From the NCBI GenBank assembly GCA_965238225.1, contig OZ250183.1, forward strand, positions 32,001 through 96,000: a stretch of 64,000 bases of DNA, written 5' to 3'. This document shows, piece by piece, positions 1 through 64,000 of the stretch. How positions within the stretch are numbered: position 1 is the stretch's first letter; each line of letters starts with the position of its first letter. Below the pieces are notes generated by a model. It was not told the DNA's origin, did no database searches, and worked only from the letters and a program-made list of their open reading frames with translations. The DNA is from Gammaproteobacteria bacterium. Its GTDB lineage: Bacteria; Pseudomonadota; Gammaproteobacteria; Eutrophobiales; Eutrophobiaceae. The position numbers and the translations under genes are program-made.

Positions 1-822
1 TCCTGTGTGGAGATAAGGTCTGGCGATCACCTGCTGGTTTGTGATGCCGGAACTGGCATCATCCCGCTCGGCAACAAATTGATGCAGCAGGATAAAATCC
101 GAGAAATGCTTATAATACTGACGCATTACCACTGGGATCATATCTGCGGTCTGCCTTTTTTCGTGCCTGCCTTCATGGCTGACTGGGAAATCAATTTTTT
201 TGGGCCTGGTGACAGTCCTAAGTCGATAGAAAAATATGTCTCTGCACAAATGCACGCACCTCATTCTCCTGTTAGCGTAGAAACTTGGCTGGCAAAAACA
301 AATTATCTCATGCCAAAAAATAATGGTCTCCAACATGGGCCTATGAAAATTCATTTCTCAAATGTACATCACCCAGGCATTACTTATGGATACAGAATTG
401 AAGTCAATGACAAAACTATTATCTACGCATCTGATAATGAATGCATGTTTATTGAAAAATCGATCAAACATAGAGCTGATGAATTTAACAAAGAAGAACT
501 TGAGCTATTGAAAGAAATGACTCATGAGGAACATCAATCGGAATTAAGCCTTATTCAGGATGCAGACATCCTTATCCATGATGCTCAATACACACCTAGT
601 GATTATGATAAAAAACGCGGATGGGGACATTCCTGCTACATTGATACAGTCAATATGGCAATTGATGCCAATGTTAAAGAACTTTACCTATTTCATTATG
701 ATCCAAATTATGATGATGCTGCTATGGAAACAATACTCAAACATTCAAATGAAATCATCAAAGAAAAAGGTGCTGCACTTATCTGCCATCTTGCTAAGGA
801 AGGTATGGTTATAGATATTTGA
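1..822 (+). CDS. MBL-fold metallo-hydrolase (5'-truncated by window edge)
   Basis: THYHWDH metal motif, DAGTG, HHPG, GWGHS and FHYDP; the frame is open from base 1 (SCVEIR...), so the true start lies upstream. Confidence 0.85.
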   Translation, partial: SCVEIRSGDHLLVCDAGTGIIPLGNKLMQQDKIREMLIILTHYHWDHICGLPFFVPAFMADWEINFFGPGDSPKSIEKYVSAQMHAPHSPVSVETWLAKTNYLMPKNNGLQHGPMKIHFSNVHHPGITYGYRIEVNDKTIIYASDNECMFIEKSIKHRADEFNKEELELLKEMTHEEHQSELSLIQDADILIHDAQYTPSDYDKKRGWGHSCYIDTVNMAIDANVKELYLFHYDPNYDDAAMETILKHSNEIIKEKGAALICHLAKEGMVIDI

Positions 823-870
823 ATTTTATTTTTCTCTGTATAGGCACTGTATCAATCGCTATTAGTCATC

Positions 871-1068
871 ATGCAAATAACCCTCAACAGTAAATCAATT
901 GTACTTGATGAGCAGATGAATATTGTCCAGCTACTTTCCCTGCTGACAATTTCAGGCCACCTTGCCGTAGAAGTCAATCAGCAAATCATCCCTCGTAGTT
1001 TATTTTCCACTTACGAAATAGAGTCAGGTGACACTATAGAAATTGTTGAAGCAATCGGTGGTGGCTAA
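871..1068 (+). CDS. thiS: Sulfur carrier protein ThiS
   Basis: 65 aa, C-terminal GGG, AVEVN..IIPRS; overlaps the thiG start. Confidence 0.95.
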
Positions 1069-1868
1069 TGTCGGTTGACAAAAAAAGCCCTGACGATCCA
1101 ATAGTCATCGCTGGGCAGGCATATACATCACGGTTACTACTCGGCACGGGTAAATATAAGGATATGGATGAAACTCGACTTGTCATTGAAGCAAGCGAAT
1201 CACAAATTATTACTGTTGCTATCCGTAGAAGCAATATTGGTCAAACCCTAGGTGAACCAAATTTATTAGACGTCATCTGTCCGGATAAATATACCATCTT
1301 GCCAAATACAGCTGGCTGCTACGACGCTGACTCGGCCATACGAACTTGCTTGCTTGCTCGCGAATTACTTGACGGCCATCAACTCGTTAAACTTGAAGTG
1401 CTTGGAAATGAAAAAACACTTTTCCCTGATATTCCAGCAACGATCATTGCTGCAGAAACACTTATAAAAAAGGATTTTGACGTCATGGTTTACACCAATG
1501 ACGATCCTATTATGGCCAAACGATTTGAGGAAATGGGCTGCGTTGCCGTCATGCCGCTGGCTGCGCCTATCGGATCAGGCCTTGGTATTAGAAATCCGTA
1601 CAATATAAAAATAATAATAGAAAATGCGTCTATACCAATTATCGTAGATGCTGGTGTTGGCACAGCTTCTGATGCTGCGATTGCCATGGAGCTGGGTTGC
1701 GACGGCGTTTTAATGAACACGGCTGTTGCCGAAGCCAAAAACCCTGTCTTGATGGCAAGCGCGATGAAAAAAGGAATTGCGTCCGGTCGTGAAGCATTCC
1801 TCGCAGGTCGTATGCCGCGCCGCGCATATGCTAGCGCATCATCTCCCATTGACGATACATTTTTCTGA
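1068..1868 (+). CDS. thiG: Thiazole synthase
   Basis: [38 protein letters not shown]. Confidence 0.97.
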
Positions 1869-1907
1869 CTCATCAACTAGTCCCGCTATTCGTAACACTA
1901 CGCTGTA

Positions 1908-2600
1908 ATGTCACCAGATTCAAACCAACGCCCGCCAATACGTAGTTTTGTTTTGCGTAACGGGCGCATGACATCAGCACAAAAAGATGCGCTTGCAACA
2001 TCATGGCTTAATCACGGTATTGACTTTAGCAATATACCTTTAAATCTTAATAAGATATTTACAAGGCATGCGCCAAAAATATTAGAAATCGGTAGCGGAA
2101 TGGGAGATGCCACCGTGCAAATGGCAAAGTCTCACAAAGAAAACGACTATCTGGCTATAGAGGTGCATCATCCTGGTATCGGCAGCCTCATGCGACAAAT
2201 TGAAAAAAATAAACTTTCAAATATTCGAATCATATCCCATGACATTATCGACATATTAAAATATCAACTGCCTGAAAATAGCATTGATTGCGTTTATATA
2301 TTTTTCCCCGATCCTTGGCCAAAGAAAAAACATCATAAAAGACGTTTAATAAATTCATCGTTCTTGACTTTAATGAAAACTGTTCTAAAAAATCATGGTC
2401 GCCTTTTTATTGCGACTGACTGGGAAAATTACGCAAAACAGATCATTAAATTAATTGATAATGAATTAAAAATCATAAATCTGGCTGGCGAGAATCAGTA
2501 TTCACCTCGCCCACGATGGCGACCCATGACAAAGTTTGAAAAGCGGGGTTTAAATAAAGGGCATCAAGTATTTGATTTTGCACTTGCTTTTAAGCATTAA
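1908..2600 (+). CDS. trmB: tRNA (guanine-N7)-methyltransferase
   Basis: IRSFVLRNGR, LEIGSGMG, FFPDPWPKKKHHKRR, ATDWENYA, TKFE. Confidence 0.96.
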   Translation: MSPDSNQRPPIRSFVLRNGRMTSAQKDALATSWLNHGIDFSNIPLNLNKIFTRHAPKILEIGSGMGDATVQMAKSHKENDYLAIEVHHPGIGSLMRQIEKNKLSNIRIISHDIIDILKYQLPENSIDCVYIFFPDPWPKKKHHKRRLINSSFLTLMKTVLKNHGRLFIATDWENYAKQIIKLIDNELKIINLAGENQYSPRPRWRPMTKFEKRGLNKGHQVFDFALAFKH

Positions 2601-3258
2601 TATACTCAGCAGAAAACAATTCCCTGAAATTACCAATATGAGGAAAGTCCGTTGATGTTCGTGCCGACACATGACTATCTGGTTTGGCAATGCTCAATAA
2701 ATGGCGAACTCCATATCTTTGCGCAGCAAGTAATACCATTGGATTATCATCGATAAATAAAGACTTCTCTTGGTTGAATTGAACAGTATTTGCGAGCAAT
2801 TCCCAAAATTCATTATGTTCTTTTGGGCTGCCTAATGTATGAGCTGAAATAATATGATCAAAATATTTTCTAAGTCTTGTTTTTTTAAGTTTTACATCAA
2901 GAATTTTTTCATGTGCATTAGTTAACAGTACAACTTCTTTACCCATTTTATTCAACTTGAATAATAATTCTTCTGCATGAGGTCTTGTTTTTATTAAATA
3001 TGCAACATCGTATTTAAGTCTGAAAACATCCAAACCCAGCTCACTAGACCAATAATCCAGGCAGTACCATGCCAGCGTCCCTTCCACGGCTTTAAATTTT
3101 GGAATCAATGTTTCTTTCGCAGTGTCAATATCCATGCCGTTTGCTTCGCCCCAGCATTTTGGCAGGTATTCTTGCCAGAAATAATTATCAAAATGGAGAT
3201 CGAGCAAAGTGCCATCCATATCCAGCATCACAGTCTCAATCTCATTCCAGTTAATCAT
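2590..3258 (-). CDS. yrfG: GMP/IMP nucleotidase (HAD family)
   Basis: LDMDGTLLDLHFDNYFW, WYCLDYWS, FIDD. Confidence 0.9.
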   Translation of the reverse strand: MINWNEIETVMLDMDGTLLDLHFDNYFWQEYLPKCWGEANGMDIDTAKETLIPKFKAVEGTLAWYCLDYWSSELGLDVFRLKYDVAYLIKTRPHAEELLFKLNKMGKEVVLLTNAHEKILDVKLKKTRLRKYFDHIISAHTLGSPKEHNEFWELLANTVQFNQEKSLFIDDNPMVLLAAQRYGVRHLLSIAKPDSHVSARTSTDFPHIGNFRELFSAEYINA

Positions 3259-3349
3259 TATAAGGTATATATCAATCGGTATTAAATTGGAGAAAATAAT
3301 TATATATTGACGGAGATAGAATGAATTACTTCTATCAAAAGACTACGTA

Positions 3350-3712
3350 CTAAAGAAACAAGACACATCCCCATACAAGCACTGCATTAAACAATGCCAT
3401 CAACACTGCCGCTGAGGCAATATCTTTTGCCCGACCTGACAGATCATGTTGTTCTCCTCCAAATCTGTCTACAACTGCTTCCATGCTTGAATTAACCAAC
3501 TCAGTAACCAACACCAGAAGAATAACGCTCACAAGTAGAGCGATTTCTATGCCAGTTTCTCCGAGATAAAAGCTAAGTGGGATAAGGGTGGCGGAAAGAT
3601 AAATTTCCTGTCTAAATGACGCTTCATTTTTAAACGCAGAAGATAAACCTTGCATTGAAAAAACAACTGCCTTGAACAATCGTTGAAGGCCAACTGTGCC
3701 TTGTGAAGATAT
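3350..3712 (-). CDS. dgkA: Diacylglycerol kinase; start uncertain (TTG at 3679 or ATA at 3712)
   Basis: EASFRQE, ELVNSSMEAVVDR, RAKDIASAAV; homology-like N-terminus extends upstream of the ORF-track start. Confidence 0.9.
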   Translation of the reverse strand: MSSQGTVGLQRLFKAVVFSMQGLSSAFKNEASFRQEIYLSATLIPLSFYLGETGIEIALLVSVILLVLVTELVNSSMEAVVDRFGGEQHDLSGRAKDIASAAVLMALFNAVLVWGCVLFL

Positions 3713-3745
3713 TGTGTCGTCCCTTTGAAGTGCTGTGTTTAATTC

Positions 3746-4243
3746 TTACAATAAAGCTAAGGCAGCATTGTAGTTTGGTTCATCTTCGATTTCGCTTACT
3801 AGCTCTGTATGTATCACCTTGTCATCTTCATCTATGACAACAATAGCACGTGCAGTAATCCCTGCTAATGGACCATTTTCTATTAGCACACCATAGTCTT
3901 TTGCAAATTTACGTGAGCGCATCATCGAAAGTGGTATAACATTCTTAGTGCCTGCTTCTGAACAGAAACGCGACATAGCAAAGGGAAGATCTCCAGAAAT
4001 CATCAAAAAAACAGTATCTTTTCTACTTGCAGCAGAATCATTAAAATTTTTTGTAGATAATGCGCAGGTTGGTGTGTCAAGGCTCGGCACAATATTCAGC
4101 AATTTCTTTTTACCACTGTAGTTTTCTAGGCCAACGTCAACAAGCTCACTATTAACCAGCGAAAAAGCGGGCGCGGGTTCGCCAACTGCTGGTAAATTAC
4201 CATTGGTGATTATGTCATTTCCATGCAAAGTTATGTTAGCCAT
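3746..4243 (-). CDS. tpx: Thiol peroxidase Tpx
   Basis: NIVPSLDTPTC, DLPFAMSRFC, EPNY. Confidence 0.96.
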   Translation of the reverse strand: MANITLHGNDIITNGNLPAVGEPAPAFSLVNSELVDVGLENYSGKKKLLNIVPSLDTPTCALSTKNFNDSAASRKDTVFLMISGDLPFAMSRFCSEAGTKNVIPLSMMRSRKFAKDYGVLIENGPLAGITARAIVVIDEDDKVIHTELVSEIEDEPNYNAALALL

Positions 4244-4317
4244 TTCAGTTTCCTCTATCCTCTAAAAAATAATTCTAATGATATTGTACGCATATAACGG
4301 CTTTGAGATCATCTGTT

Positions 4318-5064
4318 TTATCTGTATTTGAGCCACATCCAAGCACCACTCATGGCCAGCAATAAGAATAATACTGCCATAAAATCAACCAGTAATACAC
4401 CAGCCTGTCCCAATATCCTGCCGCTATGAACGTCCAGAATGATTCTTTCTGCAGGCAAACCCTTGCCACGATAAAGTATCAAAAGCGCGTCGTATAAATC
4501 CTTTGGTACTTCTCCAGAACCAGACCAATTGACGAAAATCTCATTATCTTCTTGCCATTTAAGCGCATCAATATCAACTAGATAATTTCCATGCGCTGCA
4601 CCTATCACTACATCTTCCTGTGCAGATAAACCAATCGCTTTTAACTTTACAGGGACACCATCTTTTGCTGATATTCTTTCAATAATCTCGCCAGATGAAG
4701 TCAGAATTAACAAGCTTTCACTAAGCGCAACAACAAAGCCATCGCTAATACTTACAACACCATATAATCTTCCAATAGGTCTGAAAAGCTCCGTCCTATC
4801 AAAATATAAACGACTGTCGATTTGAGTAAGCCAATGCTTGCCTGCCCTAAAACCTTTTATATGACTCTCAGGCCGAATATGATACCAAGCAAGAAGTTTC
4901 TCATTTTTAACAAAAATATTTTGCAAATTTAGTTTATCCGTGTGATTTAAGAGGAGACCGGTAATAACCAATAATATAACAAAAACTGCACTAGTAATTC
5001 CGAGCCTTCTGTGCCATTTATGAATGAATCTCCGCATTATATTTTCACCATAACTGCCGAGCAT
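4318..5064 (-). CDS. PepSY-associated TM-helix membrane protein
   Basis: N-terminal HKWHRRLG..ITGLLLNH helix and C-terminal LDVHSGRILG + TM helix, with conserved His. Confidence 0.8.
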   Translation of the reverse strand: MLGSYGENIMRRFIHKWHRRLGITSAVFVILLVITGLLLNHTDKLNLQNIFVKNEKLLAWYHIRPESHIKGFRAGKHWLTQIDSRLYFDRTELFRPIGRLYGVVSISDGFVVALSESLLILTSSGEIIERISAKDGVPVKLKAIGLSAQEDVVIGAAHGNYLVDIDALKWQEDNEIFVNWSGSGEVPKDLYDALLILYRGKGLPAERIILDVHSGRILGQAGVLLVDFMAVLFLLLAMSGAWMWLKYR

Positions 5065-5076
5065 GATTCATAATAA

Positions 5077-5612
5077 TTATTTTCCCGAGCCTTCAGTTTC
5101 TTGATGCAATAATAAAGCAAGCCGAGCCATTTTTTTCATGGCATTTACAGAAAGTGTGGCGCCTGATATCCCATCAATATGCCTATCAAGCATATTATTT
5201 TCTTTTAATGATGCTGCGCTAAACTGATCGGTGAAAAATGGATAGCGAACCTCCCATCCTCTGCTTTCTCGAAATGACAGAACTTTTACACTTTCAATTT
5301 TATTCTCACGGACTACTATACCTGCGGTAATTAATTTTTCCTTACCAATCTCTTCAAGTATCCATGCGCTTCGCTGATCTAGCTTCCAGTATTTTATCCT
5401 TAAAATATTGAGATCGTGCCCTATAATTTCACGTATCTTTTTTTTAGATCTTTTTTAATCCAGATCTTACTAATCTTAGGAACATCGCCAGAGAATACTT
5501 CCTGAATAAAATCAGATGGTGCTTGATAATTACCCGTTGCATTAATGCAAAAAGTCACGCTTAACATCATACACATCACAAGAACCTGCATATAATATTT
5601 TTTTATAATCAT
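5077..5612 (-). pseudogene. Exported FMN-binding (flavinylated) protein, split by a -1 frameshift at an A8 run (5438-5445)
   Basis: Signal peptide in ORF 5421..5612; adding one A gives DLKKKIREIIGH...WILEEIGKEKLIT...FRESRGWEVRYPFFTDQF...IDGISGATLSVNAM...GK*, including the DGISGAT flavinylation motif. Confidence 0.85.
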
Positions 5613-5655
5613 GATATGTATGTTATCTTAAATTTACCAAAGCATTTAACTTGAA

Positions 5656-6993
5656 CTAGAATTCATACCCAAGACCAAGGTTAATACCATCTCTAATAGC
5701 GGCAGCGCTACTTTTACCGCTTTCATTTTGATAATCAAATTTGAATACGACACTTGTATGTGGCCACCAATTCATACCAATGTTCCAGCTATCAAATCCA
5801 ACAAAGGTTCCATTCGGCACATTCCCCTGACCTCGCGCATCCCATTGTGCGTAACGTATAAATACGCCCAATTCGCCAGGGATACCGCCTAGAGCATCAA
5901 AGCGGTATGCTGGCTCAATATACCAGCCATCTAAACTGTCTTGAGCAAAGTTAATACCTGTTGATACATCAATATCCCATCTAGCATATAGCGCACGCAA
6001 AGCAAAGCCAGTCGCATGTTTATAGTCAACATGGCCTTCAAATAAAGTTGCATCAACATCAAAAACATCTGCTGTGCCGGTCATGTCTGACTGATACTGC
6101 CCTGATAAACCAACTTCTAAACCAGGCATACCGGTGTATCGAATGCGACCCGTATACGCAATGTCCTGATTATCAGCTACAGCTACTTTTGTTCTTCCGC
6201 TTCTTGGTCTTAGTGTAGAAGAACCAGTCGTTGGGCTTACCAAGCCACCGTGAACAACAAGGTCGTAATTCCATCCTGGCATTATTTCTCCACTTAGGCC
6301 AACACCTGCCTCCCACCACGTTGCTGGAATAATCTCAGCTTCAACTTTGTTTCTTTCAACACCATAAAATGTACTTGGTTCATGAATAACGCCAGTGATG
6401 CCGATAGGTAAAACATCAATGCCTGCTCGCAAGCGATGATGATCATTTATATCCATTTCAATCCAAGCTTGTTCGAGCTCAACCTTACCGGAGCTGCCTT
6501 CGCCTGCCACTGCATGTTCTAGTTCAAATTCTGAAGAAAACCGGATGTTGTCAGTGAATTCATGACCGAAATATAAAATAAATCGGTGAAAATCAACCCT
6601 ATCAAGGGCATCGTCACCGCCTACTGTGTTGTTGTTATCACGTAGATTGTTGTAATGTAGTTCGCCATAGCCACCCACACTGGTTCTATTAAACCACGAT
6701 GAACCGCTTACCGATGTACGTGCAGTTTCAAATGCTTCTGCTGCTGCCTCAATTTCTTTAGCAGTTTCTACAGTTTTTTCCCTGTTCGCGGTGACACGTT
6801 TATCCGTAGCATCTAACACAGCCTTAAGTTCGTCTATCAATATTTGTTGTTGTTGTATGATTTCCCACATTTCCTCAACTGAGGGTGGCTTGGCAAAACT
6901 ATTTTGAGCTATTGTTGAAATGCATAAGATAAGAACACTCATGCTTGTCTTTAATATATTGCTTGTTTTAAAGATTTTCTTAACTTTGAACAT
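5656..6993 (-). CDS. Outer-membrane porin (OprO/P-like) with N-terminal coiled coil
   Basis: Signal peptide, coiled coil, GGYGELHYNN, DFHRFILYFGHEF, EFELEH, C-terminal LGYEF. Confidence 0.85.
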   Translation of the reverse strand: MFKVKKIFKTSNILKTSMSVLILCISTIAQNSFAKPPSVEEMWEIIQQQQILIDELKAVLDATDKRVTANREKTVETAKEIEAAAEAFETARTSVSGSSWFNRTSVGGYGELHYNNLRDNNNTVGGDDALDRVDFHRFILYFGHEFTDNIRFSSEFELEHAVAGEGSSGKVELEQAWIEMDINDHHRLRAGIDVLPIGITGVIHEPSTFYGVERNKVEAEIIPATWWEAGVGLSGEIMPGWNYDLVVHGGLVSPTTGSSTLRPRSGRTKVAVADNQDIAYTGRIRYTGMPGLEVGLSGQYQSDMTGTADVFDVDATLFEGHVDYKHATGFALRALYARWDIDVSTGINFAQDSLDGWYIEPAYRFDALGGIPGELGVFIRYAQWDARGQGNVPNGTFVGFDSWNIGMNWWPHTSVVFKFDYQNESGKSSAAAIRDGINLGLGYEF

Positions 6994-7105
6994 AAATACT
7001 TAAACATTGCATATTGATAACTTCCCAGTCTATGTTTTAGTTTTATTGCAGGTTTGCTAACGATACATGGCGATACAGAGTCATAATACAGCTCGTGCAC
7101 AAACT

Positions 7106-7126
7106 CATATTCCAATTTGGAATATG
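7106..7126. promoter_or_regulatory. Perfect 10-1-10 inverted repeat, candidate operator
   Basis: CATATTCCAA-T-TTGGAATATG, 113 bp upstream of the porin start. Confidence 0.55.
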
Positions 7127-7131
7127 TAAAT

Positions 7132-7150
7132 AATAATCTTTCTCATTATA
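7132..7150 (-). promoter_or_regulatory. Fur box upstream of the porin operon
   Basis: TATAATGAGAAAGATTATT on the minus strand, 14/19 match to GATAATGATAATCATTATC. Confidence 0.7.
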
Positions 7151-7470
7151 AATATCAATCATTTTAATTGAAAAGGCATTAAATATTCTATCTTACTGAT
7201 TTTTATGGCTTTTGAAGCTTGATAGTCATGTTGATGGCTAAAGTTGATTTGGGCAAGAACAGTACAGCTGCAAGGTTGACTGTATCATTATTGTTTTATT
7301 GCAAGAGCATTTACAAATATGGATGATCAATACGAGGCTCTCTGTATGGCAATCTTTAAGGCGTAGAAATTTTTTACTTATAGGCGCTATTTTTTTATAA
7401 TCTGACATTCCTTGATGACGATATTCTTTAAAATTACCTAACTATTTTAGTCCCTAATGATATTAATTTA

Positions 7471-9522
7471 ATGAACAATCCATTACTTTACACTGATGGC
7501 TTACCACTTTTTTCTTCTATTCTTCCAGCAGATATAGAGCCAGCGATAGATCAGTTATTAAAAGACGGTCGCGCTGAAATTCAATCTCTATTAAATAATA
7601 ATCAAGCAACGAGCTGGAAAAATACACTACAGCCGATAGAGAATCTTAATGATCGATTAAATCGTGCTTGGTCACAAGCAAGTCATTTACATTCTGTTGC
7701 GGACAATGATGAATTGCGACAAGCCCACAATACTTGCTTACCCAAGCTATCAGACTATGCAACAGAGATGGGACAAAACAAAGATTTGTATCTGGCATAT
7801 AAATCAGTCTCAGAAAGCGAAGACTATGCCTCGCTGGACGATGCGCAAAAGAAAATAATAGAAAATGCATTGCGAGAATTCAAATTTTCTGGTGTCGAGT
7901 TAGACGATAATAAACAACAGGAATTTAAGAAAATAAAACAACAACTCTCTTTGCTGCAAACAAAATTTGAAGAAAACCTGTTGGACGCAACACAAACCTG
8001 GACAAAGCATGTGACAGATAAAAATGACCTAAGTGGAATACCTGAATCCGCCATGGCACTGGCCGCACAAAAAGCCGCCAGTGAGAACAAAAAAGGCTGG
8101 ATATTTGCTCTGGAACTCCCCTCCTATATGCCTGTCATGAAATACGCCGACAATTCTGCTTTACGCAAAGAGATGTATGTCTCTTATATCACACGCGCCT
8201 CGGACAAGATGCCGATTTCTAATACGAAAAAAAGGCAATGGGACAATTCAAAGATCATGAATGAAATCCTAGCCTTACGCCATCGACAGGCACTGCTGCT
8301 CGGCTATGCAAGTTATGCGCATTATTCCCTTGCCAAAAAGATGGCTAACGATACAAACGAAGTGCTGGATTTTCTTAATGATTTAGCTTCGCGGTCTAAA
8401 AGTATGGCAGAACAAGAATTGAAAGCGCTGCAAGAATTCGCAAAATTAGAATTCAATCTAGACACATTAGAAGACTGGGACATAACTTATTATTCTGAAA
8501 AATTCAGACACCATAAATACACCCTTTCGCAGGAAGAATTGCGGCCTTACTTTCCTGTAACCCAAGTGATTGATGGATTATTTGCTATTGTTAATCTTCT
8601 CTATGGTATTGATGTGAAAGAAAAGAAAGCTATTCAAGTATGGCATAAAGATGTTCGTTTTTTTGATATCTACGACAACACAGGGTCTTTACGCGGGGGC
8701 TTCTATCTCGACCTTTACGCACGCACAGATAAGCGTGGAGGTGCTTGGATGGATGAGTGTATTTCTCGGAAAAAATCCAGTTCTGAAATACAAAATCCCA
8801 TAGCCTACATCACCTGTAACTTCACCCCGCTTGTGGAAAATGATCCTGCATTACTTACTCATGATGAAGTTATTACCCTATTTCATGAATTTGGTCATGG
8901 TCTACATCACATGCTAACACTGGTTAATTATCCTAGTGTCTCCGGTATTAATGGCGTTGCTTGGGATGCGGTTGAACTTCCAAGTCAGTTTATGGAAAAC
9001 TGGTGCTGGGAACGTCAGGCTTTAGACCTTGTCGCCAGACATTATCAAACCGGCGACTTAATCAACGATGACATTTTTAATAAAATGATCGCAGCCAGAA
9101 ATTTTCAAACTGGGATGCGAATGGTAAGACAGCTCGAATTTTCCATTTTCGACTTCAGGCTCCATCTGGAATATGACAGTAAATCACCGCGATATATTCA
9201 ATCTATGTTGGATGATGTGCGTGAACAAGTCGCGGTTGTGTTTCCTTCCGACTACAATCGGTTTCAACACAGCTTTTCACATATATTCGCAGGCGGCTAC
9301 GCAGCGGGGTATTATAGCTATAAGTGGGCAGAAGTGCTGTCAGCGGATGCCTTTGCAAAATTTGAAGAAAACGGGATTTTTAACAAAAATACTGGTAATG
9401 AATTTTTGCATTCGATATTGGAACAAGGCGGTGTGAAAGAACCTATGGAACTTTTTATCAACTTCAGGGGTCGTAAGCCAAACATTGATGCTTTATTGAA
9501 GCATTCAGGAATTAATACATAA
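7471..9522 (+). CDS. prlC: Oligopeptidase A (M3)
   Basis: MNNPLL start, FHEFGHGLHH zinc motif, WDAVELPSQFMENW, GYYSYKWAE. Confidence 0.96.
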   Translation: MNNPLLYTDGLPLFSSILPADIEPAIDQLLKDGRAEIQSLLNNNQATSWKNTLQPIENLNDRLNRAWSQASHLHSVADNDELRQAHNTCLPKLSDYATEMGQNKDLYLAYKSVSESEDYASLDDAQKKIIENALREFKFSGVELDDNKQQEFKKIKQQLSLLQTKFEENLLDATQTWTKHVTDKNDLSGIPESAMALAAQKAASENKKGWIFALELPSYMPVMKYADNSALRKEMYVSYITRASDKMPISNTKKRQWDNSKIMNEILALRHRQALLLGYASYAHYSLAKKMANDTNEVLDFLNDLASRSKSMAEQELKALQEFAKLEFNLDTLEDWDITYYSEKFRHHKYTLSQEELRPYFPVTQVIDGLFAIVNLLYGIDVKEKKAIQVWHKDVRFFDIYDNTGSLRGGFYLDLYARTDKRGGAWMDECISRKKSSSEIQNPIAYITCNFTPLVENDPALLTHDEVITLFHEFGHGLHHMLTLVNYPSVSGINGVAWDAVELPSQFMENWCWERQALDLVARHYQTGDLINDDIFNKMIAARNFQTGMRMVRQLEFSIFDFRLHLEYDSKSPRYIQSMLDDVREQVAVVFPSDYNRFQHSFSHIFAGGYAAGYYSYKWAEVLSADAFAKFEENGIFNKNTGNEFLHSILEQGGVKEPMELFINFRGRKPNIDALLKHSGINT

Positions 9523-9553
9523 TTATCAGATAGATTTAACTGGAAATTAAAAT

Positions 9554-10228
9554 ATGAAGTTTCCCTTTTCAATTGCTCACAATATAGCCTACAGGTGCAT
9601 TGTCTTAATGTTTGTTCTGTTTGGCCTCTTTCTTGTCAATGTACAGGCGAAAACTGTCTATATAACAGACAGTCTGTTTATCGGGCTACATAAAGGGCGA
9701 TCCATAGACAGTGAAATTTTAAAGGTTCTCCCCACAGGAACCGCTTTAGAAGTCATTAAACGTGATGGTAATTTTGTAAATGTACGTGATACAGAAGGAA
9801 CCACTGGTTGGATCAACAATTATCATATCATAAGCCATGATCCAAAAAAAAATATGAGTCTGAATAAAAGCTCTGAGCAATCGAAAATTAAGGAACTAAA
9901 AGCCCAATTAAAAAACATAAAGACACAATGGCAAAAATCTGATACGCAGCCAATCACAGATCCAGAAGAAACAAACAGATTAAAAAATGATAACAAAAGC
10001 CTTGAAAATAGCGTTAAACAGCTTACAGAAACTAACGCCCAAATGAAAAATGAGATAAGCATTTTACAAAAAACCAATAAAACAAACGGAGCTGATACAG
10101 ATATTTACAAACTACCCTATGCAGTGATTTTTTCAGTAATTTCACTACTGCTTTTGCTTGGTTTTCTATTTGGCATCATCTTCATAAACTGGCGCAGAAA
10201 ACGCCGTTATAGCGGACTCAGATTTTAA
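9554..10228 (+). CDS. SH3-domain membrane protein (TIGR04211/YgiM-like)
   Basis: Signal peptide, YITDSL...GW SH3b domain, coiled coil, C-terminal TM followed by RRKRR. Confidence 0.8.
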   Translation: MKFPFSIAHNIAYRCIVLMFVLFGLFLVNVQAKTVYITDSLFIGLHKGRSIDSEILKVLPTGTALEVIKRDGNFVNVRDTEGTTGWINNYHIISHDPKKNMSLNKSSEQSKIKELKAQLKNIKTQWQKSDTQPITDPEETNRLKNDNKSLENSVKQLTETNAQMKNEISILQKTNKTNGADTDIYKLPYAVIFSVISLLLLLGFLFGIIFINWRRKRRYSGLRF

Positions 10229-10280
10229 ATCTTCGCATGCTGCAATCATAAATCAATATTGACCAATGGTTTAAATCAGC

Positions 10281-11051
10281 ATGTTCCGCATAGCAACATG
10301 GAATGTAAATTCTCTGCGTGTGCGATTACCGCACGTACTACAATGGCTTGAATCAGAACAACCTGATGTGCTCGCTTTACAAGAGACAAAGTTAACAGAT
10401 GAAAATTTTCCAATAGAAGATATTCTGCATGCTGGGTATCATGCTAGTTTCAGCGGTCAAAAAACTTATAATGGGGTTGCAACACTCAGTAAAATAGAAG
10501 CGGCTAATATCGTCACTGACTTTCCAGACTTCATCAGCCCGCAAAGACGCATTCTTTCTACTAACATAAATAATATCACTATACTTAACCTATATATTCC
10601 TAACGGATCCGAAGTCAACTCAGAGAAGTATCATTACAAGCTTAAGTGGTTAGATCATTTACACAAGTTTACTGAGTCACTTGTCAATAAGTATGAAAAC
10701 GTGATTTTATTGGGTGATTTTAATATTGCGCCAGATGATCGTGATGTGCACAATCCAGTCGCTTGGAATGGAAAAATATTAGTGAGCCAACCTGAAAGAG
10801 ATGCTTTTCAGTCGCTTTTGAAACAGAGCCTTGTTGATTGTTTCAGAATATTTGAGCAAGAAGAAAATGACTTTTCCTGGTGGGATTACCGTGCAGGCAG
10901 CTTTCAGCGTAACCATGGTTTGCGTATTGACCATATACTGGCGACTGATACGCTTTCTGATCTGTGCACAACGTGTCATATCGATAAAACGCCTAGAGGT
11001 CGTGAACGACCTTCCGATCACACGCCCGTGATTGCTGAATTTGATATCTAA
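10281..11051 (+). CDS. xth: Exodeoxyribonuclease III
   Basis: ATWNVNS, LQETK, GDFNIAP, WWDYR, RIDHIL, SDHTPV. Confidence 0.96.
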   Translation: MFRIATWNVNSLRVRLPHVLQWLESEQPDVLALQETKLTDENFPIEDILHAGYHASFSGQKTYNGVATLSKIEAANIVTDFPDFISPQRRILSTNINNITILNLYIPNGSEVNSEKYHYKLKWLDHLHKFTESLVNKYENVILLGDFNIAPDDRDVHNPVAWNGKILVSQPERDAFQSLLKQSLVDCFRIFEQEENDFSWWDYRAGSFQRNHGLRIDHILATDTLSDLCTTCHIDKTPRGRERPSDHTPVIAEFDI

Positions 11052-11215
11052 AAGAAGTGTAGCGTTAGACTCAAACAAAAATTTCTTGCCTGAACTCTTC
11101 ATTTTTACTAGACTCCTCCCCCTATACTTTGCGCGATCTTAAGTTTGTGTGGCAAACCTGAAAATAGAATGAATTTGATAAATTGATGAAAAAATCACTA
11201 TGAATATTAAGCGCT

Positions 11216-11416
11216 ATGAAAACTGAAATACATCCCGCATACGAAGAAATTGATGTCAAATGTAACTGTGGCAATACATTTAAAACTAAATCTACATTAA
11301 AAGATGCGCTGCATCTTGATGTCTGCTCAGAATGCCATCCATTCTATACTGGCAAACAAAAAATGCTTGATACATCTGGTCGCGTTGATAAATTCAACAA
11401 AAAATATGGGATGTGA
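11216..11416 (+). CDS. rpmE: 50S ribosomal protein L31 (Zn-binding type)
   Basis: [30 protein letters not shown]. Confidence 0.97.
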
Positions 11417-11445
11417 ACAATAAATAATACTGTTTCTTTTCAATA

Positions 11446-11481
11446 CAATAAAAGACACCCAATACTGGCGTTTTTTTATTG
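11446..11481 (+). terminator. Possible intrinsic terminator after rpmE
   Basis: Imperfect hairpin CAATAAAAGACACC...GGCGTTTTTTTATTG with a T-run. Confidence 0.4.
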
Positions 11482-11672
11482 CTTCGCTTTTATCTATATT
11501 TCTTAATCGATCAAACTAAAAACATAGTCTTGCGGTCTTAGCTCATCCCATGAACTTGTATAAATTATTGCAAGTCATATTTGAAAAAATATTATCAAAT
11601 AAATCCTGCAAAAACTACCGATTCCAGCTAGGAAAAACTGAAGTTAGCTGATTTTCTTAAGCTAATTTATAA

Positions 11673-11927
11673 CTTTTCACAGATAAACTATTGCTGCGAT
11701 TAACAATCAAATATTATCCACAATTTCTGTGGGTAACTCTGTGGATGATACGAGTGTAGTGTGCTCAAAATGGCTTAAATATTACCTTTGTAACAAATCT
11801 GTTATTTTTTAACCGATTTAAATATTATTATTAATATCAATTAGTTACAATAAAATTGTAGCGCATAGCTATTTTTTATTGGCTGAATCAATAAGAAGAG
11901 CGCAATTGACGCAGGCGTTGTGCATAA
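11673..11927. promoter_or_regulatory. DnaA-box cluster with Fis and IHF sites (DARS-like; oriC or datA are alternatives)
   Basis: TTATCCACA 11714-22, TGTGGGTAA 11728-36, TGTGGATGA 11740-48, CTTTTCACA 11673-81, TGTGCATAA 11919-27; Fis-like 11800-14; IHF consensus TATCAATTAGTTA 11835-47. Confidence 0.75.
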
Positions 11928-12014
11928 ATTGTTTCTAAAACCTTTGAAATTCACCCTGTTGCTAGATAATCTTACTAGTCAAGCTTGATTCTTAAGCTTA
12001 TTAAAAATAATGAT

Positions 12015-12611
12015 TTATGCGTAACCAAACCACCTGTCAAGCACTGTCCTTGCCTCCTCTGCGCCTGTCTTTTTCAAGGCTGAAAATAGCTGAATCGACA
12101 CTAGATCATCAGCAATACGCTCTTTAAGCGTGTGTAATAAAGACATCCCTGCGCCACGAGATAATTTATCTGATTTATTCAGTAAAATGTGTGTAGGCAA
12201 ACGGCAATCAAGCGACCAGTCAAACATCTGCTGATCCTCAGGTTTAAATGGATGCCGAATATCCATGATCAAAATCAGACCTGATAATGCATTTCTTTCC
12301 TGAAAATACCTATTCAGTGTTATCCCCCAATGCTTGCGCATGGCGACAGAAACTCTTGCATAGCCATATCCTGGTAGATCAACTAGGCAGCGCTCATCAT
12401 CTAGAACAAAGACGTTCATCTGCTGGGTTCGTCCAGGTGTCTTGCTGATACGCGCCAGCTGCGAATTTTCTGTAATCACATTCAGTACGCTGGATTTGCC
12501 GGCATTAGACCTCCCGGCAATCGCAACCTCAGTACTTATACCCTCAGGTAATTGCCTGACTTCATGTGCCCCCACAAGGAATGTGCTTTTGTTATAGTTG
12601 TTTTTTGACAA
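12015..12611 (-). CDS. engB: Ribosome biogenesis GTPase EngB/YihA
   Basis: GRSNAGKSS, SKTPGRT, DLPGYGYA, NKSDKL. Confidence 0.96.
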   Translation of the reverse strand: MSKNNYNKSTFLVGAHEVRQLPEGISTEVAIAGRSNAGKSSVLNVITENSQLARISKTPGRTQQMNVFVLDDERCLVDLPGYGYARVSVAMRKHWGITLNRYFQERNALSGLILIMDIRHPFKPEDQQMFDWSLDCRLPTHILLNKSDKLSRGAGMSLLHTLKERIADDLVSIQLFSALKKTGAEEARTVLDRWFGYA

Positions 12612-12780
12612 ATTCGTGCCCCCAAAGACAATAATAGTACACGTACATGCTTATATTGAGTAAAATACACCCTTCAACAATTAAATCTATTTTTATAAAG
12701 ATAGGCACACGATAAATTAATGTGTAGTAGCGTCCAAGAAGAAAAATAACATTACATTCTCTTAAGGTTAGACAATCATC

Positions 12781-13389
12781 ATGAAACTCATTATGCAGCA
12801 GGCACTAGCATCAATATTTTTATTCATTGTCTCTTGCAATATTTATGCTGGTAACGTCGCCGCAGGTAAAGAAAAATCAAAAATATGTGCGGCTTGTCAT
12901 GGAGCCGATGGCAATAGCGTCAATCCCATTTGGCCTAAGCTGGCAGGCCAGCATCCAGGATATATCTTTAGACAACTTAAAGATTTTCGCTCTGGTGCAC
13001 GCAAAAATATTCAGATGAGCCCTCTTGCTGCCTCACTCAGTGAAGAAGATATGCAGGATATTGCCGCCTATTATTCTTCACAGAAAATAAAGATTGGATA
13101 CGCCAGTGCCGATACACTAGTCCTCGGTGAAAAAATTTATCGTGCAGGAGATGCCAGTAAAGGACTTCCAGCATGCATGGCTTGTCATGGCCCCAATGGT
13201 GCAGGTAATTTGCTAGCGTCCTTCCCAGCTGTTGGTGGCCAACATGCCGAATACACCAAAGTACAATTACTGAATTTTCGAGACAACAAACGTACTAACG
13301 ATATCAATAAGGCTATGCAAATTATCTCTGAAAGAATGACCACACATGAGATTGATGCCGTTGCCAATTATATTCAGGGTTTGCATTAA
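12781..13389 (+). CDS. Diheme cytochrome c4
   Basis: Signal peptide, CAACH and CMACH, PKLAGQH; divergent from engB as in other Gammaproteobacteria. Confidence 0.93.
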   Translation: MKLIMQQALASIFLFIVSCNIYAGNVAAGKEKSKICAACHGADGNSVNPIWPKLAGQHPGYIFRQLKDFRSGARKNIQMSPLAASLSEEDMQDIAAYYSSQKIKIGYASADTLVLGEKIYRAGDASKGLPACMACHGPNGAGNLLASFPAVGGQHAEYTKVQLLNFRDNKRTNDINKAMQIISERMTTHEIDAVANYIQGLH

Positions 13390-13423
13390 GTTTTTTATAT
13401 TTTACTTTTGCTAAACACATTAT

Positions 13424-13449
13424 CTAGACTTACTTTAAAGTAAGTCTAG
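13424..13449. repeat. Perfect 26-bp palindrome
   Basis: CTAGACTTACTTT|AAAGTAAGTCTAG, no spacer. Confidence 0.9.
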
Positions 13450-13655
13450 GCATTAATTGTCTGGTTAAATTACGCTGCTTAGTTATATATGTGTATGACC
13501 GAAGGCTGGAAAGATGTGCTTACGGCATGGTGGTCTGCTATCGGTTTGTTCGTTACGTTAAATTTGCTTTTTCGGTGTTAATATGTTTTTGTCTGGGTTA
13601 CATTCTACGGTGAACTGTAACTCATCTCTCATTGATTTAACGAATCTTTAATAAA

Positions 13656-14414
13656 ATGAATAAAAAATCATCTTGGATACGATTTGCCAGTATTTTCCTG
13701 CTTGTTGCTCTAAGCTTGCTCTCAGCTTGTTCTGATGCTGAAGAAAATACATCTAAAAACAAAATTGAGGCAGCTCCTGCTGTAAAAGATCAAACCGTAA
13801 TAACAAATAAAATTAAAGAAACGGAAGCTAAAGAAACAAAGCTAGTGCTGCAAGATGTTATAGGTCTCTATAAAGAACTTGACACTCCACAAGCTACAAA
13901 AATAGATAATAAAATAGAAATCATAGAGGTCTTCTGGTATGGCTGCTCGCACTGCTATAATTTTGAACCATACCTTGATAAATGGCTTGAAGAAAAGGCT
14001 GAATATATAGAATTTATACGTATACCAGGTATTCTGAACAAAAACTGGCTGCCTCACGCCAGAGCTTTTTATGTAGCAAAGAAATTAGACATCTTGGAGA
14101 AGATTCACAGACCTTTGTTTGATGCGATACATAAAGATAAAAGAGCAATCCTTGATGAGAAAAGCCTTAAAACATTTTTTTCCGAACATGGTGTCAGTGG
14201 TAATACGTTTCAACAAGCCTATCAATCAAAAGAAGTTGAAGAAAACATCAAAAAAGCCTTCAAGAAAGGGCGTGATTATGTGCTAACAGGTGTTCCAACC
14301 ATCATCATTAATGGCAAGTATACGACAAGTGCATCAATAGCAGGTAGCTTTGAGAAAATTATTGTTGTGATAAATACTCTGGCAGCAAAAGAATATAAGG
14401 AATTGTCTGATTAA
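13656..14414 (+). CDS. dsbA: Thiol:disulfide oxidoreductase DsbA, predicted lipoprotein
   Basis: EVFWYGCSHCY, cis-Pro GVPT, lipobox-like LSAC; follows cytochrome c4. Confidence 0.9.
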   Translation: MNKKSSWIRFASIFLLVALSLLSACSDAEENTSKNKIEAAPAVKDQTVITNKIKETEAKETKLVLQDVIGLYKELDTPQATKIDNKIEIIEVFWYGCSHCYNFEPYLDKWLEEKAEYIEFIRIPGILNKNWLPHARAFYVAKKLDILEKIHRPLFDAIHKDKRAILDEKSLKTFFSEHGVSGNTFQQAYQSKEVEENIKKAFKKGRDYVLTGVPTIIINGKYTTSASIAGSFEKIIVVINTLAAKEYKELSD

Positions 14415-14585
14415 ATTTTCAATATATAAATCAATATTGATATAAGCTTAAGGGTTCTTTTCATAAGATGAAAAATATCGCCATATTCAGGCGGAATATT
14501 TAAGCGCGGTTTTCAATAAAGATATCGTCAAAAAGCCGTTTGCCGAGGACTTCCTGTTTTATTTATTTTTCTTTACGATAAATCA

Positions 14586-15245
14586 TTATAAAAGTATCTT
14601 CTGCAACCATTTTGAAATATCCGCCACCTCTTCGGCACATACACTGTGCTGCATGGGATATGTTTTATAGTCAACACTATATCCCTTTTCTTTTAAAGCT
14701 TTGCAGGAATTTTTTCCTAAAAATTCTGGAACAACTGGATCCATAGTGCCATGATAAATCTGAATAGGTAATGTCTTGTTTTCCTGACTGGGTATAATTG
14801 ATTCACTGGTCGCGAAATATGTCGACATTGCCAATAGACCTGCAAGCGGCTTAGGGTAAGTTAAAGACGTTTGATACCCCACAGCACCACCCTGTGAAAA
14901 ACCAGTAATCACAATACGTGAGCTATCTATGCCGCGCTCTATCTCTCTATCTATCAAGACTCCTATATTTTCAGAAGCGATTAGCAATCGTTCTTCATCA
15001 ATTTTTTTCTCAATACTCATATCTAGGATGTCATACCACGCTGGCATTACCATGCCATTATTAATAGTGACAGGTATCGATGGCGCATGAGGAAAGACAA
15101 AACGAATGGTTGCATCATCTGGCAATCCTAGCTCTGAAATAATAGGCTCAAAATCATGCCCGTTTGCGCCCAAACCATGCAGCCAGATAACGCTGGCATC
15201 GGCAGGCGATTTAGACTCTACTTCAACACAAGGTAAATAATCCAT
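14586..15245 (-). CDS. Carboxylesterase/phospholipase (alpha/beta hydrolase, EstB-like)
   Basis: WLHGLGA, MPAWYDI, GFSQGG nucleophile motif, HGTMDPVV, MQHSV. Confidence 0.92.
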   Translation of the reverse strand: MDYLPCVEVESKSPADASVIWLHGLGANGHDFEPIISELGLPDDATIRFVFPHAPSIPVTINNGMVMPAWYDILDMSIEKKIDEERLLIASENIGVLIDREIERGIDSSRIVITGFSQGGAVGYQTSLTYPKPLAGLLAMSTYFATSESIIPSQENKTLPIQIYHGTMDPVVPEFLGKNSCKALKEKGYSVDYKTYPMQHSVCAEEVADISKWLQKILL

Positions 15246-15350
15246 AAAAAATAATATTCTCCTTAAGATTAATGAGGTAGCATGAACTCTTTATATTCTG
15301 CCTGTCTTAGAAAAACAACTATTAATGATATATAGTAGAATGATAATCTA

Positions 15351-15965
15351 ATGCAATATATTTTACCTGCTTCTATCTTGAGTTTGCTTGCAATGGCTTT
15401 GATCACATCGGTTTCCAAAGCAGATGTTACTACTACTGAGAATACAGCTGTTGCCACATTTGCCGGTGGTTGCTTTTGGTGTATGGAGCCTCCTTTCGAC
15501 AAGCTAAAAGGCGTTATTTCCACTACCTCTGGTTATACGGGCGGACATACAAAAAACCCGACCTACAAGCAAACGTCAACAGGCAAGACTGGTCACACAG
15601 AGGCCGTCCAAATCGTCTATGACCCAAAGCAAGTAAATTACGAGAAATTACTCGATGTCTTTTGGAGTAATATTGATCCAACCACACCAGATCGACAATT
15701 TTGTGATCGAGGCAATCAATATCGATCTGAGATTTTTTATAATGACGATAATCAAAAACAACTGGCAATGTCATCAAAAGCTGCACTACAAAAAAATAAG
15801 CCTTTCAAGGAACCTATCGTCACTCCGATAAGCGAAGCATCAACATTTTATGCTGCGGAGGATTACCATCAGGATTACTACAAGAAAAATCCGATTCGCT
15901 ACAGATATTACAGATACGGTTGTGGCAGAGACAAACGACTGGAACAGCTATGGGGTGAAAATTGA
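15351..15965 (+). CDS. msrA: Peptide methionine sulfoxide reductase A with signal peptide
   Basis: FAGGCFWCME, GHTEAV, AEDYHQDYY; hydrophobic N-terminus. Confidence 0.95.
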   Translation: MQYILPASILSLLAMALITSVSKADVTTTENTAVATFAGGCFWCMEPPFDKLKGVISTTSGYTGGHTKNPTYKQTSTGKTGHTEAVQIVYDPKQVNYEKLLDVFWSNIDPTTPDRQFCDRGNQYRSEIFYNDDNQKQLAMSSKAALQKNKPFKEPIVTPISEASTFYAAEDYHQDYYKKNPIRYRYYRYGCGRDKRLEQLWGEN

Positions 15966-15975
15966 CATCAGGATT

Positions 15976-16983
15976 TTAGAATAATAAATATTCAAAAAAT
16001 GTATCACTCCAGTCTGCGCGTCTATCTAGTACAAAACGCGTCAATTCTTTTAAAAGAATACCTGAATTGATGTGCAGCTCATTATACTCAGGGATGTTAA
16101 TCTCTCTTAATTCGTCCAGTGACACAGGATTAGCTTCGACCAAAGCCTTGCGGACTGCGGGCGAGTTAATTTTTTCCATGAAAACTTCATAAGCATCTAT
16201 TAATAAATTAAATCCATTATCATTATTTAACATATATACCTTTTCAATCCTTTGCATAGGCGTCAGTGTAAGATGTTCGCGCAACCAAGAAATTTTATCT
16301 TGCTTCTCTTTACTGCATTCTCCTAATAGGAAAATCAGTGCGGCAAACATAGGAATTCGGCTGTTGCGTAATTTTGCATTACGCATATGCCAGCTATCAG
16401 TTGGGTCATTTGTTAAATCAAATTGATGCCACGCACAATAGGATCTGAAATAGCGAATCAAGTCGTTGAGCAGATAAACCCATTCCTTTTCCTGATCATG
16501 TATCAAAAAACCTGCTGCGTAGCGTTCCAATAAACCTTGAATCAAATCCTGAAAATTTTCTGCGCCATAAACTGGTTTTGCATCAAGCAATATCTGCATA
16601 CGCTTGCCAAATATATTTTTATCATCGGCAATCATTCCTAAAGTACCATGATCGCAAATTTGACTATGGCTCACAGGAGCCACATAAATACCGCTTGATT
16701 TTGGCAAAGGTATTCCAAGTGGCGAAAGTGCAGTCCACACTGCCTGCATGGCTTTTTGGCAACGTGCAGGATCACACGCCGCTTCATCATCGATCAGTAC
16801 AATTAAATCACAATCAGAATGCGCCATCCCTTCAAGACGACCCAGAGAACCAGAAACAGCGACAACTGACACATCTGGCGCAAAGTTTGCCAGTGGTAGC
16901 AGGCAAGCATTCATTTTCTGCAGAATGTTATTAGACCAGTTATGTGCGTATGCCAGTGTTGGATGTCTTTTGGGGGAAATCAT
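15976..16983 (-). CDS. Pol-beta superfamily nucleotidyltransferase-domain protein
   Basis: VSGSLGRLEG..SDCDLIVL (hGS-x-DxD) followed by a helical C-terminal domain (YLLNDLIRYFRS, RNAKLRNSR). Confidence 0.75.
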   Translation of the reverse strand: MISPKRHPTLAYAHNWSNNILQKMNACLLPLANFAPDVSVVAVSGSLGRLEGMAHSDCDLIVLIDDEAACDPARCQKAMQAVWTALSPLGIPLPKSSGIYVAPVSHSQICDHGTLGMIADDKNIFGKRMQILLDAKPVYGAENFQDLIQGLLERYAAGFLIHDQEKEWVYLLNDLIRYFRSYCAWHQFDLTNDPTDSWHMRNAKLRNSRIPMFAALIFLLGECSKEKQDKISWLREHLTLTPMQRIEKVYMLNNDNGFNLLIDAYEVFMEKINSPAVRKALVEANPVSLDELREINIPEYNELHINSGILLKELTRFVLDRRADWSDTFFEYLLF

Positions 16984-17207
16984 GGCTTATAAATCAATAA
17001 TTTTCCATGTCTTTACTTATGTGCCAACTTAATATGTGCCTATTCAAGGGTATATCCAAGTTTAGCGGGATATTTAGCTGGCGCAATGCGCATAGAAAGA
17101 TCAGAATAACATCGTGTTTATGCTGCTGCGGTACAATAATGAAAGTCTAACTGCAGGGGCTTAATAGATACTTTTTTAATCTTCTGTTCCTTTTGTTTTT
17201 ATGATGC

Positions 17208-18620
17208 CTAGGATCGGCGCTTTTGCGTCCATTGCACTGCCATATTTGTTGCTCTGTTTATTTGAGAGATAGTCATGTTCTTAGCAAGATAATCTCTATT
17301 TTCTGCTCCGACCGCAAGACCATTTCCCGCTGCAATATTGAAGAATGTGTGTGCCAATACAACATCCTGAGCAATTCCTGCGCCATTGGCATACATCACC
17401 CCTAAGTTGTATTGTGCTTGAGCAAGCCCTTGTTGTGCTGCTTGTTTGTACCAGTACGCCGCCTTCCCAGCATTCTGGACAACGCCGTCTCCATGTTCAT
17501 GTATCACCCCTAAATTATATTGTGCCTTAGCATAGTCTTGTTGTGCTGCTTTTTTATACCACAGAATTGCCTGCCTGTTATTCTCGGGCACGCCTTTTCC
17601 ATGGTCATATATAAAACCTAGATTATATTGTGCCTTAGCATAGTCTTGTTGTGCTGCTTTTTTAAACCAGTGAATTGCCTGCTTGGCATCTTGAGGCACG
17701 TCTTGTCCTTTGACATACATCAATCCTAGATTGAATTGTGCTTCAGCATCTCCTTGTTGTGCTGCTTTTTTATACCACACAAATGCTTGACTGGTATCTT
17801 GAGACATACCTTTTTCTTTAGCATGCAGCAAGCCTAGATTATATTGCGCCTTGGCATCTCCTTGTTGTGCTGCTTTTTCATACCAATACACTGCTTTTTT
17901 AGTATCTTTAGGAATACCTTGTCCTCCCTGGTACATCACCCCTAGATTGTATTGTGCTTGAGCAAGCCCTTGTTGTGCTGCTTTTTTAAACCAATACGCT
18001 GCCTGCTTTTTATCTTGGGGCACGCCTTGTCCTTTGGCATATATAAATCCTAGATCGAATTGTGCAACGGCAAATCCTTGTTTGGCGGCTTCTTTAAACC
18101 ACTTAACTGCCTGACTAACATCTTGGGGCACGCCTTGTCCTTTGGCATACATCAGCCCTAAACTGTATTGTGCTTTAACATCTCCTTGTTTGGCGGCTTT
18201 TTTAAACCACTTAACTGCCTGACTAACATCTTGGGGCACGCCTTGTCCTTTGGCATACATCAGCCCTAGATTGTGTTGTGCACCAACAAGCTCTTGTTGC
18301 GCTGCTTTTTTCCACCACACAAATGCCTTTTTGTCATCTTGGGGCACGCCTTGTCCTTTGACATACATAAAACCTAAATTGTATTGTGCCTGAGCGAGCC
18401 CTTGTTGTGCTGCTTTTTCGTACCAATACGCTGCCTTTTTGTCATCCTTAGGAATACCTTTTCCATAGTGATACATCACCCCTAGATTGTGTTGTGCATA
18501 AAAATCGCCTTGTTTTGCTTGTGCTGTACATTCACGAAAGTCTATGCATTCCCCGGCATTTGCCAAGGGGGCAAGTGCCAGCAATAAAATGATATTAATA
18601 ATGTAGATAAGTTTTTTCAT
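17208..18620 (-). CDS. Exported Sel1-like repeat protein (11 x 36 aa)
   Basis: Signal peptide, Cys-pair cap, repeats of AQYNLG.MY..G.GV.QD..KA..WY.KAAQQG. Confidence 0.95.
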   Translation of the reverse strand: MKKLIYIINIILLLALAPLANAGECIDFRECTAQAKQGDFYAQHNLGVMYHYGKGIPKDDKKAAYWYEKAAQQGLAQAQYNLGFMYVKGQGVPQDDKKAFVWWKKAAQQELVGAQHNLGLMYAKGQGVPQDVSQAVKWFKKAAKQGDVKAQYSLGLMYAKGQGVPQDVSQAVKWFKEAAKQGFAVAQFDLGFIYAKGQGVPQDKKQAAYWFKKAAQQGLAQAQYNLGVMYQGGQGIPKDTKKAVYWYEKAAQQGDAKAQYNLGLLHAKEKGMSQDTSQAFVWYKKAAQQGDAEAQFNLGLMYVKGQDVPQDAKQAIHWFKKAAQQDYAKAQYNLGFIYDHGKGVPENNRQAILWYKKAAQQDYAKAQYNLGVIHEHGDGVVQNAGKAAYWYKQAAQQGLAQAQYNLGVMYANGAGIAQDVVLAHTFFNIAAGNGLAVGAENRDYLAKNMTISQINRATNMAVQWTQKRRS

Positions 18621-18783
18621 TATGTTGTGTTTTATTCTATATCCTTTTGTGTCTTCTTAATTTACAGTAATACTTTTGGTACTATTATCTTACAGCAGGT
18701 AATAAATATAAAAAATTATGCTTATTGCTTATTTTTTGATCTCATTGCTTTGTTTGATCTTCCTTGTTTTTTCCTTCTGACCA

Positions 18784-20082
18784 TCAGTGCTTAGAGAGCC
18801 ATTGCCTTTCTAAATCTTCTGCCTGTTCTATCTGAGAGGCAGTCATGTGCTTTATAATAAGGGCTTTATGCTCTCTTCCGGCTGCAAGACCATTTGTCCC
18901 TGCAATATTGAAAAACATATGTGCCATTACAAAGTCTTGAGGCACACCTTTGCCATTTTTGTACATCACTCCTAAATTGTATTGTGCCCTAGAAAATCCT
19001 TGTTGTGCTGCTTTCTTAAACCAGTAAATTGCCTGCTTGGCATCTTGAGGCACGTCTTGTCCTTTCTGATACATCACCCCTAGATTGGATTGTGCTTCAG
19101 AAAACCCTTGTTGTGCTGCTCTTTTAAACCACTTAACTGCCTGCCTAGCATCTTTAGACACGCCTTGTCCTTTCTGATACATCACCCCTAAAATGAATTG
19201 GGCATCGGCATGCCCTTGTTGTGCTGCTTGTTTGTACCAGTGAATTGCCTGCTTGGCATCTTGAGGCACGCCTTGCCCATAGTGATGCATGAACCCTAGA
19301 TTGTATTGTGCTTTAACAAGCCCTTGTTGTGCTGCTTTTTCATACCAATACACCGCTTTTTTGGCATTCTGAACAACACCATCTCCTTTGTCATACATCA
19401 CCCCTAAAATGATTTGGGCATCGACATGCCCTTGCTGTGCTGCTTTTTTATACCAATGCGCTGCCTTTTTGTCGTCTTTAGGAATACCTTTTCCATAGTG
19501 ATACATAAGCCCTAGATTGTATTGTGCTTTAGCATGCCCTTGTTGTGCTGCTTTTTTATACCAATGCGCTGCCTTCTTGGCATTCTGGACAACACCATCT
19601 CCTTTGTCATACATCACCCCTAAGCTGTGTTGTGCATTAGCATAGTCTTGTTGTGCTGCTTTTTTATACCATAGAACTGCCTGCCTGTTATTCTCGGGCA
19701 CACCTTTTCCATGGTGATACATAAACCCTAAATTGTATTGTGCTTTAGCATGCCCTTGTTGTGCTGCTTTTTCATACCAATGCGCTGCCCTTTTATTATT
19801 TCGAGGTATGCTGTGTCCTTTGACATACATAAACCCTAAATTGTATTGTGCTTTAGCATGCCCTTGTTGTGCTGCTTTTTCATACCAATGCGCTGCCTTT
19901 TTGTCGTCTTTAGGAATACCTTTTCCATAGTGATACATAAGCCCTAGATTGTGTTGTGCATAAGCATCACCTTGCTCTGATTTTGTCTTACATTCATAAA
20001 AGTCTGCACACTCGCTGGCATTTGCCAAGGGCATAAATGCTGACAATAAAATGATACTAATGATGTAGGTGAGTTTTTTCAT
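18784..20082 (-). CDS. Exported Sel1-like repeat protein (10 x 36 aa), tandem paralog
   Basis: Same architecture; N-terminus and about 40 bp of upstream DNA are similar to the neighbouring gene. Confidence 0.95.
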   Translation of the reverse strand: MKKLTYIISIILLSAFMPLANASECADFYECKTKSEQGDAYAQHNLGLMYHYGKGIPKDDKKAAHWYEKAAQQGHAKAQYNLGFMYVKGHSIPRNNKRAAHWYEKAAQQGHAKAQYNLGFMYHHGKGVPENNRQAVLWYKKAAQQDYANAQHSLGVMYDKGDGVVQNAKKAAHWYKKAAQQGHAKAQYNLGLMYHYGKGIPKDDKKAAHWYKKAAQQGHVDAQIILGVMYDKGDGVVQNAKKAVYWYEKAAQQGLVKAQYNLGFMHHYGQGVPQDAKQAIHWYKQAAQQGHADAQFILGVMYQKGQGVSKDARQAVKWFKRAAQQGFSEAQSNLGVMYQKGQDVPQDAKQAIYWFKKAAQQGFSRAQYNLGVMYKNGKGVPQDFVMAHMFFNIAGTNGLAAGREHKALIIKHMTASQIEQAEDLERQWLSKH

Positions 20083-20160
20083 TTGTTGTATTTTATTCTA
20101 TATTCCTTGTGTGTCTTCTTAACGTAAAAGTCAGTGATTTAAGATGATGATTAAGCATAA

Positions 20161-20237
20161 TGGCGTGCACAACAGGAGTTGAACCTGCGACCTCCGAAAT
20201 CGTAATCCGATATTCTATCTAACTGAACTACGAGCCA
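20161..20237 (-). pseudogene. Degenerate tRNA-Arg(ACG)
   Basis: D arm GTTC/GAAT, anticodon arm TCGGA-TTACGAT-TTCGG, T arm GCAGG-TTCAACT-CCTGT, ends GCCA; acceptor stem has 3 of 7 mismatches. Confidence 0.7.
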
Positions 20238-20582
20238 ACTGAACTACGGTGCCTAAACAAATATAATTATACCATTGTCATCCTTTTAAGATTATTCCGC
20301 AGCTTTAAAATTTCACTTTTTAGTCCGTACTAGATTTCAGATCCCACGCCCCTTGCACTGCTTACGCATCCTACAGATTACCCTGTACTCAAAAGGGCAT
20401 GACAAAACACGAATTTAAATGGCTAAATTCGAAAAAAACTAACTTTTCGTCCTTATTTAATGTTTGGATGACGTTTTTGTTAGACAATAAGTGCAGGTAT
20501 ACTATCATTGTATACTGTAGATATTTTATTTTTGCTCTCTTGTTTGTTTATCGCTAAGAAAAAAATCTGGAGAATTTAGAGC

Positions 20583-21098
20583 ATGAGTCAAGAACAAGAT
20601 AAGAAATTTTTTAGAAATTTTACATTTGTCCTAATTGGATTGGGCATCCTAATAGCTGTATTCATGGTGCTTGGGATCATGTTTGGCAGCTCATTAGAAT
20701 CAGCTGAGGATGCTACCGCAAAAATCATGAATAACACTATTCCAGTCGCCAAAATACAGATTCAAGGAGACGAAACTGAAGTCGAAGAAGAAGCCGCCAT
20801 GGAAGAAACTACTGATCTGGCTGCCACTGAAAACGATGATGCAGGTAAAACGACCTACGACAGTATTTGTGTGGCATGTCACGGCTCTGGTATTCCCGGG
20901 ATTCCTCAACTAGGTGATGCGGATGCATGGGCATCCCGAATTGCACAAAGTAATGACCTGAGCCTACTTTATGAGCATGCAATCACAGGCTACATTGGCG
21001 CTTCTGGCATCCCCATGCCTGCCAAAGGTGGTAACCTGAGTCTCAGTGACGATGCTGTAAAAGCAGCAGTTGACTACATGGTAGCCAACAGTCAATAA
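20583..21098 (+). CDS. Cytochrome c5 family, membrane anchored
   Basis: N-terminal TM, acidic linker, CVACH, MPAKGG, AVDYM. Confidence 0.92.
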   Translation: MSQEQDKKFFRNFTFVLIGLGILIAVFMVLGIMFGSSLESAEDATAKIMNNTIPVAKIQIQGDETEVEEEAAMEETTDLAATENDDAGKTTYDSICVACHGSGIPGIPQLGDADAWASRIAQSNDLSLLYEHAITGYIGASGIPMPAKGGNLSLSDDAVKAAVDYMVANSQ

Positions 21099-21173
21099 GA
21101 CATTTTACTTTTTATATATTTAACATTCAGGATAAATTTACCTGAGTTATATTTATCTCCGGGCTGCATTAAC

Positions 21174-22286
21174 TCATTCTCTTAATGCATTCAGGTAGGC
21201 TTCGTCTGACATCTTACTCCAGTTTTTGTAGCTTTCATTGAACTTTGAATAAGCATCGTATACTTTTTTGAATTTGGCATCATTTGCTGCCTCTATATCC
21301 AACGTCTCTTTGGTCAGACGTTTCAGCTCTGCCAATACCTCAGAAGGAAATTCCAATACTTCAATATTTTGTTTTGAGTATAGCTCTTCTAAAGCTGCTT
21401 GATTATGAAACTCCATCTGCGTGTATATCCATTCGCTCACGGCAGCCGCAGTTGTCTCAACCATCAATTGTAAATCTTCCGGCAATTGCGCCCATGCATG
21501 GCTATTTATCATCAACTCAAACTCTGTGCCTGGTTCATGCCAGCCCGGAAAATAATAATAGCTTGCTGCCCGATTCAAGCCAAGACGCATATCGTGGAAC
21601 GGTGCAACCCATTCCGTTGCGTCAATCATTCCACGTTCCAGCGCAGTATAGACCTCACTGCCAGGCAACAAGACTGGGTTACCGCCAGCACGTTTAAATA
21701 CCTTGCCTCCCAAACCTGGGATACGCATACGCAGACCTTTAATATCCTCTAATGATTCGATCTTTTTATTAAACCAGCCGCCCATTTGTACACCCGTATT
21801 TCCCATTGGTATCGGCACCAGATTAAAAGGTGTATAAGCTTCCCTCCATAACTCCATACCGCCGCCATGATAAAGCCAGGCGTTCATACCCTTAGCTGTC
21901 ATCCCGAAGGGGACTGATGAAAAAAATTGGGCTTCTGGCACTTTTCCTGCCCAGTAGTAGGGTGAGCCATGACCCATCTCAACAGAGCCTTGTGACACGG
22001 CATCAAATACCTGCAATGGTGGCACCAGTTCCCCGCCTGCATAGACCTGAATATCTAAACGCCCCTGACTCAAGATTTTTATATCCGTAGCAAATTTCTC
22101 GGCACCTTCTTGGAAAATAGGAAAATTGGCTGGCCATACAGTCACCATTTTCCATTTAAATGTCTGCTGACTTATGCCTGTGTCTTCATCTGCAACCTGC
22201 CCACTATCTGGCTCACTGCAAGCAGTAAAAAATAGACAAATACTTATTCCCAGACTTACGACACACCATTTAAATAACTTCAACAT
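21174..22286 (-). CDS. TRAP transporter substrate-binding protein (DctP/TakP-like), predicted lipoprotein
   Basis: WKMVTVWP, YYWAGK, GNTGVQMGGWF, RMRIPGLGG, PGWHEPG. Confidence 0.92.
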   Translation of the reverse strand: MLKLFKWCVVSLGISICLFFTACSEPDSGQVADEDTGISQQTFKWKMVTVWPANFPIFQEGAEKFATDIKILSQGRLDIQVYAGGELVPPLQVFDAVSQGSVEMGHGSPYYWAGKVPEAQFFSSVPFGMTAKGMNAWLYHGGGMELWREAYTPFNLVPIPMGNTGVQMGGWFNKKIESLEDIKGLRMRIPGLGGKVFKRAGGNPVLLPGSEVYTALERGMIDATEWVAPFHDMRLGLNRAASYYYFPGWHEPGTEFELMINSHAWAQLPEDLQLMVETTAAAVSEWIYTQMEFHNQAALEELYSKQNIEVLEFPSEVLAELKRLTKETLDIEAANDAKFKKVYDAYSKFNESYKNWSKMSDEAYLNALRE

Positions 22287-22329
22287 ATTATTTATCCTGT
22301 ATTATTTTTTAAATTATATTTGTCATTTG

Positions 22330-24510
22330 TCAAATAGCTGTCAGATTTGCATATTCTTCAACCAACCATTTACTGCCTGCTTCTTTAAAATTTACCTGAA
22401 TTCTTGTGGTTTTTCCTGAACCTTCTAGGTTCAAAATGATCCCTTCACCAAATTTTTCATGGCATACGTGCTGCCCTAAAGTATAAGCACCATTTTTGGC
22501 ATTTGCCCCATTTGTGCTATTGCTGCTTGATTCTGAACAAAAAACCATTGGCTGTGCGATCGAACCACTCATGCGTACTTCTTCTATCAGCTCTTTAGGT
22601 AATTCACTGATGAACCGTGAAGGTTTAGGATAATAATCCTGTCCATGTAAATGCCTATGCTGCGTATAAACCATCGTCAGTGCCTTTTCAGCACGGGTAA
22701 TACCCACATAGCATAGCCGTCTTTCTTCTTCTAACTGCGCTAAATCTTCTTTGCTGCGTTGATGTGGAAATAAACCTTCCTCCATACCAACCAAATACAC
22801 ATTAGGAAATTCTAAGCCCTTGGCAGAATGTAGTGTCATTAAATTTACACAATCAGAGTAGGTATCTGCTTGAGTTTCACCTGACTCCAAAGCAGCATGT
22901 GCAAGAAATGCCTGTAAGGGCTGCATGTCTTGTAATACTTCGTCATCATCCACATTAAATTCTCCAGCAGCATCCACCAATTCTTGCATGTTTTCGATAC
23001 GTGCTAAACCACGCTCGCCTTTTTCTTTGCGATAATGATCAATCAGACCGCTGGCCTCAACCACGTTATCCACTACCTCATTTAGAGGCAATCCTTTACT
23101 TTCCCCCATATGGGTAATCAACTGCATAAAACTTTCTAATGCATTCAAGGCTCGGGCACTGAGCAGCTTATTTGTTAAAACATTTTGTGCCGCTTGCCAC
23201 AATGAACACTTTTCTTTGCGGGAAATATTTCTAAGTTCTGCGATAGTTCGCTGACCTATACCTCTGGTCGGGGTGTTTACAATGCGCTCAAATGAAACAT
23301 CATCATCCAAAAATGTAGCAAGCCGAACATAAGCCAAGGCATCTTTAATTTCAGCACGTTCATAAAAACGCATACCACCGTAAACACGATATGGAATACT
23401 GGCACGCATCAAACTTTCTTCAATGACACGCGACTGAGCGCTGACACGATACAAAACAGCACTGTCTTTATAATTGCCTGTTTTGTCTTGCCAGCTTAAG
23501 ATTTGTTCGACTACATAACGGGCTTCATCATGTTCATTATATGCATTGTATAGGGCAATCTTCTCGCCACTATCGCCATTGGTCCATAATTTTTTCTCTA
23601 AACGCGAGCTGTTATTAGCAATCAATGCATTAGCAGCATTTAATATATTTGCTGTTGAACGGTAATTCTGCTCCAGCTTAATCAGCGTGTGATTTAAGAA
23701 ATCCTTTTTAAACTGTTGCATATTCTCAACGCGCGCGCCGCGCCAACTATAGATAGATTGATCATCATCACCAACTGCAAACAGGCTTCCCCTGTCGCCG
23801 ACCAATAATTTCAACCAAGCATATTGTAAAAAATTGGTATCCTGAAATTCATCAACCAATACATAACGAAAACGATCACGATATTGTTGCAGTATATTTT
23901 TATCGTCACGAAATAACTCATAAGCACGTAATAACAATTCTGCGAAGTCCACTACGCCAGAACGGTTACAGAGGTCTTCATAAGCTTGATAGATTTGAAT
24001 CATCTGATGCAAGGTATGATCACCGTTATCGTCAACGTGCTGCGACCTTAGTCCATCATCTTTACGTGCGTTAATAAACCATTGCACTTCTTTTGGCGGG
24101 CAATTTGATTCATCTATTTCCATAGCACGAAGCAAGCGACGAATAGTACGATATTGATCATTGCTATCTAGAATGGTGAAATCCTGTGGCAACCCAGCCT
24201 CTTGCCAATGAGCACGTAAGATGCGATGGGTTAGGCTATGAAACGTCCCCACCCACATACCGGGTGTGGGTATATCTAATAATGTTTCAATACGCGAACG
24301 TATTTCAGCAGCGGCTTTGTTGGTAAAGGTCACTGCCAGGATGGCAAATGGGCTGGATTGCTTGGTTTGTATGTACCAAGCGATTCGATGCACTAGAACG
24401 CGGGTCTTACCACTGCCAGCACCTGCCAGAACCATAACGTTTTCATGAGGTGAGCCAACGGCTTCGCGCTGGGATTCGTTAAGGGTATCTAAAACAAAGG
24501 AAACATCCAT
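22330..24510 (-). CDS. uvrD: DNA helicase II
   Basis: AGAGSGKT, VDEFQDTN, VGDDDQSIY, LEQNYRST, TLHSAKGLEF, EERRLCYVGITRA. Confidence 0.96.
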   Translation of the reverse strand: MDVSFVLDTLNESQREAVGSPHENVMVLAGAGSGKTRVLVHRIAWYIQTKQSSPFAILAVTFTNKAAAEIRSRIETLLDIPTPGMWVGTFHSLTHRILRAHWQEAGLPQDFTILDSNDQYRTIRRLLRAMEIDESNCPPKEVQWFINARKDDGLRSQHVDDNGDHTLHQMIQIYQAYEDLCNRSGVVDFAELLLRAYELFRDDKNILQQYRDRFRYVLVDEFQDTNFLQYAWLKLLVGDRGSLFAVGDDDQSIYSWRGARVENMQQFKKDFLNHTLIKLEQNYRSTANILNAANALIANNSSRLEKKLWTNGDSGEKIALYNAYNEHDEARYVVEQILSWQDKTGNYKDSAVLYRVSAQSRVIEESLMRASIPYRVYGGMRFYERAEIKDALAYVRLATFLDDDVSFERIVNTPTRGIGQRTIAELRNISRKEKCSLWQAAQNVLTNKLLSARALNALESFMQLITHMGESKGLPLNEVVDNVVEASGLIDHYRKEKGERGLARIENMQELVDAAGEFNVDDDEVLQDMQPLQAFLAHAALESGETQADTYSDCVNLMTLHSAKGLEFPNVYLVGMEEGLFPHQRSKEDLAQLEEERRLCYVGITRAEKALTMVYTQHRHLHGQDYYPKPSRFISELPKELIEEVRMSGSIAQPMVFCSESSSNSTNGANAKNGAYTLGQHVCHEKFGEGIILNLEGSGKTTRIQVNFKEAGSKWLVEEYANLTAI

Positions 24511-24593
24511 AAAGAGGATTTTAACAAACTTCAGCCTCTATGAATGTTAATATGCATTTTTTTATTTTTAACAGGCAACGCAAATACTAAAGA

Positions 24594-25931
24594 ATGGATC
24601 GTCTGATAACACAAGAAAGAGAAGAGCTCACAAACATCATCCAACAAGCTCTTGATGAAGCGCAACGGCAAGGGGCTACTACTGCAGAAGCAGATGTTGG
24701 TACTGGTGTCGGTCTGTCTGTAACGACGCGTTTGGGTGAAGTCGAAAAAATAGAACACGAATGCGACAAGGGGCTTGGCATAACTGTCTTTATTGGGCAC
24801 CAAAAAGGCAATGCCAGCAGCACTAATTTTAGCGCAACTGCGATCAAAGAAACTGTTACGGCTGCCTGTGATATTGCCAGATTTACCAGCGAAGATGAAT
24901 TTGCAGGTCTGGCAGATGCCGAACTCATGGCACAAGGCACCCCTGATCTAGATCTTTATCATCCTTGGCAGATTGCGCCTGAACAAGCCATTAATCTTGC
25001 TGTTCAATGCGAAGCTATTGCCAAAGATGAAGATAAACGGATTAATAATTCTGACGGCACCTCAATAAGCACCTACACCGGCAATCATTTTTATGGCAAT
25101 ACCCATGGCTTTATTGATGGCTGGCATTGGTCAAGCCACACCATTGACTGCACGGTCATTGCAGAAACCAAAAACGGCATGCAACGAGATGGCTGGTACA
25201 GCAAGGCATGTAACAAAGATAATCTGCAAAGTATTCAGGAGATAGGCAAGCAGGCCGCAAAAAGAGCTACGCAACGACTGGATGCTAAAAAAATATCGAC
25301 GCGAAAATGTCCGGTGATCTTTGAAGCAGCCTGTGCCTCAGGTCTATTTTCTGCATTTATCACTGCAATTTCTGGTGGCAGTATCTATCGCAAAGCGAGC
25401 TTCTTGTTGGATAAGGTTGGCGAACAGGTATTCGCCAACCATATTCATATACACGAACAACCGCACCTCAAGGGCGCATTGGGCAGCGCGCCTTTTGACA
25501 ACGAAGGTATGGCCACAAAAAAACGCGACTTAATCATTGATGGAGTTTTGCAAGGCTATGTACTGAGTAGTTATTCTGCAAGAAAACTCGGACTACAACC
25601 AACCGCCAATGCAGGTGGCGTACACAACCTCACCGTCGACACCGGCGAATATGATCTTGAAGCACTTATCAAGCAAATGGGCACTGGCCTTTTTATCACT
25701 GACATAATTGGTTTTGGTGTTAATCAGATTACTGGAGACTACTCACGAGGTGTGTGTGGATTTTGGATTGAAAATGGCGAATTTCAATATCCAGTTGAAG
25801 AGATCACTGTCGCTGGGAATCTTGCTGAAATGTATCAACAGATTATCCATATTGGTAATGATGTTGACCTCAGAGGTAATATTCTGACAGGCTCAGTTTT
25901 GATTGAGAATATGACAATAGCTGGGGAATGA
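24594..25931 (+). CDS. pmbA: Metalloprotease PmbA/TldE
   Basis: MQRDGWYS, PFDNEG, TANAGG, TGDYSRG, EITVAGNL. Confidence 0.95.
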   Translation: MDRLITQEREELTNIIQQALDEAQRQGATTAEADVGTGVGLSVTTRLGEVEKIEHECDKGLGITVFIGHQKGNASSTNFSATAIKETVTAACDIARFTSEDEFAGLADAELMAQGTPDLDLYHPWQIAPEQAINLAVQCEAIAKDEDKRINNSDGTSISTYTGNHFYGNTHGFIDGWHWSSHTIDCTVIAETKNGMQRDGWYSKACNKDNLQSIQEIGKQAAKRATQRLDAKKISTRKCPVIFEAACASGLFSAFITAISGGSIYRKASFLLDKVGEQVFANHIHIHEQPHLKGALGSAPFDNEGMATKKRDLIIDGVLQGYVLSSYSARKLGLQPTANAGGVHNLTVDTGEYDLEALIKQMGTGLFITDIIGFGVNQITGDYSRGVCGFWIENGEFQYPVEEITVAGNLAEMYQQIIHIGNDVDLRGNILTGSVLIENMTIAGE

Positions 25932-26064
25932 ATATTATTTAGTCAGCCCTTAAAAATGATTTGAAATATTGAAAGTAAACCCTTACCTAATTAAGGAGGG
26001 ATTCAATTATGGCTGTAAAATAAAATTAAACTTGAAATAAGTTGCGTGTTTTTGACTAAAATAA

Positions 26065-29000
26065 TTGGATTTATCCCATAATCACAACCTAATGAACACT
26101 AAATTTTTCACCAATCAAGATCAAAATACCTTATTTAATAAGTTTAAAGGGGTTTTTGAATACAATAAAACCATTAATAATTTTGATGTTTTGGTAGGTT
26201 TCTTTCGCTCATCGGGTTATTTTAAATTACGCCCCTTATTGGAAAATGTAGAAAATATTCGTATTTTAGTAGGGATTGATGTGGATAAAATCACCGCTCA
26301 AATGCAGGCAGATGGACTGGCTTTATTCAAAGGTGATAGCGAAAAAACCATTAATAATTGGCAAAAGAAATTCAATGATGATATTCAACAAGCCAATTAT
26401 AATGCACAAACCGAGCAAGGAGTTAAGCAGTTTATAGCAGATATACAAACGGGCAAGGTGCAATTAAAAGCCCACCCAAGCCAAAATATTCACGCCAAAA
26501 TCTATATTTTTCGCCCCGATAATTTTAATCAGCATACCGCTGCCAGTGTGATTAGCGGCTCATCCAATTTGACCGATGCTGGTTTGGGCATTAAGCAAAA
26601 TGCCAATTATGAATTTAATGTATTACTCAATGATTATGAAGACATTAAATTTGCCACTGCGGAGTTTGAAAAACTGTGGGCTGAGGGTGTAGAAATACTG
26701 CCAGAAATAGCCGAAGCCAGCCTTAAACAAACCCATTTAGCAGACGACATTACTCCTTATGAATTATATTTAAAATGCTTGATTGAGTATTTTGGCAGGG
26801 CAATTGAGTTTGACCCTAATTCTATTAAAGACTTGCCTGATGATGTTAAACGATTGTCTTATCAAATGGATGCGGTTAATGAGGGTTGGGAAATGCTTGA
26901 AAAGCATAACGGCTTTTTTCTCTCCGATGTGGTGGGTTTAGGCAAAACTATGATTGCCACTTTAATTGCCAGACAATTTTATTACCATAATGGCTACCCT
27001 GATTATCGTTCTAAAATCTTGTTGGTTATTCCACCAGCACTCAAACAAAACTGGGACGTTACTTTAAAAAAATTTAAGATTGATGATGCATTTAAAACCA
27101 TCACCAACGGCAGTTTACATACAATACCCGATGCCAAAAAATACGATATGGTGATTGTAGATGAGGCACATAAATTTCGTAACGATACCGCAGAGGCTTA
27201 TACTCAATTACAAATTATTTGTAAAACCAAAACACTGGATGGCGACGACAAAAAAGTCATGCTCATCTCTGCCACGCCGCTGAATAATCGCCCTGATGAT
27301 TTATACAATCAAATCTTATTGTTTCAAGACGGTAACAACTCAACACTGGATTTTCCTTTGGCACATTTTTTCACCAAGGTCAAAAAAGAATATAAAACTA
27401 TTTCGCAATTAGCCGACAAAAAAGCAGCAGCGCAAAAAACTAGGCTACTGTATGAAGAAATTAGAGAAAGAGTGATAGTTCCGTTAATGGTCAGACGCAC
27501 TCGCACTGATTTATTAGCCAATGAACGTTACAAAAAAGATTTACAAGAACACGGTGTAAGCTTTCCAAAAAGCACGCCACCCAAACCTATTTGTTATCAA
27601 TTAGCCAATGATTTAGAGTCTTTATACGATGACACTATTAAAAAAATTGGCAACAAAAAACAAGATAAAACGGGGCTTTTGCACACTCGCTATCGGGCAT
27701 TGCATTATTTAAAACCAGAATTCAAACAAAAATACGTTAGGGCAGATTCTATTGCTGAACGGTTGGTGGGCATTATGAAATCACTGCTATTAAAAAGAAT
27801 GGACAGCAGTTTTTATGCCTTTAAACAAACTTTGGGGCGTTTTATTACATCCTCTGAAACGATGTTGACAATGATTGAAAATAACAAAATCATCATTGCC
27901 TCTGCAATCAATATTAACGATTATATTTTGAATGATAAAGAAGAAGAGTTAATGACCTTGCTGGCTGATGAAAGCCTCACAGACCCAAGCATTATTATTT
28001 ACAGCAAAGATGATTTTGAACCAGGTTTTATTGAGGGTGTCAAACATGATTATAAACTGCTCACTGCTCTTAAAGCCGATTGGGATAAAGTAACCATTGA
28101 CCCTAAGATAAATGAGTTTTTAGATCAATTGCCCGATTTTTTAGACAAACAGAAAAATCCAGAGCAAAAAATAATCATTTTCACCGAAAGCACTGATACG
28201 ATGCGTTATTTAACCGAACGAATAGATACCACCCAATACGCCAATAAAACGCTCAGTATCAACGCCAGAAATCGTAACAGCCTCAAACAAACCGTTACCG
28301 ATAATTTTGATGCCAATATTGAAGCAACAGCAAAACAAAATGATTATCAACTCATCATCACCACTGATGTTTTGGCTGAGGGTGTTGATCTGCACCGTGC
28401 TAATACGGTGATAAATTACGATACCCCGTGGAATGCCACCAAACTAATGCAACGCATAGGCAGGGTTAATCGCATTGGACAAATGGCAAGCCATATCTTT
28501 GTATATAACTTTCGCCCCACCGAGCAAATCAATGATGATATTGGTTTAGAAAAAAAGGCACTGATAAAACTACAGGCTTTTCACAGCGCCTTAGGCGAGG
28601 ATTCACAAATTTACTCAACCGATGAACAGGTTAATACCTTTGGTATTTTTGATGAAAATATTCAAGAAGAAGAAAACAAAACCATGCTTTTTTTAGAGGA
28701 GATAAGGCAATTTAAAACAGACCACCCAGAAGATTATAAACGCATAAAGGACTTACCCACTAAGGTAAGAAACGCAGTTAAAAACGCCACCCATAAAAAC
28801 GCCACTCTGGTTTTTGCCCGCACCGAGGATAAAGGCAGCAGTCGTTTTTATCTGGTTAAAGACACGGTTGAAAACTATGGTTTTATCAATACTGCCAAGT
28901 TACTTAAATGTAAAGATGGCACTCAATCAGTCACCCTACATAATCAGCATTATCCGCAAGTTCTATCAGCACTTGATGATTTCAAGGATGAAATCGAACA

Positions 29001-29346
29001 AACGATTATCAACCAAACACAACATCAACCTTTATCCGCGCTGGAGACAAAAGCCATTATATTTTTAAAATCAATCGGCAATCTACCTATTACCAACGCC
29101 GATGAGCAAACAAAAATAACACAAGCCATCAATGCCATAGAAAATAAACGCTTCCCAGCACTGCCTAGAAATATCAATCAATTAAGCAAAAACATCAAAG
29201 ACATTAAGCCGACTGTAATATTGACTAACACTTTGCAAATTATTGAAAAATTTGATGTGAATATCCATATAGAAAGTGATACCGCCCAAGAAAAACCACC
29301 TAGAAATACCCGACCAAGTATTGTAATCTCTCAGTCATACACATAA
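26065..29346 (+). CDS. Phospholipase D nuclease + SF2 (SNF2-like) helicase fusion; likely start ATG 26092
   Basis: HAKIY...GSSNLT (PLD HxK), DVVGLGKT, VDEAHKFRN, SATP, EGVDL, QRIGRVNRIG. Confidence 0.9.
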   Translation: MDLSHNHNLMNTKFFTNQDQNTLFNKFKGVFEYNKTINNFDVLVGFFRSSGYFKLRPLLENVENIRILVGIDVDKITAQMQADGLALFKGDSEKTINNWQKKFNDDIQQANYNAQTEQGVKQFIADIQTGKVQLKAHPSQNIHAKIYIFRPDNFNQHTAASVISGSSNLTDAGLGIKQNANYEFNVLLNDYEDIKFATAEFEKLWAEGVEILPEIAEASLKQTHLADDITPYELYLKCLIEYFGRAIEFDPNSIKDLPDDVKRLSYQMDAVNEGWEMLEKHNGFFLSDVVGLGKTMIATLIARQFYYHNGYPDYRSKILLVIPPALKQNWDVTLKKFKIDDAFKTITNGSLHTIPDAKKYDMVIVDEAHKFRNDTAEAYTQLQIICKTKTLDGDDKKVMLISATPLNNRPDDLYNQILLFQDGNNSTLDFPLAHFFTKVKKEYKTISQLADKKAAAQKTRLLYEEIRERVIVPLMVRRTRTDLLANERYKKDLQEHGVSFPKSTPPKPICYQLANDLESLYDDTIKKIGNKKQDKTGLLHTRYRALHYLKPEFKQKYVRADSIAERLVGIMKSLLLKRMDSSFYAFKQTLGRFITSSETMLTMIENNKIIIASAININDYILNDKEEELMTLLADESLTDPSIIIYSKDDFEPGFIEGVKHDYKLLTALKADWDKVTIDPKINEFLDQLPDFLDKQKNPEQKIIIFTESTDTMRYLTERIDTTQYANKTLSINARNRNSLKQTVTDNFDANIEATAKQNDYQLIITTDVLAEGVDLHRANTVINYDTPWNATKLMQRIGRVNRIGQMASHIFVYNFRPTEQINDDIGLEKKALIKLQAFHSALGEDSQIYSTDEQVNTFGIFDENIQEEENKTMLFLEEIRQFKTDHPEDYKRIKDLPTKVRNAVKNATHKNATLVFARTEDKGSSRFYLVKDTVENYGFINTAKLLKCKDGTQSVTLHNQHYPQVLSALDDFKDEIEQTIINQTQHQPLSALETKAIIFLKSIGNLPITNADEQTKITQAINAIENKRFPALPRNINQLSKNIKDIKPTVILTNTLQIIEKFDVNIHIESDTAQEKPPRNTRPSIVISQSYT

Positions 29347-29349
29347 TCT

Positions 29350-32300
29350 ATGTCACAATACGCATTATTAGACTTAGCCTACGACCGAGAAACCTATCTT
29401 GATTTTTTAGCGAATAGATTCAATTTTCAAAAACTACTTAAACCCATTCCAATAGAAAATAACGAGGTTGAGCATTTCTATCAATTAGGCACAGTAACCA
29501 CTGACGATGACAAAAGCCTGCTAGTTTTTGAAATTGATATTAAACCCAATACCCAACTCGCCAGAAACCGTGTGCAACTGCGTGATATGGTTGCCAAACG
29601 AATCCAAAGAGAAGACGGGGCTTTAGCGGTTTATGTGGATGCAGAAAATGAACAATGGCGATTTAGTTTTATTGCTATTGAATATCGGCTTGACGAGAAC
29701 GGGGTTAAAGAAGATCAAACCGCCAGCAAACGCTTTACTTATCTTTTAGGCGAAGGTGCACAAACTAGAACTGCAAAAGCTAGATTTAAGGAAATTAGCA
29801 AACAATCTAGCCTAGTGGACTTAAAAACCGCTTTTGCCGTTGAGCCTTTAAGCAAAGAGTTTTATAACAAATTGTATCAATGGTATAAAGAAGCCCAAGA
29901 ACAAGTCGTTTTCCCTAATGACGCAAATGCACAAAATCACATCCAAACCAGTTTAATTTGCCTGCTCACTCGGCTTTTATTCGTTTGGTTTTTAAAAGAG
30001 AAAAATCTCATCAACAAAGATTTATTTGATTTAGAACAATTAAAAACTCTGATTGATTATGAAAAAGACAATAGTTTTTACAAAGCCATTCTGCAAAACC
30101 TATTTTTTGCTACCTTAAGCAAAGAAATTGATAAACGCGATTTTAGAAACAAAAGAACCTTTCAAGGAAAAAACAAGCATTATGGCGATCAATATCATTA
30201 CCGTTATCACGATTTGGTAAAAGATCAAGAAAAGTGGCAACAGTGTTTTAGTCAAACCCCGTTTTTAAACGGTGGATTATTTGAGTGTTTAGACAGAGAA
30301 GCGACAGAGAAAGATAAAACCATTCGCATAGAAGAAAAAATGATAAGGATGGATGGTTTTTCAGAACACAAACGCAATCCGCTGAAATTAGCAAATTTAC
30401 TATTTTTTAATAACGATAAAAATAAGTTAGGCTTGATTGATTTATTCAAGCAATACCAATTCACGGTAGAAGAATCCACCCCGATGGATATAGAAGTCGC
30501 CCTTGACCCAGAATTATTGGGCAAGGTATTTGAGAATCTGCTGGCAAGTTACAACCCAGAAACAGGCGGGCAAGCCCAAGCCACCGGCAGTTTTTACACA
30601 CCCCGCCCGATTGTTGAATATATGGTGGATGAAAGCCTGAAGCAATACTTCAAACAACACACGGATTTAGACGAAAGCCAAATAAACGACCTGTTTATCG
30701 AGGGTGAAAATACACTGAATGAAAAACAAATAAAAACCGTTATTAATGCCATTGATCAGTTAAAAATCTTAGACCCTGCGGTGGGGAGTGGGGCATACCC
30801 GATGGGTATCTTACAAAGGCTGGTGTTTATCTTAGACAAAATAGACCCAGATAATGCCCATTTTAAACAACAACAATTAGCTAAAACTAAGCAAATGGAT
30901 GAGATGAGTAAAAAGGCTTCTATTGATGCCATAGAACAAGTTTTCTCACAAGCCAACCAACACAATGCCTATGGCAAAAAACTATTTTTGATTGAAAACT
31001 GCATTTATGGCGTGGATATTCAAGCTATTGCCATTTTAATTGCTCAACTGCGTTTTTTTATCAGCCTGACCATTGAGCAAGACAATAACACCGATGCAGA
31101 AGATAATTTTGGTATTCAACCATTGCCAAACTTGGATTATCATTTTAAAGTTGGCAATTCTTTAATTGGCTTCCCCATCAATACTTCAACTGGCTTACCC
31201 ATCGATTACTCCTCTAATAAGAAACTGAAAAATTTATTAGCTGAAATCAAGCCACTCAAACATCAGTTTTTCTCAGAAAACGACCACCGCAAAAAAGACA
31301 AACTCAGAAAAGAAATAAACAGCAAAATAAAACAATGCTATCAAGAGATGGAGAAAGGTATTAGTTATTCAGTTGATTTTGATTTTAAAATTGATTTTAG
31401 TGAGATTTTTGATAATAAAAACAATACAGACGGCTTTGATATTGTAATAGGCAACCCGCCTTATATCAGGCAAGAATCTATCAAAGAATTTAAGCCACAA
31501 TTCAAAAAAATACGTTATAACATTTTTACTGGCACAGCTGATATTTACACTTACTTTTATGAAAAAGGATTTAATTTATTGAGTGAAAGCGGGCATTTAT
31601 GCTACATCACCTCTAATAAATGGATGCGAGCAAAGTATGGCGAAAAACTGCGCGGTTTTTTCAAACACCAAACCCAATTAAAACAAATTATTGACTTTGA
31701 AGGCGAGACAAATTTTTGAAAATGCCACCGTTGATACCAATATTTTACTTTGTGGTAAGTGGCAAAATAGCAAAATAGATAAAAAAACAGATTTTAATTA
31801 TCAAAAACAACTACCCAACAAACAAAACCCATTATTTACCATGGCAATTAGTGATTTATCAGACAATGCCTATACCTTAGCACCACCAAATATTTTAGCC
31901 CTAAAAAAGAAAATTGAAGCAATCGGCACAGCCCTTAAAGACTGGGATATAAATATAAATTATGGAATAAAAACAGGCTTTAATGAAGCCTTTATTATTG
32001 ATAGTGCCAAGCGAGACGAGCTAATAAAAGCCGACGCAAAAAATGCCGAAATTATCAAACCGATTTTACGCGGTAGGGATATTAAGGCGTATGAGCATCA
32101 TTGGGCGGGATTGTGGATTATTGCTAAGTTTTAACAATAAACATCAACAATTATCCAGCCTGTAAAAAATATTAACTTTTGATGAGCGTTTAAAACCCCG
32201 CTACTAAGATGGCACAAATTCAGAGCAGGTAATAATTATCCAAGACCAAATAGGCTATCAAAGACGCCAAGACAAAGATTGTATTACGCCTTATAATTTA

Positions 32301-32736
32301 AGAAAATTGTGCGTATTTAAAGTTTGAAAAGGAAAAGATTGTTTATAATGATATTACTAGAAAACTCTCATTTTCATTGTCTAAAACTGAGCAATATTTT
32401 AATATGATACAGTTTATTTTATCACGCAATAAACCCTAATTTATATTTTCAATTAGCCATTCTAAATTCAAGTTTAATTAATTGGTATTATAAGAAATTT
32501 CTGCTCAATTAGGAGCAGGAACAGTAAGGATGTTTTGCGTTTATGTAGAACAACTCCCCATCCCCAAAATCCCAAAACCAAAGCAAAAGCCTTTCATTGA
32601 CTTGGTAGATAAAATCCTAGCTGCCAAACAACAAGCCAAAAATACCACCGCCCTAGAAGCCAAAATTGATAAGATGGTTTATAAACTTTATGAGTTAAGT
32701 AATGATGAAATAGCAATTATTGAGAATATAAAATGA
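29350..32736 (+). pseudogene. Type IIG/Eco57I-like N6-adenine methyltransferase-specificity protein with frameshifted C-terminus
   Basis: FLNGGLF, DPELLGKVFE, GSFYTP, DPAVGSGAY, IGNPPY in 29350..31719; continues in 31691..32134 (GIKTGFNEAF, PILRGRDI), then fragments, then 32530..32736 (QLPIP...IDKMVYKLYEL). Confidence 0.9.
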
Positions 32737-32787
32737 ATGTTGAAATAAAATGATAGACAGTGATACAGATTTATTTTACATGTTTGA

Positions 32788-33879
32788 TTAAACATTAAAG
32801 CGAAAGTGCATAATATCGCCATCTTGCACGATATATTCCTTACCTTCCAAGCGCCATTTCCCGGCATCCTTTGCGCCTTGCTCACCTTGATATTCAATGA
32901 AATCATCATAGGCGATTACTTCTGCGCGTATAAAGCCTTTTTCAAAGTCAGTATGTATGACTGACGCTGCACGCGGGGCAGAATCGTCTTGACGTAAAGT
33001 CCATGCACGAACTTCCTTCACGCCTGCTGTGAAATAAGTATGTAAGTTCAATAAGGAAAATCCCGCGCGAATGATTCTATTTAGCCCTGGCTCTAAAAGA
33101 TCGATCTCCTGCAAAAACTCCAGCCTTGATTCATCATCAAGTTCTGCAATATCAGATTCTATTGCAGCACAAATAGAGATCACTCCAGCACCTTCTTCTT
33201 GTGCAAGAGTTCTGAGTTTTGCTAACCAGCGGTTGCTGCTAATGCCTTCTTCTTCAACATTAGCAATATAAAGTGTTGGCTTTTGCGTCAGTAAGTGCAG
33301 TGGGTATAAGTCTTCTGTATCTTGCTCTTCTGTGTCCATTGAGCGTAATGGATTTCCTTTATCCAGATGGGCAATAGCTTTTTCAAAAAGTGCTTCTTGT
33401 CTGCGTGCATCCTTGTCCCCGCTTTTAACAGTCTTGCTTACCTTTTGTAAGGCGCGTTCAAGACTTTCTTGATCTGCTAAACATAATTCTGTGTTTATTA
33501 TCTCAATATCAGCCAGTGGATCAATCTTGCCCGAGACATGCACGACATTATTATCATCAAAACAACGCACTACATGGGCAATAGCGTGTGTTTCACGAAT
33601 ATTTGCCAGAAATTTATTACCCAAACCTTCGCCTTTTGAGGCACCCGCAACCAATCCGGCGATGTCAACAAACTCCACTGTTGCTGGTAAAATTCTCTGT
33701 GGGGAAACAATTCTTGCCAAGTGATTCAGTCGCGCATCAGGTACAGGCACAACGCCCACATTCGGATCAATGGTGCAGAAAGGATAATTTTCGGCACTGA
33801 TGGCGGAATTTGTCAAGGCATTGAATAAGGTTGATTTACCTACATTTGGAAGACCAACGATACCGCATTTAAAACCCAT
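32788..33879 (-). CDS. ychF: Redox-regulated ATPase YchF
   Basis: [40 protein letters not shown]. Confidence 0.97.
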
Positions 33880-33893
33880 AAAATTTGTCTGCT

Positions 33894-34490
33894 TTAATCT
33901 TCGTTAAGAGTGCTTTTCTGATGCAACACATTCATTGCCTTTTGTTCATCACCTGTGAATATCAATGGCATAATATCTACCGAGTCCTTAATCGCGATTT
34001 CAATTAGCTGATGATCTTCCTTGTTTGGCTTGCTCAAAACATAGGGTGTCACCCTATCCTGACTCCCTGGATGACCAATGCCTAATCGCAATCGTGTAAA
34101 AGATTTATCGCCCATCTGCGCGATGATATCTCGCAGACCATTATGACCCCCATGACCCCCAGCCTTTTTTAAACGCACAACCCCGGGGTCAAGATCAAGC
34201 TCATCATGCGCTACCAGTATCTCTTCAACAGAAATTTTATAAAAACTGGCCATTGCCTGAACTGAAAAACCGCTTCTGTTCATGAATGTCATGGGCTTAC
34301 ACAGCCAGCAGTCGATTTCTGCCGTCTGTATGCGGCAAATCTCAGCGTTGAACTTAGATTCAGGTCTAAATGAAAGGGAATATTCTGCAACAAGACAATC
34401 AACAAACCAAAACCCAGCATTGTGCCGAGCTAAAGCATGCTCAGTACCCGGATTACCGAGGCCAACAATTAACTTAAATGTTGGTGGCAC
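33894..34490 (-). CDS. pth: Peptidyl-tRNA hydrolase
   Basis: VGLGNPG, RHNAGF, HDELDL, GGHNGL, RLRLGIG. Confidence 0.97.
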
Positions 34491-34532
34491 TGTGTGCTCT
34501 TAAAAAAGATGATTTCTCATATAAAGGATCAC

Positions 34533-35207
34533 TTATTCGCCTGCATCTGCGTCTTTATCAGCATCTGTGACTTCTTCTGCTTCTGCTTCTGCCTCAGAAA
34601 CATCTTCATCTTCATCTTCGTCTTCTGCAACCACCTTAGGCATATGGACAGTTGCGACTATTTGCGCCGTATCACCACCGTGTAATAAAGCGGCAATTTC
34701 AGCACCTTCCGGCAAACTAAGATCAGCAAGGCGGATGCCTTCACCAATATTAACCTCGGCCAAATCAACTTCAATGTACTCAGGTAGATGTTTAGGCAGG
34801 CAGGCAATCTCCAGATCAGACATGACATGACTGACCACACCGCCTTGCTTAACGCCAACAGATTTATCCTCATTGATAAAATGCAATGGTACGCGCATGG
34901 TTAACTTCTCTTTTGCATCAATACGTAATAAATCAAGATGAAGTATCGCAGACTTATATGTGTGACGTTGTAAATCCTTCAGAACGACTTTCTCTTTCTC
35001 CTTACCAATCTGCAATGTCAGGATATGTGAATAAAAAGCCTCATTCTCAAGATGATGAGAGATATCGTCATGATCCATCATGATTGATGCGGCATCTTTC
35101 GCACCACCGTAAACAACTCCAAGGACTTTGCCTTCGCGACGCAGGCGGCGGCTCGCACCTTTACCCATGTCCTCGCGAGGTTCGGCAATTATTTCAAACG
35201 TTTCCAT
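34533..35207 (-). CDS. rplY: 50S ribosomal protein L25/Ctc (start ATG 35207, after AGGAG)
   Basis: GKGASRRLRR, QRH..ILHLD, LPEYIEVD, acidic tail. Confidence 0.95.
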   Translation of the reverse strand: METFEIIAEPREDMGKGASRRLRREGKVLGVVYGGAKDAASIMMDHDDISHHLENEAFYSHILTLQIGKEKEKVVLKDLQRHTYKSAILHLDLLRIDAKEKLTMRVPLHFINEDKSVGVKQGGVVSHVMSDLEIACLPKHLPEYIEVDLAEVNIGEGIRLADLSLPEGAEIAALLHGGDTAQIVATVHMPKVVAEDEDEDEDVSEAEAEAEEVTDADKDADAGE

Positions 35208-35240
35208 TACACTGCTCCTGCTATTTTTAATGAATGACAA

Positions 35241-35265
35241 GCCATATTTTGCGACCAAATATGGC
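35241..35265 (-). ncRNA. rplY (L25) leader hairpin
   Basis: GCCATATTT-GGTCGCA-AAATATGGC; a GGUCGC-loop hairpin typifies gammaproteobacterial rplY leaders; full leader extent not determined. Confidence 0.65.
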
Positions 35266-35465
35266 GTAAATGCTCGCTAAAAGCCGATAGGCTATTTAGC
35301 CTCAACACGAAAAGCCTGAAAATCCATAATAAATGATACTTAGGCTTCGCGGACAGCGCAGTATATAGAGAAGCCAGTGATATTCAATATTGACAAGGGG
35401 CTACAGTATCTGGCGACCTGAAGAATTACTGGCTTTGAGTATTTACCAAGCGCCTTAAAGAGGGC

Positions 35466-36419
35466 TTAGTCTACAAACATACTGCTCAGTGATTCGCTTT
35501 CGCTGATGCGACGTACACTCTCAGCAAGCATGGTCGCAACACTGAGCTGGCGAATTCTGTCACAGGTAACGGCTTCCGCTCTTAAAGGAATCGTGTTCGT
35601 TACCACAAGTTCGTCTAATTCGGAATTCTCGATATTCTTGACTGCATTTCCAGAAAGCACTGGGTGTGTACAGTAAGCAACTACTTTACTGGCACCATGT
35701 TCTTTAAGTGCCTGCGCCGCAGTACACAAGGTTCCTGCAGTATCCACCAAGTCATCAATAATGACACATTCACGACCGTCTACATCACCAATAATGTTCA
35801 TCACCTCAGATTCATTGGGATTCGGACGTCTTTTATCAATAATTGCCAAATCAGTATCATCCAGACGTTTTGCCAAGGCACGTGCACGAACTACACCACC
35901 AACATCAGGTGAAACAACCATCAAGTTCGGGTATTTATGTTTCCAAACATCTCCAAGCAGAATAGGTGATGCGTAAACATTGTCGAGCGCTATATCAAAA
36001 AAACCCTGAATCTGATCGGCATGTAAATCAACAGTCAACACTCGATCTATTTTGACTGAGGCAATCATGTTAGCAACTACCTTTGCAGTGATTGGGACTC
36101 GAGCAGAGCGACTTCTACGATCTTGCCGTGTATAGCCCATATAAGGGATCACTGCTGTAATACGCGTTGCAGATGCACGATGCACGGCATCAGCCATGAC
36201 CATTAGTTCCATTAAGTTGTCATTGGTTGGTGTGCAAATTGACTGTATGAGATAAACATCTGCGCCACGTATATTAGCCTTAATCTCAACCATCACCTCG
36301 CCATCACTAAAACGTCCAACATTTATCTTGCCAAGTGGTAAAGTCAAATGCGCAGCAATATCTACCGCTAGCTTGGGGCAGGCATTACCTGCAAACGCTA
36401 TTATATTTGATAAAGTCAT
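35466..36419 (-). CDS. prs: Ribose-phosphate pyrophosphokinase
   Basis: [40 protein letters not shown]. Confidence 0.97.
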
Positions 36420-36628
36420 AACAAGCTCTGGCAGTGGTTAGAGACCAAGGGATTATATACCTAAAATCTGAAAAACATTGGCAATTCTTTAAAAGTCTTA
36501 ATGGACATAAAATATTTGGTGTAATTTAATTTGCGCCGATATTGCTCCCTATAATGACTCGTAAACATAGCCTTATGTGCAAATTCAGATCTTTACAAAA
36601 CTATAATTTTTTACTGTTACAGGTCAAT

Positions 36629-36907
36629 TTATATGCGCTGTACATGTGCCCAATACGATTCACCAATAATAATTTGTTCAGCATGCGGTTTTCCATCTTT
36701 TTCTATTGAAGGCAGAACCATAAGTATCTCTAACTGGAATAGCAGAATCAATTTTATATCTATAAAAGCCACAATCGTTACTTGCAGTTGTGATAAAAGT
36801 TTTGCTAATTGGAATTAATTCCAATTCATCAGCATACTGTTGGGAAATACAGATATTAGATACACCTGTGTCAAAATCAAAAGAAGTAAAACTAAATATA
36901 TTCTCAT
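36629..36907 (-). pseudogene. Relic of a small exported protein gene, frameshifted at least twice
   Basis: MRIYLVLLLLILTQVYLISVFP signal-like start, then YADELELIPISKTF...SAIPVRDTY and MVLPSIEKDGKPHAEQIIIGESYWAHVQRI in other frames. Confidence 0.4.
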
Positions 36908-37026
36908 TTTGATCACATCTTTCTTAATCAAGATTTCAAATATCGCCAATGACGTACAATACACCACCTATACTGGGATTTTGAGCGTCTACCGCAAAAA
37001 AGGGGGGGAGTTTAAAGGAAAAGTAA

Positions 37027-37102
37027 TGGCTGGGGTGCCAGGATTCGAACCTGGGAATGCTGGGATCAAAACCCAGTGCCTTAACCGCTTGGCCACACCC
37101 CA
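37027..37102 (-). tRNA. tRNA-Gln(TTG)
   Basis: TGGGGTG...CACCCCA acceptor stem, anticodon loop TTTTGAT, TTCGAAT T-loop, encoded CCA; usual ispE-tRNA-Gln-prs position. Confidence 0.97.
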
Positions 37103-37172
37103 AAAACTGCCGTTTTGTCCACACATCTCTAACGGACAATGATTATTCTATATTTTTTGCGCCATAGTTTTC

Positions 37173-38039
37173 TTATTTTAAGTTTTCTTGTTTTAGTTTT
37201 TCTTGTTTTAGGCGAGCTTGTAGTGGTGAATTATTTAAACCTTTTGCCACAAACCCTTGCCAGCCTTGGGGTAATTTATCATAAACAAATTCTGCCTGTT
37301 GCTGCTTATCAAATCCAGCAAAAACACAGGCACCCGTTCCAGTCATTCTGGCAACTGAAAATTTACCCAGCCAATCAAGCGCTGTCGCCACTTGTGAGTA
37401 TAAATTCCTCACCACAGATTCACAATCATTGTGCCCACCATTCTCCATGAAGTCGCGTATCTTGATGGCAGGGGTGTCACGTGTCAATTCGGGTGAATTA
37501 AATATTTTCCTAGTCGATACAACACAATCCGGCCGCAAAACAAGATACCAAAATTCACGAAGGTGGATAGCTTGTAATTGCTCACCAACACCTTGTGCCC
37601 AAGCTGCGTTACCGCGCACAAAAACGGGCACATCAGCACCCAGTTGTAAACTTACCTTTGCCAATTTATCAACAGAAAATTCAAGACCCCAAAGATGATT
37701 CAATGCTACCAACGTTGTTGCCGCATCCGAGCTTCCTCCGCCGAGCCCCCCTCCTACAGGCAATTTTTTTTGCAGTGTGATATCTACACCTAAGTTACAC
37801 GATGCTGTTTTTTGCAATGCCTTCGCTGCGAGAACAGTCAAATTGTCCGCTTCAAAAACACCGTGCCAATCAGATTGACAGGAAATCACAGCATCGTCTC
37901 TTATACTAAAATCTAGTAAATCACTAAAATCTATAAATTGAAAAACAGTTTGTAATAGATGATAGCCATCCTGACGCTGGCCTGTGATATGCAGCATCAA
38001 ATTGAGCTTGGCGGGGGCAGGCCAATGACGACTAATCAT
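37173..38039 (-). CDS. ispE: 4-diphosphocytidyl-2-C-methyl-D-erythritol kinase (start likely 38039, ATGA overlap with lolB)
   Basis: PAPAKLNL, GGGLGGGSSDAA, GADVP, MTGTGAC. Confidence 0.96.
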   Translation of the reverse strand: MISRHWPAPAKLNLMLHITGQRQDGYHLLQTVFQFIDFSDLLDFSIRDDAVISCQSDWHGVFEADNLTVLAAKALQKTASCNLGVDITLQKKLPVGGGLGGGSSDAATTLVALNHLWGLEFSVDKLAKVSLQLGADVPVFVRGNAAWAQGVGEQLQAIHLREFWYLVLRPDCVVSTRKIFNSPELTRDTPAIKIRDFMENGGHNDCESVVRNLYSQVATALDWLGKFSVARMTGTGACVFAGFDKQQQAEFVYDKLPQGWQGFVAKGLNNSPLQARLKQEKLKQENLK

Positions 38040-38626
38040 GAGTTTATATCCCAAGCCTGTATGATTAATTTTAATTTAAAGTGATCGTTATGTATAAATA
38101 TCTTGGCTGGCAAGTAAATGCCGCCTACATCCATATAACGTTTAATCATAATATTCCAACCTGCTTGCTGCATTTTTGTAATCCGACCCTCCTTATCGAA
38201 TCGCTGATTTATTACATCCACTCCGGGTTCTTGCAAGCCACGCACCCAGTACCTAAAACTACTTACGGGAATATGCCACCCTACAGATTGCATCAGTAAA
38301 GTCTCGGCATCTTTTGCATGTAACATTTTATTTTTCGCAGTTAGAAAGTACACACCATTGACCCCATTGTTTCCCAGCATATAAGTCCCTTGCCCTAGTG
38401 GTGCAATAAAACGCATCAAATAACGTTCATGGTTTTGCGACCAGTAAAATGTCAACATCCCACTTTCTTTTTTGCTGACAAGAGAGAGTCGACCATTTAA
38501 ATTCCAGCTTTGAATTTTTTCTCGTTGATTTTGCAGATCAAGATTTATCCCTCTGTCAGGGCGCAAAGGAACCTTAGAGCAAGCAACAAAGAATGCCAGT
38601 AAGATTAGAAGATAGGCTTTTTTCAC
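38036..38626 (-). CDS. lolB: Outer-membrane lipoprotein LolB
   Basis: Lipobox FVAC, APLGQG, GWHIPV..YWVRG, LPAKI; synteny. Confidence 0.92.
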   Translation of the reverse strand: MKKAYLLILLAFFVACSKVPLRPDRGINLDLQNQREKIQSWNLNGRLSLVSKKESGMLTFYWSQNHERYLMRFIAPLGQGTYMLGNNGVNGVYFLTAKNKMLHAKDAETLLMQSVGWHIPVSSFRYWVRGLQEPGVDVINQRFDKEGRITKMQQAGWNIMIKRYMDVGGIYLPAKIFIHNDHFKLKLIIQAWDINS

Positions 38627-40443
38627 GGATTAAAGCGATTTATAACATTGTGCAATTTGTCATCATCAGGGGCTTCTTGCAAAGCAGTATCCCATATCTC
38701 CTGTGCAGTTTTCTTATCACCTTTAACCCAAAGCACTTCTCCTAGATGCGCTGCAATTTCCGAGTCGCTCTTTTTAGCAAGTGCTTTTTCAAGAAAAATA
38801 ATGGCTTCATCCAAACGACCTTGTCTGTATAAAATCCATCCCATGCTATCGAGTATATAATGGTCATCTGGACTAATCTCTAAGGCAGATTTTATTAATT
38901 CGTACGCTTCCCCGTAACGATCTGTCCTGTCTGAAAGTGTATATCCTAAAGCATTTAAAGCTTGCGAATTCTTAGCATCCTTTTCAATAATCGCACGCAG
39001 ATCTCTTTCCAATATATCCAAACGATCCATCTTTTCTGCCAGCATAGCTCTTGAATAAAGAAAATCTTGATCATATTTGTTCTGTAATGCCTTATCGTAG
39101 ATATTCATAGCCTCTTGATAAAGTTTTACATCAATCAACATCTCCGCCTCAACTTCTATCAGGATATTTTTCTCCTCACTATTGCGCGTGTTAGTCTCGT
39201 GTAGATGTGTCCGTGCCTCTTCAATTTTTCCTTGCTTGCCTAACAATACGCCTATGCGAATTTGTGCATTAAAATAATTATTACCGCCAGAGACAGCCTG
39301 ATACCAGTCGCCAGCTTTTTTCAAATCATCCTGTTCTTCAGCAATTCTTCCCAAATAATAACTTGCGTTATCACCATAGCCTTCGATTTCTGATAGTCTG
39401 ATGAAATAATTTTCAGCATCATCCATGTTGTTCGTGTACATACACAGCAAACCCAACGCAAGTAATACATCTGGATCAGCAGGATTTTGTACAGCGAGTA
39501 TTTCAAATTGCTGTTTTGCCTCGTCATAACGTTTAAGATCAGACAGGATACGCGCATAAAAGATGCGCAGATTAAAATTATCTTTGTTCTTCTTTAGTGT
39601 ATCTTCTAACCACGCCGCAGCCTCAGCTTCCCAACCCATTTTATTTAATACCGCTATATAGGTCATTGCGACATTGTTATCTTCTGGTGTTAGTACCAAT
39701 ACCTGCTCAAGGACTTCACGCGCCTTGGGTAATTCAGCCAGCCGAGTCAATATTTGCGCATAAGCGAACAATACTTCAGGGTTACTTTGATGAGCTTTCA
39801 TCAAATCTTCCAGTATTGACTTTGCCTGAACCTTGTCTTTTTCTCTGCCAAGGAGATTAGCAACCATCCATAATTTCTGACTCAGGTTTTTTTTGCGCTT
39901 ATCTGATTTGAGAATAATCTCGAAATGCTCCAATGCCTTCTCTGTATTACCTTCTCTTACTGCCAGCACAGCCAGAATCTGGTGAGCCTCTAAGTTTCCG
40001 GGATCTATCTCGTTCCACAAATGAGCCGTTTCTTTTGCCGCAACATCATTGCGCGCATAAATAGCAATCCGCGTTGCTCTGCTGACAAACAGTGGATCGC
40101 GGGTTATTCGCGCCAGATACAGATAATTTTCAACTGCAATATCAAGCTGATTTCTTTGTCCGGCAATCTCTGCCAACAAGAACCTAAAAAGAATATCTTC
40201 GGTTAATTCTATTTTTGGGCGAGATGGCGCTAATTCCCCTGCTGTTTCTTGCTTGGCATTTTGTACCTGCACGGGCTGGCTTGTATCATCTGCCATTTCT
40301 GCTAGCGTATGAGCAGACTGCTGCAAAGGCACGGCACAAGCACCGGTAAATAGCACTGCAATGGCAGCTAAGTGCGTGCGTGCGGACTTTATTTTGATAT
40401 CATTTATTGCCATAAATAAGCTGTGCTGTTTAATTCTAATCAT
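38623..40443 (-). CDS. TPR-repeat lipoprotein (PA4667/LbcA-like)
   Basis: LLAEIAGQR, ALNALGYTL, ILDSMGW, EIAAHLGEVLW; lies between hemA and lolB. Confidence 0.88.
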   Translation of the reverse strand: MIRIKQHSLFMAINDIKIKSARTHLAAIAVLFTGACAVPLQQSAHTLAEMADDTSQPVQVQNAKQETAGELAPSRPKIELTEDILFRFLLAEIAGQRNQLDIAVENYLYLARITRDPLFVSRATRIAIYARNDVAAKETAHLWNEIDPGNLEAHQILAVLAVREGNTEKALEHFEIILKSDKRKKNLSQKLWMVANLLGREKDKVQAKSILEDLMKAHQSNPEVLFAYAQILTRLAELPKAREVLEQVLVLTPEDNNVAMTYIAVLNKMGWEAEAAAWLEDTLKKNKDNFNLRIFYARILSDLKRYDEAKQQFEILAVQNPADPDVLLALGLLCMYTNNMDDAENYFIRLSEIEGYGDNASYYLGRIAEEQDDLKKAGDWYQAVSGGNNYFNAQIRIGVLLGKQGKIEEARTHLHETNTRNSEEKNILIEVEAEMLIDVKLYQEAMNIYDKALQNKYDQDFLYSRAMLAEKMDRLDILERDLRAIIEKDAKNSQALNALGYTLSDRTDRYGEAYELIKSALEISPDDHYILDSMGWILYRQGRLDEAIIFLEKALAKKSDSEIAAHLGEVLWVKGDKKTAQEIWDTALQEAPDDDKLHNVINRFNP

Positions 40444-40694
40444 TCAACTCTAACCATAATATTTATAAGAAGCGTCTAACAGGAGGCTTTACATTGTGCG
40501 CAAATGTTCCTTAGCATTCACTAAATACACATATGATTTGCATAATATTTTCGTCATTATGCCCTGATTTTCAATCCTAGCAACAAACATGCTAATGAAT
40601 ACTAAGGTCTTAATACAAGCCTTTTTTCCTTGTTTTCCGCGACTTCATCGCTCAGAATTAACAGTCTGTGTATTAGCAGCATTTATATAAATAT

Positions 40695-41975
40695 ATGACT
40701 ATCTTGGCTTTCGGCATAAATCACACGACCACCCCGATTTCCCTCAGGGAGAAGGTTGTTTTCGGGAATGACGTCATGCCTCAAGCATTGGCAGAGCTTA
40801 CTCATCAAAAAGGCGTGAATGAAGCCGCAATACTGTCGACTTGCAACCGTACCGAGGTCTATTGCAGCTTGGAAGAAGCAAGAAATGAACGTCCTATCAA
40901 CTGGCTGTCTGAATATCATGGCTTAGAACGCCAGCAACTGGCTCCTTTCCTCTACAAACATCCTGATGCCCATGCCGTCAAACATATGCTTCGCGTTGCC
41001 AGCGGTTTAGATTCTATGGTGCTTGGCGAGCCACAAGTATTGGGTCAGTTAAAATCTGCTTATCAAGCCGCACTTAAAGCGGGCAGTATTGGCAAGCTTC
41101 TAGGGCAACTTTTCCAACACTCATTCAAGGTTGCCAAGAAAATAAGAACAAATACAACTATAGGCAACCACCCGGTCTCTGTCGCATTCGCTACAGTCAG
41201 GTTAGCACAACAAATTTTTGGCGATCTCTGTGGACAAACTGCATTATTAATCGGCGCAGGAAATACCATTGAACTAACAGCAAAACATCTTCAAGAAAAT
41301 GGGCTCTCGAATATGATTATTGCCAACCGAACCTTTGAATCTTCACAACAACTGGCCAAAAAATATTCAGCCCATGCCATCACTCTAGGAGACATCCATA
41401 AGCATCTGGCAAAAGCCGATATTATTATTTCGTCAACGGCTAGCCAATTGCCAATTCTCGGTAAAGGTGCTTTTGAAAGTGCAATTAAGGTACGCAAACA
41501 TAGACCTATGTTTGTTGTTGATATCGCAGTTCCTCGTGACATCGAACCAGAGACAGGTAACCTCAGCGATGTTTATTTATATACCGTAGATGATCTAAAA
41601 AATATCATTCAAGATAATATACACAATCGTAAAAAGGCTGCTCGACAAGCAGAAGAAATTATTGATACGCAAGTAACGCATTTTATGGATTGGCTGGGTT
41701 CGCTAGATGCGGTTTCAGTAATCCGTACAATACGAGATAAGGCACAATCTATACAAGAAGAAGCAATGATCCTTGCACAAAAAGAACTACAAAAAGGCGT
41801 AGACCCAGAACAGGTACTACAAGATGTCACTCGAACTCTGACCAATAAATTAATTCATTCCCCAAGTAGCCAGTTACGCGCTGCCAGCGCAGATGGGAGA
41901 AACGATTTACTCTCAGCTGCCTACGAACTTTTTGATCTAGATACAGAACACTCCACACAAGATCTAAAAAAATAG
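40695..41975 (+). CDS. hemA: Glutamyl-tRNA reductase
   Basis: LSTCNRTE, SGLDSMVLGEPQ, IGAG, DIAVPRD. Confidence 0.97.
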   Translation: MTILAFGINHTTTPISLREKVVFGNDVMPQALAELTHQKGVNEAAILSTCNRTEVYCSLEEARNERPINWLSEYHGLERQQLAPFLYKHPDAHAVKHMLRVASGLDSMVLGEPQVLGQLKSAYQAALKAGSIGKLLGQLFQHSFKVAKKIRTNTTIGNHPVSVAFATVRLAQQIFGDLCGQTALLIGAGNTIELTAKHLQENGLSNMIIANRTFESSQQLAKKYSAHAITLGDIHKHLAKADIIISSTASQLPILGKGAFESAIKVRKHRPMFVVDIAVPRDIEPETGNLSDVYLYTVDDLKNIIQDNIHNRKKAARQAEEIIDTQVTHFMDWLGSLDAVSVIRTIRDKAQSIQEEAMILAQKELQKGVDPEQVLQDVTRTLTNKLIHSPSSQLRAASADGRNDLLSAAYELFDLDTEHSTQDLKK

Positions 41976-41995
41976 CTTGGCCTAGCTATTTTTTT
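41966..41995 (+). terminator. Terminator-like hairpin overlapping the hemA TAG stop
   Basis: AAAAAAATAGCT-TGGCCT-AGCTATTTTTTT; AT-rich, weak stem. Confidence 0.5.
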
Positions 41996-42060
41996 CATTC
42001 TGGATTTTAATCTGCCGAATTTTAACTTTTATTATCGTATTAAAATTAATATAAACTCAA

Positions 42061-43143
42061 ATGAAAGAAAGCCTATTAAACAAACTAGATAATCTAAGCG
42101 AGCGCTTACAGGAACTAGAAGCGCTATTATCTGACCCTGATATTATTAATAACCAAAATAAATTTCGTGAATATTCAAAAGAGCATGCCGATATAAATCC
42201 TGTTGTCGCGAGTTTTGAAAATTACACCAGCACACTGGATAGTATCGCTTCGGCAAAGACGATGATGAGTGATAAGGATAAGGAAATCCGTGAACTTGCG
42301 CACGAAGAATTAAAACTTGCAGAACAAAAAAGTGAATCACTGAAAAATGAATTACAAATGCTTCTGCTGCCAACAGACCCCGCAGACGACAGCAATATAT
42401 TCTTGGAGATTCGTGCTGGTACTGGAGGTGAAGAAGCTGCGCTTTTTTCTACAACATTACTGAAGATGTATTCTCGTTACGCTGAACTTCGTGGTTGGCA
42501 AATCGAAATCATGAGCCAAACATTAAGTGATTTAGGCGGCTATAGAGAAGTCATTATGCGCATTATAGGCGAGAAGGCTTATTCGAGATTGAAATTTGAA
42601 TCTGGCGCGCACCGTGTACAACGTGTGCCGGAAACGGAATCACAAGGGCGGATACATACTTCTGCATGTACAGTTGCAGTCATGCCAGAAATATCTGATG
42701 TCGGCGAAACCAAAATCAATACGGCAGATTTACGTATTGATACTTTTCGCGCCTCAGGCGCTGGTGGGCAGCATGTAAATAAAACTGACTCTGCCATCCG
42801 ACTAACGCATATCCCCACAGGCGTTGTTGTCGAATGTCAGGATGAACGTTCCCAACACAAAAATAAGGCACGCGCCTTATCGCTCCTGCAAGCAAAACTT
42901 ACCGACGCTGCAAAAGCAAAACAGACAGAAGAACAGGCAGAAGATCGCAGGAACCTGGTGGGCAGCGGTGATCGTTCAGAAAGAATTCGTACTTATAATT
43001 TTCCTCAGGCACGCGTTACTGATCACCGTATTAACCTCACTTTATATAGACTTGATGAATTTATTGAAGGCAATATTGATATGGTGATTGATCCGCTTAT
43101 AAACGAATATAAGGCTGATCAACTGACAGCACTTTCCGAATAA
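42061..43143 (+). CDS. prfA: Peptide chain release factor 1
   Basis: [19 protein letters not shown] (PxT motif), [14 protein letters not shown]. Confidence 0.97.
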
Positions 43144-43165
43144 ATCATTACGAAGCTTAAGCTGT

Positions 43166-44014
43166 ATGGCGACTATCACTGAATTATTGCTAAAAGCGGA
43201 GCAGAGTATTAACTTTTCTGAGAGTCCGCGGTTGGACGCGGAAATATTATTTTGTTATGTCATGCAATTTAACCGCTCTAAAATTTATTCGCATCCAGAT
43301 GCAACCGTTCCTGATGATAAATCTGCACTATTTAAATCATTAATTAAAAAACGGCAAGAAGGGCACCCAGTCGCACATCTCACAGGCAAAAAAGAATTTT
43401 GGTCTTTAGAATTCGCCATCAACAAAGACACCTTGATCCCACGACCAGAAACGGAACTCGCGGTGGAAACTGCACTGCAAATAATCCCTGCCGATGCAAC
43501 ATTTAATATTCTAGACTTAGGTACAGGCAGTGGCGCTATAGCTGTAGCTGTAGCCTTTGAAAGACCAGGCTGCAAAATCGTTGCAACTGATATAAATAAA
43601 AATGCATTAGAGATGGCGCAGGAAAATGCTAAAACACATAAACTCGAAAACATTAAATTTTTCCTTAGCGACTGGTATCTAAATATTCCTCCACAATCGT
43701 TTGATTTGATTATCAGTAATCCGCCTTATGTCAAAAAAGACGACGAATATTTATCACAAGGAGATGTACGATTTGAATCTCACCTTGCGCTTTGTGCAGA
43801 TTTAGACGGCATGCAGGCAATTAATATCATCCTTAAACATGCAGGCAGCTATCTTGCTTGCGGTGCTCATCTCATTATTGAGCATGCTTATAATCAAAAA
43901 AAATTAGTCCAAAAAGCGTTCTTAGAAAATAACTTCAAGGAGATTAAAACATTTCAGGATTTATCCGGGCAAGATAGAATCACTCTAGGTCATTATAGCG
44001 GGCAATTACCATAG
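43166..44014 (+). CDS. prmC: Release factor glutamine methyltransferase
   Basis: LIPRPETE, DLGTGSG, SNPPY. Confidence 0.96.
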   Translation: MATITELLLKAEQSINFSESPRLDAEILFCYVMQFNRSKIYSHPDATVPDDKSALFKSLIKKRQEGHPVAHLTGKKEFWSLEFAINKDTLIPRPETELAVETALQIIPADATFNILDLGTGSGAIAVAVAFERPGCKIVATDINKNALEMAQENAKTHKLENIKFFLSDWYLNIPPQSFDLIISNPPYVKKDDEYLSQGDVRFESHLALCADLDGMQAINIILKHAGSYLACGAHLIIEHAYNQKKLVQKAFLENNFKEIKTFQDLSGQDRITLGHYSGQLP

Positions 44015-44047
44015 TAATACGCTAAAGATAGCAGCAAAAATATAAAT

Positions 44048-44791
44048 ATGGATAACGACAAACTACTACGTTACAGCAGGCAAATGATGTTGCCGGAGAT
44101 TGATGCTGAAGGTCAAAAACGGCTCGAAGACTCGCGCGTCTTAATCATAGGCTTAGGTGGGCTAGGATCATCTTCATCTATTTATCTTGCAGCAGCGGGT
44201 GTTGGTCATCTTGTATTGGTCGATTTTGACAAAGTTGATATTTCCAATCTGCAAAGGCAAATTGTACATGCAAATAAAGATATAGGCCGACTCAAGGTAG
44301 ACTCAGCAAGAGAACATTTGCTTGCGCTTAACCCTGAAACACAAATCACAACGATTGATCACAAGATTGAAGATGAAGCATTAGAAGAACAGGTAAAATT
44401 ATCCAGCGTTGTACTCGATTGCAGTGATAATTTTCAAACGCGCTTTGCCATAAATGATGCCTGTGTGAAACATAAAACCCCTTTGGTATCGGGCGCTGCA
44501 ATTCGTTTTGAGGCACAAGTCAGTGTCTTTGACCCCCGCCATAAAAACTCGCCTTGCTATCGCTGCTTGTATGGTGATGCAACAGAAGTAGCGCAAACCT
44601 GTACAGCAAATGGTGTTATTGCTCCCTTACTTGGAATCATCGGCAGCATTCAGGCATGCGAAGCCATGAAGATTATTATGCAAATAGGCAAACCACTTGA
44701 AGGCAGATTATTACTTATAGATGTTATGCGGATGGAATGGCACACAGCAACACTAAACAAAGATCCAAATTGCCCTGTTTGTAGTTGTTAG
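44048..44791 (+). CDS. moeB: MoeB/ThiF-family adenylyltransferase
   Basis: RYSRQ, GLGGLG, SNLQRQ, DCSDN, CYRC, CPVC. Confidence 0.88.
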   Translation: MDNDKLLRYSRQMMLPEIDAEGQKRLEDSRVLIIGLGGLGSSSSIYLAAAGVGHLVLVDFDKVDISNLQRQIVHANKDIGRLKVDSAREHLLALNPETQITTIDHKIEDEALEEQVKLSSVVLDCSDNFQTRFAINDACVKHKTPLVSGAAIRFEAQVSVFDPRHKNSPCYRCLYGDATEVAQTCTANGVIAPLLGIIGSIQACEAMKIIMQIGKPLEGRLLLIDVMRMEWHTATLNKDPNCPVCSC

Positions 44792-44890
44792 ATCGCAAAG
44801 AGTGTATAAATAGAGTTAGACGCTGGACAAATTCACGACACACCAAATATGCAATAATCTCTGACTATTATGCGCTTAAGTAGTTACATA

Positions 44891-45757
44891 TTATTGCCCA
44901 TCAATTTTTAATCCATTTTCTTCAGCCTTGATACGCATGTAATTGATAAATGCGGTACATACAACAAGCATAAATTGTGCATCAAAATATGTAACATTAC
45001 TTTCTTTAAATGTTCCATGCCGTATGCCTTCCGCATCACTTGTATAGGCGTACAATTTTAACAATGCCTCTTTCCATGCGGGATGAATTCCTTGTTTATT
45101 CTCAATTTTTTCAAGCGCTTTATTTAAAGTTGCCTTTTCATCTCCTGCAATTAACTTACATAGTGCTTCAATAGCACTTATTGCTTCTTTCATGGAATTT
45201 TTATAATCAGGTCAATTTCCTATCTGATAATAATTGTAATGATGATTTTAAATGTTTGTTTACACCAAGAATATTATCAGTTCCTTCAATAGCTTCTTCT
45301 ATGCTTTTTATTTCTTCTTCTGAAGTTATGTTGATTATTTCTTTATCAATAAAACGATATGCGGACTTATCTTTTTCTAATACTTTATTTGCAAACTTAG
45401 TAAATCCATCAATTAATAATCCTTCTGGTGCATTTTTAGCAGTAAATTCTAATAAATCATAAACTTCATACCATTCACATTACAAAAAATATTCTTTTAT
45501 ATGAAGATATTGCTCTACTAAAACTCTCTGGAATAGAGTCAAGTGTCTCCCCAAAATAAGAATGCCAATACCTAGAAAATAATAGGTATAAAGAAAGTCT
45601 TGCGAAAAAGAGCTGTTAGGATGGAAGAAAGATATTTTGAAATATCTTTAAATCTAATGCATTCCATAATCTCTTACGCAAATCATCGTCCATTGAATCT
45701 TTTTGTATAGAGTCCCTAGTCCTTCTTGTAATTATATCTTTCAGAAAAAGTTGACAT
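44891..45757 (-). pseudogene. AbiJ-N-terminal (NTD4-like) + HEPN protein, multiply disrupted
   Basis: Fragments MSTFSERY / IQKDSMDDDLRKRLWNAL / CEWYEVYDLLEF...SAYRF...ITSEEEIKSIEEA...LSDR / PDYKNSMKEAISAIEA...LYAYTSDAEGIRHG; at least 4 frameshifts or stops. Confidence 0.75.
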
Positions 45758-45785
45758 TTTGTTTACATAAGTAAAGTTTAAAAAT

Positions 45786-45861
<76 letters not shown>

Positions 45862-45989
45862 ATTAATAAAAAATATCTAAAAACTAATAACGCACTCAAG
45901 CTAAAATAGGCTTAAGTTTGTTATACGCCGCAGCTTTTAGGTACAAAAACTCACTTAAATAATGTTATAGCGACAAGAAAAAAACGCGT

Positions 45990-46018
45990 ATTAAACAGAC
46001 CTTATCCTAGTTCGTCAA
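45990..46018 (-). promoter_or_regulatory. sigma70 promoter for tRNA-Phe
   Basis: TTGACG-17 bp-TTTAAT followed by a GC-rich ACGCG discriminator. Confidence 0.65.
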
Positions 46019-46054
46019 GCCTGCATAAACGCTATAAATTATTCGTCAAAAGAA

Positions 46055-46327
46055 TTATTCAGAAGGCGCAACAAATTCATCAGGCCGTTTTGAACCAGAC
46101 CCAAAAAAGAATTTTTCCATTTCTTCTTCAAGGAATTTTCGTGCCTTGGGTTCAATCGGCGTTAATCGGTATTCATTGATTAACATCGTTTGATGCCCCA
46201 GCCATTCTTGCCAAGCTTCCTGGCAAACATTCTGATAGATTCTTTTGCCTAAATCACCAGGATAAGGCGGAACCTTAAGCCCTTCGCCTTCTTTGTTCAG
46301 CTTTACACACTGCACTGTCCTGCTCAT
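46055..46327 (-). CDS. yggX: Oxidative damage protection / Fe-S protein YggX
   Basis: [29 protein letters not shown]. Confidence 0.95.
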
Positions 46328-46384
46328 TTGCCACCTCTTATATGTATTGTCCGAGCACGCTCGGTTGATTACGGTTTATATCAG

Positions 46385-47443
46385 TTATTCTACCATTGTC
46401 AGTAATAAATTCTTAACGGGTGTGGGAACACCAAATTTTAAAGCATCGTAAGATATGCACCACTTTTGGTCAGTCATTTCCTTGTCATTATTACATTTTT
46501 TTACCTTTAGATGGATAGGTAAAATCTCCATACGAAAATGTGTCAGCTTGTGCTTGATGACTGATAATTTCCGGCTAATAGAGCCACTGAATCCGGTTTT
46601 TGCCAATAACCATTGCTCAATATCGTCATCAGGCGAACATTCAGGAAAACACCATAGACCGCCCCATATGCCTTTTGACGGACGTTTTTTAAATAACATT
46701 TCACCTTTATTATTTTCTAATAAAAGAAAAACTGACTTGCGCAAGGGAATTGTTTTTTTCGGCTTAGATGCTGGATATTTATGTTGGGATTTCTGTGCGT
46801 TTGCAAGGCAAGTTTTCGCTACTGGACAAATATCGCAGTGTGGCTTAGAACGTGTGCAAACAGTCGCGCCCAAGTCCATAATCGCTTGTGTGTATCTGGC
46901 AACATTTCGTTTCGGCGTAAGGTTTTCCGCTCTGCGCCACAGCGCTTTTTCTACTGCCGGCTCCCCTGACCAACCTTTGATTGCATAAAAACGGCACAAC
47001 ACCCGCTTTACATTGCCATCAAGAATAGCGTGGCGTTTTTTAAATGCGAGCGCCATAACAGCACCAGCAGTTGAGCGCCCGATACCCGGCAGCGTTAAAA
47101 GTTTTTCCTTATCAGCAGGCAAAACACCATCAAAATTATCACAAATTATTTTTGCAGCACGATGCAAGTTCCGCGCGCGTGCATAATAACCAAGGCCCGC
47201 CCAGTGGCTCAAAACATCATCAATATCTGCATTTGCCAGTAATTTGATGCTGGGAAATCGCGCAATAAAACGATTGTAATAGGGGATAACGGTCACAATC
47301 TGCGTTTGTTGTAACATGATTTCTGAAAGCCATACATGATAAGACCCTGTATGAGAAACATGCGCTTCCTGTTGCCAAGGCAGATCATGTCTGCCATAAC
47401 TATCGAACCAAGTGAGTAATTGATTTGAGAATTGATTATTCAT
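46385..47443 (-). CDS. mutY: A/G-specific adenine glycosylase
   Basis: WLSEIMLQQT, GLGYYARARNL, LPGIGRSTA, LDGNVKRV, C-x6-C-x2-C-x5-C. Confidence 0.97.
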   Translation of the reverse strand: MNNQFSNQLLTWFDSYGRHDLPWQQEAHVSHTGSYHVWLSEIMLQQTQIVTVIPYYNRFIARFPSIKLLANADIDDVLSHWAGLGYYARARNLHRAAKIICDNFDGVLPADKEKLLTLPGIGRSTAGAVMALAFKKRHAILDGNVKRVLCRFYAIKGWSGEPAVEKALWRRAENLTPKRNVARYTQAIMDLGATVCTRSKPHCDICPVAKTCLANAQKSQHKYPASKPKKTIPLRKSVFLLLENNKGEMLFKKRPSKGIWGGLWCFPECSPDDDIEQWLLAKTGFSGSISRKLSVIKHKLTHFRMEILPIHLKVKKCNNDKEMTDQKWCISYDALKFGVPTPVKNLLLTMVE

Positions 47444-47654
47444 CTACCCGAATACTAATAAACCCTGCACAGGTAATCTAGATGTTATTAACAATAACTG
47501 GGGTAAATTAGCTAAGAAAATATGAAACTTAAACCTCCATAAAAACGCGGTCTATTACTATGATTCCCATTTATTGTGTACACTGACCAGACTGAATCAT
47601 TATTTATAATCGTCACGTTTGAAAGGAATTATTACATAAGATTATATAATAAAT

Positions 47655-48388
47655 ATGGGCGATCTAAGCACTTGTTATAATTCTATAAGGCTCTTGTTAG
47701 GAAGCAATTGCGAACCGTGGCAATCAGTTGAGCTAGTAGAAAAATACCGCCAATATTGGAAGCCTGACAAGGTGAATGTTATCTTGCTAGCTGAGTCTCA
47801 TGTTTTCACCTCAATATCTGACCTAAACTACAAATTAAAAAAAATTACTGGGCTTGAAAACTACCCAGATCAATACGCTAAGTTTGTTTATTGCTTAGCT
47901 TATGGTGAGTCATCTGTTACCGCCGGCAATAACCACCCTGCTAGAGCTGATGGAACGCCTCAATTCTGGAAAATTTTTTATAGTTGTGTCAATAAAATAC
48001 AATCAAATAAATCATTTCGCGCCATTCTCAAAGCCGAAACTTTAACACCTGAGCGATTAAATAATAAAATTGTTCTACTGCAATCACTAAAAAAAGAGGC
48101 ATATGGTTGATTGATACTAGTATTGTAGCTTTATACAATAGCGGCAAGAAGCCCGATCACGATACGTTTGACAGGGTAATACAAACATCTTGGAATGGCT
48201 ATACAAAGAATGTAATCAATCAAGCAAACCCAAAACATATAATAATCATAGGCAAAGGTGTTGCTAACAATATAAAAAACGATGTAAGTAAAATTATGGG
48301 TAATAACTATACTGTCATACCTCAGCCACAAGCACACCTATCAGCAGAAAAATATTTGCTTAATTTTCAAAAATATTACAGTATCTGA
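47655..48388 (+). pseudogene. Uracil-DNA glycosylase-like fold protein, split by a -1 frameshift at A7 (48089-48095)
   Basis: YWKPDKVNVILLAESH; one extra A restores LKKRGIWLIDTS...HIIIIGKGV...IPQP. Confidence 0.6.
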
Positions 48389-48538
48389 TCCAAATATGAT
48401 GTCTTGTAAATCTGAATAGATTACTTGGCTAAATGTTTTATTGTTGTTTTTTTCAGTCTTTAAGAATAACCATCCCGAAAAGAAAGCCAATCAGGATGAC
48501 TGTGATCAACAAAAATTTTACGAATTTGGCTATTACCG

Positions 48539-49975
48539 CTAATCCTTATGTATATACACGCGTCCAAGACGTTCACGTCCAGCATGAATGGCTTTATAAA
48601 CCTGCTCTGGTGCAGTGCCTCCCTGATGATTGCGCGCTGCAACTGATCCTTCCAAGCTCAAACAATCAAAGACATCCGTCTCTATCACATCACTGAATTG
48701 TGTTAATTCATCCAACGTTAATTCGGATAAATCCTTACCTGATTTTATTGCATACTGCACCGAGCGACCCACAATCGCGTGCGCATCCCGGAAAACAATA
48801 TCTTTACGTACCAGATAATCTGCCAAATCAGTCGCCGTGGTAAACCCCAACATGGCAGCTTCGCGCATACGCTCCTTGTTTGTCACTATTTCAGGCAGCA
48901 AACCTGCGTAAGCCTGCAAACAGGCTTTGACAGTGTCAATGACATCAAACAAAGATTCCTTGTCTTCTTGATTGTCTCGGTTATAAGCCAATGGTTGAGC
49001 CTTCATTAAGGTCAATAAGCCCATCAAATGTCCATACACCCGTGCGGTTTTCCCACGTACCAGCTCAGGAATATCTGGATTTTTTTTCTGGGGCATAATA
49101 GAAGACCCCGTGCACCAAGCATCGCCCAATTCAATGAACCCAAACTGTTGCGACATCCACAACACCAGTTCTTCTGAAAAACGGGACAAATGCATCATCA
49201 TCAAAGCAGAACAGCTGCCAAACTCAATGGCAAAATCCCGATCACTAACGGCATCCATAGAATTATTTGCCACTGCTGGAAAATCTAATAATCGAGCAGT
49301 GTACTGCTGGTCAATTGGGTAGCTTGTACCGGCAAGAGCGGCTGCGCCCAGCGGCATTACATTAACGCGTGTATAACAATCACTAAGCCGCAGGCAATCC
49401 CTATAAAGCATTTCAAACCAAGACATTATATGGTGACCAAATGTTACAGGTTGCGCTGCTTGCATATGTGTAAACCCGGGCATAATTGTTTCAGCCTCGC
49501 GTTCGGCAATAACCAATAACGCTGACATGACATCACACAACAAGCGCTGAATGTCAGCCATTTCATCACGTAGATAAAGGCGTATATCTGTGGCTACCTG
49601 ATCATTTCGTGAACGCCCAGTGTGTAGTTTTTTACCAACATCACCAATACGGGCAACCAATGCGGTTTCGATATTCATATGCACATCTTCTAACGCGCTC
49701 TGCCACTTGAAGTCTCCTTGGTTTATCTCCACTTCTATAGCGTGTAAGCCTTCAATAATTTGCTCAGATTCCTGGCTAGAAAGCACACCAACCTTGGCCA
49801 ACATCCTAACGTGCGCTACTGAGCCTAAAATGTCATGATGGTAAAGACGTTGATCATAAGAAACAGACTGCGTAAATTCTTCAACAAAGGCATCGGCAGG
49901 CGCAGAAAAACGCCCGCCCCAGGATTTACTTGATTCGGGTTTATTTGACTTGCTTTTATCAATTGTATTTGTCAT
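48539..49975 (-). CDS. argH: Argininosuccinate lyase
   Basis: [34 protein letters not shown]. Confidence 0.97.
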
Positions 49976-50045
49976 TTTTTAAGTACAATCAACAATATTT
50001 TGTTTCTATGGTTGATAATTTCCGACAGTATAACGTAAGCTATCT

Positions 50046-51122
50046 TTGAACATTCATTTATTTATAACAATGAGCCAACAACAAACACATTCTTTTTTAC
50101 CGAATTTCTGCACCTCACGCATGCTTTTTGTCGTGATTCTTTTGGGCGAATTATTGGCTATTACACTGACACTTACAGCTTCAACATCACACCAGAATCG
50201 CGTAACAAATTTGGCGCTATATTCCCTCTTTATTCAGTGGACAAGCTTATCTTGCACAGCGGCATTGTGTCTTGGCAGAAGCTATCTGAACCGCCTGTCA
50301 GATTATTGGGCAGCGAGCCTCAGTTATTGCTTAACCCTACTCATAACTTTGGCAATCACAGAACTTGCATGGTGGATATTTAACGCAAGACCCACGCTAA
50401 TAGACAGGAGTGCAGAACATGGTGCCTTCTTCCTGGAATGTATGGGCATCAGTACCATTGTAAGCGCGCTTTTATTGCGCTATTTCTTTATACAGCACCA
50501 ATGGCGGAAAAATATTAAATCAGAGGCACAAGCAAGGACACAGGCACTGCAATCCCGCATCCGACCACATTTCTTGTTTAATTGCATGAATACTATTGCC
50601 AGCTTAACACGCAAAGATCCGAAACTCGCCGAAGAAGCCACAGAAGATCTGGCTGATTTGTTTCGCGTCAGTCTGAAAGAAGCCAAGAGGCTTTCTACCA
50701 TAGCTGAAGAAATCTCTTTATGTAAACGCTATTTGCGTATTGAGTCACACCGCTTTGGCAATAGACTGAAGACAGTCTGGGAAACAAATGATTTGCCTGA
50801 ACATGCACAACTGCCCGTCCTAACGCTTCAACCCATCTTGGAAAATGCAATTTATCATGGCATAGAACCCTTGCTCGAAGGGGGTGTGATCTATATTCGT
50901 GGTCAATTATCTGCAAATAAAATAAATATCACAATTGATAATCCACTGCCTGCCAAGGACAATACCAGCTACCATCAAGGTAACCAAATGGCTCAAGATA
51001 ATATTCGGCAACGTTTATCTGCGCATTATGGGAGCGAGGCGCAATTGCTAACACAAATAGAGAATTATCGTTACATTACAAACATCATCATACCTTACTC
51101 TCATGAAAATACTCATCGTTGA
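50046..51122 (+). CDS. algZ: LytS-type sensor kinase AlgZ/FimS (likely start ATG 50070)
   Basis: FLPNFC, TM helices, QSRIRPHFLFNCMN, LQPILENAIYHG; argH-algZ-algR synteny. Confidence 0.88.
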   Translation: MNIHLFITMSQQQTHSFLPNFCTSRMLFVVILLGELLAITLTLTASTSHQNRVTNLALYSLFIQWTSLSCTAALCLGRSYLNRLSDYWAASLSYCLTLLITLAITELAWWIFNARPTLIDRSAEHGAFFLECMGISTIVSALLLRYFFIQHQWRKNIKSEAQARTQALQSRIRPHFLFNCMNTIASLTRKDPKLAEEATEDLADLFRVSLKEAKRLSTIAEEISLCKRYLRIESHRFGNRLKTVWETNDLPEHAQLPVLTLQPILENAIYHGIEPLLEGGVIYIRGQLSANKINITIDNPLPAKDNTSYHQGNQMAQDNIRQRLSAHYGSEAQLLTQIENYRYITNIIIPYSHENTHR

Positions 51123-51837
51123 TGACGAAATACTTGCCCGCGATCGGTTAGTCAGCTTGGTTTCTGAATTGAGTGCTGACTTTTCAATCTTGGAAGCTGA
51201 AAATGGTGTTGCGGCACTCAAAGTGGTAAACAAGGAATCCCCCAAACTCATATTGTTGGATATTCGTATGCCAGTCATGGACGGGCTTGAAGTTGCACAA
51301 CATCTTGGCAATTTGGAGATGCCTCCGGCAATCATTTTTACTACAGCCTATCAGGACTATGCTTTAGATGCTTTTGATGCGCACGCGATTGATTATTTGA
51401 TGAAGCCTGTTCGTAAAGAACGTTTGCAACAAGCCATCAATAAAGCCAAAGCCTTAAACAAAATCAATCTTAATGATTTAAGAAGTGATCATAATAAAAA
51501 TAGCGGTCGCACCCATTTGAGCACAACCGTTCAGGGCAATCTGAAAATTATCCCTATAGAAAAAATTTACTACCTGAAGGCAGACCAAAAATATGTCGCA
51601 GCTTGCTGGCCAAACGGGAGTTTATTGCTTAATGAGTCTCTCAAATCTCTTGAACAGGAATTTTCTTTACGGTTTATACGTATCCACCGTAACACACTGG
51701 TAGCGCTCGCACATATTCTGGGGCTAAACAAAGATGAGGCGGGCAATATTTCTGTTAGCGTACGAGGAATAGAAACACGCTTACCAGTAAGCAGGCGGCA
51801 TGCTCATAATGTAAGAAAAGTGCTAAAACAATTATAA
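51103..51837 (+). CDS. algR: LytTR response regulator AlgR
   Basis: VDDE, LDIRMP, FTTAY, ADQKYV, FIRIHRN, VSRR. Confidence 0.9.
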   Translation: MKILIVDDEILARDRLVSLVSELSADFSILEAENGVAALKVVNKESPKLILLDIRMPVMDGLEVAQHLGNLEMPPAIIFTTAYQDYALDAFDAHAIDYLMKPVRKERLQQAINKAKALNKINLNDLRSDHNKNSGRTHLSTTVQGNLKIIPIEKIYYLKADQKYVAACWPNGSLLLNESLKSLEQEFSLRFIRIHRNTLVALAHILGLNKDEAGNISVSVRGIETRLPVSRRHAHNVRKVLKQL

Positions 51838-51838
51838 C

Positions 51839-53152
51839 TTACAATTCGGATCCACTGGAAAATTCAGATTTACAATGCTCAGATTCTCTTGCTGCTGCCA
51901 GCAATGCAAGTCTGGCTATCACACCGTAGGCATAAAAACGATTCGGGTGCGCATCAGCGCCTGTGTCTATTTCAGGAGCAATACAACAATCATCAAATGC
52001 CAAAGGCTCAAAACGCATCCCTGGCGAGTTAAGATTTTCATTTGCGGCACGGGTATCGTGAACGCGATAGAAACCACCAACAACATTATGATCAATCATA
52101 TAGACAACAGGTTCGGCAACTGTTTTTTCTTTTCCCCAAGTTTCATGGGTATATACACCTTCCTGAATAATGACTTTTGTCACTTTCTGACCTTCTTTGA
52201 TGGTTGACATACGGGTGCGTTGTTTACGATTTAGTTCGACAATATCATCAACATTATCGACAGCCATGATACCCATACCATATGTCCCGTTATCTGCTTT
52301 TACGATGACGTAAGGCCGATACTTTATATTGTGTTCATCATATTTTTCCTGTATCTCTTTTAGCAAGACATCAGTATTTTTTTTCAGGCAAGAACTGCCT
52401 TCATGTTGCATGAAATCTATTTCGCCACAATTTCTAAATAATGGATCAATAAACCAAGGATCAATGCCAAGATGTTCACCAAACTCAGTAGCGAGTTTCT
52501 GGTAGTGTCTGAAATGAACGGACTTCAACCGATTAGACCAACCCAGCACAAGCTCTGGCATCATTGTCTGCTTTAAAGATTCAAGAACCTCGGGCCGCCC
52601 TGAGGAAAGATCGTTATTCAGGATAATCAATTCAGGAATAAAATCACCAACGGATACCTCGTCTTTATTTCTTTGTAATGGCTCCAGAAACACTGATTTG
52701 CCTAATTTTAATTTAATACTCAATGGCTCTGACATAGTCTCCAATACTGAACCCAGTTTCACCTCAAAACCTGCCCTTTCTATAATCTGCTTCAGGGCAG
52801 CCAAACTCTCCAGATAAAAAAGATTACGAGTATGATTTTCGGAAATGATCAAAATCTTGTCTACTTGGTGTGGTAATCCCTCAACAGCCAGTTGAACTGC
52901 TTGTATACACAGAGATTCGAATGCTGTGTTCAGATTATTAAAACCTGCCGGAAAAAGGTTTGTATCCACTGGTGCCAGCTTATATCCGGCATTGCGTAAA
53001 TCAACAGAGGCATAAAAAGGGGCTGGTGTTGTTCGCCACTGGCTCCGAAACCATGACTCAATACTTGACTGGCAGTCAACCAAATGCTGTTCAATCTGGT
53101 GTAATGGATCAGCCAGTGCTGTGGTTAGATGCGGGGCAGGGTTAGAATTCAT
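51839..53152 (-). CDS. gshA: Glutamate-cysteine ligase (ATP-grasp, Acidithiobacillus type)
   Basis: SVDLRNAGYKLAPVDTNLFPAGFNNL, KADNGTYGMG, QEGVYT, NRFYAYGVIARL. Confidence 0.93.
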   Translation of the reverse strand: MNSNPAPHLTTALADPLHQIEQHLVDCQSSIESWFRSQWRTTPAPFYASVDLRNAGYKLAPVDTNLFPAGFNNLNTAFESLCIQAVQLAVEGLPHQVDKILIISENHTRNLFYLESLAALKQIIERAGFEVKLGSVLETMSEPLSIKLKLGKSVFLEPLQRNKDEVSVGDFIPELIILNNDLSSGRPEVLESLKQTMMPELVLGWSNRLKSVHFRHYQKLATEFGEHLGIDPWFIDPLFRNCGEIDFMQHEGSSCLKKNTDVLLKEIQEKYDEHNIKYRPYVIVKADNGTYGMGIMAVDNVDDIVELNRKQRTRMSTIKEGQKVTKVIIQEGVYTHETWGKEKTVAEPVVYMIDHNVVGGFYRVHDTRAANENLNSPGMRFEPLAFDDCCIAPEIDTGADAHPNRFYAYGVIARLALLAAARESEHCKSEFSSGSEL

Positions 53153-53178
53153 GAACTTTTATAGATATCTTCGTATGC

Positions 53179-53198
53179 CAGCTTATCAGGATAAGCTG
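53179..53198. promoter_or_regulatory. 9-2-9 inverted repeat just upstream of gshA
   Basis: CAGCTTATC-AG-GATAAGCTG. Confidence 0.45.
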
Positions 53199-53352
53199 AT
53201 TAGGTTGCACTTGCATGTTTATTTATCAGATTCATAAGGAAATTGTCGGAAAAACCACGGGGAAATCGCACTTTTCTGGTTTGGCATCTAATGCCACATC
53301 TTTAACGCCGCATTTTAAAACATTCAACCAAGAATAGCTTATAATACGACCC

Positions 53353-54771
53353 ATGGAGATTTCTGGTTACAAAATAAAGCATAGAATTGGTCAAGGCGGC
53401 ATGGCTACTGTTTATATCGCCGTACAGGAGTCATTAAATAGATCCGTCGCACTCAAAATACTTGATATCAATAATCCTTCTGCTAACGAGACGCTCATCA
53501 AAAGATTTCTTGCGGAAGGTCGTATTGTCGCAAAGCTGAACCATCCAAACATCATCACTATCTTTGATATTGGTGTTGCAAATAACTCTTTGTACATCTC
53601 CATGGAATATGTCGATGGAGGCGATCTTAAAATGCGAATGGCGGTACCCACACCCCCTGATACCGCACTTGAATATCTTATTAAGATCGGCTCGGGACTG
53701 GATATGGCACATAAAATGGGTGTGGTGCATCGTGACATCAAACCAGAAAATATTATATTTAGAGATAAAAACACACCACTAATAACTGACTTTGGTATCG
53801 CCAAGCAAACTAATGCTATGGACAATAATTTAACATCTACCGGTCTGTTTCTTGGAAGTCCAAACTATATGAGTCCCGAACAGGCCGATGATATTGAAAT
53901 TGATGGTCGCGCTGATATCTACAGTTTGGGCTGTTTATTTTATGAAATGCTGACTTGCAAAAAGCCCTATAACTCAACAACACTTTTTGATGTCATTATT
54001 AAACATAAGCAGGCACCCATACCTGTTTTCGACGAAGACTTGAGCAGATTTCAACCTTTGTTAGATAAAATGATGGCAAAAAATCGAAATGATCGATTTA
54101 ACGATGCCGCTGAGATGGTAGAAAGCGCCAAGAAATTACAAGAAATCGAAGGAAATGTGACCGCTGTCACAGATGACAATATACCTCTTCAAAAAGTAAC
54201 ACAAAAAAAAGCACAAACCCTGAATATTTTATTGCTGTTTCTGATGACTACAGGCGCAATTTTTGGAACCTTGCAATACGCAGAATCAAGAATGCATAAT
54301 GATTCACCAAACATCAAAAATGTACCTGCCAATATGAGTTGGCCTGATAATATCAACCAATCAATGATTAATAATGCCATACAGTCAGTAAGTACAGATA
54401 CAGCTGAAACACCAGTTAACATTTCCGCAGACGTTATTGAGGCTTTACATTGGCTGGGCAAGAAAAGTCTGGAAGACTATCGCCTCACTCATCCAGAAAA
54501 AGATAATGCCTATTATTATTATTCGAGATTGCTTGAAGCAAACCCAAGTGATAAAACTGCGGCAAAAGGCCTGCTGAACATCGCCAACAAATATGCCTAT
54601 CTGGCGGATGTATCAGTTATTGAGAATGACTATGACAAAGCGCAAGCCTATATTAGTATCGGTTTAAAGTTTAACCCAAATCATAACGCATTGATTAAAT
54701 TAAAAAAACTAAACTTGAGTGTTCAGAAAAAATCATTCATGGAAAAGTTGGTGAATTTATTCGAAAAATAA
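53353..54771 (+). CDS. Hanks-type Ser/Thr protein kinase with TM and helical extracytoplasmic domain
   Basis: IGQGGMATVY, VALK, HRDIKPEN, DFG, YMSPEQ, DIYSLG; TM near residue 295. Confidence 0.93.
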   Translation: MEISGYKIKHRIGQGGMATVYIAVQESLNRSVALKILDINNPSANETLIKRFLAEGRIVAKLNHPNIITIFDIGVANNSLYISMEYVDGGDLKMRMAVPTPPDTALEYLIKIGSGLDMAHKMGVVHRDIKPENIIFRDKNTPLITDFGIAKQTNAMDNNLTSTGLFLGSPNYMSPEQADDIEIDGRADIYSLGCLFYEMLTCKKPYNSTTLFDVIIKHKQAPIPVFDEDLSRFQPLLDKMMAKNRNDRFNDAAEMVESAKKLQEIEGNVTAVTDDNIPLQKVTQKKAQTLNILLLFLMTTGAIFGTLQYAESRMHNDSPNIKNVPANMSWPDNINQSMINNAIQSVSTDTAETPVNISADVIEALHWLGKKSLEDYRLTHPEKDNAYYYYSRLLEANPSDKTAAKGLLNIANKYAYLADVSVIENDYDKAQAYISIGLKFNPNHNALIKLKKLNLSVQKKSFMEKLVNLFEK

Positions 54772-54831
54772 TTAATAAAAGTAATTCTTCCGAGATTCCT
54801 TACCTACTCTCTACTTATCCGCCCCGTTTAT

Positions 54832-55332
54832 TTATTCCTTAATTGTAGCCTTAGCATCTGCTGTCTTCTTTCTCTCCCACTCTGCAACCACTGCCTTCAT
54901 TTTTTCATCAGATGCCTTGTCTTCGTTAATTTCTGCTTCCATCAACTTTTTATTCTCATATTTTTGCATCTTGTGGCTTTGCCTGAGTACATCTGAGGTT
55001 TGTCTACCATAGCTACCTTTTATTTTAGCAGCTTCTATTGCCTTCTGTTTTGCTGCAAGCCTATTTTCTTCTGCACCAATAAAAGCTTGTATACGCAAAG
55101 ACTCACGCTCGTCATCAGAAATTTTAATGGCTGTATCATCAATAATTTTGCCTCCGCTGAAGACAAAGACCCGTGGCTCCTTCTCGATACCGCGATACCA
55201 GGCAGGAGGCTTACCAGATAATTGTGTTGTTCCAGTTTCAGAATCTGTCCATTGATACATCCGAGCCTGAATAGATTGTATAAGAATAGATTGACTAAAA
55301 AAAAATAAACCGATGATGTAATAACGATGCAC
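54832..55332 (-). CDS. Exported hypothetical protein (DUF4124-like N-terminus)
   Basis: Signal peptide, then MYQWTD..GTTQLSGKPP and a coiled-coil tail. Confidence 0.65.
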   Translation of the reverse strand: MHRYYIIGLFFFSQSILIQSIQARMYQWTDSETGTTQLSGKPPAWYRGIEKEPRVFVFSGGKIIDDTAIKISDDERESLRIQAFIGAEENRLAAKQKAIEAAKIKGSYGRQTSDVLRQSHKMQKYENKKLMEAEINEDKASDEKMKAVVAEWERKKTADAKATIKE

Positions 55333-55518
55333 TTATATAATCCTCCCCGCAGCATTGATAACATTGTAACATCCTCTGACGTATACTAAAACCATCCAAA
55401 AACTCATACTTCATTAGGTCTGGTAAATCAGGGCTAGATTTACAGAAAATAACTGACACGAAAGAGATTGTAATTTTAAGGAATATTCTAATGAAAATAG
55501 CTATACCAATATATAAAG

Positions 55519-56757
55519 TTGAAAAAAATGAATTTGTTTGATACTGCTGCCCTGCTTATTACCCTAACGGCTGTATTTAGTTTCATAAATCACCTCACGC
55601 TTAAATTACCAACGACAATCGGTGTCATGCTCATTGGCCTGTTAATATCTTTAACTCTATTAATACTCAAACTACTAGGTCTGGATTTAACTATTCAGGC
55701 AAGCGCCATTCTAAAATCAATTGATTTCAGCCAAACTCTCATGCACGGCATGCTAAGTTACCTGTTGTTTGCAGGTGCCCTGCATGTCAACCTAGCCGAT
55801 TTGAACAAACAAAAATGGTTAATTACGACATTGGCAACATTGGGTGTTATCGCATCCACCACGATTGTTGGCGTGTTACTTTGGTTTGTTCTAGGCTGTA
55901 TTGGTATCAACTTACCTTTTTTATATTGCCTGATTTTTGGCGCCCTGATTTCACCTACTGACCCTATCGCTGTACTCGCAATACTGCGCAAGGCAAACGC
56001 ACCAAAATCTTTAGAGACGCAAATTACCGGGGAATCGTTATTTAATGATGGTGTAGGTGTCGTTGTATTTTTATTGATAAGCGGTTTCACTTTAGGTGAA
56101 ATTGACATTACATTCAACTCAATAATTATTTTCTTTTTTCAGGAGGCATTAGGAGGCGCTGTATTTGGGTTTGTAGCAGGTGGCATTACCTATGTCATGT
56201 TAAAACGCATTGATAATTATCAAGTTGAAATATTACTAACGCTGGCTCTAGTTACTGGCGGTTACTCCCTAGCCCACGCGCTACATTTATCTGCTCCCAT
56301 CGCTATAGTCGTTGCTGGACTTATGATTGGCAATCACGGACGAGGGCTGGCAATGAGTGAAACTACTAGAGAACACCTAGACACCTTCTGGGAACTCATT
56401 GATGAGATACTTAATGCTATTTTATTTGTTTTGATTGGTCTTGAAATTCTGATTATTACTTTTGACTCACAATTACTGCTTGCAGGAGGATTTTCTATTG
56501 CTATTGTGTTAATTGCTAGATTTATCAGTGTTAGCACCCCTATATTTTGTATCGCTAGATTTAGAAAATTACCCCGGGGTATTATTAAAATTCTAACATG
56601 GGGCGGATTACGCGGTGGTATTTCAGTAGCGTTAGCGCTTTCATTGCCAGAAAGCGTAGAAAGAGAAACGATTTTGACGATTACCTACTGTGTTGTTGTT
56701 TTCTCAATCCTAGTGCAAGGTTTGACTATCGGCAGGCTAATTAAAATATATGCCTGA
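55519..56757 (+). CDS. Na+/H+ antiporter, CPA1 (NhaP-like)
   Basis: [32 protein letters not shown]. Confidence 0.93.
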
Positions 56758-56822
56758 TGTTTGTATGGCCTTGACCTATTCCCTTGTTTGTCAACTTTAG
56801 AATAATGATAGAAAGGGGCAAA

Positions 56823-57545
56823 TCAGGCGTTCACGCAGGCGAGGTACGCTTGTTCTATGGTGTTAGTTTTAAACAGACTTGTACATTCTTCTATGCTTCC
56901 TGTAAACCGAATACGACCCTCATGGAGAATCGCAACACGATGACATAAGGCTTCTATATCTGCCAGCATATGGGTACTGAAAAAAATTGTCTTGCCAGAT
57001 TTTTTTAGTTCTATGAGGTACTGTTTTAAATAGGCACGAGCTTTTGGATCCAAACCACTCATAGGTTCATCGAGCACCATCAAGTCCTTATCACTCATCA
57101 AACAAGCCACTAAGCCCAGTTTTTGTGCCATACCTTTTGAGAATTTCCTAACAGGTTTTAATAATGCTGATGGCTCCAAATCAAGAATTTTAAATAAATC
57201 AGTTACCTTGTTGCTATCATATTTTACACCGTGAAGTTCTGCCATATACGCCAGAAAATCTCTTCCTGTAAGATAATAAGGTGGCATAAACCGTTCCGGG
57301 AGAAATACCAATTTCTCTCTTGCTTGCTTTTTTGTATTAGCAATTCCGAATAGTTTAATCTTGCCGGAGCTAATATCGCAAAAATCAAGCAGGCATTTAA
57401 TCAGGGTTGTTTTACCCGCACCATTGACACCGATTAGCCCAGTAAACTCACCTTTGTAAACAGACAGGTTAATCTCATTTAAAACCTGAGTGCTGGCAAA
57501 AGATTTACAAAGTTTTTCTATTTGAATCGCTAAGTCAACCATCAC
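56823..57545 (-). CDS. ABC transporter ATP-binding protein (PilH-like)
   Basis: GVNGAGKTT, FSKGM signature, LDEPMSGLDP, STH. Confidence 0.92.
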   Translation of the reverse strand: MMVDLAIQIEKLCKSFASTQVLNEINLSVYKGEFTGLIGVNGAGKTTLIKCLLDFCDISSGKIKLFGIANTKKQAREKLVFLPERFMPPYYLTGRDFLAYMAELHGVKYDSNKVTDLFKILDLEPSALLKPVRKFSKGMAQKLGLVACLMSDKDLMVLDEPMSGLDPKARAYLKQYLIELKKSGKTIFFSTHMLADIEALCHRVAILHEGRIRFTGSIEECTSLFKTNTIEQAYLACVNA

Positions 57546-57675
57546 ATTTTATTTTTTAGTTGCCGCGTTATTGTCTTAGGTTTTTGGTCATGAATGACTT
57601 AAGGCCGTCCATAGAATTAGCCAAAGTCATTCTCGCACCTCCCTGTGCTACACGGACATAAGATCATCTGTGGCC

Positions 57676-57708
57676 AAAAAATAATGCCCGCTTGCGCGGG
57701 CGTTATTT
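57676..57708 (-). terminator. Intrinsic terminator after the pilin gene
   Basis: AAATAACGCCCGC-GCAA-GCGGGCATTATTTTTT on the minus strand. Confidence 0.85.
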
Positions 57709-57736
57709 ATAAATAATTCTTAAATAAATATCTAAT

Positions 57737-58516
57737 TCAATAAATATACACTGGTCCACAATTTTGTTGATTCACAAAAATATTATATATATCTGTTGAC
57801 TCAGTACCTGAACCAGCTACAGGAGATGCAGCCGTCGAGGCCGCTGTCGCAGTACAGTCAAGCTGTGCTGTGAAGAAATCGGCAGTATTAAAATCGGTGG
57901 TGGTGTTAGCATCACTGGTTAAACGTAGAACACCAGTATTTGGAAAACTATCATCAATCTTAATATCCAACTCTCTGGCAATACTAACTGGTACATCGCG
58001 ACCCATATGTAGGCTTAAGCGCTCTACAGGACTTGCCCCTGCATAACCATCATTGCGTGTTAATACCAAAACAGAGTTAAAAGCATTTCTTGGTGCATTA
58101 GCCGCATAGTCATTTATATCAGTAACGACATTTGTTGCTGGTGTAAATCCGCTGCCTATAAAATTTGATTTGGTCAAATGTTCCCATACAGCTACCGCTT
58201 CTGCTACTGTGTTGTCAATACGACCATTACCATCGCCACCGTTATGAATTTCTTGACCAATTGCCTGCCCCGCTTTAACTTCATCCATATCACCAGGTAT
58301 CTGGCGAAACCTGTCGATAAAACCAAAATAAGCTGCCTGAATGCCTGAATTCTGGTCTGCCATGCTCCTTACTCTGGCACTATTGATGAGTTCTTGACCC
58401 TTTAAGATGCCGCCAAGCAAAAGACCAATAATCACCAATACAATGGCGATTTCTATGAGCGTAAAACCCATTTGTTTTTTGTTGTGCATTTCTATTTTAG
58501 CTTCTATTTTATTCAT
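57737..58516 (-). CDS. Large type IV prepilin, probable major subunit
   Basis: KKQMG|FTLIEIAIVLVIIGLLLGGILKGQELI, C-terminal Cys pair; has its own promoter and terminator. Confidence 0.9.
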   Translation of the reverse strand: MNKIEAKIEMHNKKQMGFTLIEIAIVLVIIGLLLGGILKGQELINSARVRSMADQNSGIQAAYFGFIDRFRQIPGDMDEVKAGQAIGQEIHNGGDGNGRIDNTVAEAVAVWEHLTKSNFIGSGFTPATNVVTDINDYAANAPRNAFNSVLVLTRNDGYAGASPVERLSLHMGRDVPVSIARELDIKIDDSFPNTGVLRLTSDANTTTDFNTADFFTAQLDCTATAASTAASPVAGSGTESTDIYNIFVNQQNCGPVYIY

Positions 58517-58613
58517 TTATATTTTTCCCGTTGACATCTATAGTGCTTGAAGGCTATTTAGCCGTTTTAGCCGTATGGCTTCTTTCTTTACAGTACCTAG
58601 ACAGAAATGATAA

Positions 58614-58731
58614 AGCATTTTCTATGCCATACATCATAACACACTGATTTTATAATTTTTTTTAAATATATTTTTCTTGAAAAAATCGAATTTTCTGATG
58701 ATCCTTCATCACAATTGTCAATATTTCGACA
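58614..58731 (-). promoter_or_regulatory. sigma54 promoter with IHF site and candidate enhancers
   Basis: TGGCATAGAAAATGCT (58614-29, correct -24/-12 spacing); IHF AATCAGTGTGTTA (58637-49); inverted repeats TGATGA-N4-TCATCA (58696-711) and TGTC-N8-GACA (58716-31). Confidence 0.75.
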
Positions 58732-58771
58732 GGTGGAAATGAGAAAAGGCTAAAAGTGGCGTATGACTATA

Positions 58772-59506
58772 TTATCTTTCCTGTTTTTGCTCTAATCTTA
58801 AGAGGTGTTCTTGTAGAAATTGCAGTTCGTGGGGATCTGTCATTGTGCCACTTGCCAATAAACCTCCGATCAATATTTTTGCGCTTTCTATCTCACCCAT
58901 ATCCTCAAGGATATAAATCTCCATCTGTTTCACCCAAGACGGGATATTATCTGCTGTCACCTGCTGGGCAATGGCATGGGCAAACCTTAATGCCAAGGGA
59001 TGATCTTTAAGTTGGTGCTTGGCAATATAGATTGCGTGTGCCATGGATGGCCATCGGGCATTTGGATCCTGGGAAAATTGTTCAAAGATAAATTCCAACA
59101 TTTGTCGTTTTTTCTCATTATTTGCAATAGCACCATAAATACGGGCAGCGGCCAATAATGGATATTGACCCTTGGGATCCAAAGTTAATATTGTTTCTAG
59201 CCAGTGAATGACTCGAGAATAATCAAGGTTTTTAAATGGCACGCTGATGCCTGGTTGATTATCAAACGCTTGCAACCACAACATAAATAATCTCGAAATT
59301 GCAATAGAATCTCCCAGACCCATTAATTGGGACTCTATTTGCGTAGGTGGCGAAGGCAATGGCTTGATTTCTATTTTCGTGGGCACACTTCGACTTGACC
59401 AATAAATTTGCAAAAGAAAAAAAATGATTAAAGTTATGGTGATGAATACAGGAACATCTTTTACTGGACGTTCATCTGGATTATTGACTAATTTCCTGAA
59501 AATCAT
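58772..59506 (-). CDS. Membrane-anchored helical protein (PilG-like accessory of the ABC module)
   Basis: N-terminal TM, LWLQAFDNQPG, ILTLDP..YPL TPR-like helices; directly follows the permease. Confidence 0.65.
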   Translation of the reverse strand: MIFRKLVNNPDERPVKDVPVFITITLIIFFLLQIYWSSRSVPTKIEIKPLPSPPTQIESQLMGLGDSIAISRLFMLWLQAFDNQPGISVPFKNLDYSRVIHWLETILTLDPKGQYPLLAAARIYGAIANNEKKRQMLEFIFEQFSQDPNARWPSMAHAIYIAKHQLKDHPLALRFAHAIAQQVTADNIPSWVKQMEIYILEDMGEIESAKILIGGLLASGTMTDPHELQFLQEHLLRLEQKQER

Positions 59507-59511
59507 ACACT

Positions 59512-60288
59512 TTAGAAATTCTTTCTGTGTAGATCAAAACATGCTGCTGCAAATAGCAAGATAACATAGATAAGCGTTTGGGAAACTACAAGCATATATT
59601 CACTACTGCCACCGCCACCATAAACTAACCATTCTGTTTTGCTAAATTGATCTAATCTTGGCAGTAGTATTGCGATGCAATCAATGACTATATTAATTAT
59701 TTTATGGGAGATTTCTGCTGTTTCCAGAATAGGGCTCGCGCCTATTAACTGGATGGTGCTAATCGTCCGTGCCAATAAATAAAACGCCGCAACAAAGAAA
59801 AGCACACTGGTAGCGTTTTTGAATGTGACGAGGCACAACAAAGACAAGGTCGTGAGAATCCACAATTCACAAATCAAAGAAATACACCACAATATCAGTT
59901 GTGGAGTAGTATTTATTAATGCAAGTGGTATACAAACAATAATTGCAATAAGTACACACAATAGAAAAAATCCGAGTATCTTTCCAAGAAGATATGAGTA
60001 TCTATCCACTGGCAGGGAAATAATTAACTCAAGCCATTTGTCGTTAAATTCTCTGACTGTGCTTGTGATTACAAAGACGCAAATAATAAATACGGCAAAA
60101 AGCCGTAAAATCATTGCTGCTATCGCACTTTGAGTTTGGGTAGTTTCGGTAACTGCCAGTTCGCCAATAAATTGCGTTAATCCAAACAAGCCCACGACAG
60201 CTAATAACACCAATGTAAATAGACGATTATTGGTACTCTCTATTAATGTAAACTTGGCTATCGTCGATATGGGTTGTATTGTTATCAT
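59512..60288 (-). CDS. ABC-2-type permease (PilI-like)
   Basis: About 6 TM helices, IAKFTLIE, SLPVDRYSYLLGK, LLPRLD, FDLHRKNF. Confidence 0.85.
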   Translation of the reverse strand: MITIQPISTIAKFTLIESTNNRLFTLVLLAVVGLFGLTQFIGELAVTETTQTQSAIAAMILRLFAVFIICVFVITSTVREFNDKWLELIISLPVDRYSYLLGKILGFFLLCVLIAIIVCIPLALINTTPQLILWCISLICELWILTTLSLLCLVTFKNATSVLFFVAAFYLLARTISTIQLIGASPILETAEISHKIINIVIDCIAILLPRLDQFSKTEWLVYGGGGSSEYMLVVSQTLIYVILLFAAACFDLHRKNF

Positions 60289-60354
60289 GTTGTATTCTAT
60301 TTGTAATCTACGAGCACTATACTACAAAGCAATTATAATGAACGGCCTTATATA

Positions 60355-62052
60355 ATGATGATGTTACCCAAGATAATAAAGACAAGACAAGAAAATCTGG
60401 TGCTTCTCGTAATGCTGGAAACATTGCATTTCGCGACATGGTACGAAATTGGGAACTATTTAAGCCAGTCACTATTGCTTGTTCATTTTGGTATGTTCTT
60501 GATGTGGCAACCTCTCCTGAAGGAAGACCAGCAAATCCCATGGGGCAAAAGCCTGCTATTCATTACCCTCACACTTATCTTTATTTTCTGGGTCAATTGG
60601 GTTTTGATAATACTGTGGCTTATGTTGCTCATTGGCCTGGTCGGGGGGCGTGTCACGACAAGACGTTATGAACGAAATATATATATGTTCGTGATGACAT
60701 ACCTAATATTCGAATTGCTTATTTCTATTATCCCGAAAATGTTTGATATACCACTAAACAAGACTATTTATAATGTTTGTCTTATTAGCTTGCCACTGAT
60801 TCCGTTAGTATTACTGATAATATCAAACAATTTTTCTAAAAAAACTGATAAGCCTGTTGATATTTTGCTTGCTACAACGATTTCATTTATGACAGTTATT
60901 CTTGTCCTCGGTGGTTTGGTATTGATGTACCACAATCACACAGATTATATTATCGCTCTAATTCAAACATTGCTTTTTGTTAGTTTTCTTCTGATTGCTA
61001 TAAGCTGGCTTTTATCTCCTCATAGTGGTTTTAGCGGTTTCTCTCAACTGTGGACTAGATCTTTGTTAAATATTGGTACACCATTCGAAGAATGGCTTGC
61101 CAACCTTTCTAAACAAAAACAATTAAAAGATTCCCCGCAGGATTTTCTGGACACGGCAATGGGGGAAATAGTGTCGCTGCCATGGATAGCGGGCGCTACA
61201 TGGACAGGAGGTTCGGTGCATGGAATTCATGGTGAATTAACAAGGCATGAGATACACTTGGATATAAGCGGTCAGCCTCTCACTTTATTCACGTATGTTG
61301 CCCCTGCCGGGGTTATATCATTACATTGTAATTTGCTTGTTCAGTTAATTGATACATTTTACATTGCAAAAAAACAGGAACAGGAATTGGCACAAAAAAC
61401 ACATTTGCATGCCATCTATGAAACAGGGGCAAGAGTCACTCATGATATTAAAAATTTGCTTCAGTCATTGCAGACCATGACGATATTGATTGAAGAAGAT
61501 TCTAAAGTAGCCAGAGAAAAATCCCTCACACTGTTAAAAAAACAACTGCCTCATATTAGCCAACGACTGCAACGTGCTCTTGACAAATTACAGGCACCAG
61601 AAAATGAATCAACGAGTAATATCTCGGCAACACACTGGTGGGAAGAATTGTCTGCTCGTGGGGAAGATTCGCAAATCAAATTCCAGAACATAATAGAAAA
61701 TGATGCGTTAATCCCTGAAGAATTATTTAACAGTGTCGTAGAAAATCTTATCGAAAATGCAACGCAAAAAAGACAGCTTAATGCGGATATTGTCATCACC
61801 ATAAGCTTGGAAATTACATCAAATTTAATTGCGCTCACTGTTACTGATACAGGCCATGCCGTTTCTAAAAAAATTGCAAATACAATACTAAAAGAACATA
61901 TTGCATCAGATAACGGGCATGGGATTGGACTTTTTCAAGCCTCCAAGCATGCCGAATCTCTAAGCTACACCTTGGAACTTACAAAAAATTATGACGGCAA
62001 TGTAGGCTTTAGGTTGTTTAAAGAAATAACAACCTCAATCATAAAACTATAA
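60355..62052 (+). CDS. Multi-TM sensor histidine kinase
   Basis: About 7 TMs, H-box THDIKNLLQSL, N-box ENLIENA, DTG, GHGIGL. Confidence 0.9.
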   Translation: MMMLPKIIKTRQENLVLLVMLETLHFATWYEIGNYLSQSLLLVHFGMFLMWQPLLKEDQQIPWGKSLLFITLTLIFIFWVNWVLIILWLMLLIGLVGGRVTTRRYERNIYMFVMTYLIFELLISIIPKMFDIPLNKTIYNVCLISLPLIPLVLLIISNNFSKKTDKPVDILLATTISFMTVILVLGGLVLMYHNHTDYIIALIQTLLFVSFLLIAISWLLSPHSGFSGFSQLWTRSLLNIGTPFEEWLANLSKQKQLKDSPQDFLDTAMGEIVSLPWIAGATWTGGSVHGIHGELTRHEIHLDISGQPLTLFTYVAPAGVISLHCNLLVQLIDTFYIAKKQEQELAQKTHLHAIYETGARVTHDIKNLLQSLQTMTILIEEDSKVAREKSLTLLKKQLPHISQRLQRALDKLQAPENESTSNISATHWWEELSARGEDSQIKFQNIIENDALIPEELFNSVVENLIENATQKRQLNADIVITISLEITSNLIALTVTDTGHAVSKKIANTILKEHIASDNGHGIGLFQASKHAESLSYTLELTKNYDGNVGFRLFKEITTSIIKL

Positions 62053-62095
62053 TGCAACTATGATAAAACTACGATAAACCTGTGGCAAAAGGAGC

Positions 62096-62863
62096 TCAGG
62101 GCAATATTTCAGACTTAACAACTAAAGTTCTCAATGCATATGGGGAAATCCACATCAACATATCATCAAATTCAGAACCGTCTTTCTGACTATAATCCTT
62201 ATCTACAAAAACAGCATCATCATCAGTGTTTGCTCGTTCGTCTGCTGAGGCAGGATCATTCGCCAAGTTTTTTCCATGGGAAACGACAATGGCGGGGATG
62301 TCTCCTGCGACCTTTCCCCCATCGGCATCAACAACTTCGATATCTCCCTCAGAACAAAGAGAGAATGAAACACCCTCGGTGACAGGTGTACAGCCCGTGC
62401 CCGTACCATTCAGACCACCCGGGTCATCGGCAAAATCACCCGTAACACCATAGGTAAATTTATTGCCCCAATCATCAGTCCCTTTAATGCCCAAATCCGC
62501 CCAAGGTAAATTACCAAATTCAACAAAACAGTCCGTATCAGTATCCTCTGGCGGTTCGCTCGCTGGCTCGCGATCTTCCTCGCCATCATCAGCAGTAAAT
62601 GGCGCGCAAACATCATCATCATCATCATGATCTGGATCCCTACAATCTGGACAAGGAAGACGTTTATTTTGCAATACGAACCCATAAATCACTTCTTTTA
62701 TTTCGTCGAGCTGAACTTGCGTATTATTGCGCTGCCGTTGTTCCACCCGCGCAGCTAAGGGTGCAAGAAAGCTTGACAACAAAAGGCTCAAAATAAGAAG
62801 CACCATGGCAAGTTCTATCAGAGTAAAACCTTGTTGTATGGGATGTCGTGTAAAATATTTCAT
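62096..62863 (-). CDS. Type IV prepilin/pseudopilin (minor), acidic
   Basis: QQG|FTLIELAMVLLIL, RLPCP, GNLPW..LG...DDWG, VSHGKN, FDDMLMWIS. Confidence 0.9.
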   Translation of the reverse strand: MKYFTRHPIQQGFTLIELAMVLLILSLLLSSFLAPLAARVEQRQRNNTQVQLDEIKEVIYGFVLQNKRLPCPDCRDPDHDDDDDVCAPFTADDGEEDREPASEPPEDTDTDCFVEFGNLPWADLGIKGTDDWGNKFTYGVTGDFADDPGGLNGTGTGCTPVTEGVSFSLCSEGDIEVVDADGGKVAGDIPAIVVSHGKNLANDPASADERANTDDDAVFVDKDYSQKDGSEFDDMLMWISPYALRTLVVKSEILP

Positions 62864-62888
62864 TGTATATATATTATTGGCATATATA

Positions 62889-64000
62889 TTATGGTGATGT
62901 CGAAATAATTTTTATTTGATCATTATAAGTATCTGTAATTCTGTTTTTAACAAAATTATTATCCGAAACGGCATTTTCGCCCTCAAAATAATTGGCTAAA
63001 AGTGATGAAGTCCTGTCCTGTGCAGGTTCAATTGCAGTTAATGCTTCTCCTGCAGAAAGCGCAATAGCGCGAACGTTATCATCACCATTAACTGTGAGGC
63101 AAGTTGTCCCTGCTGTGCATGAAGCAGCACCTGGAAAAGTACCGCTAGTTTCATAGGCAATATAAATCAAATGATTCCAGTTATTCCTAGAAAACCATGA
63201 AAACCATTCAGGTAATTCACCGGTATTCACATCGCTATCACTGTCTGTATCGCTAGGAATATGACCTTGCCTTACGTCAGTTTGACCTATGAATTCAGAA
63301 GATGAAGGGCTAAAAGAGGATAACCATGGAAATACACCATTCTCAGTTTGGTATTCTAACAATGCTTGCCTGACTGAACCGAGCACACGTTTTTCAACCG
63401 CCTGCATCAATTCATCTTTGCTTAATAAAATATATCTATCTGTATCTGCTGTAGTAATACTGTCGTCGATTCCATCACCATCACTGTCAGAAAATTCAAC
63501 TTCTATGTAGTTTGTAAAATCAGTTCTATCTGCATCGCTTGCTCTATTTTGATTACCCAGAGGGGCGCCTGCGGCAAAGATGACTGCAGCAATATTATTG
63601 TAACCGTTTACTGTCAAATTACCGTTCGTAGCGGAAGCAGTTTCACTGTTAAGTGGTGGGTCTATTTGGGGATTATTTCTGAAATTATCTGACACTACAT
63701 ACCACAATCTTTGGTCATGATTATCTCTTAGATCCTCAGTTTTCAATGTTTTATGAGGGAATCTACCAATAGAGGTTTTTCTATTCAAAGAGCAAGAACC
63801 GCCGGCTGTGCCATTATTATTTGTATCCGGGCATGGCAAATATCCTGGCCCATCAATAGGATCGTCACCGGAGCTTGCATCAATTTCCGGAAACAGTATC
63901 GCATAACCAATCAAAGCTTCTCTAGCGGTCGCCAAGGCAATGCTCGTCTGTTTATGTCCCTGGGTTCTAAGCAGATTGGTATTTAATCTTTTAGTAAGGA
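62889..64000 (-). CDS. PilX-like minor pilin/assembly protein (5'-truncated by window edge)
   Basis: Frame open to the window end (LTKRLNTN...ALATAREALIGYA), GYLPCPD, GRFP, LWYVVS, WFSRNNW. Confidence 0.7.
   Translation of the reverse strand, partial: LTKRLNTNLLRTQGHKQTSIALATAREALIGYAILFPEIDASSGDDPIDGPGYLPCPDTNNNGTAGGSCSLNRKTSIGRFPHKTLKTEDLRDNHDQRLWYVVSDNFRNNPQIDPPLNSETASATNGNLTVNGYNNIAAVIFAAGAPLGNQNRASDADRTDFTNYIEVEFSDSDGDGIDDSITTADTDRYILLSKDELMQAVEKRVLGSVRQALLEYQTENGVFPWLSSFSPSSSEFIGQTDVRQGHIPSDTDSDSDVNTGELPEWFSWFSRNNWNHLIYIAYETSGTFPGAASCTAGTTCLTVNGDDNVRAIALSAGEALTAIEPAQDRTSSLLANYFEGENAVSDNNFVKNRITDTYNDQIKIISTSP

Follow-up and report, generated by a model that had tools for sequence, protein, structure and literature searches.

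The gap between the convergent genes rpmE and engB carries an ordered set of DnaA boxes with an IHF site and is probably a DARS-type non-coding control module for DnaA. We place the probability of this reading at roughly 0.55, the function being assigned from likeness to the two DARS elements of Escherichia coli. By the same analogy, we infer a nucleotide-exchange activity.

The window analyzed here is a 64,000-nucleotide stretch, positions 32,001 to 96,000 of a single 1,722,049-bp contig (40% G+C). Within it, 598 bp separate the stop of rpmE (11416) from the stop of engB (12015), in agreement with the original prediction of a 600-bp gene-free gap between convergent genes. Since rpmE and engB converge, a promoter is not needed in the gap. 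The engB orthologues of relatives match NCBIfam TIGR03598 (E values of 1e-64 to 1e-70). The same genome encodes a PQQ methanol/ethanol dehydrogenase (653.7 bits), and no match to RuBisCO was found in it. Searches for IcmL and for AMO/pMMO gave no match either, in this genome or in any of the control genomes. The gap and its flanks contain the following features.

11216..11416, plus strand: rpmE (ribosomal protein L31), left flank, reading towards the module; Pfam Ribosomal_L31, E = 6.2e-34
11640..11712, no strand: leader block, conserved within the genus (genus alignment, 11 sequences)
11714..11722, plus strand: DnaA box I, TTATCCACA; matches the consensus without mismatch and is invariant in 19 of 20 loci
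11723-27: gap of 5 bp between boxes I and II, ATTTC
11728..11736, minus strand: DnaA box II, TGTGGGTAA; one mismatch, head to head with box I across 5 bp
11737-39: gap of 3 bp between boxes II and III, CTC
11740..11748, minus strand: DnaA box III, TGTGGATGA; one mismatch, oriented as box II
11766..11818, no strand: conserved AT-rich block, CAAAATGGCTTAA ... TTATTTTTTAACCGATT, between the core and the IHF site (genus alignment)
11835..11847, plus strand: IHF consensus site, TATCAATTAGTTA, an exact match to WATCAANNNNTTR; +121 from the start of box I
11919..11927, minus strand: DnaA box IV (distal), TGTGCATAA; +205 from the start of box I, oriented as boxes II and III
12015..12611, minus strand: engB (yihA/ysxC GTPase), right flank, reading towards the module; Pfam MMR_HSR1

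We favor the DARS reading because the geometry of the core is identical to that of E. coli DARS1 and DARS2, because the triad formed by boxes I to III is unique in the genome and unexpected by chance, and because the module lies off the skew switch of the chromosome. The reading is also favored because the gap lies between convergent genes and shows no Rfam family and no RNA covariation, because the triad is deeply conserved with reversed controls at 0, and because both accessory sites, IHF (+121) and box IV (about +205), recur in other families among other neighbors. Finally, Hda, Fis, IHF-alpha, and IHF-beta are encoded, E. coli DARS2 has a similar layout (IHF-like site at +109, box at +211), and the host DnaA, 62% identical to E. 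coli DnaA, keeps Leu290, Phe239, Lys243, and Arg285; each of these points to the same conclusion. Counted against it are the alanine at the Gln208 position of DnaA, the lack of a Fis consensus, and the variable distance to dnaA. A DARS-like element had been the original prediction for this site; its spacers, its off-origin position, and its conservation held up, whereas its Fis site and one of its two outlying boxes are unsupported.

The triad occupies positions 11714 to 11748, where the predicted order of box, ATTTC, box, CTC, box can be read directly from the sequence, and a consensus scan recovered the predicted IHF match exactly. Counting the IHF site (+121) and box IV (+205), the extended module measures about 215 bp; box IV lies about 82 bp beyond the center of the IHF site. 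In most relatives, box II is a perfect TGTGGATAA. Two outlying DnaA boxes had also been proposed. The downstream one is box IV and is conserved, whereas the upstream one at 11673-81 (CTTTTCACA) has two mismatches to TTATCCACA and reads TTTTCCTAG or similar in congeners, so that the genus alignment does not keep it as a box. Directly ahead of box I, the leader block contains a palindrome resembling ATTGCT-N6-AGCAAT (about 11690-11708). The leader block also includes an inverted repeat at 11640-11668, where RNAalifold drew a helix (alignment columns 6-33) without compensatory changes; this repeat is possibly the terminator of the upstream gene.

A Fis-like 15-mer had been proposed at 11800-14 (TGTTATTTTTTAACC). 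This sequence is a misfit to the Fis consensus GnnYAnnnnTRnnC as quoted in excerpts of PMC11724364, and no match to that consensus was found anywhere in the rpmE-engB gap. The 15-mer sits within the conserved AT-rich block, for which a class-level consensus of cAAAt..Gt.AAaatTTAAcCaaTt was derived at +80 to +104 from 17 non-redundant modules among the matches listed. A Fis frame of the form G(+86)...C(+100) is present in 8 of these 17 related modules and absent from the rpmE-engB module.

The module was also examined as a possible RNA gene, and this candidate was rejected. RNAalifold was run on the genus sequences except L009, L010, and L012 (8 of 11) and returned a covariation term of -0.26, with compensatory changes in 2 of 46 pairs; its main helix consists of the opposed boxes I and II. 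The best Rfam match, IS128, was likewise rejected (E = 0.4; its 18 bits fall short of the gathering score, 80).

DnaA boxes were counted across the genome, which has 21 perfect boxes and 655 with one mismatch or better. Four boxes at no more than one mismatch fall within 500 bp only at the rpmE-engB site; the runners-up among 500-bp stretches have three. When the triad scan was relaxed to 2+2+3 mismatches in the three boxes, the rpmE-engB triad was the single site found in the 1.72-Mb genome, and none was found in 10 Markov-2 simulated genomes. A control using the reversed triad pattern gave 0 matches in 81 family genomes and 0 in 121 class genomes. The triad is more than a chance arrangement. 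The exact IHF consensus occurs 210 times in the genome, with 0.17 matches expected in an AT-rich tile of 600 bp, and is by itself weak evidence; the weight of the IHF site comes from its conservation and not from the match itself.

The original prediction had proposed a search for the same spaced triad in relatives, and conservation of the spacing was found at the level of genus, family, and class alike. All 10 same-genus genomes keep a block of 200 to 330 bp at 77 to 83% identity, and the triad core extends beyond the genus to further genera and families of the class. In the genus alignment of 11 sequences, the leader, the triad, the 50-bp AT-rich block, the IHF site, and box IV form conserved islands with variable DNA between them. 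The IHF site is exact in 8 of the 11 sequences, its consensus positions being kept and its four N positions varying, and box IV is kept in 10 of them. A wider set of 19 loci from the genus, family, and class takes in loci flanked by Nif3/MiaE genes or by priA. Here the IHF consensus is found at +121/+122 in 9 loci, and a TGTGNATAA box is found at +203 to +208 in 17.

With one mismatch allowed, the triad is present in 71 of the 81 sampled family genomes, representing 31 of 34 genera, mostly once per genome. At the level of the class, sampled with one genome per family, 80 of 121 genomes contain 1 to 7 copies; if two genomes flagged as unpublished are subtracted, the count is 79 of 119. That the element belongs to a lineage far from the enterobacteria, as had been pointed out, is therefore true and yet not special, since the triad is class-wide. 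A triad pattern scan limited to one genome per species yielded at least 120 loci. Among the matches listed, nearly all are in Gamma- or Betaproteobacteria, and the carriers include Pseudomonas, Legionella, Lysobacterales, Woeseiaceae, Nitrosomonas, Rhodocyclaceae, and enterobacteria, the enterobacterial match being the uvrB-linked DARS1. The rpmE-engB module is one ordinary member of a large, little-described family.

The positions of the accessory sites were analyzed for the 116 triads with enough flank among the matches listed. In this set, exact plus-strand IHF matches had their sole positional peak in the bin from +120 to +129 (20 matches), and 23 loci had an exact IHF match within +112 to +130. 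Boxes oriented as box II peaked at +190 to +209 (70 matches), with 54 loci having such a box at +196 to +215 and, among the matches listed, the mode of the distal box offsets falling at +203 to +206. Both the IHF site and the distal box were present under strict rules in 13 of the 116 loci.

The genes that surround the module differ between lineages. Both rpmE and engB flank it in the host genome, in one further genome (G016), and in one MAG, and a gene for an M48 BepA-like protease together with engB flanks it in most family members whose flanks were read (L004, L012-L019). In many other gammaproteobacteria, the triad lies beside rpmE, priA, or hemW; its neighbor is fklB in Pseudomonas, xseA in Rhodocyclaceae, and uvrB in enterobacteria. 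The spacing of the IHF site (+121) and box IV (about +205) recurs across families in which the neighbors have changed.

The E. coli cores were located by their structural pattern in the K-12 spacers bioD-uvrB and rppH-mutH. When the 81-bp core region was compared by blastn with all complete E. coli genomes, no chromosomal match and three weak plasmid matches (E = 0.6) were obtained. The two cores read as follows.

NC_000913.3 813,107-813,141, bioD-uvrB spacer: E. coli DARS1 core, TTATCCACT / ATTCC / TGTGGATAA / CCA / TGTGTATTA
NC_000913.3 2,969,135-2,969,169, rppH/ygdT-mutH spacer: E. coli DARS2 core, TTATTCACC / TTTTC / TGTGGATAG / AGT / TGTGAAGAA

DARS1, DARS2, and the rpmE-engB triad share the same box orientations and the same 5-nt and 3-nt gaps. 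The 5- and 3-nt spacers of DARS1 and the opposed first two boxes of DARS cores, both given in the original prediction, are thus confirmed in the K-12 sequences of both DARS1 and DARS2. Excerpts of PMC6868365 state the 5-bp gap between DARS boxes I and II and describe the box spacing as highly conserved in DARS1, DARS2, and predicted candidates of various species. The same excerpts give DARS1 a perfect box II and DARS2 a box II with one mismatch (PMC6868365), in accord with the K-12 sequences. The flanking genes differ, being rpmE and engB here, rppH and mutH at DARS2, and bioD and uvrB at DARS1, and the module shares synteny with neither element.

The likeness to DARS2 extends beyond the core, since both modules have an IHF site about 110 to 120 bp and a further DnaA box about 205 to 211 bp downstream. 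In E. coli DARS2, the site at +109 is IHF-like, differing from the consensus by one mismatch, and the box at +211 is perfect. Activation of DARS2 requires the Fis sites FBS2-3 and IHF. Excerpts of PMC11724364 place a PciI site next to the DARS2 IHF site, and the IHF-like site at +109 was found beside PciI. Strict regular expressions for IHF and Fis found nothing in E. coli DARS1 and DARS2 themselves, and a strict consensus is therefore a poor test for IHF and Fis sites; a scan allowing up to 2 IHF mismatches recovered the one-mismatch DARS2 site. The two modules also differ in several respects. The distal box of DARS2, TTATCCACA, runs in the direction opposite to that of box IV, TGTGCATAA, the IHF site is at +109 in E. 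coli and at +121 here, and the rpmE-engB gap lacks a Fis consensus. In addition, the core boxes have 0, 1, and 1 mismatches here, whereas each DARS2 box has one mismatch to the relaxed TTATNCACA, and the partner DnaA here is without Gln208.

The module resembles DARS1 in that boxes I and II are near consensus in both and in that the uvrB-linked copy of Kosakonia and Klebsiella has an exact IHF consensus within +112 to +130. In K-12 DARS1, by contrast, the IHF-like sequence at +121 has two mismatches, and a box-like sequence lies at +223, compared with +205 here. DARS1 is reported to require no protein factor (excerpts of PMC4585315 and PMC11724364).

The genome encodes the partners on which a DARS element could draw. 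Hda matched TIGR03420 with 256.2 bits (cut-off, 194.8), Fis matched NF001659 with 100.2 bits (cut-off, 99), IHF-alpha matched TIGR00987 with 159.3 bits (cut-off, 120.25), and IHF-beta matched NF001222 with 154.4 bits (cut-off, 115). Since Hda, and with it RIDA, is encoded, ADP-DnaA would be available as a substrate for reactivation. In the alignment of the host DnaA with E. coli DnaA, Leu290 is an invariant column, and alanine occupies the position of E. coli Gln208. Excerpts of PMC6868365 describe Leu290 as essential for E. coli DARS1 and DARS2, the L290A protein being inactive, and Gln208 as a residue of the head-to-head interface that is needed for full ADP release in E. coli. In those experiments, the Q208A protein released about 40% of ADP with DARS1, compared with about 90% for the wild type, was moderately impaired with DARS2, and abolished the toxicity of multicopy DARS2 (PMC6868365, excerpts).

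Position 208 was then compared across 32 DnaA proteins of the class, taken from the best 30 genomes of the class search (the host genome included) and two congeners. Alanine is found in 23, glutamine in 3, glycine in 3, serine in 2, and valine in 1. The triad is present in 29 of these 32 genomes and Gln208 in 3; therefore, the triad is kept without Gln208. The natural alanine at this position weakens, though not decisively, the case for a putative exchange of the E. coli type.

The following mechanism is proposed for a DARS-type module of this layout. ADP-DnaA arising from Hda-dependent hydrolysis would bind boxes I to III, and the head-to-head DnaA pair on boxes I and II would distort the nucleotide pocket, releasing ADP. 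The resulting apo-DnaA would rebind ATP and feed the next initiation. IHF would bend the DNA at +121 such that box IV folds back just past box III, and DnaA on box IV may act as a fourth protomer that stabilizes or activates the complex, akin to IHF (with Fis) at DARS2. Because the element is away from the origin, the copy number of the module, and hence its output, would rise only once the fork has passed.

The position of the module on the chromosome was compared with the cumulative GC skew, a check that the original prediction had proposed. The cumulative skew falls from 1 to 150 kb and is flat to 230 kb. Its lowest value is at 282,474, after an earlier minimum at 250 kb; from about 310 kb, the curve rises to a maximum at 1,030,422. 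The module lies at genome position 43,714, where the skew is -0.09 in the 10 kb to the left and -0.079 in the 10 kb to the right. The switch does not map to the module, and the DARS reading is not refuted. The gene dnaA (248,705-250,033) lies 206 kb from the module at the skew minimum (250-310 kb), with dnaN downstream and rpmH-rnpA-yidD-yidC upstream. The 180-bp spacer between dnaA and dnaN contains five relaxed DnaA boxes at 78% AT, and congeners G004 and G005 have three and four boxes, respectively, in the first 200 bp of this spacer at 75 to 77% AT. This spacer is the best predicted candidate for the origin.

The two congeners, both complete, likewise lack an origin-type switch at the module. 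In G005, skew computed in 20-kb tiles stays below zero between 950 and 1,130 kb and is positive from dnaA (1,138 kb) on, and the module lies at 990 kb, inside the negative run. In G004, a local inverted block at 1,550-1,630 kb has negative skew, and the module (1,533 kb) lies where the skew passes from plus to minus at the edge of this block. The coarse skew profile of G004 has an origin-type switch around 950-1,100 kb, with the terminus placed near 150 kb. The gene engB does not adjoin the module in G004, which fits a rearrangement breakpoint. The rpmE-engB module is not oriC.

The distance between the module and dnaA was measured in five complete genomes and is 206 kb in the host (G000), 335 kb in G004, 148 kb in G005, 42 kb in G016, and 679 kb in G021; a match in G020 (33 nt, 85% identity) was omitted because it failed the one-mismatch triad scan. 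The distance is not conserved among these five genomes, which argues against position-dependent timing of the E. coli kind.

This variable position also counts in favor of a rival explanation, in which the module would be a DnaA/IHF platform that does not exchange nucleotides, serving for high-affinity titration or storage or as some other docking site, with the triad recruited for ADP release in the E. coli lineage only. Strong DnaA binding is expected of a site with a perfect box I and single mismatches in boxes II and III, and Gln208, which E. coli needs for full DARS activity, is missing in most triad-bearing lineages. Titration, however, needs no strict 5- and 3-bp spacing, no head-to-head pair, and no fixed IHF site or fourth box, all of which are conserved, and four boxes are few beside the 655 near-consensus boxes of the genome. 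Conservation of Leu290, essential for E. coli DARS, also speaks against a platform of this kind, as does the ADP release that the Q208A protein retains in vitro (about 40%, excerpts of PMC6868365). We regard this explanation as unlikely.

A datA-like titration site had been offered as an alternative in the original prediction; as a datA-like element, the module would form an IHF-bent DnaA complex that stimulates hydrolysis of DnaA-bound ATP and thereby inactivates the initiator. Like datA, the module is a non-coding cluster of several DnaA boxes outside oriC with one IHF site and, further out, a box that looks essential, and a TTTTTTAAC-type tract occurs both in the module and in the IHF region of datA. 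The known activity of datA is the opposite of that of DARS, namely ATP hydrolysis. K-12 datA consists of separated boxes in the same direction that enclose the IHF site, along with a pair spaced by 3 bp. Its box order and spacing differ from those of the module, the arrangement of datA boxes 2, 3, and 7 is not matched by the module, and no DARS triad was found in the K-12 datA sequence, whereas the triad is the hallmark common to both DARS elements. These differences make a datA-like function improbable.

Transcriptional roles are more improbable again, whether as a DnaA-controlled promoter or operator or as a roadblock that ends two converging transcripts. Many other lineages do have the triad about 100 bp upstream of rpmE or adjoining the start of priA, and E. 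coli DARS1 precedes uvrB. Here, by contrast, the triad is downstream of rpmE, and the module is downstream of both flanking genes, as it is in the relatives whose flanks were read. A promoter scan found 3 sites in 1.7 kb, compared with 7.0 ± 2.8 expected, and none between 11600 and 12600, and the internal spacing of the module remains constant while its neighbors change. The least probable explanation, a chromosomal origin unlinked from dnaA, which had also been named as an alternative, could draw on the densest strict DnaA-box cluster of the genome and on a 77.7% AT stretch (11780-11900) and an IHF site beside the boxes, but it is contradicted by negative skew on both sides of the module, by origin-type switches located elsewhere in G005 and G004, by the better candidate that the dnaA-dnaN spacer provides in all three congeners (3 to 5 boxes at 75 to 78% AT), by the presence of one GATC only in the gap, by the location of the module far from dnaA in Pseudomonas antarctica (at 3.68 Mb of 6.08 Mb), and by the identity of the enterobacterial module as DARS1.

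To our knowledge, DARS elements have been studied in E. coli only. Among the papers searched, none joins DARS1, rpmE, and DnaA, and a single one uses "DARS-like" along with DnaA; a prior listing is possible in the candidate list of Fujimitsu 2009. In excerpts of Kasho 2014, Miyoshi 2021 (including the Figure 8 legend), and Fournes 2018, the DARS homologues shown are confined to species close to E. coli, as far as Vibrio and Shewanella. As a tentative proposal, the four-box module, in which the DARS core is followed by IHF at +121 and by box IV near +205, could be the ancestral class-wide DARS of Gamma- and Betaproteobacteria, often tied to rpmE or priA, and DARS1 and DARS2 could be relocated, derived copies of it. 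With Ala208 in most hosts, either exchange would proceed through a head-to-head interface unlike the one modeled for E. coli, or the triad would originally have served a purpose other than nucleotide exchange.

For the annotation of such genomes, these data serve as a caution that the origin of a genome may lie elsewhere than in its densest cluster of DnaA boxes. The natural alanine at position 208 of DnaA offers a direct test of the published head-to-head model. With a single-copy module and with Hda, Fis, and IHF in a small genome, the organism would provide a simple system in which to ask whether reactivation of ADP-DnaA is general in proteobacteria and what the conserved IHF site and the fourth box contribute.

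The DARS-type module in the rpmE/engB gap was compared with E. coli DARS1, which recharges DnaA, and with E. coli datA, which promotes DnaA-ATP hydrolysis. All three share a TTTTTTAAC tract with (C/T)N(A/G)TT after it, in datA within the IHF region; its distance from the boxes differs among them. Just upstream of box I lies a genus-conserved palindrome, and 17 related modules show a looser motif, taA..T.tTG, between −30 and −20.

Motifs around the DnaA boxes
Window 11690–11708: ATTGCT-N6-AGCAAT-like palindrome
Window 11803–11819: TTTTTTAAC tract with (C/T)N(A/G)TT
L023 (E. coli K-12 DARS1) ~1721–1737: the same tract and motif
L223 (E. coli K-12 datA) ~1803–1822: the same tract and motif

In the uvrB-linked DARS1 loci of Kosakonia (L030) and Klebsiella (L104), the IHF consensus is matched exactly between +112 and +130 from the start of box I, whereas the IHF-like sequence at +121 in E. 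coli K-12 DARS1 carries two mismatches. Passages of two papers describe E. coli DARS1 as requiring no protein factor (PMC4585315, PMC11724364).

Among the matches listed, the box triad occupies the priA-rpmE or hemW-rpmE spacer in many gammaproteobacteria, ~100 bp upstream of rpmE (L026, L033, L038, L039, L049, L052, L053, L054 and others). In the genome studied here, rpmE is oriented towards the module, opposite to those loci, as though rpmE had been inverted. The sole actinobacterium-labelled match among those listed, L044 (Candidatus Planktophila lacus), has its triad adjoining hemW and an L31 gene with 65% identity to the L31 of our genome; the contig looks proteobacterial and mis-binned.

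An Alcaligenaceae MAG (L099, 2001–2628) holds three triads in direct order at ~300-bp spacing (2001, 2304 and 2599), and the module is therefore tandemly triplicated there. Within the class sample, one genome (G136) has seven triad copies and another (G118) has three inside 340 bp. When the 81-bp core region was searched against complete E. coli genomes by blastn, matches were obtained on three plasmids only (E 0.6), with 81–90% identity across 30–42 nt. These may be plasmid-borne DARS-like box pairs.

Plasmid matches, in unannotated DNA
NZ_CP021538.1 61360–61401
NZ_AP025664.1 2347–2376
NZ_AP025659.1 2347–2376

In the complete congener G004, engB does not adjoin the module, and a block of inverted GC skew of at least 80 kb begins immediately beside it (C1, ~1,530–1,630 kb; L157–L161). 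This block is probably an inversion with its breakpoint at the module.

A candidate oriC was located outside the window:
Genome 248,522–248,701 (L001, the dnaA region, 793–972): 180-bp dnaA-dnaN spacer

This spacer has an AT content of 78%, contains five relaxed DnaA boxes and coincides with the first GC-skew minimum of the genome. The first 200 bp of the corresponding spacers in the congeners hold three DnaA boxes (G004) and four (G005). Within the genus, the dnaA-dnaN spacer is the strongest candidate for oriC.
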